A DNA stretch of 63,530 nucleotides, filler included. It is 10 parts of 10 records of this genome, joined end to end, with 100 filler letters (N's around TTAATTAATTAA, not from the genome) between each part and the next. Parts side by side here need not be neighbours in the genome. Positions count along the whole stretch, not along the records: positions 53,128 to 58,089 come from SRR7504441_3335; 9 more parts are not named here. The stretch is one strand, 5' to 3'. Below, piece after piece: positions 1-63,530 of the stretch (position 1 is its first letter; every line of letters begins with the position of its first letter). Both the position numbers and the translations under genes were made by a program. Below the pieces are notes generated by a model, which saw only the letters and a program-made list of their open reading frames with translations, searched no databases and was not told the origin of the DNA.

Positions 1-78
1 CCCCCCCCCCCCCGCTCCGGCCGCTCCGGCGCCAGTCCGGCCCAGCCGACCCCACCGGCGATCCGGCCGGGTGACCGG

Positions 79-2313
79 GTGTTCGTGGCGCCGTGGGGCC
101 CGTCGGCTTTGTTCACGGTCAAGCGGCTCACTCCGGCAGGGAACGCGCTGCTGCTCCCGATCGGGCCCGGCCGGGGGGAGGCCGAGGTGCCGGTCGACTC
201 GATCCGGCCGGCCGAAGAGAGCCAGCAGCCCGGACCGACCGGCCCACCCGCCGGGGCCTCACCGGATAGCCCGGACAAGCCGGCTGTGCCGAGCTCGGGC
301 CGGATTGAAGAGCAGCCGGCCGCCGAGCTGGCCAACCCGGGCTCAACGGAGGGCGACCCTAACCCAGATGGCAACCCAGCCCGGAAGGAGCGTGCCAGCA
401 GTGCGGGGGGGCGGTCCAAGAAGGCTGTGAGCGTCAGACCGCCCGGCGGCGAGTGGACCGTGTACAGCTCTCAGGGCGAGGCGGCCAAGGCTCTCGGGAT
501 CAACGAGGGTGCAATGAGCTCGATTATCCGAGGGATCAACATCAAATATTGCCAGAAGAAGCTGAAAGGCTACGAGTTCAAGCGGGGCGCCCCAACCAGC
601 CCGGCGCCGGAGCTGCCCGAGCCGCAAGAGCCCTCGCTGCTGGAGGAGATCCGATCGCTGGACCAGCCAGCTGAGCCAAACACAGAGCTGGACGTGCCGC
701 CGGGGGTTGAACCGATCACGTCGCTGCGAGATAAGGTGCAGGCGATGCTCCAAGAGCTAGGCAAGTACCGGAACGTCACTCAGCCCGAGATAGCGCGCGA
801 GTGCAAGGTGGACAAGCTCGACCTGTCGCTGTGGATGCGAGGGCTGCCGCTCACCTACTACAAGAACCATTGGACGCAGATGACCGAGGACGGGATGAAT
901 CAGGTGATGGCCGACTGGCTCCAGACGCACACCGGCAGGCTGGAGAGCCGCAATAAGCTGCACTGGATTGCGGTGGCCCAACAGCTGAGCAACCCCGATC
1001 TGGCCAAGTCGATTGGTGTCGACCTCTCTTATGTTGGCAAATACTTTAAAGGCGAGCCAGTCCCGGAGGCCCGGGCGAGCATGATCGCTGAATGGGTGCA
1101 GCAGCAGCCAGAGCCCAAGGAAATGAAGGAATGCCCCCAGTGCCAGACCAGCTTTGCCAACGCCAAGTCGATGGCAGCAATACGAGCTCACATGACTGCA
1201 CACAAACGCAACCCGAACCACATCCTGCCAGTCACCGAAGACAAGCCCAAACCGGTTGTCGGCGCGGCCAACTCAGGTGTGAAGAAACGGACAGAGCTCG
1301 AGTCACTGCTTGCAAATGCCAAGACGTTCCAAGACTTGCCAGCCAGCGGTACTGCAACGCGCTCGAATCCCAAGCAAGAGTCGCGTGCGCAGTGCAAGGA
1401 AGCAGCCACTGAGCAAAGCACGGCTGATTGGCTGAATCGCGAAAATATCCCAGAGGCGCTCAAGAGCCATGCTGACCCGAGCAAGGGGCTGCTGAAGCTG
1501 TTTGAAGCCCTGCTGAAGCTTGGACCCTCGACGGGGGCGGCATGCACTGCAGGTTTTACAGCCTGCATCGACCCATTGATCCAGCTGCTGCGCACGTCTG
1601 AGATGGTCACAGACCCACGGGGTGTCTTGAAAGCTCAGCGCGGGTTGTGGACTGTAAACGGTCTCGCTGCGTTGTGCCTAGCTAAGCTGGCCAAGCTCTA
1701 CAGTCATGAGAATCGGATCATGCGAGCCCTGGAGTCAGCGGGGCTCAAAACAATCTTGAACGATACCGCGCCAATGCTTTACAATGTTGTCACGCCAGAA
1801 CTTGTGATGCGTGGTGGGTATGGATCCGTCAGGACACACGAAGAGTATTTGCTCAAGCCTGGCAGCACCCGGAGGCGTGCTGCTATGTTACTGCATGAGG
1901 CCTTGTGCACCGACAAGAAGAGCATTTCTGCGATTGGGTTTGCTGTGATCGAAGGCACTGTAGCCGCCATGCAGACGATCCTTGAGCAGGAGGGTGGTTT
2001 TGCTCGGTTGCATAAATCCAAGGCTCAGCAGGCAGAACTCCATGCAGCAACCATGCTGCTCGACCGACTCGCACACGAGCCCCAGAATCTGGACTTGATG
2101 ACCAGTGCGGGGCTTGGAGGTGTGTGTGCTGCCTTGCTCACTGGTGCTTTTAAATCGGCGACTGAGGAAGCCTTTGCGGGGCGGGAGGCTCTCAAGCGGC
2201 TCATGAAGTGTACCTCTGGTAATGCTGATTCAAAGGGCATCTTCAAGAGCGATCGGGGGCCGACAGACGAAGCAGCTTGTATGCTCGAGGTGCCCGCCTA
2301 TACTCCTATGTGA
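79..2313 (+). CDS. Putative DNA-binding protein with NUMOD1/IENR1-like HTH, two XRE-like HTH segments, a C2H2-like Zn finger and a helical (ARM-like) region; probably 5'-partial and possibly spliced to 2425-4504
   Basis: 744-aa ORF containing KAVSVRPPGGEWTVYSSQGEAAKALGINEGAMSSIIRG...GYEFKR, TQPEIARECKVDKLDLSLWMRG, SNPDLAKSIGVDLSYVGKYFKG and CPQC-x15-HMTAH. Confidence 0.6.
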   Translation: MFVAPWGPSALFTVKRLTPAGNALLLPIGPGRGEAEVPVDSIRPAEESQQPGPTGPPAGASPDSPDKPAVPSSGRIEEQPAAELANPGSTEGDPNPDGNPARKERASSAGGRSKKAVSVRPPGGEWTVYSSQGEAAKALGINEGAMSSIIRGINIKYCQKKLKGYEFKRGAPTSPAPELPEPQEPSLLEEIRSLDQPAEPNTELDVPPGVEPITSLRDKVQAMLQELGKYRNVTQPEIARECKVDKLDLSLWMRGLPLTYYKNHWTQMTEDGMNQVMADWLQTHTGRLESRNKLHWIAVAQQLSNPDLAKSIGVDLSYVGKYFKGEPVPEARASMIAEWVQQQPEPKEMKECPQCQTSFANAKSMAAIRAHMTAHKRNPNHILPVTEDKPKPVVGAANSGVKKRTELESLLANAKTFQDLPASGTATRSNPKQESRAQCKEAATEQSTADWLNRENIPEALKSHADPSKGLLKLFEALLKLGPSTGAACTAGFTACIDPLIQLLRTSEMVTDPRGVLKAQRGLWTVNGLAALCLAKLAKLYSHENRIMRALESAGLKTILNDTAPMLYNVVTPELVMRGGYGSVRTHEEYLLKPGSTRRRAAMLLHEALCTDKKSISAIGFAVIEGTVAAMQTILEQEGGFARLHKSKAQQAELHAATMLLDRLAHEPQNLDLMTSAGLGGVCAALLTGAFKSATEEAFAGREALKRLMKCTSGNADSKGIFKSDRGPTDEAACMLEVPAYTPM

Positions 2314-2424
2314 TCACCTTTGGTGTTGCTAGGGCCGTCGTTCCCCGACGCGTTCGGATTGTCTTGCTCTCTCTGTCTCGGATCGCGTGAATGACTGTCA
2401 GGCTGAGGCCATGGAGGTGCATTT

Positions 2425-4504
2425 GTGATTCAGGCCATGGGTTCACCAAAACCTGGTCTGCAGGATTCAAAGCCAGATACTGATGAGCCCTTGCTGCCGC
2501 TTCTGGACTTTGACGAGGCTTCAGACACATGGAAAAAGGTATCATCTTCCCCAGCTGCATTTAATTCGGTTGGTTTGCAGCAGTGCTCTCGTGACAACGC
2601 ACAGCCGCTTCGAAAAAAGGACGAGGGGTTGAGCTGCCACACGTTACAGAAGCTACACGAGCACCCAGACCGAGACTACATCGGGCTAGATGTCTGGTGC
2701 GAGTTTGATGTGAGGTCTCAGCCCTGCCGCTCACAAAGTCGTGCATGATGCCGAATGTGCAGGCGTTATCGTGGCCAAGTGACCAGCCAGTCCAATGGAT
2801 GGATCCGAGTGGTCTTCTATGAAGACGACGAAGTCGAGGAATATCAAATCGCAAAGACAGATAATGAGGTATGGCTTGTGCAACAAGAAGGTTTTGAGTT
2901 GGCGACCTTCACTGCAAACGAAGACGACACAATTGCGGCGCTGGGCAGAAAACTTCGAGTCCGTCCAGACATCTTATTGCAACTGAATGTCCCCAGATAC
3001 AAAGAGCTAACATCAGGCGCTCGTTTGATGCAGGGCACAGAGCTGCTTGTGCCTGACCGTGGTGCGAAGAACTACAACCAGCCCTTAGGCTACAATACTA
3101 CGAAGCGAGTGAAGGTCTTCAACAAGCTTGAGCGACGTGTTGTTGGAGGCTGGGCTGGTAAACCAAGCCCGGCTGGCTGGAATCACTCAGTCTTGGTGGC
3201 AGCGCCACTGGAGAGGAATTTGGACAGTTACATGCGCCAGCATCCCCATTGCGAGGTTCTTACCTCTGATCACGACACTGTTGACGAGTTCACCATTCAA
3301 GCAAGTGCTACATGCAGACCTCTTACACGAGTGACACCCCAAGCAAACACAGGACCTCCGAGGAAATCGAGCAATGGAGGAGATGACAGCGACGAGGCCC
3401 CGGATGAAGGAGCTAGGGACAGGTTCAGGAATTTTGGCAAACGTGTGACAATTTATAACAGGACAACACAACAGGTGATCAGCGGGAACGCAGGTAAGCT
3501 CGCTAGCTGCCCACAGCCCTCTGACGTATGCTGTGTTACCAGCTCCGTATGAGAAAAACCTGGAGGAGTATCTGCGCCGGCACCCAGACTGTGAAGTCCA
3601 CACAGCTGGGCTGGAGTCGTCACAGTATACTCTGGCCGAATCCCGAAAGAGGGTTTTTGATGAGACCGTCATTGATCGAGACGACGAAATTCTCAGGCTG
3701 AACCAAGAGAATGCGGCACTGAGAGACCTGCTGCAAACCAAGGGAGTCGATGTGACTTCACACGCGCTCTCGGCTTGCCTGCAGAGCGTCACTCCGAATG
3801 AACCGAGCCAAGCGCCTCCTGCGCTTGCCAATGCTACCCATCCTGAAACTACCGCCACAACCAAGGCGCAACCACCTTCAGGGAAGCAAGCCTCAGGGAA
3901 GCAAGGCGTTTACGATCATTACAAGGGCGCCCAGACAGTAGATCAAGTCAAGAAGTTGTCGGCAGACGTGGCACGCCAAGGTTTGATCTGGCATCGGACT
4001 CTGACCGAAAGCACAGCACCTGTCAACGGCAAGCCGGGGCAGACCTTTGGCAAGACCCCCATTCTAGTGCCTAAGGAAGAGCAAGTGCAAGTGAAGATCG
4101 GCGATTGTACTGATGTGCAAGTCCTCGGCCAATCAGCAGTGCCGGCTGCAGTGCCGGCTGCAGTGCCAGCTGCAGTGCCAACTGCTGTGCCAACTGCTGT
4201 GCCGGCTGCAGTGCCAACTGTGGTGCCGGCTGCAGTACCAACTGTGGTGCCGACTGCAGTGCCGACTGGAGAACCGACTGCAGTGCCAACTGCGGTGCCG
4301 GCTGTGGTGCCAACTGCTGTGCCGACTGGAGAACCGGCTGTGGTGCCAACTATGGTGCCGACTGGAGAACCGGCTGGAGAACCGGCTGTGGTGCCAACTG
4401 TGGTGCCGGCTGCAGTCGACCAGCCAGCAGCACCTACTGCCACTCAATTCGTGACAAGTCAAGCTGCGATAGAGATACACATAGAAGATCCATCAGATCA
4501 GTAG
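2425..4504 (+). CDS. Spliced chromatin-type protein segment: Tudor-like, LysM-like, two BRK domains, coiled coil, VP[AT][AV] repeat tail
   Basis: YIGLDVWCEFD..YRGQVT..WIRVVFYEDDEVEEY; NEDDTIAALGRKLRVRPDILLQLN..LMQGTELLVP; RVKVFNKLERRVVGGWA|APLERNLDSYMRQHPHCEV and RVTIYNRTTQQVISGNA|APYEKNLEEYLRRHPDCEV after removing GT-AG introns 3158-3202 and 3494-3542. 5' end uncertain. Confidence 0.6.
4139..4418 (+). repeat. Coding 12-nt tandem repeat (GTGCCRRCTGCW-like, about 23 units) encoding VPAA/VPTA/VPTV/EPAV
   Basis: Directly visible periodic repeat. Confidence 0.95.
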
Positions 4505-4832
4505 AGACAATTCATGATACGGATCCATCAATTGGCCGCGTTTACACCTCGTCTCGATAAAGTATAGAACTAGATCTCGATTATGACCATTGAGGTCAAT
4601 TTTTCATCTACGACTTATAATACATGATTATTACAATTCAGAAAGAAAAGTCAAAATTACTAGCGATTAAAGAAATGTGCCTTAATTATGCCGGGCCTTT
4701 ATTAGTCTCTACGATCATGACATTGTACATCTAGATAATTATTTTGAAAGCATACAATCATGTAATCATGGATCCATTCATGTCTTTAATGGCCAGTGAG
4801 AAGCGCGAACACCTGTATAGGATGATGCGTGA

Positions 4833-6716
4833 TTAAATGTCTAGGTAACAAATGCTATAGTCCGGCACTTGCTGCAATGGGACTTTGATCGTCTGTTCTG
4901 CCAACCAGCGTAGCGGCTCGAGCTCACTCAGCTGGACACAGAGCTGCGCCTGCTCGTTGACCAGCTCACTGCACTGGCCGAGTATCTGCTGTGCTTCATC
5001 GCAGAAGAGCAGCTCGTGGAAGTGCCCGTCCAGCATCACCGCCACCCAATTGAGCAGCTGGTCGCCCAGAGCGCCCATGCAGTGCTCTTCAAGCTGCTCG
5101 TGCAGCCAGCCAAGCATCCGCACCACCTGCTCCACCGGCAGTGTGCGTACAGCCGCCAGCAGCGGCTTGCGGCTGCTGTTGGCCTGTACCACTCCCAGGA
5201 GCAGCTTGTCCGCCAGCTCTGGCTCCTGCTCGAGCCCCAGACTCAGGCAGCCGACCAGCTCGAGCTCCGGTATGTCGGCCACCCGATCCAGGCAGAGCAG
5301 CACCAGCTCGGTGGCCCCGGTCTCGATGCACCGCGGGAGCACCTCCGGGTGCAGCCGTCCGGACACCAGGCCACGATCGAGCAGAGCGTGCAGCGCGCCC
5401 GGGGCTCGGACCGGCGCACTCGAGCCACAGCACCGGCCGCAGATCAAATGCACCAGCTGGCCGGGCACAGGGCCCGGCATCCCGAGGAACTTGTCGGTCC
5501 GCTTGACCAGTTCGGCCTCGCTGGCGCCACTGATCGCCTCGACCGCTTTGTGGATTGCTGCGTCAGTCCAGGACTCGGCTTTGGACTTTGCAGCTCCGAA
5601 CATCAGGCTGTCCAGCTTCTTGGGGGCAAACGAGGCCGAGGCCCGGTCATTCGGCTGCCGGTGGGCACCCACGGCGGTGGCGAAGGACAGCAGCGGCAGT
5701 TGGAGTACGTTGCACTGCCAAACGTTGCCCGCACTCTGGACCAGCAGGTGCCCTCCGACTGGCTGCGCCGTCACAGGCTCAGACAGGTCAGCAAACTGGT
5801 CGGCGGTTGCGGCCGCATACAGCGTGCCGAACATGGTGTGCCACACGCGGGCGTCGGCCAGAGTAGCGGCTCCAGTGGCCGATTGCTCGAGGACACCGAA
5901 TGTGACCAGGGCCTCCGACTGAACAAACGCCATGGCTACATGCGAAGCCAGCGAGACCGGCACCGCGTAGTCCCAGCTCAGGCTATCGAGACCATTCCAT
6001 TGAGGGGGCGGCGGGGCGGAGTACCTGCACAAGTGTCCGGAGGACCATGCCACCGCACAGCCAGGCCCTACCTCCGCGCAGCTGGCAACAGCCATCAGCG
6101 TGGCGCTCGCGTGGCTGTGCGACGGCGGCGGGGCCAGCTCGAGGGTCCCGACCACCCGGAGCTCCAGCTCATCCATCTGCAGGCAGCACAGCCAGTATCC
6201 GGGCTGGCCGTGCAGCAGCAGAACTATCCGGGCCCGGCCCGGCTCCGGGAGCACATCGAGCACCTCCACCGGCTCGGGCCCACTGGCCGCCCGGAGCACA
6301 GGCCCGAGCTGCCCGTCGGCCGACCCGTCGGCCAGGCACACTTGGGCGTCTTGCATCACCACCAGGAACAGCCCGTCGAGCCCTATTGGAGCCAGCCGCT
6401 CGACCGGGGCCGGGGCCGTCATCACCCAGGAGGCCCCGAGCTGCTGGGTGTCGTCGTCGCTCGGCGACCCACAGAGCTTCTGCTGATTACGCACCACCAC
6501 CAGCCGCGGCGGTCGGGCGAGCAGCGCGCTACCGGCGGTGAGGGCGGTTTTGTGGTTGCCCGGGGGAACGACCCAATTGCCGACGCACTGCTGGTGCTTG
6601 AGCCCGTATAGGAGGACCCCGCCGTCCCGGATGGTCACGGCCGCCTGGCCGCCCTCCACGGCCACCCCGCGGATCCCAGCCTTGGCCACCAGCTCAGTGC
6701 ACTGCACCGTCAACAT
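4833..6716 (-). CDS. NOL11/Utp8-like nucleolar protein, intronless
   Basis: 627-aa ORF from ATG 6716. C-terminus LLNWVAVMLDGHFHELL...YSICYLDI resembles the NOL11/Utp8 C-terminal region. Confidence 0.65.
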   Translation of the reverse strand: MLTVQCTELVAKAGIRGVAVEGGQAAVTIRDGGVLLYGLKHQQCVGNWVVPPGNHKTALTAGSALLARPPRLVVVRNQQKLCGSPSDDDTQQLGASWVMTAPAPVERLAPIGLDGLFLVVMQDAQVCLADGSADGQLGPVLRAASGPEPVEVLDVLPEPGRARIVLLLHGQPGYWLCCLQMDELELRVVGTLELAPPPSHSHASATLMAVASCAEVGPGCAVAWSSGHLCRYSAPPPPQWNGLDSLSWDYAVPVSLASHVAMAFVQSEALVTFGVLEQSATGAATLADARVWHTMFGTLYAAATADQFADLSEPVTAQPVGGHLLVQSAGNVWQCNVLQLPLLSFATAVGAHRQPNDRASASFAPKKLDSLMFGAAKSKAESWTDAAIHKAVEAISGASEAELVKRTDKFLGMPGPVPGQLVHLICGRCCGSSAPVRAPGALHALLDRGLVSGRLHPEVLPRCIETGATELVLLCLDRVADIPELELVGCLSLGLEQEPELADKLLLGVVQANSSRKPLLAAVRTLPVEQVVRMLGWLHEQLEEHCMGALGDQLLNWVAVMLDGHFHELLFCDEAQQILGQCSELVNEQAQLCVQLSELEPLRWLAEQTIKVPLQQVPDYSICYLDI

Positions 6717-6989
6717 GACCCGAGCTCCGCCACGCACGCCGCAAGACAACAACGGCATAATAAACAATAATTCGGGCAGAGACCCAGATCCAAGGAGGTG
6801 GTGCGTGGTGCCGTGCCTTGAGTGCCTGTGCCGGGGTCTAATATCATCTTACATTAAAGACATTTATAGCCCGGCCCGGCGTGGAGCACGGGTAGTTACA
6901 TGGTCGTGTCCTGTATGGAGTCGAGGCGCAAAGCGTCCTCGCCGGCACAAAGCTCTTTATTCACTTTAGAGCTGTTGACTCGCTAAAGT

Positions 6990-7799
6990 TCATAATCGAG
7001 CTTGCTTATCTTGAGACACGACACTACAGCTGACTTGGTCGTCGGCCACCCGGACCTGGACCAGGTCGCCCGGCGCCACTCGGTACAGCCCGGCCGGCGA
7101 GGAGGTGATCACCACAGTGCCCGGCTGCCCGAGCAGCAGCACGTCCTCGCTCCCTCGCGGGCCGCCCGCGCGCTCCTTGGCCCGCAGCTCGGCACACAAC
7201 CACTCGAAGGTGCCCTGCGGCCCGCCGGGCAGCTCCGATAGGCTGGCCTCGCCCACTGTGGTTCCGTTGATCCGGACCGTACACAAGGCTCGGGCCGGCA
7301 ACGCGTCCAGCCTGCAGCGCCGCCGGCGGCTGGGCGCCACTATCCCGGCGTGGATCGCGTTCCGGGCCACAAGCTCGGCCGAGCTCGGCGGCTGGCCGTC
7401 CCAGGCGTAGTGGTGCAGCTCGATCACCGGGAACCACTCGACCTGCCACTCGCGCACCGCTGGCGGGCTGCTGTCCACCACCCGCACCCCCAGCTCGCCC
7501 TCCACCCCCAGACAACGGAACTGACCAGCGTCCACCGCCGCCCGGTCCGGCCAGCACTCGGGCTGCCACACGTACCCGCGCACCGGCTGATCCAGCCCAA
7601 ACTGGCTCTGGATGGCGTTGCTGGTGCACCCGACCTTGAACCCGGCCAGACGCTCGCCGCGGGCCAGCCGGAGATCGGCCACCGCCGCCTGCACCTGGTA
7701 GGCCGACTGCAGGCTCATCCGGCCGCCGGGCTGGCTGAACGCCCGGGTGGGCCGCAGCTGATCCGTGTCCTCCAACACCCGCGCCGCCACCTCGTCCAT
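6990..7799 (-). CDS. 2-keto-4-pentenoate hydratase (MhpD-like, FAH superfamily) with a PTS1-like end, intronless
   Basis: AYQVQ, GFKVGCTSNAIQSQFGLDQPVRG, VEGELG, IELH, ARNAIHAG; ends in -ARL. Confidence 0.8.
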   Translation of the reverse strand: MDEVAARVLEDTDQLRPTRAFSQPGGRMSLQSAYQVQAAVADLRLARGERLAGFKVGCTSNAIQSQFGLDQPVRGYVWQPECWPDRAAVDAGQFRCLGVEGELGVRVVDSSPPAVREWQVEWFPVIELHHYAWDGQPPSSAELVARNAIHAGIVAPSRRRRCRLDALPARALCTVRINGTTVGEASLSELPGGPQGTFEWLCAELRAKERAGGPRGSEDVLLLGQPGTVVITSSPAGLYRVAPGDLVQVRVADDQVSCSVVSQDKQARL

Positions 7800-7872
7800 T
7801 CGCCAAAGAAAAAGCTGGCAAAACTATGCACAAAACCGTGCTGAGCGTGCTCTGCAAAGAGGATGCAGCAGC

Positions 7873-8795
7873 ATGGAAGGTGTAGCTGACGAGGTGCTGT
7901 GGCTGGCGGCCGGGCTGGCGGCCGGGCTGCTGGTGCTGGTGCTGTCTGCCGAGCGGCGGGCCGGGATCCACCCCAGGCTGGCCGGCTGGATCACACGGCT
8001 CCGGGCGGCCCGATCCCCGGAGCCGACCCCGGAGCCGACCGGCGCCCCTGTCGGCGAGCCGAGCTGCCCTGTCTGCCTGGAGCCGTGGGCTGGCGGACCG
8101 GCCGTGCCGCTGGCCACCAACTGCGGCCACTGGTTCTGCGGTGCCGCCACTGCCCGGGCAGCAGCCAAGGGGGGCAGCTGGCTGCTGCAGGGCGATGGCA
8201 GCCAGCCCCCCGCCCGGCCGATCAGCCTCTGCCCCGATCCCGTGCCCGGTGCGCCTCAGCGCGGCCCGGGCCAGCCAGGCGGGCAGATCTGCCGCGGCCC
8301 GATTAATCTGCTGCTCCGGAGCGCCGGGACGCCAGGCGGGCCCCGGGCCGGACGGCGGCCAGCGGTGGGCAGGGCTGCCGGCGGAGCTGGCTCGGTTCGT
8401 AGAGAGATACAATAGAAGCCACTCGGGCAGGCCGGTGTCGTGGGTGCAGGGCCTGCGGGATGCGCCCTACTTGCTGCGCAGGTGCTGCTGCCCGCTGAGC
8501 CTAGCCCAAGTGTGCGATAGGCTGGCGCGAGATTTGATCGACCCAACCACCGGGCTCCGGCTGCTTTTCAGGTTGCGGCTGCTGCTAGCTCTTGGGGTGA
8601 CGTTTCTCTATCTCGTCTCGCCGCTGGATATCATTCCGGGTGCCCGGCCGGTGCGCCCTCGGGAGCGGCGCTGCAGAGGCGGTGTTTGGACTGATCGGGT
8701 ATCTGGACGACCTGCTCGTGATGCTGTTCGCCTTGTCGTGGGCCGCCATGGCCTACCGCGCGTTTGTAGTTAACCAACCGACCGGCCCCGGGTAG
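7873..8795 (+). CDS. RNF170: RNF170-like RING E3 ligase with DUF1232, 5 short introns
   Basis: N-terminal TM segment; CPVC..TNCGHWFC..C..CP|ICR; YNR...LRDAPYLLR; YLVSPLDIIP|EAVFGLIGYLDDLLV after splicing. Confidence 0.85.
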
Positions 8796-8985
8796 ATTCT
8801 TTCTTATACAAAGCATTGGTCATTGGCTAGTCTGACTAACTTCTTATTCTATCGTTCTATGCCTGAGTATCAAGCGGAGGATCATAACTACAAGTAGTTA
8901 GTACTAGTACGCGAGAGTATCGTATCGGTAGGTGTCAATAAGCGCAGGTCTAGTCAGAAAGGTCGGGTCCAACTAGCAAAAAGAG

Positions 8986-9008
8986 TCTCAACGGCCGGAA
9001 TCGAACCA
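8986..9008 (-). tRNA. 3' fragment of a tRNA, probably tRNA-Tyr, cut by the contig end
   Basis: Minus strand reads TGGTTCGATTCCGGC CGTTGAG A (T-arm, acceptor strand, discriminator A), then CTC and TTTTT (Pol III terminator). G72/A73 fits eukaryotic Tyr identity; the anticodon is not visible. Confidence 0.7.
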
Positions 9009-9108
9009 NNNNNNNNNNNNNNNNNNNNNNNNNNNNNNNNNNNNNNNNNNNNTTAATTAATTAANNNNNNNNNNNNNNNNNNNNNNNNNNNNNNNNNNNN
9101 NNNNNNNN
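9009..9108. other. Artificial contig linker 44N-TTAATTAATTAA-44N; also at 12638, 16741, 24734, 32548, 36259, 45260, 53028 and 58090 (100 nt each)
   Basis: Identical spacer with stops in all six frames, present nine times; genes are truncated at its edges. Confidence 0.98.
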
Positions 9109-9395
9109 ATTCTCAAAACTTAGTCGCTACTTCAATCAAGGCCATCCTTCCCCAAAAAATGTAATGCACTATGATGGATATTTTGAATACTTTTTAGTGC
9201 GTACTACTCATATGTGGTGATGCTTATTAGTGGTACACTACGTACGAGTATACAAGTATGATGCTGCCGTTTGTATGCCATTTGTGACAATCGAATGGAT
9301 ATGCAATGGACAATCGAGCTGGACGAGTGTTTCATGTCTCGATACCATCACAAAAGTCACTGCGTTGCTCACGGTCATTTGATTTTGGACAATCC

Positions 9396-11489
9396 TTACA
9401 TCTCATCATCTTGCCCATCTTCTTCTGCAAGGGTGTTTGCCAGTTCAGCCTCGTCCTTCTCTCTTTGCAAGCGTTCCTCTGCCAGCACAAAAAGGACATT
9501 GTGAGAAGCCCAACAAACAAAGTGCCAGAGAGCACCTGCTGATTCAAAACTGTCTTTATGAGCATCCTCTGGATAGCGCATAGCCTTGACAGCGTCGTCA
9601 TGGATGCCCATGCAGAACCTGGAACCCGTAGCCTCATAATTTGCACTAGGCTGAACATATCTGCATCAAGAACAGTGATTTGAGCACCTGATGCGCTTTT
9701 TAAACGCCATGTATGGTTCATCGCTTGCATACACATCAGCTGTTTCCTGGACATACCATCTGTCAGAATTACAGGGCTGGAAATAATCACATTGGATTGC
9801 AGGAATGCGCCATCATAGTCAACAATACCATCGACGACACCATCTCTGATGGCCTTGGCAACTATGCAAGAGGTGGCTTCAAGTGACTCAAATTGGAGCT
9901 TTTTGCAAATGTCTTCCAGTGAAATCCTGTATATAGCACACTCAGAGTCCATGCAGCTGCAAAAAGCGCGGAACCTGGAATATGATACATTGATCATGCG
10001 CAATCCTGCCTTAATCACATTATGCCTCAGCCGCACGATCAGATTCTGAATCTTATCCTTGGCAAACACAGATCCGAACTCAGTTCCCACCTTGTTAAAC
10101 ATCTGCCGTCCACAATTTAGGATTGGCAATTCGATTTACAGCCTACGCATGGGACTCACCGCCAAATCGCCGAGCCGGACTGCGTGGGTCAGAGCCAGGT
10201 AAGGCTCGAGTTTGACTCTGAGACCGTGCTGATTGAAGAAGGTTCTCTCCGGCACTTCACCCATCAATAGTTGTACCACAACCAGCCACTTGCTCACAAC
10301 CGTTCTGAACCCCAGAGCCTTTTGCTGGGGGCACTTTCGAGAGGCCTGACGCAGCCCACATGAGTGATGGAAGATGAAAAGGGATGAAAGGGCTCAAATC
10401 AGGGAGGCCGGTAGATTTCAAACCTGCAGCAGCGACATGTATGCCTCACTATACTCGAGTTGGATGGCCCGGATACGACCGACATAATACAAATGCCGGG
10501 ATGTCTCGTTGGGATTGATCTGTACAGCTCGTAAAGTTGGCATCAAGGGTGTAGCACCTCAGGGAAGCTCGTTTTTGAATTGAAATTGTCTGCCTGCTCG
10601 TACAGATTCGACTCGACGTAGTTCCTCATGATCAGGTTGTGCAGGGTAGCTTGGCCAATCTTATCATGCCGAAGAGTCGCCTGGAACAGAGCAACTCATG
10701 ATGCCAGAGATGCCTAGAGACCGTGCGGTGCGCTGCCAACAGAGCGCGACGGCTGTTGAGCCCGTCCCCATTGCGCTCACAGCAAAGCGCCCACAGATAA
10801 TGTGCACGCGCCGCCAGTGGATCCAGCGATATGCAGGCATTGCTGGTCACATACTCGACCAGTGTATTGGCACAGGCCATCTGCGCACCCCATCAGCCAG
10901 CTGCCAGCAGGTCGAAGTCACAGCAGCATCGTCGCGCTGATCAATGAGGAACTCGACGACCATCAGCTGCACGAATGTGTGCACTTCGACGAGCTCAGCA
11001 CCCGTGACCTACATCGGTGGTTCGGGGCTCGCAGCGGTGCGCTCGTACCTTAGGCTGCTGATCTCCCTTCTCCTCCGATATGTCCATGGCCTGTTCAGTC
11101 ACAGTCGACCCAGGATCAACGGCCAGGATGCGCACCGACGTGCTGCTTTTCAGCGCACCGAGCAGTGAGCCGTGCAGCGAATTTGACTCATCAAAGGTTC
11201 GCACCACCTGCATTCGGCGGCCTCAGACTAGGTGCAATGCCCGCTGTGTCACGCACCGCAGTCCTCAGGAAATCTGGGCTCAGGCGTGCACGCATAGACA
11301 CGAGGTTGCGCAGCGCACGGACTGTCGACCGTGGCTCTTTGGTGCGCACCGCCTCCTCGATCAGTGCAGCGTTGCTGTCGAGGTCTGCCCCAACCCCGGG
11401 GTAACCCATTCATACGGGGGCGGCTACCCACCGAGCCCCTCAGCCTTGGCCGCCGTGTCTTGGCCCTGCTTTTCATCGGCTGACACCAT
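9396..11489 (-). CDS. PSMD3: 26S proteasome lid subunit Rpn3/PSMD3, many short introns
   Basis: [55 protein letters not shown], acidic end EEDGQDDEM. Not all exon borders were resolved. Confidence 0.92.
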
Positions 11490-11652
11490 CGTGGTCACTC
11501 GAAGCTGTCTACTCGAAGCCAGCCCGGCGAGCAACGGACAGCAAGACGATCTTCGACGGCTTCTTCCGAGCAGCAGGGCTGCATAGCACGCGGGGCGGGT
11601 GTCCCACCGCTTGACTTTAAGCGCGATGACGGACATGCGCAGGGGAGGAGTA

Positions 11653-12257
11653 ATGTCGTCGGTTGCGGCGCTCCGGAGCATGTACGATCGTGAGATCAAG
11701 TCGTTCCAAGACGCGCAAAAAGGTGGTAGTGCGGGCGACGGGCTGGTGAGGCGCGGGTGTGCTGGCAGAGCTCTCCGGGCTCCAGACGCAGCGGCAGCAG
11801 CTCACGGAGCAGATATCAGAGAATTCGATGGTCATGGCCGAGCTCAAACTGCTCGATGTACCTGCCGTTGCCCGCACCCAACCGCTGACCGGGCACCGTG
11901 TGCAGGACGAATCGGAAGTCTTCAAGCTTGTCGGGCCGGTACTGGTGCCTCAGGTGTGTCCGCCCGGCTGTGCTTCTTGGCCAGTGCGGGAATCGTGGCG
12001 CAGGATCAGGCCGAAGCTAAAGCCAACGTAGACAAACGGATCAGCTACATGAGGACCGAAATGTACGTCTTTGCACTGCCGCGCCTAATAAAATTGCTCG
12101 TCTGGATGAGATTGAAGCCACACCTTGATTACGAGCATTTTGCAGGGAAAAGTGCGATAAGCGGATCGCCGAGAAAGGCAAGGAACTAGAAGAAAACCAA
12201 CAGAAGGTGCTCGGGTTGCAGCAGAAGATGCAAGAGGCTGCTGCCAGTGCAAATTAA
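11653..12257 (+). CDS. PFDN6: Prefoldin subunit 6, 4 GT-AG introns
   Basis: Spliced sequence: QQLTEQISENSMVMAELKLLD|DESEVFKLVGPVLVPQ|DQAEAKANVDKRISYM. Confidence 0.93.
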
Positions 12258-12737
12258 TCGCATCAGAAGTTAGAAGGCTGTGGCTCGACCTCGATTGACT
12301 TCTAAGTGTAAAGGGGCTTCCGGCAGTGCACCGTTCTCAACAGAACTCATTGTAACACGCTGAGATCGTCATTGTGGGTGTGTGGGTCGGTGGGTACAGT
12401 ATTCCCTGCACTCGTGAGGCTTGAGGATTAATTAAATCTATTGACGATGTTAAATCTACTGAGGATCCTAAATCTTCGACTAGGTAATTCAAATGAGCGC
12501 TCTACGGAGGGTTGATCAATCAGCTCTAGATACATAGTACTCTAGATCTCACACTCTCGCACTCTCAACACACGTCAACAGTCACTCAACAATACCGGTA
12601 CGTACGAGTACATGATTGTATAGGCACATAAGTTTGTNNNNNNNNNNNNNNNNNNNNNNNNNNNNNNNNNNNNNNNNNNNNTTAATTAATTAANNNNNNN
12701 NNNNNNNNNNNNNNNNNNNNNNNNNNNNNNNNNNNNN

Positions 12738-14083
12738 CCCGACTTTGGCCAGCTGGACCGATCGGGGATCCCGTCCGTCTTCGACCGGTTCGACCGGAAC
12801 AGGGACGGGGTGATCGATCGCTCCGAGTTCCGCGCTGGCCTCGCCCGCCTGCCCGCAGCCCAACACCCAGAGCCAAACCGGCCCCAACCGATTTCGCCGA
12901 CCTCGCTGCAGCGGGCGCTGGACGAGAATGACCGGCTGCGGCGTTCGCTGCACGCTGCTGCCCCACGGTCGGTGGCTGACTGGCAGCAGCTGGCGGACCG
13001 GGCTGAGCAGCCGACCGGAGATAAGCCCACTGGCACCTATAACTCGTTCTTCGCCAAGGCACGCCCCGGCGGCCCAGCCGGCTGCTGAGCCGAGCTGTCA
13101 GGCGCTGGGCGATCGGGCGACCCTGCAGGGGCAGCGGGCGGGGCCCCCGGGTGGATCTCTGCAGAGCTCGCGCTCCGTTGGTGCCGGCGAGCCTGCCCCA
13201 CTGCGCGACCTGCCGGCCCGCGCGCCAGAGCCAGCCCTGCAGCCGGCAATCGAGGTCCGGATCGGCCGGTTGGGCTGAGCCCAAGGTGGCAGGGGCCGGC
13301 TGGAGGCTCAGGCTTGAGCAAGCTGGCGGTGATTGAACAAGCATTGGCACAGAACGAGCAGCTCCGGGCGCGGCTCAGGGCCACCCGCGAGGCTCAGAGC
13401 CAGTCGAGGGCCCCGGCCCAGTCGGACAGCCTGTCCAGGAGCTGGGAGGCGCAGGACCGGGCAAAGGTGCTTGTGCAAGAGGCTCAGGCGTCGCAAGAAA
13501 GGGTCTCGGTGGATGCAATCCGGTCGGAGCTCCAGCAACGTGTGAGCGACGTTACAACTGACAAAATCCGGTCGGCGCTGCAGGCCAGGTGCAGGCTAGG
13601 TCGGGGCCTGATGCTAATCGGGGCCGCAGCAGCAGGAGCCCGGCTCGTGGAAGGGCGGCGGGGCTGCAGGAACAACTTCAGGAGCGCGACGCAGTGATTG
13701 CTAAGATGAGGCTAGAGATCGAGGCGTGCGACTCTAAGGCGACCTTCGCAGCCGGTCCTGGGCTGAGCCCAGCGCAGATTAACGAAGTAATAGACTCGTC
13801 GGAGGCAATAGTCAAGGCTTCGCTTGGTACTGGCTGCCAGCGCGGAGCACCAACTGAGTGTGGCGCGGCAGCCGAGCAGCAGCAGCAAGTTGAGAGCTTG
13901 CAGCAGCAGTTGGAACACGCCAATCATGTGATTGAGACTGAGCGGTCCCATCTGAACTTTGCGCTAGAGAAGCTAGGGATGCGTAGGCTGGACCTGCTCG
14001 AGTCAATGTCGACCGGGCAAAGCCAGCCGAGCCCCAAGGTCGAGATCAGCGACTCGGCGCTGTTCCGAAACTGGGCGAGGTGA
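12738..14083 (+). CDS. EF-hand + coiled-coil hypothetical protein, 5'-partial, spliced
   Basis: FDRFDRNRDGVIDRSEF EF-hand; coiled-coil exons; GC-AG intron 13058-13101. Confidence 0.6.
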
Positions 14084-14286
14084 TGGCTCGGTACCTAGTC
14101 GCACAGTGCCGATTCGTTGATCTCGAGCTCGGGGCTACAGTATTGATGCGCTTATTAGAACCGCAAATTCATGAATTCAGGTGAGCGGTGGTCTACGGAA
14201 TCGATAGAGTGGAAGTTGTGAATTTAGTGTGAATTATACATACATATGTACCTGTATGTGCAGCACATGATTATGTGCCTAATTGA

Positions 14287-15494
14287 TTAATCCAACAGGC
14301 ACATGCCACCAGTGGGGTGATCCGGAGCGATATCTAAATTGCTCAAGGCTTGCATCTCAGACGAGCTAAGCTCCCAGCCAAACAACTCAAGGTCGCCTGC
14401 CATATGAGTGGGGTTGGCTGTTGACACACACAGCGGATGTCCTAGCTGCCACACCCATTTTAGCAGCACTTGTGCAGTGCTGATGTTGTGCGCTGCCGCT
14501 GCCGCGAGCACTGGTGTGGCTTTGAACAACTGTGCGTCGCCGTGGCCCAGCGGCTGATAGGCCTGCATCGTGATCCCTTGAGAAGCAGTGTAGCTGACCA
14601 GCCCGCCGGGGTCTGGACCCATGCCAGCATGCAGCTTGAACTGGTTGACATGCGGCACGATGGTGGCTACCTGGATACGAGTAGTCATGCTGTGACACGA
14701 CGACAGCAAGGCTCAGCTACCTGCATGATGCACTTTAGACAGGGCGCACAGTAGTTGGCGACTCCAATTGCACGCGATTTGTTGGCCTTGTACATTGTCT
14801 CCAGGGCCAGCCACTGCTGCTGCATCATCCTACAAGGCTACACAGCCACCACTCAAAGGAGAGTTACCAGGCAGGTAGCCACCTCTGCCGCTGTGCAGTT
14901 GCAATTGTGCGGATATATCAGATCCTCGGCGGGGTTGCCCTGGCAGCCTTCCACCCAGCTGGCACCGGCGACGCAAGGTGGGCCATGCAGGAGCGTCAAG
15001 TCGACAGCTGGCACCTGAAGCTGCTCAAGATTCTGCTCGAATGCAGCCCGAGTCCCATTGTAGCAGTGACCCTCGAGCACAGGCGAGCGAGGATCCACAC
15101 TGTTACCGCAGTCCTCCACCTACGATCCACTGTGTCAGGGGCCCAGAGAGAGCGGGGTGTAATGCGGGGTTGCCTTGGTAGCCAGAAAGACCGACCGTGT
15201 GACACCACGCTGACGGGCCATCCGAATGCCTTGGGCCACACCGCGCTGGTTGCGGTAATGATTGGCGCAATCAATACCGGTGAAGCCCTGGAGCAGCCCG
15301 TTGAGCACAGCCTGTGCGGTGGAAGTATCGTTCAGCCAGGTGTCCGTGCCGGTCCCGAATAGCACAGCGGGCATCTTCAGCCCGTTGGAGAGGCTCACGG
15401 TCGGGATCGGGGCGACGGCGACGGCGAGCAGCGGGCAACCCAGCAGTAGCAGCACAAGCTGAGCCGGTGAACCCAGTGGTGCGCCTCGGGCCAT
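14287..15494 (-). CDS. Aldo-keto reductase with N-terminal signal peptide, 3 introns
   Basis: LSNGLKMPAVLFGT, IDCANHY, FLATK, DLTLLH, RAIGVANY, AQVLLKW; hydrophobic leader LVLLLLGCPLLAVAVA. Confidence 0.88.
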
Positions 15495-15533
15495 TACGGA
15501 CAAAGTAACGGATAAAAAGGGTTGCAACTTGCG

Positions 15534-16667
15534 ATGCAGGCAGCCGGAGCCGCGCACCGCAAATCATTCCTGCTTGTGCTGTTGGCGGTACTGGCGGTGC
15601 CCGTGTCTGGGCTCTCGCTGTTCATGCGCACCACGTGGCTGAGCAATGCCACGGAGTCACACGGCGACGTGGAACCGTCGGACTGGCGCAAGTGGTTCGA
15701 GCTCATCGCCCGCGGGCGGGCCGAGGGGCCAGAGTCACCGTATTACGTGGAGGAGCTGGCGCTGCAGAACACGGCGTGCTGCGAGAGTCACGCGGTCGGG
15801 TCCTACCGCGCGCTGGGCTGCCTGGGCCCCAAGTGCAGCGATCTTGGCCTGGAGCCGAACACGCTGCTGACGCACGAACTCGACCAGCTCAGCGAGTACT
15901 TCCACCTGTTCGACACCGTGTACGTGGGCACCACGACGTGGCAGGACTGGGACGGCACCAATGCTTCGAGCACGAGGCACTACGCCGAGAGGCAGGCGCG
16001 CGTGGCCCGGCAATTTATGGACCGCTACGGGCACCTGGAGGGTGCTGCCGGCGTCAGATTTGCATGGTACATCACGGATGAGGGCAACATGGTGTCCATG
16101 GGCACGGACAACGCGACGGCTGCCGTCTACGGCGCGTACGTGGCGGAGTCGATGGAGGCGCTCACCGCCGTGCACCCGCTCCCCTTTCTCTGGAGCCCAT
16201 TCAATGGCCACGCAACGGTCAACGCGTCGACACGCGAGCTGCAGCGGGTGGGCCTCGAGCGCATGCTGTGCGCGCTGCCGCACCCGCTCGCGATCCACTT
16301 CCAGGATTGCCTCGGCCAGTCGGTGTCCTTCAAGTTCCCCTTCACGTACGACTACACGGCGGCACTCACGTGCGAGGGCGACACGGTGCCGACATACGAG
16401 CTGCTGCGCAGCGTGCAGGCGGCCTGCCCCGCTGTGTTGAGGGAGGTCAAGGTCAACGCAGAGCTCTTCGCGGAGCGGCTGGCGCAGGGCACGGGATCGC
16501 GTGGCGAGGACAATGGCGCAAACATCGTCAACGCCGACCCGCGCGAGGTATCCGAGCGGCTGGCGTGCTACGCATCGCACGGTGTGCCTGTCGGCGCCTG
16601 CTGGGCCATCAACCACTGGCACTCGCTCTGGTCATACGCTAACGCGACGGTCTACGCCCCGTACTGA
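15534..16667 (+). CDS. Secreted DUF4434-like (putative TIM-barrel glycoside hydrolase) protein, intronless
   Basis: Signal peptide; motifs AWYITDE, LWSPF, FQDCLG, VNAELF in DUF4434-like order. Confidence 0.5.
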   Translation: MQAAGAAHRKSFLLVLLAVLAVPVSGLSLFMRTTWLSNATESHGDVEPSDWRKWFELIARGRAEGPESPYYVEELALQNTACCESHAVGSYRALGCLGPKCSDLGLEPNTLLTHELDQLSEYFHLFDTVYVGTTTWQDWDGTNASSTRHYAERQARVARQFMDRYGHLEGAAGVRFAWYITDEGNMVSMGTDNATAAVYGAYVAESMEALTAVHPLPFLWSPFNGHATVNASTRELQRVGLERMLCALPHPLAIHFQDCLGQSVSFKFPFTYDYTAALTCEGDTVPTYELLRSVQAACPAVLREVKVNAELFAERLAQGTGSRGEDNGANIVNADPREVSERLACYASHGVPVGACWAINHWHSLWSYANATVYAPY

Positions 16668-16840
16668 TGCTAACCTCCGCATATGCTACGCATATGCATG
16701 CAGCTCCCGAGTACTCCCGAGCGGCCCTCCCTGCACAGCCNNNNNNNNNNNNNNNNNNNNNNNNNNNNNNNNNNNNNNNNNNNNTTAATTAATTAANNNN
16801 NNNNNNNNNNNNNNNNNNNNNNNNNNNNNNNNNNNNNNNN

Positions 16841-17923
16841 TGCGGGCGCTGTGCACCTGGCGGTGCGCTGTGGCGATGATCGAGTCATCCCGGTATCGCG
16901 CTACAGCGGGGGTGTAGTGCGAGTGGGGGCAGGCGGCTAAACGAGTGCGCACTGCTGCAAGGGTACAGATTCAAAGTCCGGCAGGGCCTGGGCAGCCTGG
17001 TGCGCAACCAAGCGGTAAGCTGCGCTGCGTGTGTACCGCCGGAGCTGGCCATGCAGGCGCAGCACTGGCGCACGGAGCAGCTGAGTGCTGCGAGAGAGCT
17101 CGGGGAGTTGTGGGCGGGACAGCTGGTGGCCGGCCAATGGGGGTTGGCGCACCTCCCCGAGGGGCTAGAGCATGCACCTTGCTGTCTCGGTGAGCCACGA
17201 GCGAGGGGCGTGCTGAGCATATTGCAGGCTGTGCGGCCCAGTTCAGCCCAGGGCGGCTGGCGCTGGTCTGCAAGCTGCAGCACACCAAGGCCAACACAGC
17301 TGCCCCGTCTTTCTGCTCTCTCCACTGCGCCCAGCGCCCCAGTGTCTGGGCAAAGCGGCAGTTTGATGGGTTGCAAGCTGCATCGCAGAAGCGCATCCTC
17401 GGGTCGAGGGATCTTGTCTCCTGCACAGGCACAGTAATGGTGTCGAGTCTAGACCTGATCGAGCTTGGCAGGCGGAACCATGAACCAGTTCGTCAATCAG
17501 ACCCAGCGGGCAGGGTCAAAGGCGACTGTTCGGACTAGGCTCTTTGGTTTGAGGGCCAGCGAAGAAGTCAAGGGCACAAGTCATTATGTACTGGCGCAGC
17601 GGCGGTCAATGGAGGCGACTGCCTGCGTTGAAGAGGCAGTGGCTGCCGGTGAAGCGAGCCCTGAGCCCGCAGTGGAGTCTCCTGAGTCGAGCTCGCTATC
17701 TGTGGGATTTGCGCCGACCGAGGCAGCTGCTGGGCAGAAGATGCCTAGCCCCGATGCAGCTGCTGTGAGACTTGGCGAGTCACAGGCAAACGTGATGGTC
17801 ATTAAGATGGGCAGCGTCAACCTCAAGCGCGAGGAAACCCGGCAATCGCGGAAAGCGGAGGCCCGAAAGCGGAGATGGGGATTGAAAGCCGATGGTGTTG
17901 AGACATGCTCACAGATCGCATAA
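16841..17923 (+). CDS. Hypothetical protein, 5'-partial, exon structure unresolved
   Basis: Consecutive plus-strand ORFs with coding-like composition, followed by an AT-rich spacer. Confidence 0.3.
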
Positions 17924-18296
17924 TCGCTGAAAGGACCAGGATCTCACAAACGGCGAAACGACGGATGCATCTGACCAACACAACAAGCCATCCATCTCTA
18001 TTAACGTGGACTAGTTACTACTACGTCGAACTACGTAATACTTTGATGCGACAACGTCGAGAAGAGGTGCACTGCCGAGTGGGTAACGCCGCAATACAAT
18101 TATTGGACATGTAACATTACATGTATGACATTGCCTAGGTATTGCCTCAAGGACTTCACTCGAACTTTACTGTACTCGTATATACCGCTCTTTAGAACTT
18201 TACTGAACCTAGATAACCTCGACGGACTCAGTTCAAATAAAACCAATTAAAGCACGCATAGTGTTTATTATAGGCGCATACACATACGGATACGCC

Positions 18297-18965
18297 TTAG
18301 AAAGTGCTGTCGACCTTTTTGCCTTTCCCAACCCCCTCGTTGGTGATGATGTATCGATTCTCTCCATTCTTCCCCGTCTTTGAAGTGTAGATCTTGCACC
18401 ACTCCTGATAGTTGATCTTCTGATCGCCTGCAACAGCAGTGACCCTGAGCTGTCGACAGGTTTACGCACTGTCCCGATCCCAGGAGTCGAAGCTACCAGG
18501 CCCAAAGACGGCCTCCCACTCGGCCCTATCCACCACCCCGTCTGCCCGCAGTGAGCACCGCAGCTGCACGCCTTCGCGGCACCTCCGTTGGAGTCTAGCT
18601 CTTGGAACAGTTTGGCCCACTCCTTTTTAGACACGTTCCCTGAGTCATTCTGCCCCGGACGAGCTGCACCAGCCGCCCAGCCCTGCCGCACCTTGTCGGC
18701 GACATCGTAGCCCCTCCGGCCGATCTTGGCCTGACACCACTGGGTCTCCCGGCTCGCCTGGGGCTGGGCCGCACCTCGAATTCGCCTTTAGTCATGTGTG
18801 TGCCAGAGTACCGCCGGCCCTTCATGTTCCGCTGCCCAGCCCGCTCCAGGGGTCCCGACACGGTGGCACTCACATTCGCGCTCGCAATGTTATGGAGGCA
18901 GCCGTGGGAGCAGCTGTGGCCGGCCACTCAGCCATGCCCCTGGCCGGGCGCCACCCGCTGCCCAT
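18297..18965 (-). CDS. Small multi-EF-hand Ca-binding protein with N-terminal MGSGCS (myristoylation/palmitoylation-like), intron-rich
   Basis: ATG GGC AGC GG|intron|C TGC TCC; EF-like segments NDSGNVSKKEW, FQELDSNG..VVDRAEW and DQKINYQEW. Confidence 0.65.
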
Positions 18966-19054
18966 CGTCCTCCGCCCCCTGGATCCTTGAGGGCGCCGCA
19001 CCTCAGATCAGGGCCGCTTTGGGCCACAGGATCAAAAGTCCGTTATTTGATCAG

Positions 19055-19954
19055 ATGCTGCGGTGCTCGGGGGTGGTCGTGACGACGCTGCTGGCAGCGT
19101 CTCTGTCGTCGCCACCGGACTACCGCAGCACGGAGGAGCTCCATGCAGCGCCCGGCGGCGAGTGCCTGGGAGAGTTCCGCGGCCACCGTCACAGCCTGGA
19201 CTACTCGTACCACCGGCGCTACTCGGCAACCCGGCAGCTGCTACAGGACCGGATAGTCAGGCGGCTGCTGCGCGCCACCGTCCGGGACGCGCTCACCGGT
19301 GCCATCTGCGACCGGCCGGCTGGCCGGCCCTGGCTGGTCTTCACTGCCGGGCCGATGGGGGCCGGTAAGAGCAGCTTTTTGGGCTGGGCATCCGAGAGGA
19401 GACACTTCCCGCTGGCCGCGTTTGTGCGTATTGATCCGGACCAGATCCGGTCCGAGCTGCCGGAGATGGCAGGCTACCTGGCAGCTGCCCCGGAGGCGGC
19501 GGGCCGGCTCACCCAGAAGGAGGCCGGGATGGTGCAGGAGCTGGCGATGCTCGAGGGTCTCCGGCAACGGCAGAACGTGCTGGTGGAAGGCTCGCTTCAG
19601 GACAGGTCCTGGCACGCTCGGCTGTTTGCTAGGGTCCGGGCCGAGTACCCGGCCGTGCGGATTGGAATCTTGTACGTGACGTGCCGAGCGGAGGAGGCGT
19701 TATCTAGAGCAAAGCGCAGGGGAACGGGGACGGGTAGGGCAGTGCCAAGGCAGGCTGTGCTAGACTCGATTGAACGGGTGCCGCGGGCCGTCGAGGCGCT
19801 CTCTCCGCTGGTTGATTTGACGGTCACGGTTAGCACGGATGGGTCGGAGCCGGTGCTGACCACGGAAGGCGAGACTTGGGGCACCTTCGCCCGCCGGTGG
19901 GATCAGGCCTGCGTGGCAGCCCCGGACCTAGCCTCGAGCACGGCGCCTACTTAA
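19055..19954 (+). CDS. Zeta-toxin-like P-loop kinase domain protein, intronless
   Basis: VFTAGPMGAGKS Walker A, IDPDQIR, NVLVEGSL, RAKRRGTGTGRAVP. Confidence 0.8.
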   Translation: MLRCSGVVVTTLLAASLSSPPDYRSTEELHAAPGGECLGEFRGHRHSLDYSYHRRYSATRQLLQDRIVRRLLRATVRDALTGAICDRPAGRPWLVFTAGPMGAGKSSFLGWASERRHFPLAAFVRIDPDQIRSELPEMAGYLAAAPEAAGRLTQKEAGMVQELAMLEGLRQRQNVLVEGSLQDRSWHARLFARVRAEYPAVRIGILYVTCRAEEALSRAKRRGTGTGRAVPRQAVLDSIERVPRAVEALSPLVDLTVTVSTDGSEPVLTTEGETWGTFARRWDQACVAAPDLASSTAPT

Positions 19955-20643
19955 TTAAAAACCCTACATTTTAATCATTCGTGCGAGTACCGCCCTGTAC
20001 TGAGACCCTGATACCAACTCAGCGCCTTTGTTCACGATTTGATCCACTGGCTTACATCAACGTTGGACACCGAGTTACTGGTGGCATGGTTGCCTACAAT
20101 TGGGACACTTGACTGCACCGGCATCTCGAGTTCCAGTTGTGCGTCTTCAAGGGGTGAAAAGTGCAATGGACCCAGCCCAGTCAATTGAGTTGCGTGACTC
20201 AGCGCTTCAATTGCAGAGTCGATGAGCTCTCCGGGCGACCGCGGCAACGATCCTCGCCTCTCCTAGATCGCGACTTAAAGCGTCAACTTGCTCGGAGAGG
20301 CCCTGTAACCGTTGCTGTAATCGAGAGTTCTCTAGCTCCAACGCGGTTCTCTCAGCCTCCCAGCCCTTTCTCTGCTCCCCGACCCTTGCGTCCGCTTCCT
20401 CGGAGACGCCCCGATGCCTGACAGTCTAACTGCACCACCTTCCCCTTCTTTCTCAGTTTCGGATTTGGCGAGGGGGACAAACTCGAGACCCTCCCAGCTT
20501 TTGCCGGGTGTCTGAAAGCCCTCCAGGTAGCAACACCAGCAGATTTGGCCCCCGGCCGCATCTCCAGAGCTCTCAGCCCCCTGGGCTGGCTCCACTGTCT
20601 CTTCTCCAAACAGGTTGCGAGGTCCGTTAGTACTCGACCGAGA

Positions 20644-21434
20644 ATGAGCGACTCGAGCGAGGAGTCGAGCGAGGAGGAGGTGCAGCAGGACACACGGATC
20701 GGCCAGCTGCGGGCGTACATGGAGGACCAGCCGCCCGAGGCCTGCTGCACCTTCCTGGCTTCTCTCGGCACGGACGAGCTGCTGGTGCACGGCGGTATGA
20801 GCTTCGCAGGCGCCCGGCGATGAGCTCGCTAGGTATGAACTTCTACCCCGAGTTCTCGCTGGCCTACTTCGTGCTCATGGCCGCCCTCGAGCCGGCCAGC
20901 GACCTGCCGGCCGCGGTGCGCCGCCGGGCGGGTGTCCGTAACAGTGGGACAGGTCAAGCAGCACGCGCCGCTGTTTCGGGCGTGGAGCGCCGACGCGGCC
21001 CGGGCGCCGGCGGAGGAGACGCAGGCGATGCTGCTGGTGCGGCCCAGCTGCTGGAGGCGTGAGTGGGCGGCAGGTGGCGTTGGAGCTAGTAGTGATGACC
21101 AGCAAGCCGACCTGGATTCGGAAGTACGATCAAGTGCTTCGGGCAGTTTGGGAGAATGACGTGGCGGCCGACGAGCTGATCGAGGCCTGGCAGAATGACG
21201 AGAATGCGATGCAGAAGTGGTGCTGAGCTATAATCACGCCATGGCTGAAGCGTGTAGCCAGGTGTGGGCACGGCTGGAACCTGAATGCAGCGGTGCGTGT
21301 TATCTGTATTCTGGTGGATAGAGCCATGTGTAACTTGCTTGTTTGTGTGAGGAGGGTGCTGTGAACAGATCAAGGTGCGTGAGGCCGGGCGCAAGTTTGT
21401 GGATTGGATGCTCGCCGGCGAGAGCGAAGAGTGA
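20644..21434 (+). CDS. Stand-alone W2 (eIF5/eIF2B-epsilon C-terminal-like) domain protein, spliced
   Basis: VLRAVWENDVAADELIEAW and terminal KVREAGRKFVDWMLAGESEE* resemble the two acidic/aromatic boxes of W2. Confidence 0.65.
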
Positions 21435-21689
21435 TATACGCGAGTACTTACTCGTGAGTATTTCAGGTTATTGCCGTCTAGATAAAAAGAGCGAGCCCTC
21501 AATGGTCTCTTCGTTCTCGGTGAGGACCGCATCGCAAAGCCATCGCATGACCTTAATTGGTTTGTTCGTAAGTTCGTAGATCTAGATCCATCTACAGTAC
21601 CACGCTACCGTCAGACCAGCTGCAGTCCGGTCGAAGTTAGCTCAAAAATTGAACCTCTCGCAGACCAAGCAGACCACACTGCGGCAGCC

Positions 21690-23510
21690 ATGATGTCGCG
21701 ATTGGCCTTCTCCGCCGCTGCCCGCCGCTGGTGCTCCAGCTCTGTCCGATCTGCCGAGAAGATGTCGGTCCGTATCGAGGCCGCCAGCTCGCACACTCCG
21801 GACGCCTCGAGCGTGGACCCCTCGCACTGGGACGAGGCCTGGGACAGGGACCGGCTCAAATCCGGCTCCCGCGACCATCTGATGGCCTCCTGGATCACCG
21901 GCGAGGTGCGCTCCCGGCCATGGGCCCGGGCGCGACCGGGCCGCAGGCTTTCCGGGGTGTGCCGTTCATGAAGCACGGGGAGCACTGCTACATCTACGAC
22001 ATGGACGGCAACAAGTACCTAGACTGGACCTCCCAGGCCGTCTGCGTCAACCTCGGTTACGACGTCCCCCCGCAGGCACCCCCCCCGGTCTGGCGCCGGT
22101 CTGAGCCCCGCCAGGTGGTAGACGCGATCAACAAACAGCTCACTTCGCTTCCGATGAGCTACGGAGGACTCGGAGTCACCGAGGCGCCCCACCGGCCCTC
22201 GGTGGCGCCAGCCGGGGCAGGTGCGGGTGCGTCTGGCCCATCTGCTCTCGGAGCTGCTCCCGGGCAACCTGAACAACTTCCTATTCCCCAGCTCCGGCTC
22301 GGAGGCCAATGAGGCCGCAATCCGGATGGCGCGCCGGTTCACAGGCGCCCACCGCCGCCGGGTCGGGCTGAGCTGTGGCGGCAGGCCGGAACAAGATCAT
22401 CAACCAGTACCGCAGCTACCACGGCGGCTCGCCCGGCTCGCTGCAAGCCACTGGAGATTTCCGGCGCGGGTGCGGGCACCAGAGGGAGCCGCGTGAGCCC
22501 GGAGCCTGCAGGTTCGTTGAAGCTAGCGGGGGCTCTTCGGGTTTCATCAAGACGTTCAACCCGAGCGAGTCGCTGGGCAACTTCAGCTTCGGGGAGACCG
22601 ACGAGCAGAAGGCCCAGAATGCGCTGCAGTACCTGGAGGACCAGGTTCGCAGCCTGCTGCACGCACCCGAGTTGCGGGGCAGATCAACATGGAAGGTCCG
22701 CACACGATCGCCGCGGTGATGTTTGAGTCGATCGTGGGGGCCGGGGGCGTGTACGTTGCCCCACCCGGGTACATGGAGGGTGTGCGCGAGCTCTGCAACA
22801 AGCACGGGATTTTATTCATCTGCGACGAGGTCCAGACTGCGCCAAAGGCGGCTCGTAATCGGGGCGGCAGGTGATGGTCGGTTTTGGGCGGACCGGCAAG
22901 ATGTGGGGCTTCCAGAACTACGACATTGTCCCCGATATTGTGACCTCGGCCAAGGGCCTTTCGGGCGCCTACCTGCCGCTCTCGATGCTGGCAGCGACGG
23001 ATGAGATCAAGGAGTTTTTTGAGACGAACGCGATGGGCTGGGGGGCCACTTACCACGCCCACCCGACCGCCATGGCCTGCGCGTACGAGTGCATCAAATT
23101 TATGCTGCAAGAAGATCTGGTCAACAAGGCCAAGACACAGCTCGAGCCTGTTATCGCGACCGGTCTCACCCAACTAGCCGATAGATTCGATTCGGTGGTC
23201 CGGCCGCGCTACCTCGGGGCGTTCGGGTGCGTGGACTTAGTGGATAAGACCGGCGAGCCCATCCAGCGGTTTGATGGCTCCCATGCGTCCAACCCGGGCG
23301 CGATCATGGCCCTCCGCAAGGCGCTGCTGGCCAACGGAATTTATGGGCTGCTTCGGCCACCGCTGATGCACTGCGCCCCGGCGCTGGTGATCCGTCCGGA
23401 GGAGCTGGTCGAAGGGTTTGCGCAGGTGATTGGTCTGGTTGCGGAAAGCTGACGGTGGGCAGGTGGAGAAAGCGCTCGAAGTTTACGATCACGCTGTCCA
23501 GCAGGGATGA
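21690..23510 (+). CDS. Class-III PLP-dependent aminotransferase with mitochondrial-type presequence, 8 introns
   Basis: [49 protein letters not shown]. All eight introns give a continuous frame. Confidence 0.92.
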
Positions 23511-23718
23511 GCAGATGGGAGGCATTCAGGCGCCGTGGAGTGTGGTACACGCGCGCATGGCACAATATACTTGAGCTTTTTTCACTTTGAGGCCCCTTAT
23601 GTGCTCATCTTTCAGCTTCCAATTCGGCTCATTATTAATTAATTATCTGAGCCTGATCGACCTTTCAAAGCTCATGTACCAATTGCAATACAGTGTTACC
23701 TTCTCGCATCTATCCGTT

Positions 23719-24598
23719 TCACTCGCCCTCACTCGTTTCACGAGGCTCCTCCGCGGATGGCTGCACGATTGCGATTGGCGTTGAAGGCGACCCATCGTAC
23801 TGAGTCGCGGGCGACTGAGGAGAGCTGTCCAGCCGTGCAGAGGACGGCCGCGCCCGGAATAGCGGACGAGTGTGGGTCAGAACATCTCTCCGGCCTGCCT
23901 CTCCAGTCAGCCGGCCTGCACGGCTTAGAACCTTTTGGGGGGCTGTTGAGCTCCGCTTCGGACACAAACTGAGCCAGTTTCTGTATCCTCTCCTCTTTGA
24001 GCTGCGCCCGCTGCTTGAGCACCTGCCTCGCCTGATGGCCCTCGCCCCCCCACCCCCCGGTGCCTCTCGCCGCCTGGCCCGCTCCTCGTCAGTCCTGTGC
24101 TCTATCACTCTCAGCATCCCCTCCGGCGCCACTCCGCTCTCCCCCATCTGCTGCCGCTATCAGCACCCGGCCAGGTCCCATGCACCGTCGCCGCGTCGTC
24201 CGTCAGCTCGGCCCACTCCCCCTGATCTGGCTTGTACCACAACTGTCCGCCGCGGTGGCTCCAGCACCCGCCATCCAGCGCACCTCCAGGTCATCCGGCG
24301 CGGCCAGCTGGTGGTTTCGGTGGAGCCGCTGCTTGACCAGCCCGCAGCTCTCGTACGGTCGGACCACCAGCTCGAGCGGCAGCCGCTTGGGTACCCGGCA
24401 CGGGACGGTGAACGCCCGGTAGTGGCCGGAGGCTCGGTCGCGGGCCTCGAGCGCCCGCCGGGTGGCCTCGGCGCGCAGCTGGTCTGGTTCGTTGGAGAGT
24501 CGGGATATTCGGGCCAGGTCGGCCTCCAGGTGGGCCGGCGAGTCCGGAGACCGCCCCGGCGAGCCCGCGGACTGGGCGCTGTGGCCGCAATTACCCAT
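23719..24598 (-). CDS. Hypothetical MGNC-acylated protein with a ubiquitin-like segment and coiled coil, spliced
   Basis: Starts MGNCGHS; LELVVRPYESCGLVKQRL; short GT-AG introns. Confidence 0.45.
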
Positions 24599-25169
24599 CG
24601 CCTCGCAACTCCCGGAAAATAACGGACATCCCGGCTGGACAGGACATGTTTGGGTTCGAGGGCGCGGTGGTGGAGCATCCCCCGGAGCAGCCTGCCACAC
24701 AGATGTCCTTCTGGTCCCGCCAGGCCGCACCGANNNNNNNNNNNNNNNNNNNNNNNNNNNNNNNNNNNNNNNNNNNNTTAATTAATTAANNNNNNNNNNN
24801 NNNNNNNNNNNNNNNNNNNNNNNNNNNNNNNNNTTACAGGGGGTGTAGCTTGAAACACTGGCATGTATGCTTAATGTATCCCGGGAGGCTTTCCAACGAA
24901 CCGTTGTGGTGTGACACGAGTCGAGAAAAAATGCAGTCTGTACGGTACAGGTACTTGAATACCTTGTACAGGTACATCATTCTTCTCCACCTGTTGCCTA
25001 CAATTCTGGACCAGCACGCGCCATAAACTGTCCACTTTTCTTTTTTTTTTCGCTGGAAGTCTCACCATTTTTTGAAGCCCGCGGTCGCCTCGGAGGTGGA
25101 GCAACCTCGGCGAGCTGCGCGCCCCTCCAGCCCCGACACAGCTGCCTGCCGGAGGCGCACGACTGAGGG

Positions 25170-28100
25170 ATGGACCTGCCGGCTGGCGCCATGCCTGGCG
25201 CTTCAAAGCGACCGGCGCTTGGGGAGCTCGGTCCGAACGCCGGGAGGTCGAGTCCAAGCAAGCAGGCCCGGCTGGACCCGCCGTCCGCCAACCCGTTCGT
25301 GGCTCTGCTAGCGGCGGCTGGAATGAGCCCGCAGGCCGGGCGGATGTGCTGTCCCGACGTGCTCCAGTTCCGCCGGACGGTGGAGCGAGCCCTGCTGGCA
25401 GACCCCGAGCGGCTGACCGAGTTCGTGGCTGGGATGCGCGAGCTGTTTGCCGACCGCGAGCAGTTCAAGGCCCACTTGCTCCCGAGCCTGTCCCGGGGCC
25501 AGGCCGGGGCACAGGACTCGCCGGTGAGGTTGCTGCTCGGAGTGCGGGCTGTGCAGCCGGGGCTGGTGGAGCTGCTGGTCGAGTCGATGCTCGAGTTCCT
25601 GGATGACGAGGCCGAGGGCACCGGCAACCTGACCTGGCTGCTCCTCTCCCAGCTGCGGTGGCTGGACTTCCCAGTGGCTGACCAGCCGATCATGGAGAGG
25701 CTCCAGGAGCTGCTCACCATCCTCACCGGAGGGCTGCAGCACGAGGTGATTGCGCTCCTCCCGGAGATCCTGCCGGCCGCCGCACACGACACGATCAGCG
25801 CCGCGCTGCTGGAGCTGATCGAATCCGACTCCAGCTGCATCCGGCCGGCGCTCGATGCGTTTGCCAGCTTTGAGCTCTCAGAAGATGTGCTAGCGCAGGT
25901 GATCTCGGCGGCCACTCGGGCACTCGACTCAGCATGCCTGAACGAGGTGCCGTGCATCGTGCGGTTCTTGGTGAACAACGCGCCGGACGATTCGATCAAG
26001 GCCGTGCTCGCGTCGATGCGCTCCAAGCTCAACATAGGCCAGATGGAGCAGCAGCAGCCCGAGATGTACCAGCAGTCTCAGCTGCCCAGCGCTGCCACCC
26101 AGAGCGCGGGCAAGCGCGATCTCATAGCGCTAGTGCTAGAAGCGCTCCGACATGGGCTGCTCTTCCGCCCGAGGTCAGCGGTTGCGCTGCTAAAGGCGAT
26201 CGAGACAGCGGATCGTTCGATGCCAGTGGACGTGTGGGTGCTGCTGGTGGCCAGCACAATCAGCACGGCCAATAAACTTGCGGTCAAGCTTTTCAAGACC
26301 AAGATAAGCTCAGGCCAGTTTCACATCAACCTGCTCACCGAGGCCATCCAGGCCGCCAAGCCGGCGCTTGTAGAATACTTTGGGGCCCTGCTCGCCCTGG
26401 CGGAGCAGCTGGCCCGGTCAGCGATGCAACCGAGCCACCGGCGGGCCGCAGTGGACCTGTACACACTAGCTTTCGTCGAGTTTGATGGCGGCTTCCACAG
26501 CCAGCAAGTGCTCGCGCTTCTGATGGGCCACGCCGGGTCTGGGGCAGCGAGTGAAGTTCAGGTGGGCTTGGACGCGCTGCTCGCGCTGTTGGGCAAGTGC
26601 CGGGGTCGGCTACAGCAGCACCGGGCGCATATCAGCGGGGTACTGGACTTTGTGGACCAGTTCCAGAGAGAGCAAGTGCATCAGGTGTTCTGGTTCTTCT
26701 GCAGGCTTCCGGACGGCGAAGACCAGGAGCTGCACATAATGGTGAGAAAGCTGCTTGCAAGCAGCCAGGCTGGAGTCAAGCAGCTAGGGCTTGTGGCCGG
26801 GCTAGCGCTAGTGAGCGGGTGGTGCCTGCACGAGCAAGAGGTGACTGGGTCCGAGCTATCCCAGGGGATAGAGATGCTCGGGATGGCGGTCGGCTGCTGC
26901 AGGGAGGACAGCAACACGGCCCAGCTTAGCTTCCTCTACGACAGGCTCGCCACGCTGCTCCAGAAGGCGGCTCGGCCACACCCTGCTGTGCTCGAGTGGC
27001 TCAACGACCAGCTCTGCGGGGATATCTTCATGAAGTGGCTCGAAGAGCTCACTCCCGGCGGCAACGTATCGGCCGAGCACCAGATTCTTGGGTGTGTCGA
27101 TGAGGTTCGGTTCAGCATCGACGGCAAAGACGCCGCGATGGCCGTCTCACTCGCGGCCAATGCCACTCCATCGAATCTGCTGCTGCCTCTGTGCAGCCAC
27201 TTCAGGCTTTACTGTGCTGTCTCGCTCGCTCGGACTGAGTCGCCGCTGCTCCCGGAGCTCGATGCGCTGCTCGGCTGCCCAGTCCACGCCTTCGAGAAGC
27301 TGGACACCGACGATTACCTGACGATGCCGCCCCGCTCACAGGTAGCGCTTTGCGACACAGTGTTTGCCACTGTCTGCTGGTTCCGCCAGCTGCTCGAATC
27401 ATTCGGCCCGACTGCATTGATGTCTCCTGAGATCAGAGGCAAGTCGATCCAGCGACTGGGACACATCCTGGAGCTCGAACAGGAGCTCGAACACTACACT
27501 GCCATCTTGCCGGGCTGGACTCCCGTATCACAGCACTCAGAGATGCAGCCACAGCGCGACCCGCCAAGAGGAGGGAAGGGATCGAAGGAGCCAAAGGAGC
27601 CAGCCGAGAAGCCAAAGATCGAGAAAGTCGCTATCGGGAGTGGCTTCAAGCGACACTACCGGCGGTTGGCCCCACAGGCCATCTGCACGATGCTCCGGTG
27701 CATCGACAAGGCGTTGGTGCTAGAGCAGCAGGACACCGAGGGCGTGGCCGAGTCCGAGCTCACGCTCACGGTCCCAGTCGCCGAGGCCCTACTTCAGGAG
27801 CTCAGCCTCCAGCTCAAGACTACCCTCCGCAAAGCCTCGCGCGCGCTCACGCCGTGGCCACCGTCAAAGTCGACAGCAATCGAGCAAGCTGGGTCCCCCG
27901 AGCCGGAGCCGGCCGAGCTATGCCGCGAGGTATGCCCGGTGCTGCCTGGACTGCTCCAGTGGGCGGCATCGGCTGCGGCCGAGTGCTGCATCGGGCCGCT
28001 GTGCGACTGCTTCAGCGAGGTGTGCCGCTACGCTGCTCTGCTCTCCGGCGACGAGCAACGCAAGCTCGTCGACGCTCTAATGGCGGGTTGGACCGAATTC

Positions 28101-29210
28101 GAGAGCCTGGACCGAGTGTTTGAGTTTGTGCACTCGGAGCTAGTCGAGCCGAATGCGCTTGGGACTGGCCAGATGCTCAGAGTGCTCGGGCTGCTCTCAT
28201 CGCTAGTGCAGCTTGCCAAGTCACTCGAACCCGAGGAGACTGTCAAGAGGCTTTCCAACTGTGCAAGTGACGCAGCCTGTAAATTGCTCGGGGCGCCCAG
28301 TTGTGCCGAGGCTAGCCCGGCCCAGCTTGCCGAGTTGTTGGGGTACTTCGTGCAGCTGGCACCGGAGAAGGTCCCTGCGATCCAGAGTGTTGTCGATGAG
28401 ATCAAGATCAGGGTGTCCGGAGAGACTCCCCAGGACGAGATGCCCGACCGGCTAGCAGCAGCCCAGGCGACCGGACTGCTCCCAGTCTTCCTCAAGGTCG
28501 CCACTGAAGCTCTGACCTCGGAGTTCAGCGCAGCGACTGCAGCGCTAGAGGCTCTCCGAAAGGATAAGCACGCCCAGGACGACGATGATGTGAGCCTAGC
28601 CGTGGAGCGGCTGCTGGATGAGAGTCTGAGGGACTCTATCAAGCTGCTCAAGGAGCTGAGCCCGTGCTGCCAGCAGGCGGTCCAGGCGTGCGGGATTAAG
28701 CAAAAGGAGGTGCTTGCAGTCATGCTCAGGCAGATTAAGCCCTGCCTAGACGCGTTGGTCAAACTGATGCCCGAACTGGGGCCATTGACACAAGACTTTC
28801 CAAATAAAGTGATCCTGGTGCTCAAGGCGATGCAGAAAGCCACGCGGCCGTTCCACGCATTCTGCAACTCGGCCAAGGAGACCAAGGACGCGGTGCTGCT
28901 CAAGCTTGTGCCCGGGATCAAGCGGCAGCTCGAGACGATGATGGCAAAGGTGCAGGCGATGGTTAAGAAGATGGGCTACTCCAACCACTGCCAGCAGCTC
29001 AAGAGCAAGAACATGGAGGGACACGAGCTCGCTTCCCAAGCGAGGATATTCGAGCCGGCTCTGCCTGAGTCGGACCCCGATGAGGGCGAGTACGCGGGTG
29101 AAGGGGAGGACGATCAAGAGGGGGAGGACGAGTCGGGAGATGACGATTATCAACAGGACGACGACACAATTGAGCTGGAGCCGGTGGACGGCCAAGACGA
29201 GCTCAACTGA
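25170..29210 (+). CDS. FANCD2: Fanconi anemia group D2 protein, intronless
   Basis: 1346-aa helical ORF; LLLSQLRWLD, ELHIMVRKLLAS (monoubiquitination-site motif, Lys codon 26748-26750), LDALLGCP, KNMEGHELASQ followed by an acidic tail. Confidence 0.9.
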   Translation: MDLPAGAMPGASKRPALGELGPNAGRSSPSKQARLDPPSANPFVALLAAAGMSPQAGRMCCPDVLQFRRTVERALLADPERLTEFVAGMRELFADREQFKAHLLPSLSRGQAGAQDSPVRLLLGVRAVQPGLVELLVESMLEFLDDEAEGTGNLTWLLLSQLRWLDFPVADQPIMERLQELLTILTGGLQHEVIALLPEILPAAAHDTISAALLELIESDSSCIRPALDAFASFELSEDVLAQVISAATRALDSACLNEVPCIVRFLVNNAPDDSIKAVLASMRSKLNIGQMEQQQPEMYQQSQLPSAATQSAGKRDLIALVLEALRHGLLFRPRSAVALLKAIETADRSMPVDVWVLLVASTISTANKLAVKLFKTKISSGQFHINLLTEAIQAAKPALVEYFGALLALAEQLARSAMQPSHRRAAVDLYTLAFVEFDGGFHSQQVLALLMGHAGSGAASEVQVGLDALLALLGKCRGRLQQHRAHISGVLDFVDQFQREQVHQVFWFFCRLPDGEDQELHIMVRKLLASSQAGVKQLGLVAGLALVSGWCLHEQEVTGSELSQGIEMLGMAVGCCREDSNTAQLSFLYDRLATLLQKAARPHPAVLEWLNDQLCGDIFMKWLEELTPGGNVSAEHQILGCVDEVRFSIDGKDAAMAVSLAANATPSNLLLPLCSHFRLYCAVSLARTESPLLPELDALLGCPVHAFEKLDTDDYLTMPPRSQVALCDTVFATVCWFRQLLESFGPTALMSPEIRGKSIQRLGHILELEQELEHYTAILPGWTPVSQHSEMQPQRDPPRGGKGSKEPKEPAEKPKIEKVAIGSGFKRHYRRLAPQAICTMLRCIDKALVLEQQDTEGVAESELTLTVPVAEALLQELSLQLKTTLRKASRALTPWPPSKSTAIEQAGSPEPEPAELCREVCPVLPGLLQWAASAAAECCIGPLCDCFSEVCRYAALLSGDEQRKLVDALMAGWTEFESLDRVFEFVHSELVEPNALGTGQMLRVLGLLSSLVQLAKSLEPEETVKRLSNCASDAACKLLGAPSCAEASPAQLAELLGYFVQLAPEKVPAIQSVVDEIKIRVSGETPQDEMPDRLAAAQATGLLPVFLKVATEALTSEFSAATAALEALRKDKHAQDDDDVSLAVERLLDESLRDSIKLLKELSPCCQQAVQACGIKQKEVLAVMLRQIKPCLDALVKLMPELGPLTQDFPNKVILVLKAMQKATRPFHAFCNSAKETKDAVLLKLVPGIKRQLETMMAKVQAMVKKMGYSNHCQQLKSKNMEGHELASQARIFEPALPESDPDEGEYAGEGEDDQEGEDESGDDDYQQDDDTIELEPVDGQDELN

Positions 29211-29551
29211 ACCTCACACGCCGCGTTTAGATGGCCGCGGTCATGACATAATTATTTAGCAAGGGCCAGGAAGACGGGCGAGGCAGATGACGTTTGTTAC
29301 GTGACACGTTGCCGGCTATGTTTGATTGATCAACATCGAGCATGATATAGATTCAGGACTAGATAACTGATTTCAAGAGGAACTTATACCTACAGGGCTC
29401 TGCTTCATAGGACCAGTGCAGCCGGCCCAAACCGTGGACCCGTATACTGTGTACGCATAGGCAATAATTATTGTACTTCATTGAGCACTAAACCTACTTG
29501 ATTGCGTATTGATTGTATTGTGTACATGATTAATGTACACGAGCGTTCAAG

Positions 29552-30769
29552 TCACACCGACAAATAAGATTCCAACCCTTGCAATTCGATCGCCACGTCT
29601 TGCACAACATCTGAGCATATGTTGCGAGTATCCACCACCGATTTGACCAGTTTGCTTTGCAGTAGCAAGTCCAGAACTTCTCCGCACTCGGCTTCGGACA
29701 GAGTCCTCGGCTTGTTGGGCGGCAACACCTGCCAGTCACCAAAACGGATGCATGCCTGCCGATCTGTGATTGGATACAGTGCTTCCTTGATGTCAAACGC
29801 AGCAAACTTGCTCACAGTCCGCTCGATCAACATGCGTCGGAACACGCTCAGTCGACCTTGCCGCACTGACACGCAAAGGTCACGAAAGATAACAGCTGCA
29901 ACTAAGCGTTGCCGCTGCTTCTGTTCTGTTTCGACCGCAGCAGGCAGCCTCTCCCCGAAAGGGTTTGCATAGGGTAACGCTAGCTCGTCAACACCGTCAG
30001 TATTTGTTTGGCAAGCCGGAGGACGTGCAACATTGTACGTCTTGTCAGCCCACTGAAAGAACTTGCACCCACCTCTTCCGACGCCACAGCCAAAGAAGTA
30101 CCGGCCTTTGTTGGGCCCGTCTTTTCTGGTCCGATGCAGAGGCGACACCTCCTGGCAGTGGCATCGCACAAGTACCAGGTGCGGCGCTGCAGCGGCATGC
30201 ATCGAGTTGTGTGCCCCTACAAAGCATGGTTGTGGGTCCAGCCTACCGCAGCAGGTCCACCGAAATCGGTCCCAGCGAGAATACGGCTCTCCCCGCTCGC
30301 GTTGGATCGTACCTGAGTGGCGCCACACAATGCAGAGCCCGCCAAACTGAGAATCACCGCCGCAATGACTGCACCCCGGCTGCGCTGGTGACGCTGCCTT
30401 GGCAGCTGTGGACGCTTGCCGCCGCTGCTTGGCGGCCTCTCGGTTCCGTGCAATGCGCTCCTTCTGCTCCGCTGTAAGAGTCGACGGCTGGCTGGCTTCT
30501 GGCCCAGCCGCTGCAGGGATAGCGATCACTCCTGCCTCAAGACCCTTCCGGAACTCGGCGGCATCCACCACGCCGTCCTGGTTGGTGTCCAGCTCTGCGA
30601 AGGCCCTCTTCCGCGGGGTCTCCTCCTTCTGCCCGGAAAGCTCGACCAGCAGCCGGACCAGAACCGATGTTTTCTGGTTGGCTTTGATACTGTGCTGCTT
30701 TGCCAGGTCTTGCAGATCACGGCGCGACAGTGCCTGCAGCTCCGGGAGCCCGCCAACTGGTTGTGTCAT
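29552..30769 (-). CDS. SAP-like + EF-hand + RPA-binding-like motif + Btk-like Zn motif + GRF zinc finger protein, intronless
   Basis: LSRRDLQDLAKQHSIKAN; DTNQDGVVDAAEF; LTAEQKERIARNREAAKQRR; HSG..WTCCG..C..GAH; CHC..GPNKGRYFFGC..CKFFQWAD. Confidence 0.75.
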   Translation of the reverse strand: MTQPVGGLPELQALSRRDLQDLAKQHSIKANQKTSVLVRLLVELSGQKEETPRKRAFAELDTNQDGVVDAAEFRKGLEAGVIAIPAAAGPEASQPSTLTAEQKERIARNREAAKQRRQASTAAKAASPAQPGCSHCGGDSQFGGLCIVWRHSGTIQRERGEPYSRWDRFRWTCCGRLDPQPCFVGAHNSMHAAAAPHLVLVRCHCQEVSPLHRTRKDGPNKGRYFFGCGVGRGGCKFFQWADKTYNVARPPACQTNTDGVDELALPYANPFGERLPAAVETEQKQRQRLVAAVIFRDLCVSVRQGRLSVFRRMLIERTVSKFAAFDIKEALYPITDRQACIRFGDWQVLPPNKPRTLSEAECGEVLDLLLQSKLVKSVVDTRNICSDVVQDVAIELQGLESYLSV

Positions 30770-30836
30770 CGCGCGAGATTTGAAAAAAAGTCGTTATAAT
30801 CCCGTCGACCGGCGCGGGAAGTCGGGTTGGCGCGCT

Positions 30837-32393
30837 ATGGCTGGCTGCGAACTGGCCGTCGAGCCTGAGCTCTCGCGGGTGTTTGGCCAGTACGGGTGCG
30901 CGGTGCAGCGGCTGCCGGGGGCTGGGCGCACCGTGGTGGCCACTCGGAGGCTGGAACCGGGGGAAGTGGTCCTCCAGTGCCCGGCCGCCGCATTCGTCCT
31001 CAAATCCGAGTGGCGCGGCCAGCGGTGCGATTTCTGCTTCGCCACAGGGGAGGCGATGCGTCGGTGCGGCGGGTGCAAGCTCCAGAGCTACTGCAGCCAG
31101 CGCTGCCAGAAGGCCGCCTGGCGGGATCACCACAGGCCCGAGTGCGGCGCGAACGGGCTGCTGGCCGAGTCGGAGCGACTGCCCCCCGACCCGAGGGACG
31201 AGCTCGTGCTGCTCTGCCGGCTGCTCCAGCGGCGACCGGACAGCGAGCACTGGCGAAGCTTTGAGATGCTGCAATCCAATCGCGGCCAGGCGGAGGAGGG
31301 CGAGCGGTGGGTGAGTACGCTAGAACTGGGCGGCCTGTGCGCTGAGATCCTGCGCAAGACGGCCGGGGCGCACAAAATGAAGTGGCTGCCCTCTGCGGAC
31401 GAGGCGGCCGAGATGCTGGCGACGTTTCAGTGTAACAACTTTTCGATTTGGAACGAGCTGGTCGTTAGCATCGGAGCGGCTGTCTACCCCTTCGGGGCCA
31501 TCCTGAATCACGGCTGCGACTTCAACGCGGTCATCATGTACGATTTACTCTCCAAAAGGCAGACAATCCGGGCAATCCGAACGGTCGAGCCCGGCGAGCA
31601 GGTGCCGGCCAGTGCCAGCCGTGAGCATCAGTGTGTCTGCAGATCACCCACTGCTACGTGGATCTGATGATGGACCGAGCTGCCCGCTGCAACGCGTTCA
31701 AGGAGCACTACTTCTTCGAGTGCAGCTGCAGCCGATGCAGCGCCGACTCATCCGGCCCCCTAGACCTCAGCGCTGAGCCGTCATCGCCAGAGCAGGTGCA
31801 ATCATGCCACACTGCCCCTGTTATGATCAAGGCCGCAGGCCGAGAATGCGAGCCGCTTGTATGAACAAGCTATGGGCATGTCCGAGCATTCCGGGCCGGA
31901 GGCTATCAGGCTGCTGCTCCGATGCTTGGAGATCAGGCGTAAGGTGTTCCCGGATGGCGCTCTTCCGCTTGTGAGAGCCACGTCACTTCTCCACACGGCA
32001 TGTGGGCAGCTGGTTAGCCGGCTGGAGGTATGGGCAGCTCGCTATAGAGAATGGGGATTATGACACGGCGCTGGGGGCTTCGGAGGCGATGATAGGCTGG
32101 TATGATCGAGTCTATGGGGAGCGGCATCCGATGACTGGGCTGCAGTGAGCATGGCGCTTGGTTGGCCGGCTGACGCGATGCCGCAGGCGTTACACGCATG
32201 GGAACCTGCTGCGAGAGACCAGGCCGAACGACGATCGGGCCGCGGAGGAGGCCAATGTGATGCTGAATCGGGCGCTGGAGGCGCTGGAGGCACCAGCTTT
32301 GCAGGGCCTCGATGTGACTTGTATGGGCAGGTCTCGCACGGAGCAGAGCATAGCATGGTCGTAGGGCTGCGCGATTATATTGACGAATGCTAA
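30837..32393 (+). CDS. SMYD-family SET/MYND lysine methyltransferase
   Basis: GAGRTVVATR; MYND CDFC..CGGC..YCSQRCQKAAW..H..EC; NNF; NHGC..N; YFFECSCSRC; TPR-like C-terminus. Confidence 0.88.
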
Positions 32394-32767
32394 TCCGCGT
32401 TGATGGTGTATAGGTACGTTATAAGGTTGATGTAAAAAGTGCACGCGTATAGGTACATGTAACTGGTTTCAGTGTCCGACATTGGCTTGGCGTACTTGAG
32501 TAATCAAAATTAATATAAATCAAATAAGCCATAGTTTTGAGCCATGCNNNNNNNNNNNNNNNNNNNNNNNNNNNNNNNNNNNNNNNNNNNNTTAATTAAT
32601 TAANNNNNNNNNNNNNNNNNNNNNNNNNNNNNNNNNNNNNNNNNNNNTCGCACGCTTACGTAATTTATTTTGTTAGACATGTACGTAAGGTTAATGGAGG
32701 TATAATGGAGGTACATGTACATTGATAAATTTACCATTGATTAATTTGATTTACAATAAATTGATTA

Positions 32768-35400
32768 CTAGCGTGCAGGAGACATCAACCGGGTCCGATC
32801 TTCAAGATCTGACGTGGCTCTATCAATGGCTCTGTCAAGGCGCTCCAGCGTTGGTTCAACCTTAGTGCTTGACCACGGTGCAGCTTGACTGCCAGTGATT
32901 GCATCTACACTGGCGCTACTTAGTGATGACAGCATCGCATCGATTTGAGCGGTGGGTTCCGCTAGCCCAGAGTGCTGATACAGCGTGGAGCCTGCAGCCC
33001 CCTGCAGCTGCGCCCATTCCGACCGATCTATTACGCCATCCTTGTTCTGGTCGGCTGCATCGAAGCTCGGGAACGGCTGCATACTGTGGCTGGCAGATCT
33101 AGATGGAGTTGTGTAGAGCTCTGCCACGGCTTCGCTTGCACTCCGAGCCGTGAGTTCTCTGCTAGCAGTGAGTGCCCTGCCAACATTGCGCAGTCAGGCC
33201 ATAGCGCTGGCGCGCTCAGGATGGCACCTAATGTCCTCCTCCTGCTTTTTAATCTGACTTTTCAGGCCCGAGACCTCGTCGAAAGCACCGCTCGTGTGAG
33301 ACCAGAGCTGCTGCAACCGACTGCATTCACCCGCTAGCGCAGTGTTGTGAGAGGACTGGATCCAAAGTCAGTGTGAACCCGCAGTGGCGCACCATCTGCC
33401 CGATGTGCATCTGCTGCTGGTGCCTTGCCGCCTCTAGTGATGCGATTATCTGTTCTTGCTGTGAAATCTGCCGTCCGAACTGATCACTGGCTTGACTAGA
33501 CTCAGTCACGCCAGCAGTTCAGACGGTAGACCACGCAGCACAAACGCGCACCTTCTGAGCGAAGGCGTGCTCCAGCGCTTGGTACTGTTCGCTGGGTTCA
33601 CCCGTACTTCCTGCCTGAACATCGGCCAGCGCCAAGCGAGGGCGGCTACCGGACAAGCGCGCCTTGTGCCACTCTTCCATCTCGCGTCGGTTGATCACGC
33701 CGTCTTTATTGGTGTCGATCGAATCAAACAGAGAGTTGGCAGCCATCGCAGTCATGTTTGTGCTCAGTCCAAGCTTCTCTGCAGGATTGTTAGGATCAGC
33801 TGTCGGGTGCGAAACACACCAGCAGGCGAGCCTTCCCCCTGGCTGGCAGCAGCAACCGGCGGCGAGCTTGCAAGTTGCTCTCGGCGAATTGCCTGTAGCC
33901 AACGCGTGTCAAGGTGGACGAGCCAGCGGCCGTCGACCTGAAGCTGAGAATTGCTCCTAATCATGGTCGCAGCGTGCTCCTCGGCAGCTTTAGCTTTAGC
34001 GATCAGCTGCTCATTCTCGCGCCGGAGGGCTTCAGCCAGTTGCTTCTGCTGGTCAGACTCCTGCTGCTGCATCGACAGCTGCATCGTAGTGGCCTCGATC
34101 TCACTTCCCCTGTCGGTTGTGTCAGGCCAGGTGCAGCCACAACTGGTCACCTCTTCAGGTTGGCCGCTTGTAGAGTCTCAGCCTGTGCCTGCAGCTGGGC
34201 CAACTCCATCTGCCGGCAGCGTCACTCCAGCCGGCCGTGGCGCATACCTGCAGCTCGAGCATCTTTTGGGCCTGGGCCTGCTCCTTGCCCTGATTCTCCT
34301 TCAGGACATGCTGCACCACTTGGTGATGCTTATCCCCCGCCTGACCATCGCTCAGCCTGACCCGACAGGCCGACCCGCCTCCATGCTTTGCCGAGTCAGC
34401 TGTTCGATGGTGCTCTGCTGCTCGGTGCACAGGATCTGAAGGCCCCGCATCGCCTGCCCCCCATCGGCACCCCTCTCCTGCCCTGACGACACCTCCAGCT
34501 CCTCCTCCAGACTCCGTCGCACTTGACTCATCATCACCTCATGCTCGGCCGCCGCTTCGGCCCGTGCGCGCGTCACGTCCTCCGCATGGCTCTTCTCCAA
34601 CATGACTAAAGTTTCCTGTGTGTCCCTCTGCACTGCAGCCCACTGTCAGTGATGGGCCCACACAGCAGCACACCAGCCGCAATCTGGGCCTGCGCCTCTT
34701 GGTAGGTCCGACGGGCATCCATCACCGCCTGCCAGCCGCTGGTCGAGCAATCGGCGGTCGCGCACCTCGTCGAGCTCAACCACACGCAGGTCGCGCTGCT
34801 GAATCGCATCGACAGCTTGCGCCAGCTCAGCCTGACCAGGGTTCTCGGCCAGAACAGCCGGTCGGCACCTCGCACGCGAGGAGTCGCTGCTGCAGGCCCT
34901 CGGCCTGCTGCTGCAGCGCGAGCTGCTGTTGCTGCAGCAACGCGTTCTGCTGATCCTTTTGTGTGATGACCTGGCCAGCGCTGCCTGGAGCCAACGCCTG
35001 CGCGCACCATGTCTGCCGCCTTCAACGCTTTCAGGTTCTCCGCGAGCGCAGTGGTGGCCCGCTGCCGCCCCCATCAGACCGGCGGGCCACCCGACAGACG
35101 CCTGTTGCTGCGCGTCGGCCTGTCGAGATTTCTCAGGGTCGACGCAGGCGCTCTCCAACGATTCCACCTGATACCACTGACCGAGACCGGGGCGAGGAGC
35201 CAGCTCACCTGCTGCTGTGACGCTAACAGCTGCTCGCGCAGCGCGGTGACCTCGCGTAGGAGCGTGTTTCGCTCGCCCTGCAGCATCGCGTTCTGCGGTG
35301 CAGTGAGTGGGGCGCCCGAAGGCGGCCGGACCCGGGAGAGCAGGTCTACGGTGTTGTCCACGCTGTACGAGCTGGGCGACGGGGACACGGAGCCAAACAT
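32768..35400 (-). CDS. Large coiled-coil protein with two isolated EF-hands, many introns
   Basis: FDSIDTNKDGVINRRE and FDAADQNKDGVIDRSEW; Q/E-rich exons separated by ~40-nt introns. Confidence 0.55.
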
Positions 35401-35865
35401 CCTATCTATAGCCAAGCCGTGATCACACGGCCCTACGCTGCCGGCAAGGCGCAGGCTGTTTCATCCAGGCTCTTTCATTGTTTCACGTGTCGTTTGGATT
35501 CATAGATCAGCAGCATCAGTCTGCTCATATTGAGGTGTCGCAACTACATGTACCGGTAATTACTTGCAAACCTTACAAATTGCGATCGGCCCCGGGCGGG
35601 GTTACGCTCTAGACGCGTGGGGCCCATCAATTAAATTGGTTTGGCTAAAGTTGCATTTAATCAGAATCGAGACCGGGCCAAAGCTCGTTATACGTATGAC
35701 CCACTCCCCCTCTCATCATCAACTCAGCACAACACAATGCTAGTGCAAGTAATCAATACGTATACTAATCACATTGCACAAGCTTGGATCGTATCACTTG
35801 CTCTCTTTGAGCACCTCGTGCTCTTGAAATATCTTGAAATGTCGAAATACTGCTCATGGCTTTGG

Positions 35866-36258
35866 CTAACCTTCCCGCTCAGGGTTTCCGTACAGCAGCG
35901 GTTGGCACTGGCGGAAGTGGGTCAGGCCGTTCAAAGTGTGATCCTCGGAACGGTAGAACCCGGCGATGAATTTTCCCTGGTCCACCAGCGCCGACTGGGT
36001 CTCACGGATCTCCTGATTGGTGTATTCGTCCTTCTGAATGAGCGGGGGCCCACCTTCTTTGCCCTTGAAGCCAGCACCAACGACCGGTTTCCACTGGCAG
36101 ACGTTCCACATCGAGCGCGTGATTTGGCAGCACTTGGCCATCTCAATGCAGTAGAGCGAGTTGCAGTGGCTGCGGAACAGGCCAGAAACGAAGAATCCAC
36201 GACGGCAGAACTTGCCACCCTTGTAGTCAAACTTCTTCCACCAATTCTCGTGGTAGCA
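35866..36258 (-). CDS. 3' end of a Cys/Trp-rich extracellular-type domain protein, 5'-partial
   Basis: Open frame from the contig edge: CYHENWWKKFDYKGGKFCRRGFFVSGLFRSHCNSLYCIEMAKCC...FIAGFYRS. Confidence 0.65.
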   Translation of the reverse strand, partial: CYHENWWKKFDYKGGKFCRRGFFVSGLFRSHCNSLYCIEMAKCCQITRSMWNVCQWKPVVGAGFKGKEGGPPLIQKDEYTNQEIRETQSALVDQGKFIAGFYRSEDHTLNGLTHFRQCQPLLYGNPEREG

Positions 36259-36358
36259 NNNNNNNNNNNNNNNNNNNNNNNNNNNNNNNNNNNNNNNNNN
36301 NNTTAATTAATTAANNNNNNNNNNNNNNNNNNNNNNNNNNNNNNNNNNNNNNNNNNNN

Positions 36359-36613
36359 AACATGGGAGAGTATACCTACCAGAATGGGGGCGACTGGGCC
36401 TGGTTTGGCGGACGGATGGTCTCAGGGCTAGTGAGGTACGGGCTTGTGGCAGAGGCGGTTGCGGCGCTCAAGCCGATGGTGGACCGCGTGGTGCTGCATG
36501 GGTTCAACGAGTGGTGGGATAAGAACAACCGGCCGCAGGGCTCCAATGCGTTCCACGGCGCGGCCGGTGTTCTGGGGACGGCGATTCTGGACGTACTCAA
36601 CGCCACAAGATAG
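36359..36613 (+). CDS. 3' end of a six-hairpin glycosidase-like protein (amylo-alpha-1,6-glucosidase-like), 5'-partial
   Basis: YQNGGDWAWFGGR, GFNEWW, GSNAFHGAAG. Confidence 0.6.
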   Translation, partial: NMGEYTYQNGGDWAWFGGRMVSGLVRYGLVAEAVAALKPMVDRVVLHGFNEWWDKNNRPQGSNAFHGAAGVLGTAILDVLNATR

Positions 36614-36762
36614 TCTTTGCTTGTAACCGGCGTAGTCTTATCGTGTTGTAATCATAATCGTAAGCTCACAACCATGTACAAAAGTCTAACAAAAGTCTAC
36701 ATGTACACGTAACCGTGAAAAGTCAATGTATCATCATCATGAATTGTAAATGTGTTTGATAA

Positions 36763-38033
36763 TCAGATCTTACTCTGCCAAAGCGCAATCGGCTGTTTGA
36801 GCGGCACCGCCAGCACGTGTCCACACAAGGACGAGTCGCCGCCACACACCGCGTTGAATAAGTGAGTCGCAAAGCCGTCTTCAAACAGCATCTTGGGCTC
36901 TTCCCGGCGGCCCATCTTCAGCTGACTGCCATCCTCAAACTGTACAATCATGCTGTACGCCGGCGTCTCGCTGAGCGACCAGTGCAGCCCGTCCGGCGAG
37001 AAAGCTGGAAGTAAACCGGTGAGCTGAGCCAGCAGCAGGGCACACCGTGGGCGCCGACGAAATCATTCGAGAATTGGTTATGGAGCAGCATGTGATACGA
37101 GCCGGTTCGGACTCTGAAGATGAACGGGTCCTCCAGGCACGCAAAGCTGCCCACCGGCAGCCTGCTGATGTCCCGAACCTTACCAGAGGCGTTCCAGCCG
37201 TCGAGAAGGTCGCTGTGGCAGATGGTGTCGTCGCAGTATTGCCGGCGACACCCGCTGGGGAAAATGGACGAGCCGACAGCTAGAACTCGTTCGTATGGCC
37301 CGTCCCACCTTGGGGCGGTCGCTATCGGCAGCACCTCGTCGTGTCGCCCGCGGAAAGCAAACAACAGAGTGCCGTTGTCCTCCTGCCACACAGCTGGATT
37401 CGCCAGCGCATCTCCCTCTGCGTTGATCGGGCGCTGTGAGGCTAGAATCGGTTCCTGCATGCGCACAAACGGCCCGTCCGGACTGGAGGCGTGCGCCACG
37501 CCGAGGCTCGAATTGGCCGAGTCCTCACAGTCGCCGGAAGTGTACGGCGCTGAGCAAGTAATCCCGACGTAATAGAGCGCTACGGAGCCGTCGCGCAGCA
37601 CCAGCGCCACCGGGTTTTGCACCGCGTTGCCATCAAACAGGTCGGCCGACCGGTTGCCCAAAACAGTCTCCTGCTCCTGGTATGGCCCGGCCGGGGTCCG
37701 GGAGGTGGCCCGCACTATCACCGAGCTGTTAGGCCAGCTGTCCACGGTACCCCACCGGTTGACTGAGGCGTACATGTGGTAGCTGCCGTCCTTGGCCTTG
37801 ATCGGGCTCCCGCCCCAGCTGGTCCTGTTGCCGGACGGACGGAACCCGCCTCCGATCGGCGCAGCCCCGAGGTCGAGCCGGCCGCAGTCGGGCGGCAGGA
37901 AGCCCGGGAAGCACCTGCATCGGGAGCCGGCGCACCGGCCTGCGAGGGAGCAGTCCTGGTCGGTGTGACACCCCGCCCCGCTCGCCAGCGCGAGGTTGAC
38001 GGCGGTCGCGACCAGCCGGAACACTCCAGACAT
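36763..38033 (-). CDS. Secreted EGF + five-bladed beta-propeller glycoside hydrolase-like (GH43/clan F-like) protein, 1 intron
   Basis: Signal peptide; CHTDQDCSLAGRC..CRCFPGF..C; SWGGS, NP, EDPF, REEPK motifs. Confidence 0.7.
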
Positions 38034-38137
38034 GGCGAGCAACGGTAACCTGCGCGCAAGCCGCTGCCTGGCGCTCTGCCAACTGGGCACTCCCCGGCTG
38101 CACCGTGTCCTGTAAAATTCCGTTGTAAACTGCGCCA

Positions 38138-39130
38138 ATGCCGCTCCCACAGTTCGACCCTTTCGCCAAGCGCGGGCGGAGGCGTGGGGCACCGGCTGCA
38201 GCCGAGGAGGAGCCGCCAGCGCCGCCGTCGGCCGTCCCAGCCTGGGAATATGCCGGACCAGCTCAAGGCTGGATCCCGGCTCGGTGTGGCCCACCCGCCC
38301 GCCTGGCGGTGACCACACTGAGGGCCTGCCAATACAACTGTTGGTACGACGGCCCAGCGCAACAGACCCGCAACCGCTGCCTGATAGATCTGATCACGGC
38401 GCACGAGCCGCACCTGGTTGCACTGGAGGAGGTGAACCCGGCCACCCTGAGCCAGATCCTCGGGGACCAACGGATCCAGCAACGGTACTTGAGCAGCGAC
38501 AGCACCGGCGACACCTTCGCACAGATTTACGGGGTTGTGGTGCTGGTGGACAAGTTGGTGGCCAGTGGCGTCGCGTTCGAGGTTGTGCCGATGCCAGGGA
38601 GCATGAAGCGCAGCATGGTGTACACATCATTTGTGCTCAATGATGCTGTGCCAGTCAGATTTGGGGCGGTGCATCTGGAGAGCCCGACGGGGGGGATGAG
38701 TGATCTGCGGAGCATCCACGATCAGCAGCTCGAGTATGTGCTGCCCATCCTGAGCAAATGCCCCAATGCGTTCCTTGCGGGTGACTTCAATTTCAACGCC
38801 GGCGAGCCTGTGCACTGGGAGAGGAGGCAGATTACGCAGTGCGAATACGTCGATCTATGGCCGGCGATCCATCCAGACCTGCCCGGGCACACACTGCCGG
38901 AGGATGTGCGGCACCCTGCCACTAGAATCGACCATGTGATCATGAACTCAGCGATCATGCGGCCACACGAAGCGTGCATCTTGGGTGATGTGCCGATTGG
39001 CGAGCACAAGGGCAAGGACTTGTTCCCGTCAGACCACTTTGGAGTCTGTGTTTCGGTGCGGCTGGACATGGTAGAGGCTTCTCTCGATCAAGACTTGAAT
39101 CGCATAGCATCCACTTTTAACGATTGTTAG
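38138..39130 (+). CDS. TDP2-like exonuclease/endonuclease/phosphatase, intronless
   Basis: YN, LEEV, MKR, HLES, AGDFN, RID, PSDHFG. Confidence 0.8.
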   Translation: MPLPQFDPFAKRGRRRGAPAAAEEEPPAPPSAVPAWEYAGPAQGWIPARCGPPARLAVTTLRACQYNCWYDGPAQQTRNRCLIDLITAHEPHLVALEEVNPATLSQILGDQRIQQRYLSSDSTGDTFAQIYGVVVLVDKLVASGVAFEVVPMPGSMKRSMVYTSFVLNDAVPVRFGAVHLESPTGGMSDLRSIHDQQLEYVLPILSKCPNAFLAGDFNFNAGEPVHWERRQITQCEYVDLWPAIHPDLPGHTLPEDVRHPATRIDHVIMNSAIMRPHEACILGDVPIGEHKGKDLFPSDHFGVCVSVRLDMVEASLDQDLNRIASTFNDC

Positions 39131-39298
39131 CCACAAATACTTAACAAATTATACTATCTAGATCTGATTGGTACATACGGCACACTAGCACTCATGAATT
39201 GTACATGTATTCATGGACTTTACTCAAGCTGACTAATCATGGGTAAATCATGAGTGTCTACAATACTAAATACGAACTCGTAACTGCTTCTACGTAGT

Positions 39299-42200
39299 CT
39301 ACATGGCTTGCACGACATGTTGCTGCTGTTTTAGAGAGTTGAACTCCTTCAAGAGGCTACTGAGCTCGTGGCGGAAGGTTCGGACCTCCTCGTTCTTACG
39401 AGCGATGATCTCTTCGTATTGCGTCTGCGTCAATCTCGAAATCTCATTGGCCTCATTCGCAAGTTGCAGCCTGCATCACACAAGACACTCAGTCCACTGG
39501 TGGTAACCAGACACTCACCGCTGAAGCTTGTTTTCTTGCTTCTTGTGACGAAGCTCCATTGCCTCTACTTGAGATTGCAAAGCTGAGACCTGCAGTCAAC
39601 AAGCTGAGAACCACCTCTCATGCCACCCAACACCTCGGATGTCGCGGTCGTATCAGTCGGTGACTCCACGAAGATCGACTTTCGTGCCCTCTCGGCGTCC
39701 TGGTTCCGGAGCGTGTGTACAGTCGCAGGTTTGGTAGGTGCGGCCGGCGGCTCGGATTGAGCTGCTTCTTTTGGCACCAAACTATTCGTGAGTTTGGTCA
39801 GGTTGATTGTGTTGGTCAGATGTTGGATCTCGACGGCATGTCGGTCGGCCATCCTCTGCAGCTCAGCATTCATGTCTTTTGAGATCCTCTGCTGCTTATC
39901 GGAGCTAGCGGCCTCAAGCGCCGCCACCTCCTCCCGGTGCTGTCGTCGCAGCACTTGCATCTGCGCCCTCGTCTGCTCCGCCTCCGCCTCCGCCTTCAGC
40001 ATAGATTGTCTATATCTCTCTTTGTCAGCTTCTATTTCCCGGCGCAATGATAAGTCTGCGGTGGTGGAGAGCGTATGGTGTGCGGCTGCCTGCTGCAGGC
40101 CGCCTGCCAAATCCTGCTCGAGCTTCTGAATCTTCATCCTTGCCTGAACAAGCTGCTCGCCCAGGCCAGCATCTGATGCACTGCCTTGAGTGCCCTCCCC
40201 CGGCCCCTGGCGCTCCTTTTGCTGCTCCTCGAGCTCTTGCACCCGCTGGGCCAGTCGGGCCGAGCTCTCACGGGCCGCGTGCAGCTGCTCCTCGAGCTGG
40301 ATCCGGCCCGTGCCTGCAGCCTCCCTTTCGGCCTGCCCCTCCAAGATTTCAATCCTATTCTCGTACTCTCCCTTCATCCGCTCGTACTGCTGTCTCAAGC
40401 CGCGCATCGCCCGGTCGTGAGCCTCGTTGGCAGCCTGCAGGTGATCTTGAGCTTGCGCGAGCTCGCCCTTTAGGCTCTTGACTATCTTGGCCTCGGCTTC
40501 TGACGGTTTGACAGCCTGGATGAGCGACGCAATCGATTTAGGGTTCTTCTTGAGAGCAGCATCCAGGTTCTGGCACCGGGCCTCAAGCTCCTTGATCCGC
40601 TTCAAATCGGCAGCTCGTGACGCCTTGAGCATCTTTCCACCCTTACCGCCATTTTTGTCCTGATAGGTCACCACCATGTTGTCAGCCGCAGTTGCCAGCT
40701 TCTTCTTCAGCATCTCAATCAGGCCGCTTTGCTCGCGCAGCTTATCCTCATTGTCTGTTATCAGCTGTTGGTTCTGTCGGAACCAGTCCACCTTGCCCTG
40801 CGCTTCTCTCAGCCGACTCTCGTAATTCCGCTCCATCAGCTCCATCTGCTGCCTCAGCTCAAGAGCCTCTCTCTTGTAGGCTTGCTCTTTACTCGGAGAG
40901 TGACTAGGCTCGTCATCCAGCGAGGGCCGAGCCACCTCGGGGTCCGTCGGTCCAGCCGACTCCCTCGCCAGCTTCTGTGCGGCTGCTGCCTGCTCCCTGG
41001 CCTGCTGCAGCTGCAGTCGGGCCACTGAAGCCTGGTCCCTGGCCTGCTGCAGCTGCTGCTCCAGCTGCTCGACCCGCTCCACGTCGGGCGCGCTCGGCTG
41101 GCTGATCTGCTGCTGCAGCTGCTTGACTTGCTCCATCAGCCGCTTGTTCTGCTCCTGATACTCGAGCATGATCGACTCCTGAGTGCTCATCTCGCTTTTA
41201 AGCCGACGCAGCTCGCCCGGTGATACGGCCGATACCTTACCATGCAGCATGCGGTCTCTCAGCGAGCCTGTGGGCGAGCTGCCATGGGATCGCGGCACTG
41301 TCGGCGAGGCCCCGCGCGACTTGTGCGTGAACGGCGTGCTCGCCTTGGACCGGGGTATTCTAGTGGGCGAACCGCTGTGCCGTGCCGACATCGGGGTGGA
41401 CAGGACATAGGGCGTGTAAGCGCCGGACTGTGGTGGTTGTGGGGTGACGGGGACGGGTGTGATGGACTCCGCCACCGGCTTGCTCCGTTTGGGCGAGGTT
41501 CGGTGTTTCTTCTTGAGAGAATTTAGCGCAGTTGCCATCGTTTCTGGTGGCGTGGTGCTGCGCAGCGCCGCGATCGGATGCTCAGACATCTCAGGCTTCA
41601 TCAGCGGCGTCCCCCCGATCCGATCCGGGCTCGTGCGCGGTCTAGCTGCCGACTCGAGCAAGCCTGCCTTCCTCCGCGACCTGAACAGGGCACTCAAGCC
41701 AGCTAGGGCTGGGCTGGGCACTTTTCTGCCGACTCTAGGAAGCTCCGCTGCACAAAGTCGCCCAGGTGCTTGTACTGCTCCCAGAGCAGCGCTGTGCTCG
41801 GCGAGGCGCATGGCGTGCCCGGAGCCTCGCTGCTCGGCCTGTCCCATGGTCAGCCTGCTCACACCCGGAGCCTCACTCTTGCTGATTGAGTCGCGGCGGC
41901 GTGCAGACCGCAACCTGCTCGGGCCCAGCACCAGATGGTGACCAGTGCGCGGCCGCCGAGCTGCGCGACGGCGGCGTGGACGGGGGCGAGCCGTCTGTAG
42001 AGGTGAACTGGCCAGGGAAGGGCGTCTGGTTGATGGAGCAAGAGGCGGCGCCCGGCTCAAAGTTGGCGCGCGACTCAGCGTTGAGTACAGCCACAAACGA
42101 AAGCGAGCTCTCTTCGGGTTGTGCCACCGGCTGGGCCGCAGCTGGCGGGCTGGCCTGTGCTGCCATGTCGAGCACCGCCCGGAACGCCCCACCGGACAGC

Positions 42201-43117
42201 TCACTCTCAACCTGGTCCGCTGCAGCCGCGCCGACCGGCTCGGCGGGCAGGCCTGCGCAGTCACCAGCGCAGGAGCCGGCGGCCGGCTCCAGCGCTGGTG
42301 ACAGCCAGACTGCCGGAGCCGAGTCGGCATCAATGTGCTCTGATATCTCCGAGTCGGCCTGCAGCCCAGCTGGCTGCTGCTTACCGCCAGAGCTTCGCAT
42401 CTCGACTGGCGCGAGAGCGAACGAGCCCTGGAGCGCTGACTGGTCGGAAAGACCGATCGGCGGCCCGGAGCAGATGGGCTGCCCAGCGTGCAGGGTGACG
42501 GCGGCCGGGTCAGCTGGCCTGCTGTGCTCCTCCATGTCCGTGAAGCAACTGTCCACAGAGTCCTGCTCGATCTCCGAGGTCGCAGTGGTGTCCAGCGTCG
42601 AAGCGATCGTCGACATGAATGTGTCGTTCAGCGCAGCCGCCGCCGCCTCGCTGCGCGCCGCTCAGCCGGGTGGACCGGCCGGCCGCGCACCTGGCCTGCT
42701 GCTTGGGCCCGGGCTGCTCGTTCGCGAGTCCAGCCCCGGGCTCGCCGGCAGTCTCGGGCCTTTCCTGGAAGAACTGCTGCTTCTCCTGCTGTAGGTGAGC
42801 GGCCGGTTCGAGCGGCCGGGGCGGCTCACCTGCTCCTCGGCCTCCGAGTCCGTGTCTAGGTCGCAGCTGGCCAGCATCGCCAGCCCCGAAGTCTGGAGCG
42901 CCGAGTCGCCTGCGCCGCCTGACGGCCGCGGCTCGGAGGCTGCACCGTCCGAACTGGGCGACTCGAGCGCCCGGATGTGCTGCGAGGCCCGCACCAGCTC
43001 CGAGCCGCCCACCAGCGGCAGCTGCGGCTCGCCGGCGGCCGGCTGACTCGGCTCGATTGTCGGGGCTGCCAGGACTGGCGGCGCCTGATCGATCAGGACC
43101 GGTAGCTTGAGCGCCAT
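39299..43117 (-). CDS. CEP162: CEP162-like centriolar protein, spliced
   Basis: KVDWFRQNQQLI, DLKRIKELE..KKNPKSIASLIQA, LRQQYERMKGEYENRI, and C-terminal RKNEEVRTFRHELSSLL match CEP162 conserved blocks as I recall them. Confidence 0.75.
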
Positions 43118-43256
43118 CGTAAAGACACCGCTCGCCCTGCTCTTGCAGACACCCACACCTGCCGCTGTTCGTAATTTGAGTTTCAACGGACACCCACCAG
43201 GCCAAGGAGGAGGCCGAGAAGATCGAGCAGGAGGCCAAGGAGAAGGCTTGGAAGCA

Positions 43257-44469
43257 ATGTACGGGGCAGTGGACCACCAGAGGCCGCCGGGCCGTGTGTA
43301 CATTGGCGCCAATGGAGAGATCATGCCGGCTAGTCCGCACGTGGCCCAGCCGGCCATCCCGCTCGACGACTACCAGTCCGGCGTGTACCGCGCGGTGCCG
43401 GTGGCCGAGCCGGGTGGTGACGAGTGGGACTTCCGGGGGATTTGCTGCCAGATCTGGTGCCCGTGCTGCCCCGGTCAGCTTCCGGTTAGCCCGTGCTCAG
43501 TGTGCTGGCACAGGCGACCCGCACACCCGTCGGTTCTGGGCAAATGCGGCCCACAGCTGGTTTGGCACCTGCGTCGGCTTGACCGCGCTGGCTCAGCTGG
43601 GTCTCTATGTAGCAATGGTCTCCCAGAGCGGGCAGTCGCAGCAGCCGAGCTCGGTGCTGCTCAGATTTGGGGCGGTTCATGCGGGGTGCGTGGCAGGGCA
43701 GGCTAGGGGGAGCCGGGGGCAGGATCGGACTGGATAGGGAATTGTACCGCTGCTTCACTAGCTGCCTCTTGTGCGACCAGCTGTTCAACCTGGCCGCTAG
43801 CGTGTTCATGATCATGCAGTTTGGATACTCGATGGAGGTCTGTGCCAAGTGGGGTTCGGTCACTATCGCGGTCGTGTTATACTCATCCGCATTTTGCTCC
43901 TCACTGCTGGCTAGCCTACTGCTCCCGGCTGGCGCGGTGATGACAAGCGCCGTCAACATGATAGCTGGGCTGCTCGGCGCCCGAGTGGCGTGGGTGTTCA
44001 CCAACTGGCATCTTCCCGCTCACGATCCTCGCTTCCGTGTGCCGAATCCTGGCCCGGCCGGCGTCTTGTGGCCGGCCTGCTGCCCAGAAACAGGCGCGAG
44101 GGTACTGTCCTCGACGGAGAAGAACGCGGAGGTGTGCCAGTACTTTCTGATAGGGGCGCTGTGCATTCTACCAGCCTTGGCGCAGCCGTCATTTGTCGTC
44201 TTCATTCCGGTCTAACGATCTGCTGGCTTGGCCTCACACTGTTGTGGCAGATTATTGCAGTTTTGTCGGGGTTTTTGATTGGTGGGGCGGTCTTCATGTA
44301 CAGACTTCGCAAGGTCGATGGTTGAATGTACCCTAATGACACGTGTTTGCAGGTGCATACGGATGTCTACGATGTCACATTCTGGCGATACAACCCAGAA
44401 TGTTTCGCACTTGCCTTCGTTATGCTTGTGGTTCTACTCTTGTTCGAAATATGGAAGCAAACCGCATGA
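43257..44469 (+). CDS. Rhomboid-superfamily membrane protein, probably a pseudoprotease, spliced
   Basis: RFGA..ELYRCFTSCLL..FGYSME..WG; multiple TM helices; TSAVNMIAGLLGA in place of GxSGxxxGLLGA. Confidence 0.6.
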
Positions 44470-45618
44470 TATGGCTCGTGCTCGCACGCCGAGAGGGTCG
44501 GTTTAAACCACCATCAGTCGACTCTTGTTTGAAGCAACTGGATACTACGACATGTACTACGAGTATCATGATTGTGTGTGTAATAACGGACGTTGCGATT
44601 CCGTCTTGGGCGGGGCCTTGTGGAGGGGGAAAGGATCAAGAGCGGGCTTTATAATAATTATATATAAATTCTTTATTGACGATAAATAGAAAATAGCATG
44701 CCGCATGTCTCCGGGCGGACGTGGGGCTCACCCGTACCGGGGTGTGCGTCCGTGACCGCGAGAGAATCTTGCGAGTTCACTTGGACTCACAGACGGCTTG
44801 GTGGCTAGCGGCTTGGTCGCATTCGCCCAGCTACCGGGATTTTTCTGTGAGCCCCAGCTACCGCTGAAGCTTATGTCAAGCTTGGTGGCGGGTTGAGCAG
44901 TTGAGAATACCATTTAATCTGCAACAGCCCGGATCAGTTCGCCAGCCACCCGCTGGGGCGATCAAGCAGCCGGTCAACGACAGACGAAATGGGATCACAG
45001 AAGTGCGCTAGCCAGCAGGCGCCGCGCCCCCTCGGGTAAGCTGCTTTGGCACGCACAGGGTCGGTCCACCAGAGACGCGACACCACAACCCCGAGGCGCA
45101 TGCCAGGTATATAGATCAGACCAGCTGGGCAAGCCCCGGCCTGGAGGAGGGCCGATCAGCGAGCGGGGCAACCGGACCCAGAGACCGCGCCGCATGATCG
45201 GGTCTTCCGGCCAGCACCATGGCCCAGCGACTGGCGGCGAGGGCTAGCGAGGGCCGAGTNNNNNNNNNNNNNNNNNNNNNNNNNNNNNNNNNNNNNNNNN
45301 NNNTTAATTAATTAANNNNNNNNNNNNNNNNNNNNNNNNNNNNNNNNNNNNNNNNNNNNTCATGACAACAAGTGCCCGATATGCAGGCTGAGGATTTTGG
45401 GTATTAAAATCGAAATCAATATTGTTGTCAGATCAGTTAGGTCGAGTTTATTTAGAGTTTATTTTAGTAATAGTGTGAGAGATTCGTGATGGCGAGAGCG
45501 CTGTAATGGGCGAATAAACGTAGAGATCGATGTATTAATTAATTAAGTCTTGCACAGACCACTTGAGATGATCATCTCGACTCTCAAGTTTGGAGCTCAA
45601 GTAACGAAGTATTAAAGC

Positions 45619-48058
45619 TCAGGCTTCCTCGCATTCCCGGTACATTTCAGTATCTTCTTGCTCTGCCCAACATGGAAATGCGTCGAGGTCAATATCAAAT
45701 ACTAACAACCCAAGCGACAGCATCGATCCTACAATGATGAACACTCCGAGGATATTAAGCAAGACACCAGTTGCCGCCATGTGTCGAACCTTGAGTCGGC
45801 CCTGGTGTGAAGTGAGTAAGGACTGCAATGGAGCTGCAACTTACTGTAGCAAACACGATAGCGTTTGGTGGAGTGGCCACAGGAAGCATGAATGCGAGTG
45901 AGGTTGCCAGTGCCCCAGGAATCATCAGCGCCAGCGGATTGTACCGCAGGGATTGTGCTAATGCTGCCAGCACTGGTAACATGATGGTGCAGGTAGAAAC
46001 ATTGGAAGTGAGCTCAGTGGCCATTGTAATGCATGCACCTGCAGCTGTGATAAGATCTCAAATCAGGCCATCGAGGCATACAGATTGTGATCAGGAGAAC
46101 AGGCAGAGGGAGAGGCTGCAGAGCGTCCATGTGCTCGCTGAGTGTGTCTGACAGTCCACTCTCCTGGGACATTCCCTTGAGCAGCCTGACGATATGGCTG
46201 ATACCTTGAAAGCATCCGCGAGCGCAAAGCCTCCACCGAGTAGAATCACAATCCCCCATGGGAGCTTAGCCATATCTGCCCAGTCTAGGACCTGGACAAT
46301 GCCGGTTCATGTCACGCCGAGAGTTTATGAGCGCCTTTGGGGTAGGGTCCCAGCTGCTAAAGTCCGGTCTGCGTGCAGGAGCCATGAAGAGAAAGACCAC
46401 AATCAGCATTACAGAAGTTGTGTCAGAGACCATGCCATCCGGGTAGATTGATCCCCAGCCAGGAATCACCTCGTGGACATTTCAACAATCTTTCATGCCA
46501 TGGACACACCTGTGGGTCCCGAAAAATCCACGCAGCTACGAGTACAGCAAAGGCACAGAGCACAACTCTCTCGTCCCAACGGATTGGCCCGAGGTCACAG
46601 TAAAGCTCTATCACCTGTCAACAGAGCTCAAACTCGGCCGAATCCAGCGCATCGCCTGTTGCTTGCTAATGCTTGGGATCTTCAGCGGCCGCCGGATACC
46701 CCAACGACGCCAGCTGCCGCCACAGCTCTAGTGGCCAAGAGAGGGCAGCCCCTGTCACCGGCCATGCAGCCGAACGACAAAAAAGGTGACAACAAGCACA
46801 GTAAAGGAGAGAGGGAGCCCGTAGAGTAGCCAGATAGCAAACGACAACTCAGGGGCCTGCAGACCCAGCTCACGGTGATTATGGACGCAGTCTACCTTTG
46901 GAAACAGCGTGCTGAACTGGCCTGTCAGCACAATATTGGGCCCTGTGCCCGTGAGGGTACTAAAGCCTCCAACTGAGCACGCATATGCAGTCCCGAGGCA
47001 GAGCTGTCTACCTACCACGTAAGCTGAGCCTAACTGCCATCGCCTAACTAAACCGAATTTGTACATATCTCCGTCGCGGTCTCGGAGCGGGATAGGGTTA
47101 TTGTCGATGGATGAATCGCCTCGCGGGGACCAGGGAGAAGTGGGGGTGCGTGGAGTGAGCCCAGCAGGTTCAAACACATCGAGCTCGACGTCACATGCTG
47201 GATTGCCATCCATGACTGCACCGCCGGCTGGTGCGATGGCCGGCCAGGGCTTTGTACCCGAGTGCACAACAGTAGCCCTCGGGGACGGAGGCTCGTCCTG
47301 CGGCTCGGGGTTGGCCTCTATTGACTGCAGCACCGTCTCGATGATCGGGGTCATCATCACACAGGTCGCTGTGTTGGACATCTGCCCACCACAGCTGTGC
47401 ACACACGACGGCAGCAGGCACCCACCCACATGGACAGGCCCCAGCAAACCAGCATGAACCCTGCGAGCACCTGATCCGCTGACGTGCCCACCTGCCCTGC
47501 CGTGACCACCCGCCCACCGGGCAGGGTACCATCCTGAGCACTAGCAGCGCTATCCGCTGGTGCAGTCCCGTCTTCTCTATGGCCGCAGCCACAATAAACC
47601 CGCCCAGGAAGAGCATGCTGGTGTTCTTCATGTAGTTCGGCGCCACCGTGGAGGCTGGCTGGATCACCAGCAGCTGCCCCGCACACCCACTCAGCTGGTC
47701 CAGTCAGCCACTCACAGGGAAGAGCGCCAACGGTAGCAGGGCAGTGGCCGGCAGCGGGATCGCCTGCGCGATAGGCTGTTGCGAGCCGGCGGCGGGCGAA
47801 TCACCTCCGTGGCCCACCACACCGCCATAAGTGCCGTGCAGCCCACCACCCGCAGCTGCACACTGGACGAGCAGAAGAGCGGCAATAGAAGCAGCGGGCA
47901 CAGGACGATGTACCAAGCGCTCTTGGACAGCCGGCACCGACACTCCTGCGAGCAGGTTAGCTCCGCCAGGAGGCTGCCATGCGGACCCGTTGCTCGATTG
48001 GTTGGTCATCCTCAGGGAGCTGAGTCCGGCCACGGTCCACCACCACGTCTGGTCCCAT
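45619..48058 (-). CDS. SLC13/DASS sodium-dicarboxylate (INDY-like) transporter, many introns
   Basis: LFLGGFIVAAAIEKTGLHQRIAL, MSNTAT, GTGPN, TELTSNVST, AFMLPVATPPNAIVF. Confidence 0.92.
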
Positions 48059-48120
48059 CGGCCTGGCCGGTTCTAACGGCATCTTGCCAGTGTGCCCTAC
48101 CCTGAGCGCATGCGCCATCG

Positions 48121-49603
48121 ATGGCCGCAGCGTTCGAATGCGGCTCCTGCGGGGCCTCGTTCACAACCCCCTTGGCGCTAAGACAGCACGCAAGCGGCTG
48201 CACCCGGTGCAGCCGGTGCGGCCGACCGAGCTGCCGCCCAGAGCGCTGGCCGGCCGACCGAGGCTGCGAACTCGCCGGTGCGCCCCCTGCCGGTTGTGCT
48301 CACCGCCAGTGCCGCAGGCGCAACCGACTGGGCCCCGCCCGCGCTCACCGACCGGCCGCCGGATGGCCGGACTGCGTCGGCGCACACGATGATCCAACGG
48401 GCGCCTGCCCTGCCGTGCCGCCAGTCGAGGCCTGCCGGTCCAGAGTTCTGCGGGCTGGCCCGGACAGAGTGCCCAGGGGCTGTGCGCAGGCAGGTGCCGG
48501 TGGTGCTCCGAGGGCAGAGCCCGCCCCTGGACCAGTGGAGCCCCACCGCCCTCGATTCGGCGATGGGCGCCGTGCCGTGCGCCGTGCTCGGAGCGCCCAC
48601 GGACGAGTTCCGTTACTTCATCCCGGGGCTGCCCGGCTCCGACCAGCCCAGCTGCGTGGTCCAGACCATCCCGTGGCCCGCATACCGGGCGCTTGCCTCA
48701 GAGGAGCGGCGGCGGCGGTCCGGAGGGCAGCGCCGGCTGGGGTACTACCTTCAAGTACCGTTACTTGTCTGCCAAGACTACACTGCCGGCCGGCTGGTGC
48801 CCGCGCCCGGTCTGCCGGCCGGCCGAGTGGAGGCTGTGGAGTTGATAGCGGCCGGGCTGGAGCCGATCAAGAGCGCTGCAGGTCTCGGGCCTTGGACAAG
48901 GACCCAGCTGTTTGTGAGTGATCAGCTGGCGTTCAGCCCTCTGCATTACGACCAGTACGCCAACCTGTACCTGCAGCTGCACGGCCGGAAGCGGGTCTGG
49001 CTGGCTCGGCCGGAGTTCGCCCGGACAGCGAAGGCGTACCCGGCTCACCATGCCCTTGGTGCCATCCTGGGCGTTCGGACTGACCGACTGGACAGATTCG
49101 TACGCCCAGATGCCACGGGAGGCGATGTCCGGCGCTGCCGGGCTGGTGGAGGCGGTGCTCGAGCCCGGGGAGCTGCTGTACATTCCGTCATACTGGTGGC
49201 ACGCGTTTGAAACGCTCGAGGATCAGACAGTCTCGCTAAACTTCTGGTGCTGGCACAAGGCTGGCTTGGTCTGACTCCTAGCAGGTACGGGATCGAGCAC
49301 CAGCTGGTGGCGGCCCCGGTCTGTCCAATCAGCGCTGGGTTTGAGCTGGAGCTCTCGAGGCTGCTCGAGCATTTAATCCGGGAGCTCTATGGGCATCAGC
49401 AGGTCAAGAACTTTCTTAGTGCGCTGAGGTGGGAATGCGTGCCTGCTGAGCAAAAGGGCTGGCCGAGCTGGCACCAAACTTGGATGGGTCCCGTGCTCAA
49501 GTGGGCGATGAGGCAGCTTACGGCGCTGCTCGGCGACCGGCGGCTCGAAGGGTTTGCCTTGACCTTCTTTGGCCCCGACCGGCTAGCGACATTCCCGACA
49601 TAA
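48121..49603 (+). CDS. JmjC/cupin-8 2OG oxygenase with an N-terminal Zn-finger-like motif, spliced
   Basis: SPLHYDQYANLYLQLHGRKRVWL, LEPGELLYIPSYWWH (HxD...H triad); FECGSCGASFTTPLALRQH. Confidence 0.8.
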
Positions 49604-49667
49604 AAAATGGTTTTAAATATAAGAACACCGGAAGATAGCTAATCGACATAGTATGTGTGAGCGCAGC

Positions 49668-51205
49668 TTAAACTCGCAGCAGCATCCTTCTGGGGTCCTC
49701 CATCAGCTCTTTCACGTTCTTAAGGAAAGTGACGGCCTCTCGACCATCAATAATCCGATGATCGTACGTCAGCGCCACATACATCATGGGCTGAAGCTGA
49801 ACTTTGTTGTCCACAAACATGGGCCGCTCGTTGATCCCGTGCAGACCCAACACGGCAGACTGAGGCGCTTTGAGCATCGGAGTTCCCATCAACGAACCAA
49901 ATACGCCGCCATTCGCAATCGTGAATGTGCCACCAGCCTAAACGCCCGGCAGCTCAGTCGCCTAGTCGGCCGGCTGGGCACCATGTCCTCGATGGCCATT
50001 GCTCCGGAGCGGGCCTTGGCTGCAAGCTCGCTGATGGCTCTTTCTGTATCAGCGAAGCTCATGTCCTGACAGTTCCTGCCAGGCAGACTCAGGCCAACCC
50101 GGCCAGCCAGAACCTCAAGATCGGGACCACTAGCCCCTGCTCCGTGACCGTGGCCACTCCGATGTCGGCGTACTCATAAAAGACCTGCTGCTCACCGACA
50201 ATGCTCGAATTGACACTGGGCTCGTTCATGAGCGCCTCCGTGGCCGCATGCACGAATCCAGACATGAACCTGCGCTCCAGCTCAGGCTCGCTGCCAGGCC
50301 GGCGGGGCACCCGAGTGGCACCCCGTGCTGCTGCTCGAACAGGTCCTTGTATTGCTCCCTCACGCTGATGAACTGAGCCATGTTGATTTCATTGTATGTA
50401 GTCAGACAGGCCGCGACGTTCTGAGATTCCTTGATTCTGTCCATGGTGCGGCTGCGCATCCTCGAGATCGGCAGCCGGAACTGGCCGCGCGATGGCCCCG
50501 ACGTCTGCTTGGCATCGGGCGCCGCGGGCTCTGGTGTGCTTGGTGCGGCCGGCGCCGGCTTGCTTGCGGCAGCTGGTGTCGGCTCGGGCTCGGCAGCTGC
50601 GGCGCTGGGCTCTGGCGTTGGGGCACTGACTGCCGTTGGGTCGATCTCCACAACGAACAACTCATTGCCGGGCTGTAGGCTCGGTCAGGATCCGAGAGGC
50701 GCCGGGGCACCTCGACGTTGTCATCCTCCGCGCACGCGAAGCTGACGACGCGGCCTGTGGCCGGGCTGGGCACGTCAACAGTCACCTGGCCCCGGATCGC
50801 GGGAGGGGGCGGGGGCAACGGCCTTGTCGGTTTCGATCTGGACTACGATCTCGTCGGCGGCCACCGGGTCGCCTGTGTAACGGTTACCACGACCAGGCCC
50901 GGGCCGGCACCGGGGCTCTTGAGTATGTCGGATACGGTGCCTTCCGAGATGCTCTCGCCCATGTCTGGCACCACCACCTGCCCGACCGGCCTCGCGCCAT
51001 CCGCCCCGATCTGCCCGCAAACCGTGGCGGTGGACTGATGCCGCGCCCCGAACGGCTGTCGCGAGCCCACGCGCTACGGGCGAGGGGGCACGACCGGGGG
51101 ACGAGCGCTATGCACGAAGCGAGGCCGCGCCAGCAACCGTGCCGGCCGGCTCAGCCAGGCCGCCCTAGCTGCCCGACCCAGAGGCCCTCGGCTGCTAGAT
51201 CGCAT
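49668..51205 (-). CDS. DLST: Dihydrolipoamide succinyltransferase (OGDH E2), mitochondrial
   Basis: [68 protein letters not shown]. Start codon tentative. Confidence 0.92.
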
Positions 51206-51478
51206 GCCCGGCAAGCCACAACTGATCCAGTGATGAACGAGGCGTCAGCTGCAGCCTGAGATGAACTGCCGTGAACGCGTGAACGCCGGCGTCGAAGCTC
51301 ATCTAAGTACTCAAAGTATCACTCACCCGAGCTGCATTAGGCAGAGTAGGGATGGACAACTGATAGAGTCAGCCTGTTAGAGAGTTTATCATTGTAGTAA
51401 ACGATCTTTACTTAAAAAAAAGCAACCATTAAATAAATATTGCACAATGTCGTGACAAATCCGATCACTCGAGAATTG

Positions 51479-53027
51479 TCACGGCTCATCACTTGGTGAA
51501 TCAAACGTCAACTCTGTGCAATCCAACAGGAAAACAATCGAATCCAGGTTCTTCATTTTTGGCATGCCGCCGCCAAAGACCTGCACAAACACCTGCAACA
51601 ATGGTCAGACCAGCCGCTATCTAGTAGCGCTTACGCATGTGGCGACATTCTTGCCGTTCATGCAGTTGCCTTCCTGGGCCACAACCTTCCGCCAGTGCTC
51701 GACTAGAGCCCCAAGAATCGCCCGGTTCGGGCCCGGCAGCTTGTTGAGCACAGCTTGCACTGGCCCCGGGCTCAGTGACGCTGAGTCATCGCACAGCTGT
51801 CGTGCAGCAGTGACAGCCTAGCAACCACCGGTGACAAGCCAGCACGAGAGCAGGATCTCACCTCTTCGAGCTCACTGGCCAGCTCCAAAGGGATTAGTGC
51901 ACCGGTGAACTGGCCAATCCACCGGAGGAGCACTGTCGTGAGCGTGTGGAAGCTGTACTCCTTCCCAATCCGGACAACGTCTGTCTGAAGCATTAGTTGC
52001 AGGTTGGCCGCTTCAGCCTTGCCCCCGGTCATCCGCCAGATATGCTCCTGTAGCAGGCTCACGCAAAAGCCGACCGCCCGATCGCACCGCTTTGATTGGG
52101 CCGCTCTCGAGCCACGCCAGGCTGCGCTCCAGGAACAAAGGCACACCGGCTTCACTGCACGAGGTGTACGGTTCCAGCATAACCTCGATCGTCGCAGGCG
52201 TGCTGGGCAGCGGCGCTGGGGCCGGCTGCTTAGTCACGTCGGTTGAGACGGTGGCTGGCGCAGAGGCGTTCGCCTGGCTCTCCCGCATGAGCATGTCCTG
52301 AACTCTGGCAATGTCGCCCTCCAGCTTCTCCTCAAGCCTGGTGTTCTGCAGCGTACTGTCCACCCAGCACGCGCTGGGCGACCGTTCCTCTCCCGCAAAG
52401 CAAGCGGTTACCGCGTCGCGCACCGGGTCCCAGCACTGCCCGGCCAATTCAGCCCCGGCCAACCAGGCGGCACCAGCTCCCAATCGGTGCTATTCGGCAG
52501 CCAGAGCTGGAACACGAAGCCAGTGCCGTCTTTCTCCCGGTGGAGGCTCAACCGGTCAGCCCCGGGCAGCTTGCGCTTCCACAGCCCGCGCAGCAGCGCA
52601 GTGCACAGCTGGGTGCCGGCCGCCAGTTGAGCCTGCGGCAGCTCCATCTCCTGGGCCAAGGTCAGGCCAGGCCGAAAGGCCGGGCGCACCAGGTATCCGC
52701 CGCCCTCTAGCCACTCGCGGTCGACGATTTCGTCAGTCGGCCTGGCCACAAAGTGGAAGGTGCCGCCGACGGGCACTTTGTCCAGGTCGCACTGCGCAAC
52801 GAACTGCCCGAAGTTCTGCACCGGCAGTCAGCAAGCCCGGGGGGCAGCGCGGGCGCCTTGGGGTGGGCGAACGAGAAGCGCCGCTCGACCGCGTCCCCGC
52901 TGGCCTTGCGGAACCAGACGTGGAGCTCGTTGGGCATCGTTTGCTTAGCACGGAGAGTTGGATCCGGCGCTGCCTCAAGCCGCTCTTGCGTCTGGTTTCT
53001 CACGCTCACCAAGAATCACAGAGCGGT
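51479..53027 (-). CDS. RhoGAP-domain protein, 5'-partial
   Basis: VPLFLERSLAWL, EHIWRMTG (Arg-finger position), HTLTTVLLRW, LPGPNRAIL, NCMNGKNVA. Confidence 0.7.
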
Positions 53028-53127
53028 NNNNNNNNNNNNNNNNNNNNNNNNNNNNNNNNNNNNNNNNNNNNTTAATTAATTAANNNNNNNNNNNNNNNNN
53101 NNNNNNNNNNNNNNNNNNNNNNNNNNN

Positions 53128-53283
53128 GCGGTGATGGCTAAATTAGCCAAGATGGGGCTTGCTGATGAGGAGGAGGAGGTCAAACCACGCCCAAAGACGC
53201 CAGCTAAGGATTCAGACGATGACGACGACGACGACGACGATGATGACGACGACGACGACGACGACGACATTGATTCCGATTAG
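53128..53283 (+). CDS. 3' end of a gene with a poly-Asp tail (GAC/GAT repeat at about 53215-53268)
   Basis: Open frame ...KDSDDDDDDDDDDDDDDDDDIDSD*. Confidence 0.6.
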   Translation, partial: AVMAKLAKMGLADEEEEVKPRPKTPAKDSDDDDDDDDDDDDDDDDDDIDSD

Positions 53284-53621
53284 GGCAGTCACTGAAGTAC
53301 ACCCATGCCTTGGCGACTCTAGAGTGACAACGATAATGACGTTTCGACGGATCTTTAGTACGGCCTAATGATCTTGTATTTATGAAATGTGCAACTTCGA
53401 AGATCAACCGAAAGACTCAACTAATGATTGTGATGCAAGGATCACGGCAAGCTAAATGTTAGACCCAACACATGTACATATGAACACATATAAATAATTA
53501 ATTACTTGTATTGCAAAATCAGATGACGTGTCAAAAGCGAGGTCTGCGTAAGGGCGAGACTTGAGCGTTAAACTTGCATCTTGCGAGTGCCTTGTGCACA
53601 ACCGATATGCTTTAGCTATGC

Positions 53622-55726
53622 TTAGTAGTCTCCCAACAGCGCCGCGTCACCCTCGCCGCCCATCACAAAATCCGCCCCGCCGTCCTCCTCCTCTGAGTCC
53701 TCGCGCACCGCTGAGGCCGCAACATGCATCTTGGCGCCGTAGATCGCCGCCTCCTCGGGGGTCAGCGAGGCCGCAAACTTGGCCGCGTTGTCGCGAGCTG
53801 CTGCCCGCTGAGCCTCCAGGTCAAACTTGGGCTCCTTTGCCGGCGGCTGGTCCTCGGCCGGCGGCTTTGTGTCAAACCTGCAGATCGGGTTGGTCTTGAT
53901 CCCAAGCAAGTCAACTCCCGAGCCAAACAGGTCGCGGATGTTCTTGTAACCGTACTTAATCATGGTCGGCCGCTCGAGCGAGAGCCCCCAGGCGATCACG
54001 GCCACGTCCTCGGGCAGGCCCATCGGCTGAAGCATCTCCGGTCTGAACATGCCGGAGTTGCCCACCTCGATCAGCGACTTGAGGTCAGGGTGGTAGCCAA
54101 AGATCTCCATAGAAGGCTCGGTGTAAGGGTTGTACGCCGGCTTGAACTTGGTCTCCTCGCGGGAGGAGACCATCCCTATGCGCACAAAGTACTCGGCGAT
54201 CACTCCCATCAGGTCGCCCAGGCACAGGTTGCGGTCCATCACCAAGCCCTCTATTTGGTGGAACTCTGCAAGGTGTGTCTTGTCCAGATTCTCATTACGG
54301 AACACGCGGTCTATCGAGAAATACTTCTTGGGCTCGAACTTGCCGCTCTTCATCGCCTCCTGCGCCGCCGCGTATAGCATCCGGGAGGAGACTGCCGTGG
54401 TGTGTGTCCTCAAGATTGTCTTGCGTGACTCCTCCTCAGACCACTCGTACTGGTAGCCGGTCGAGCCGTATCCGCCGGTCTGGTGCACCTGGCGCACCCG
54501 CTCCATGTACTCGGCCGGTATCTGGCCGCTCCGGGCCGGCTGCTCCAGAAAGAATGTGTCGTGTGCGTCGCGAGCTGGGTGTTGCTGCGGCTGGAAGAGG
54601 GTATCAAAGTTCCAGAACGAAGACTCGACGAACCGGGCCGTCGGCATCTCCTCGAAGCCCATCTCCAGGAACACGTTGCGGCACTCCTCGCGCACCTTGA
54701 GTAACGGATGCAGACAGCCACCCTGACCGCGCCGTCAGCTGACGTGAGCAGCGGGGCGACACCGAGGGGAGCACGCCCTTGGCAGACGTGAAGTTGAACT
54801 TTTTGAACTGAGCCTGCTTCCAGCTGCCCTTGGCGAGCATCTCGGGCGATATGTCCGTTGCCATCTTGGTGAAGGTTAGCCCGAACCGGCTCGCCTTTGT
54901 GATCTTATAATCCAAGATCCGGCTGTGCCCCGCCTGAGTCCGGCCCAGCCAGCCAGGCACCGCTCGGCCAGGCACTTGCGCTGCTTGAGCTCCTTGATCT
55001 CCTTGGGGTCCATCCCGGCCCCTCCGGTGGCCTGCACCACACGGAGCTTCTCCTGCAGCTTGTCTTGAACCGGCCCTGGCTGCTTTGTGATCAGCTTGGT
55101 CGCCTTGTCCATCGCCGCCCACTTGTTCTGCATCAGCTTGGCCTGCGCCACCTTCGGGTTCACACCCAGATCGCTGCACAGCCCCTGACCCGCCCTCGCC
55201 CCGGCCCCTCGCCCCCGGCCCACCTCGATCGCCTTGGCCGCAACTCCCTCCGCTGGCATCGCCGCCCACAGCTGCGGCCCAGTCAGCCCTCCGCGGCCCG
55301 GCCGGCGGGCACCCTGGCCTCGGGCGATCCGAGCTCGGCGTACTGGGCCGCCTCGTCCGTCAGCTCGAACACGTTCTTCTCCTCCGACTTGTCGAACGCC
55401 ACGTATTCCTCCGCCGCCAGCGACCGGACCACCCTCAGCAGCTCCTGCCCGGCCGGTCGGCCGACCGGCTGCGGAGGTGGCACCTCGTGGTCCACCCCGA
55501 ACGCCTTGGCCAGCTGGAGCGTGCTCGGCACCTCGCCGGCCTTGTTCACGGCGGCGAGCACCGCGTCGGGGCTGAGCGGCTCCGGCGGGGCGCCCGGTCC
55601 GAATTTGGAGGCCAGCCAGGCGGTCGGGTCGGCCGGCTGGTCGGCCGCAAGCTGCTTGACCAGGCCGTCGAACAGCGGCTCGACGCCGTGGCGCTCAAAG
55701 TACTCAGCTACCTGGGCTCCCGCCAT
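53622..55726 (-). CDS. FARSA: Cytosolic phenylalanyl-tRNA synthetase alpha subunit with N-terminal Dpy-30/RIIa-like domain and C-terminal extension, 5 introns
   Basis: [72 protein letters not shown]. Confidence 0.96.
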
Positions 55727-55791
55727 CGACGAGCGGAAGGCACGATACGATCGCGAGCCGTTGTTGCGGCGATCTGCCCGCGTCATCCGTC

Positions 55792-57492
55792 ATGCTCCGA
55801 TCCACGACGACCTGGCTGCTCTTGCTGGGGGCGGCGGCCGCTGTTGAGGTGCCCGAGCTGGACGGTCAGAGTTTCGACGCGTACCTGGAGGAGCACCCGA
55901 TGTTCATGACCATGTTCTACGCCCCGTGGTGCGGGCATTGCCGCCAATTCGGCCCCGAGTACGAGAAGGCGGCGGCCGCCCTGAGCGAGAGCCAGATCCA
56001 CCTGGTCAAGGCAGCCGCGTCGGCCCCGGGCCCGGCTTAGCCGCCGGCAGGTGGATGCCTCGGACAAGAAGAACATGCAGCTGGTCGAGAAGTGGGCCAG
56101 GGCCTGGGGGGCGGCTCACGGTTCGGCGGCAGGTTCGAGGTCCAAGGCTTCCCGTCGCTCAAGCTGATCCGGTGACCGCCCGGCCGGCCCGGGGCCCACC
56201 TGGCCGGGCAGCAACGGCAAAGGCACCAACTACGGCGGGGAGCGCACCGCCCAGTCGATCATTCAGTGCGCGGCCGGCCGGCGGGCGCGAGCCGGGCGCA
56301 GATACATGCTCAAGCGGGCCGGGCCGGCGGTGGCTCAGCTGCAGAGCCACGAGGAGGTGCCCGGCGGGCTGCGGGCCGGCCGATGCTGCGGGCAGCTGGA
56401 GGCGTTCAAGACTGAGCATCCTGCTGCGCTGATAGGCTTCTTTGAGGACCAGCAGTCTGCCGGGTTCCAGGCGGGGACCCCCAGCCCAGGGCCCGGATGA
56501 GCCGGCGGCAGGCGTTCGATGCGGCGGCGGTGCTGGTTGAGACGGTGGGGTTTGCTAATGTGGCCGATGCCGGGCTGCGGGATGCGCTCGAGGGCGAGCC
56601 GAACGGTGCAGTGATGCTCAAACAGTTCGACGAGCCTCTCACAAAGTACACCGGCGGGCTCAAGACCGAGGCGATCGCAGACTGGACCAGGCTGCAGGCG
56701 CTCCCAAAGCTGATCTCGTTCAACGAGAAGACTGCGCCGCAGATATTCGGTTGGCGCTAGGCTGTAGGAGCGTGCTGAGTGTGCGGGGCAGCGAGTGCCA
56801 TAAAGCTGCACCTGCTCGGATTCTACGACCGGGCGACCGAGCCTGAGCTGGGCAAGACGATGCTGGCGCTGGCAGACAAGTGGCGCGGCAAGCTGCTGTT
56901 CATCCACATCGGACCGTCGGAGGAGCAAATCTTTGCTTACTTTGGTGTTGCCAAGAAGAACACCCCGAGCGTCAGGATCGTCGACCTCTCGCAGGAGAAT
57001 ATGCGCAAGTATACCTTCGAGGGCAAGGAGCTGTCCCAGCCGCTGATCGAGCAGTTCGTCTCGAAGTTCCTGGAGGGCAAGCTTGAGCCAACTCTCCGAT
57101 CCGAGGAGCCGCCAAGGCAGCAGGAGGGCGACGTGCGAGTGGTGGTGCAGAAGACGTTCGAGCGGGAGGTAATCCAACCGGACAAGGACGTGCTGGTCCA
57201 GTTCTACGCCCCCTGGTGCAACCACTGCAAGGCGCTCAAGCCGGAGTACGAGGCACTCGCAAGTGAGCTCAAGGAGGTCAGCACACTCACGCTGGCAAAG
57301 ATCGATGCCGAGAAGAACGAGATGCCGCACGTCAAGATTGAAGGATTCCCCACGATCAAGCTGTGGCCAGCCGGCAAGAAGGAGGGCGAGGGGATCGCGT
57401 TTGAGGGCGACCGGAACAAGGCCGGGCTGCTTGCTTTCATCAAGGAGCACGCTACGCACAAGTGGTGGGAGCAAAAGCATGACGACTTGTAG
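55792..57492 (+). CDS. PDI: Protein disulfide isomerase (a-b-b'-a'), 7 introns
   Basis: Signal peptide, FYAPWCGHC and FYAPWCNHC, GFPT/GFPS, C-terminal HDDL. Confidence 0.95.
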
Positions 57493-57682
57493 GCCCCCGG
57501 CCATTCAGCTGCTTAGGGAGGGCCTTAGGGTAGATTGCAATCTCTGTGCGAAAGCAATATACATTATCGTGGCAACCGATTTAAATACGAACACAAGTGC
57601 GCACTTGCAAGCGATTAATCTACTACTTGATAGTACTTATAGTATATGGAATTGTCGCAAAGTCCTATAGGACTCCAGGGCA

Positions 57683-58089
57683 TTAGTCTTTCGCTTCGGT
57701 GACACCCCTAATCTGAATTTGATCGGGCGATATGCCCAGCGAGTTGGCCACATCTTGAGCAAATGTAGCCTCCATGTTTGCCCGCTCAGGCGATCCCGGC
57801 GCAAATTGGCTGAAGTCGAGGTCAAGCTTCATGGAAGCAGTGGCGCTGCTAGCCCCATGCGGCAGGCCGAATGCCTTGTGCGCCGCCTCTCTTACCGCCA
57901 GCAGCTCAATCATCTGGACCGCCAGCGGGCTGACCCGCTCACCAAGCTGTGAGCACACCCCGCGGATCTCAGACACCTGCATCTGCATCGACCGAGCTGC
58001 TTTCTGGATTGCAAGTCCAGCTGCAGCATTCAGCGCCCACCGGCTTACCGCCGCCCGAAACTGCTGCTCCCACAGCAACCAGCCTGTCT
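57683..58089 (-). CDS. 3' end of a hypothetical protein
   Basis: Open frame from the contig edge ending LDLDFSQF...DVANSLGISPDQIQIRGV. Confidence 0.45.
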
Positions 58090-58189
58090 NNNNNNNNNNN
58101 NNNNNNNNNNNNNNNNNNNNNNNNNNNNNNNNNTTAATTAATTAANNNNNNNNNNNNNNNNNNNNNNNNNNNNNNNNNNNNNNNNNNNN

Positions 58190-60768
58190 GCTGCTCAGCT
58201 GCCTCAAGCTCCTGCATCAGCGCCGTAGCCGCAGCCTGCTGCTTTTGCTCTTTGTATGCCCAAGCGTGCTTTAGCCTGGATGAGTAGACATGTTCTAGCT
58301 GCTCTGTCAGTGCTGCCACCTTCGCTTCCAGCATTTGCCTCTCCGCCTCAAAGGCAGGTGCGCTGTGCTCGCTCACATCCTGGCTGTTCTGTGCGAAAGC
58401 CAGCTGAGCAATTCCTGCTGTCCAGAGATCTACCGTCTCATCGCTTGGTGCAAATTTAGACCGAACAACTGGCTCCTTAGCTTCGGGCAGCACTGACAGC
58501 ACCTTCTTGTCCACTACGGCGACTTGGCCCTGTGCAACAGGCGGCCGAATCTTCGAGGAGATTTCGATTTCGGAGTCCTCCGGCTCCTCCTCAACAGCTG
58601 GCCGCTTCTTGTTCGAGATTTCAATTTCAGAGTCCTCGTGGAGTTGTTCAAATGCACTGTTGCGCTCACGAATGGCCGTCTCGAGCGCAGCCTGATGCTT
58701 AGCATTCTGCTGCTTGAGCTCGGACTCGAGAGATTCGATGGTCTCCTTGAGACTTTGAATCTCGCTGTTGAAAACTGAAGACACGCCCTCATCGTCGATC
58801 CCATTCTTCATCATCTCCATCAGGCTCGTGTTCTGCTCCTCGAGGAAGCGGATCCTGGCCTCACTCCTCGTATCGCCGGCACTCCCAATCGCCTCCATTG
58901 CCCACGAGATATCCGCAGTCTCATCCGCCTCCACACCCTCGAGCTGGGCAGACAGACAGTCCCGCTCCCGCCAGGCTTCATCCCGCTCGGCTTCAACCTC
59001 CGTAAGCCCATGGAGCAGCTCTTGGTTGCTCCGTCGCATCTCCTCCATCGAGCGCTCCAGTTCCTACCGCACTATCAGCCCCGAGACCGCCCGCCGCCCG
59101 CACCCTAAGGCTCGACTCCCTCTCATGCAGCATGGTCTCGCCCATCCTGATTGAAGCCTTGAGCGCCTCTATCTGATCCTCGGCCTGGCTGTCCTCGGGC
59201 TTGTCTATCTTCACCAGCATCTGGACTAGTTCCGAGATTCGGGCGTCTTTGACCGAGCATTCCTCTTCGACCTTCTTGAGTTTGGCTTGGACAGCCTCAT
59301 ATTCTTTCATGGGCACCTACAGCCATCCGGCATCAGCCGGCTCCGCCAGGGGCGGAGCACCTTGGACTCCTTGACCTCATTCACGTGAGCATATTGCACA
59401 ATGTTCTTGGCTCGGGCCGCGAACTCCAATGTGGAAAGAGTCTCGTTGTAGTGGAGTGAGGCCGGCGTGACTGTGCAGATCATTGCAGTCCTGGTATTGC
59501 CCCCGAGCGACGGCTTGAGGATGTGGGTCAGCTTACACTCGCGGTAAGGCACATGCGAGCCCTGCCCCCGCAGTCAACACCCGGCACTGCATGCCAGTGA
59601 TCACCCCCGCAGTGCTCAGCGCATTGATCACTCGGCCCAACACGAGCAGACTCTTGTTTATGAACCCTGCTTGCACTTTCCGCTCTCCAACCGCCTGCGT
59701 CACACTCACTACCCGCTCCATAGAGCAAGTGGCGGGCGACAAGGCGGTGGGAGTGCAGCAAGCGCGCCGATGGGCATTCAACTGACCTTCGTGGTGGCAA
59801 TTCGTTCGGAGCCGGCCAAGTCAACTAGACTCAGTGTGGACCTGAGGGTCGGGGCGCATGGATCGCTCCTGTCCTGGGCTCAAGCTCGGGCCCGGCCACC
59901 GGCGCACCGGACACGTGAGATGAACTCCAGAACGAAAATCGAATGCGAGCGAGAACTAGTCCTGTTCATCTGGGTCTCACCAACCTGGCTTGCCCCGTGA
60001 GGCCAGCCCGCCAGCGGGAGCTGACCTGCCGGTTGGCCAGACCCTGCTGCAGCACAGCCACCACAGCATCGAAATCGTTGCACTCGATCTGGCGCACACC
60101 GGCCACGTAGATCCGGCCGCTGGTATCCTCACGAATTTTGAGACCGTCGTGGCTGCACTCAGGGCTCGCACGCGGCGGGCGGGCGGGGCGCGCCTGGCCC
60201 CAGTGAGCAAGTCGTTGATAACTTCGTTGTAAATCTCCATAAACGACACCGAAACCTGCCCCGCCAGCTCGCAGCCCGCCGCAGCCGGCGCCCGCCTTGA
60301 ACTCGATGTCCGGATGCCGCTGGATGTGTTTGAACGCGTCCTTCACCGCAAACTGGACGATCCCATCGGCCTGCTCGGTCCCGGTCATCGTGTACGTCTT
60401 ACCACTAGAGGTCTGCCAGCGGTCAGTCAGCCGCCGGCCCCCGGGCGGGCTACTTGGCCGTAGCAGAACAGCGTGCCGTTGATCCCCTTGAGTACCGAGC
60501 TGACCAGCTCCCGGCCCACCGCCGCATATACGTTGTCCGTCTGAACCTCAGGCCCGAAGACGTGGTCTGCCCCCGCCGATCGGCCCCTGGGGCCGAAACC
60601 GGCCCAACCGTAGGTGTACGAGACCCCTGCCTCGGCGCTGGCCAGGGTAGAGATGTTGTCCCCGCTGGGACATTTCCAGGCCTCTCCGCCACCCTCCCGG
60701 GTCTCCCGCTCGTTCAGCCCGCGCATGCGCACCGCCACCTTGATGTTCTCTGCCCCGCTCGCCGGCAT
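58190..60768 (-). CDS. N-terminal-motor kinesin (kinesin-7/CENP-E-like), 3'-partial, about 10 introns
   Basis: [65 protein letters not shown]; coiled-coil stalk. Confidence 0.9.
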
Positions 60769-61147
60769 GGTGACGAGGCGGTTTGTTTTCGTAAATTGTA
60801 CGGTTAGTCCGTTGAAAAGAAAAGAAATTGGTTTCGAGCATGGAGCTCGCCGGGCTCCGGCTGGCCCTGGCGCTCGCCCGGTGCGCGCCCGGCAGCTAAC
60901 GGCTCTCACCCGGGGCAGCCCGTCGGGCCACCTCGCGCAGTGCCGGGCTCTGCACAGCTGGAGGGCCCGTTGGCAGCTCGGACTCCAGCCCGCCCGGGTA
61001 CCCCGCCCCCGCCCGCGCCGGCTCACCATCCGCCGTCCAGCTCTCCCCGGAGCGGCTGGTCATTGCGCGCGTCGAGATGCGCGCCTTCGCTGGGCGACAG
61101 GTGCGCCCCCTTCCTCGCCGGCCGCATCGTCGGGATAGGTCGCAGCG

Positions 61148-61771
61148 ATGAGGACGGCCGCCACATTGATCCAGTGGACCGCCCTCTGCATGGCCGCTGC
61201 CCTGGTGCCGGGCGCCGATCTGGCGGCCCGCCAGCAGGCGGCAGGCCGGGTGGCGGGAGCTAGTGCTGGTGCGCCGGGGCGAGCGCGCGGCCGCGGGCGA
61301 GTGGCCACCGGCCGGTCGTGGGGTGACCGGCGGGCGCAGGGGAGAGAATGCGTGCCGATCAGCGGCTGGGACTGCAGCGGGCGCTGAGTGCCGTCGACCG
61401 AGCCCCACTGTCGGTCCAACAGGCGATGGCGCTGTGGCGGCAGGGCCGTCGGGTGGCCGGTGGTCGCGCCGGCGAGGTGGAAGCGTGTACTGCGGGCCTC
61501 CTTGCGGCAGTGCAGGGGATCCGCATAGGTGCGGCCGGGCTGGTGCGAAGGGCTGACATGTCTCAGGCGCGGATATGGATCTCGAGTCGCTGCAGCTAAT
61601 CGATCCATGGGAAGCAGCCCAAACCGCGATGCGAGGGTGTGGGGCTGACGAGGCGACACGGGCCCGAGCGGGGGGGTCAGGCTGAGTAGCAAGTCGGATC
61701 GCGGAAACTGGCTCAGGAATGTGCTGGTCCGATCGCTGTGTGAGGCGACCAACGGCGGCACGGTGGCTTGA
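61148..61771 (+). CDS. Small hypothetical protein with possible signal peptide, spliced; end uncertain
   Basis: Hydrophobic N-terminus, GT..GCAG intron-like segments, AT-rich spacer downstream. Confidence 0.25.
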
Positions 61772-62115
61772 CAGCGGCATGTTGCTCGATCATGTGTAGG
61801 TACGCAATCCATCGATCGATCCGATCGCGAGCGACGTCATTGAATAAACACGGAATAAAAGCCAGTTTCAACTTTACTTTGAAATCTTCATCAATCCGGT
61901 TGAAAACGATATGAATCTTGAGTAGAATTCTGAAAAAGTACCATGAGGCCCGCTAGTCGATCGCGAAGTAGATCGCGAACTTCGGAACTTGTTCACTGTG
62001 GCCACCAGTCACCAGACCTCACCTCAGAGTCCCTCTCTCAGAGATCGGTAGAAAATTCGGCCGGAACGGACGGTACAAAATTCTCAGCTGGCGCCAGAGC
62101 ACGGGCTGGGTAACA

Positions 62116-63530
62116 ATGGTGGAACCAGGACCCCGGCGCGGCGAGAGCCCGGCTGAACGGCGGGCCCGGCAGCGCGAGGTGCCCGCCCCGGGCCTCCCCC
62201 ATCAACCCGGCGGCAGGTCCGCGCGGCGGTGCTCAAGGCCTCTACGGACGAGGATCAGATCCGGGACCGGATGGAGCGAAGGAAGAGGATCGGGTCGGAG
62301 CAGCCCAAGGCCTCCCCGCTCGACCAACTCAAAGCATTGACCGCTGGCGCGCCCGCGGAGGGCCGCAAGCAGACCCCGCAGGACATATGCGATGACAGGG
62401 AGGCGGTCACTGCAATGAACACCCTCCTGAACGCTATGAACCAGCCCGGTGCCCCCACCCGGACGCCCCCCCCCCCCGAGCCGGGGCAGGCTCGCTGGAC
62501 GACCAGCCGGCGGCCGAGCCTAAACTAGACCCGGGGCCGTCCAGCCGACGCGTGAGCTTCAGCGCAGAGCCCGATGAGTTCAAGGTGTGCGAGTCAGGGG
62601 GAAGCGGCGTCTGACCGGCAGTGCAGGAGTTTCGGCCGCAGAGCCCGCCGAGCTTCGTGGCGCCGGAGCATACGGATCTGTGGCAGGAGTTCCAGCAGAG
62701 CCGGAGCACAAGTCAACCTGAGCCGGAGCCGGAGCCGGAGCAGGCGCGCCGCTGAGTGCGAATGGGGTGAGCAGCTGGGCAGATTGAGACGACAGAGCAA
62801 TGGATGAAAGATACGACGGAGCTGCTCGATTTGATGAACGAGACCATACACTCCGCCCAGGGTGAAAAGGCGGGGGCTGCGGCCGCTGACACGGCTGGCC
62901 AGATGAGTTAGTCCAGATCGCCGCAGCGGCGACCCCGAGCCCTAACGCCGAGGTGGAAGCGCTCGAGGCTCTGCTCCAGCGCCGGCAAGACGCTGTCAGG
63001 CCGTCCACCGCACCACAGCTGCACCGCCGGGGGAGCAAGCCGGTCAGGCCGGCGCTATCTCCGCAACGGGCTGCCAGCCCCAGGAGTGCTGCGGGCCAAG
63101 TGAAGCCATGGCGGGAATCTATCGAGAACTCGACGCTACAGGCCGCGGCAATGGCGAAACAGATCAAAGCGGAGCGCGCTGCCAAGGCGGCCACACAGAT
63201 GGATGAGGAGGCCTGCGCAGCCGTTCTGAGCAGGGAGGCGGCGAAAAGGCCTGCACAGAGGCCACAGTCAGCGGCGAGCGTGAGGAGGAGGGGCCGAGAT
63301 GAGGACACCGTCAGGCAGGTGGGGGCAGCAGCCAAAAAGATAAAGGAGGAGCGGGCAGCCAAGGCAGCTTCCTGCTCTAAGAAGAAGCAAGAGGATGGCA
63401 GTGCAGCAGCCTGTACTGGTTCAAAGCAGACAGAGGCTGGCTACTCGGAGTTACGCTTGGTACACGAAAAGCTAGCCAGCGAGGCTTACGCCAAGAGGAA
63501 GATGCAAGGGGCTGAGGAGGCAACGTCGGC
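62116..63530 (+). CDS. Hypothetical low-complexity/coiled-coil protein, 3'-partial, spliced
   Basis: ATG 62116 downstream of AACGGAC; several ~40-nt GT-AG introns; long A/K/E-rich open frame running to the window end. Confidence 0.45.

Follow-up and report, generated by a model that had tools for sequence, protein, structure and literature searches.

The window analysed here is a 63,530-base stretch of DNA in which ten contigs of 3.5-9 kb each are joined by linkers of the form N44-TTAATTAATTAA-N44, and its G+C content is ~60%. The eukaryotic genes recognised in it with Pfam are those for FancD2, the phenylalanyl-tRNA synthetase alpha subunit (PheRS-alpha), a thioredoxin/protein disulfide isomerase (PDI) protein and Nol11, together with one that carries an Exo_endo_phos domain, and the last contig also encodes a kinesin motor region (Table 1). 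The last exon of the PDI gene contains the Pfam domains Thioredoxin and Thioredoxin_6. Every RNA run in which parts of the contig at 53128-58089 were found is a marine or seawater metatranscriptome, and the source of the window is a GC-rich marine microbial eukaryote. The closest proteins in large collections are 83-86% identical to PheRS-alpha and 55-58% identical to PDI; searches of metagenome, genome and viral contigs with PDI yielded no related DNA, and a PheRS search of metagenome contigs reached 72% identity at most and was not used for intron comparison. The FancD2-like ORF had no match in a word-indexed search, and scans for tRNAs and for Rfam families, snRNAs included, detected none in the window. 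As for the taxonomy of protein clusters, which offers leads only, the PheRS clusters comprise mixed taxa, and Oomycota is the commonest phylum in the Nol11 cluster.

These genes are interrupted by very short introns. Nineteen introns of 36-44 nt (mode 41) make up the validated set, six of them with joints in RNA contigs and all 19 with a gap-free protein alignment across the junction. RNA contigs from four runs were aligned to 53128-58089 only, and the parts of this contig that they leave uncovered prove nothing. When spliced, the PDI model aligns with P0121 and P0122 (identity ~54-55%) with no gap at 7/7 junctions, and the junctions of PheRS-alpha are likewise gap-free against P0003, P0001 and P0006. 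At 56011-56050, the RNA joint is a 40-nt skip that was mapped to 56009-56048 with 3 nt of slack, and only a GC..AG placement fits it; a GT located six bases upstream was rejected as the donor, as it would mean a 46-nt skip where the contig shows 40. The in-frame 39-nt PheRS-alpha intron at 55185-55223 was missed by the predictor and was exposed by an insertion of 12-13 residues relative to three homologues, and the intron at 56266-56301, which is without RNA cover, was read through by the custom gene finder. Another kinesin intron, near 59709-59786, was left out of the validated set, bringing the kinesin introns to at least eight, and the PDI gene holds its seven within 1.7 kb. The introns are truly spliced.

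Table 1. Genes and validated introns, with coordinates in the window; positions of adenines in brackets are counted back from the 3' end of the intron.
Feature	Position	Strand	Description	Candidate branch A	Evidence
PDI gene	55804..57489	+	thioredoxin a-b-b'-a' type, C-terminal HDDL; seven introns, 36-42 nt
PDI intron	56011..56050	+	40 nt, GC-AG	56039 (-12, CTTAG)	RNA joint and homology
PDI intron	56092..56132	+	41 nt, GT-AG	56118 (-15, CTCAC)	RNA joint and homology
PDI intron	56172..56211	+	40 nt, GT-AG	56198 (-14, CCCAC)	RNA joint and homology
PDI intron	56266..56301	+	36 nt, in frame, stop-free	56290 (-12, GCGAG), lone interior A	homology only
PDI intron	56357..56395	+	39 nt, in frame, stop-free	56383 (-13, CCGAT), lone interior A	homology and prediction; without RNA cover
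PDI intron	56471..56511	+	41 nt, GC-AG	56500 (-12, ATGAG); 56497 (-15)	homology and prediction; without RNA cover
PDI intron	56750..56791	+	42 nt, GT-AG	56778 (-14, CTGAG)	RNA joints from two runs of two studies, and homology
PheRS-alpha gene	53625..55741	-	five introns		Pfam tRNA-synt_2d
PheRS-alpha intron	55445-55483	-			RNA joint and homology
PheRS-alpha intron	55272-55312	-			RNA joint and homology
PheRS-alpha intron	55185-55223	-			homology
PheRS-alpha intron	54923-54960	-			homology
PheRS-alpha intron	54723-54762	-			homology
Kinesin motor region	59317..60608	-	seven homology-supported introns		spliced model against P0322, P0271 and P0371
Kinesin intron	60567-60608	-			homology
Kinesin intron	60413-60453	-			homology
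Kinesin intron	60256-60295	-	GC-AG	lone A at -14	homology
Kinesin intron	60153-60193	-	GC-AG		homology
Kinesin intron	59985-60025	-			homology
Kinesin intron	59562-59604	-			homology
Kinesin intron	59317-59360	-			homology

Larger sets were obtained with a custom gene finder that combines codon log-odds, GT/GC..AG termini, a length prior and splice-site matrices covering -3 to +8 and -6 to +2, and that is blind to the intron interior, so that the predicted sets are independent of what the interior contains. It recovered 6/6 RNA-confirmed introns, some of which were training members, and its output of 132 introns includes 118 of 34-50 nt (one more was dropped as wrong by homology), with 55 classed as "high confidence" on the basis of a good coding score on both flanks. 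The predicted sets include false positives and miss in-frame introns, and the matrices for the splice sites were self-trained, as was the length prior; the length peak at 37-43 nt is present even in a run without the length prior. Early passes without site models chained through non-coding DNA and produced many spurious "introns" of 55-300 nt, and use was confined to the introns of 34-50 nt from the refined run. About one third of the introns keep the reading frame and contain no stop codon. A rescue of such introns by splice-site score was abandoned, as the score failed to set them apart from coding sequence: most of the 20 candidates were coding-like, and the intron at 56266-56301 was absent among them. 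All counts given below are drawn from these 63.5 kb.

At their termini, the validated introns are GT-AG in 15/19 cases and GC-AG in 4/19, and the share of GC-AG stays at ~20% in the high-confidence (10/55) and the predicted 34-50-nt (26/118) sets. Termini of these two kinds in 19/19 introns, together with the precise removal documented by the six RNA joints, are those of major (U2-type) introns, while the pyrimidine tract, which is typical of that type and not universal in it, is missing. Minor (U12-type) introns are characterised by a highly conserved RTATCCTT-like 5' site and a TCCTTAAC-like branch site. This class was rejected, since 0/19 validated introns start with a U12-type 5' motif and their 5' consensus is GTGCGC or GTGCCC, which departs from the usual GTRAGT.

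The preliminary description of this DNA had claimed that its introns lack a polypyrimidine tract and have G/C-rich 3' ends, and both claims are borne out. From -10 to -4, the validated introns consist of G 61%, C 27%, T 8% and A 4%, or 35% pyrimidine; upstream of the branch zone pyrimidines amount to 49%, with T at 9%, and the longest pyrimidine run within -25 to -4 has a median of 2. The acceptor consensus is GGCAG/G, where the slash marks the intron end, with frequencies of 0.89 for C at -3, 0.71 for G at -4 and 0.62 for G at -5. The G+C content of validated introns is ~80%, compared with 63% in the exons of high-scoring chains and 55% outside all chains, and a higher G+C content in introns than in exons runs counter to the usual pattern. 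Intron interiors are also marked by frequent GGCCGG-type palindromes and a mean MFE of -18 kcal/mol. RNA structure was rejected as the organising principle, with z scores against dinucleotide shuffles of -0.32 (p=0.26, n=19) and -0.28 (p=0.07, n=55). An introner-like repeat family was likewise rejected: pairs of validated introns that share a 7-mer within +7 to -18 number 20/171, against a shuffle mean of 18.4, and the excess in the high-confidence set (80 vs 48.6 pairs) is due to CCGGCTG, which adjoins the branch motif described below.

Within these G/C-rich sequences, adenine is concentrated at one distance from the 3' end. An A lies at -15 to -11 in 18/19 validated introns (shuffles of the interior: mean 6.1, max 13), in 46/55 high-confidence predictions (mean 25.6, max 36), in 97/118 predictions of 34-50 nt (mean 61.7, max 76) and in 81/101 predictions outside the validated set (mean 55.9, max 71), and in each case 0/2000 shuffles reach the observed count. 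In the high-confidence set, the frequency of A is 0.27/0.33/0.24 at -12/-13/-14 and 0.02-0.20 at other interior positions, whereas the profile is flat in 325 decoys, GT/GC..AG segments of 36-44 nt whose site scores are comparable, with 0.14/0.13/0.16 at the same three positions; decoys with at least 72% G+C (n=139) are flat too (0.09/0.09/0.11). A plot of adenine against distance from the 3' splice site had been proposed in the preliminary description, and such a plot, made here for the intron sets of the 63.5 kb, shows the peak at -12 to -14; the description's report of an A 11-15 nt from the 3' end in over a dozen introns is upheld by the validated set. It had also singled out 56266-56301, 56357-56395 and 60256-60295 as having one A besides the terminal AG, and each does have exactly one, at -12, -13 and -14, respectively. 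The sole validated exception is the intron at 59317-59360, with CTGAT and its A at -17; the intron at 60153-60193 has CTGAG at -7 in addition to GCGAG at -14. The observation on these introns is thus confirmed and is statistically robust within the 63.5 kb.

We infer that the adenine of the peak is the branch nucleotide. It is also conceivable that the peak arises incidentally from a different element, for instance a protein site or part of a longer 3' signal, and that the branch forms elsewhere or on a residue other than adenosine; in keeping with this, a zone A is absent in 1/19 validated introns and no A is found at -10 to -17 in 4/55 high-confidence predictions. Such an origin of the peak is nevertheless very improbable, given that seven introns offer no adenine other than the zone A, that the motif found around it is the classical CTRAY branch consensus, and that an A at about -12 to -15 falls within the usual range of branch-to-AG distances.

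The sequence around the adenine bears on how it is recognised. The preliminary description had proposed that the branch A may be selected by its distance from the AG and by a depletion of adenines elsewhere rather than by sequence, and had called the contexts of the A's degenerate. Consistent with a ruler, in 7/7 introns with just one interior A this A is found at -12, -13 or -14, and T is absent at -2 relative to the A in 8/19 validated introns (GCGAG four times, CCGAT twice, CCGAC and CCCAC once each). By textbook pairing, these non-T contexts would form almost no branch helix with the canonical U2 box. The PDI gene is rich in contexts of this kind. Against the absence of sequence recognition, an unsupervised motif search with one site per sequence over -28 to -5 returned (G)G-C-T-G-A with a log-likelihood of 58.4, compared with 13.2-18.4 in 10 shuffled sets. 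CTGA with its A at -10 to -17 is present in 5/19 validated, 18/55 high-confidence and 34/118 predicted introns, where shuffles average 0.2, 1.0 and 2.5, and in 11/325 decoys; the wider pattern T-N-A in the same interval is present in 11/19, 33/55 and 73/118 introns (shuffle means 1.2, 8.4 and 23.1).

The neighbours of the adenine are biased as well. In validated introns, the A's at -15 to -11 have C at -3 in 70%, T at -2 in 55% and C at -2 in 40%, and G at -1 in 75%, whereas other intronic A's have C at -3 in 46%, T or C at -2 in 21% and 29%, and G at -1 in 38%; a pyrimidine thus precedes by two positions 19/20 zone A's (95%) and 50% of the others. Sorted by context, the 19 validated introns comprise five with CTGA, six with another T-N-A, seven with C-G-A and one with CCCA, and the commonest pentamer, CTGAC, accounts for 10/60 zone A's in the 55 high-confidence introns. 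Judged by sequence, the core of the putative site appears to be C-Y-G-A, which, with T as the pyrimidine, would be a branch site of the CTRAY type. Together, the C-T-G-A motif, the enrichment of T-N-A and the biases at -3, -2 and -1 indicate that sequence probably plays a part in most introns, while ~40% of the contexts are predicted to pair poorly with canonical U2. The description of the contexts as degenerate therefore does not hold for most introns, while the 8/19 introns with no T at -2 may speak in its favour.

The preference for a pyrimidine at -2 may also be read as a change in the machinery, where a U2 box or SF1 that accepts C besides U at this position would act together with a G-tract-binding factor that replaces U2AF65, and C-Y-G-A and the G-rich spacer would then be a full-strength signal. 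The pyrimidine at -2 in nearly all zone A's, the conserved G at -4 and -5 with the abundance of G from -10 to -4, and the departure of the 5' consensus from GTRAGT are all in line with changed readers. We regard such changes as improbable: the window contains no gene for U2 or another snRNA, nor for U2AF, SF1, SPF45 or another splicing factor, that would document them, C-G before an A is fairly frequent anyway in GC-rich sequence, and, in the cited section of a survey of GC-AG introns, the 5' end of U1 is reported as unchanged in Aureococcus and Micromonas despite their abundant GC-AG introns (PMC3033335).

The position of the peak depends on both ends of the intron. In the validated set, the A peak is 0.37 at +27 when introns are aligned by their 5' ends and 0.32 at -14 when they are aligned by their 3' ends, and the predicted sets give 0.27 and 0.25 at +27 vs 0.33 and 0.32 at -13. 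From a length class with a mean of 36.8 nt, through one of 40.6 nt, to one of 45.5 nt, the 3'-aligned peak moves from -12/-13 to -13/-14 and then to about -15, and between the shortest and the longest of these classes the 5'-aligned peak moves from +26 to a place between about +27 and +30. The extra length is thus split between both sides of the A, which constitutes a two-sided constraint. For the shortest introns, alignment by the 5' end gives the sharper peak (0.53 at +26), suggesting a lower limit on the span between the 5' site and the branch. Since alignment by the 5' end yields a peak (+26/+27) no less sharp than alignment by the AG, these data do not demonstrate a ruler acting from the AG, which in this length range is not separable from one acting from the 5' site.

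Adenines are also scarce, at 4.7% outside signal positions in validated introns vs 20% in exons. Outside the donor, the branch zone and the acceptor, A is rarer than T in validated introns (4.7% vs 8.2%; 20 vs 35, p=0.058) and outside signal positions in high-confidence predictions (118 vs 199, p=6e-6), as would be expected if competing adenines were removed. Yet T is depleted too: both A and T are strongly depleted, G exceeds C throughout the introns, and most introns retain 2-5 interior A's. The direction of these skews, A below T and C below G, is the one known for transcription-associated strand asymmetry, so that the depletion of A need not reflect selection against decoy branch points, and selection against decoy adenines is possible. 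What stands of the earlier proposal is therefore the tight position, the scarcity of A and the placement of lone A's; its "rather than by sequence" does not hold beside the C-T-G-A motif and the bias at -2 and -1, and its reliance on the AG is not separable from measurement from the 5' end. Selection of the branch A purely by distance from the AG is accordingly an unlikely explanation of these introns.

The explanation that we consider probable is that these are major (U2-type) introns of an intron-dense, GC-rich marine protist, ~36-44 nt long, with a position-constrained weak branch site and a G-rich spacer. Each intron would consist of four elements, namely a 5' site AG/GTGCGC with GC in place of GT in ~20% of cases, a body rich in G and C, a branch site of weak consensus, and a brief G-rich spacer that ends in GGCAG/G. 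The predicted branch site has the consensus (G)G-C-Y-G-A, and its A would lie 12-15 nt before the 3' end and ~26-30 nt after the 5' end. Three weak cues probably add up to select the branch A: a partial pairing of C-T-G-A with U2; the geometric window of a very short intron, in which a minimum 5' span would be followed by the first suitable AG ~12-15 nt downstream; and the scarcity of competing adenines. With a branch-to-AG spacer so short, there is probably no need for a pyrimidine tract or for the factor that usually reads it, while the identity of the factors that read the 3' region is something we infer rather than observe. What is described here is an unusual variant of major-type introns and not a new kind of splicing.

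Several of these properties have precedents in other lineages. The introns of Paramecium, the Bigelowiella nucleomorph and dicyemids are AT-rich. As described in the sections of a broad survey that are drawn on here, introns of these lineages are ultra-short, with minimal 5' signals and no branch-point signature (PMC2483917). The narrow, very short length class is shared with them, whereas the introns studied here have 80% G+C and a detectable branch motif. In the same sections, loss of the tract together with an anchored branch point is recorded only for the intron-poor Yarrowia lipolytica, Trichomonas vaginalis and Giardia lamblia, whose near-invariant branch hexamers lie 2-4 nt from the AG, while all intron-rich species have variable 3' sequences and a poly-T tail is described as probably ancestral and as almost universal among intron-rich genomes (Irimia and Roy, 2008; PMC2483917). 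The present introns resemble those of Yarrowia, Trichomonas and Giardia in having no 3' pyrimidine tract and a near-fixed distance from branch A to AG, but they differ in being dense in their genes, in having a weak motif (CTGA in ~1/3) and in a distance of 12-15 nt. Of the properties by which anchored introns are recognised, a single hexamer in >50% of introns and an intron-poor genome are not found here, and a fixed branch-to-AG distance in the absence of a tract is, 18/19 introns having an A at -15 to -11. The present combination fits none of the groups in the sections of the survey used here (PMC2483917).

Another comparison is with human short introns, some of which have truncated pyrimidine tracts and depend on SPF45/RBM17, not on U2AF, according to the portions of the work cited (bioRxiv 10.1101/784868, PMC8363638), and with short GC-rich human introns, which are described, in the part of the study consulted, as having weak PY tracts and G-rich enhancers (PMC2481429). 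Like the introns studied here, these are short and GC-rich, with no usable tract and with G-rich sequence nearby; they are a minority class in humans, whereas this architecture is the apparent default here. By analogy, and as far as these sources describe them, the human short introns that depend on SPF45 and those that carry G-rich enhancers would be the closest functional analogue. In the portion cited of a study of GC-AG introns, these account for 39.6% in Aureococcus anophagefferens and 22.2% in Micromonas pusilla (Iwata and Gotoh, 2011; PMC3033335), which are likewise GC-rich marine microbial eukaryotes rich in GC-AG introns, as is the source of the window with its ~20%; a ~40-nt length class, the branch position and the absence of a tract are not given for them in that portion. 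In the literature, supplements excluded, no description was found of ~40-nt GC-rich introns without a polypyrimidine tract in a marine protist. Precedents thus exist singly, and none was found for the combination in an intron-dense genome.

A wider reading may be put forward tentatively, as one that is rather doubtful as a whole, in which this intron-dense eukaryote would have lost the polypyrimidine tract genome-wide, its 3' sites would be set by the G-rich spacer and a two-sided ruler (~26 nt on the side of the 5' site and ~13 nt on that of the AG), and ~40% of its branch sites, of the form S-C-G-A, would be unable to form the canonical U2 helix. If this were true, it would imply either a changed specificity of U2 or SF1, or that the adenosine to be bulged is chosen largely without regard to sequence.

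The introns described here contrast with surveys that, in the sections cited, tie a fixed branch position and loss of the tract to intron-poor genomes (PMC2483917). They also matter for annotation, as introns that are in frame and stop-free are taken for coding sequence when ORFs are read or a standard gene finder is applied, and proteins from metagenome bins would consequently carry false insertions rich in G, A, R and P. For the biology of splicing, they would offer a natural test case for the minimal sequence need of the major spliceosome and for what replaces U2AF65.

Across the whole window, the introns are the most GC-rich compartment: G+C content reaches 80% in the validated introns, whereas exons have 63% and the sequence outside gene chains 55%. 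The sense strand is skewed, with G more frequent than C and T more frequent than A. GC-AG introns are very common, representing 4 of the 19 validated introns, 10 of the 55 high-confidence predictions and 26 of the 118 predicted introns of 34-50 nt, and one of them is confirmed by an RNA joint.

About one third of introns have a length divisible by three and lack stop codons, and an ORF-based reading passes through these in-frame introns, leading to G/A/R/P-rich insertions in the protein; two of the three listed in the table were overlooked by our gene finder. In the kinesin gene, which has at least eight introns in its motor region, a minus-strand intron at 59709-59786, downstream of the DLAGSE motif and either 71 or 78 nt long, is longer and lower in GC than the other introns, and neither GT..AG placement matches the loop length of the homologues. 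The GC-AG intron called by the gene finder at 59782-59816 in this gene was wrong.

Positions of introns, ORFs and joiners in the window
Feature	Position	Strand	Remark
In-frame intron	56266-56301	+	stop-free
In-frame intron	56357-56395	+	stop-free
In-frame intron	55185-55223	-	stop-free
GC-AG intron	56011-56050	+	
GC-AG intron	56471-56511	+	
GC-AG intron	60256-60295	-	
GC-AG intron	60153-60193	-	
FancD2-like ORF	25167-29207	+	1347 codons, intronless
ORF	39568-42627	-	1020 codons, intronless
Protein disulfide isomerase gene	55804-57489	+	7 introns in 1.7 kb
Joiner	9009-9108		
Joiner	12638-12737		
Joiner	16741-16840		
Joiner	24734-24833		
Joiner	32548-32647		
Joiner	36259-36358		
Joiner	45260-45359		
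Joiner	53028-53127		
Joiner	58090-58189		

Intron density is highly uneven across the window. The nine joiners are identical, each consisting of 44 N, TTAATTAATTAA and 44 N, and the window is therefore a chain of ten separate contigs, where genes on either side of a joiner are not necessarily linked. Separately, Pfam assigns a kinase-like Zeta_toxin/AAA_33 domain (E=1.5e-20) to a 436-codon ORF at 18644-19951 (+) on a eukaryotic contig.

The GC-AG introns have the donor context AG|GCGSGC, and the 5' splice-site consensus of all predicted donors is AG|GTGCGC or GTGCCC, with base frequencies of about 0.7 for G at +3, 0.55 for C at +4 and 0.5 for C at +6, as opposed to the usual consensus GTRAGT. 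The GTGCGC/GTGCCC donors would be expected to pair weakly with a canonical U1 5' end.
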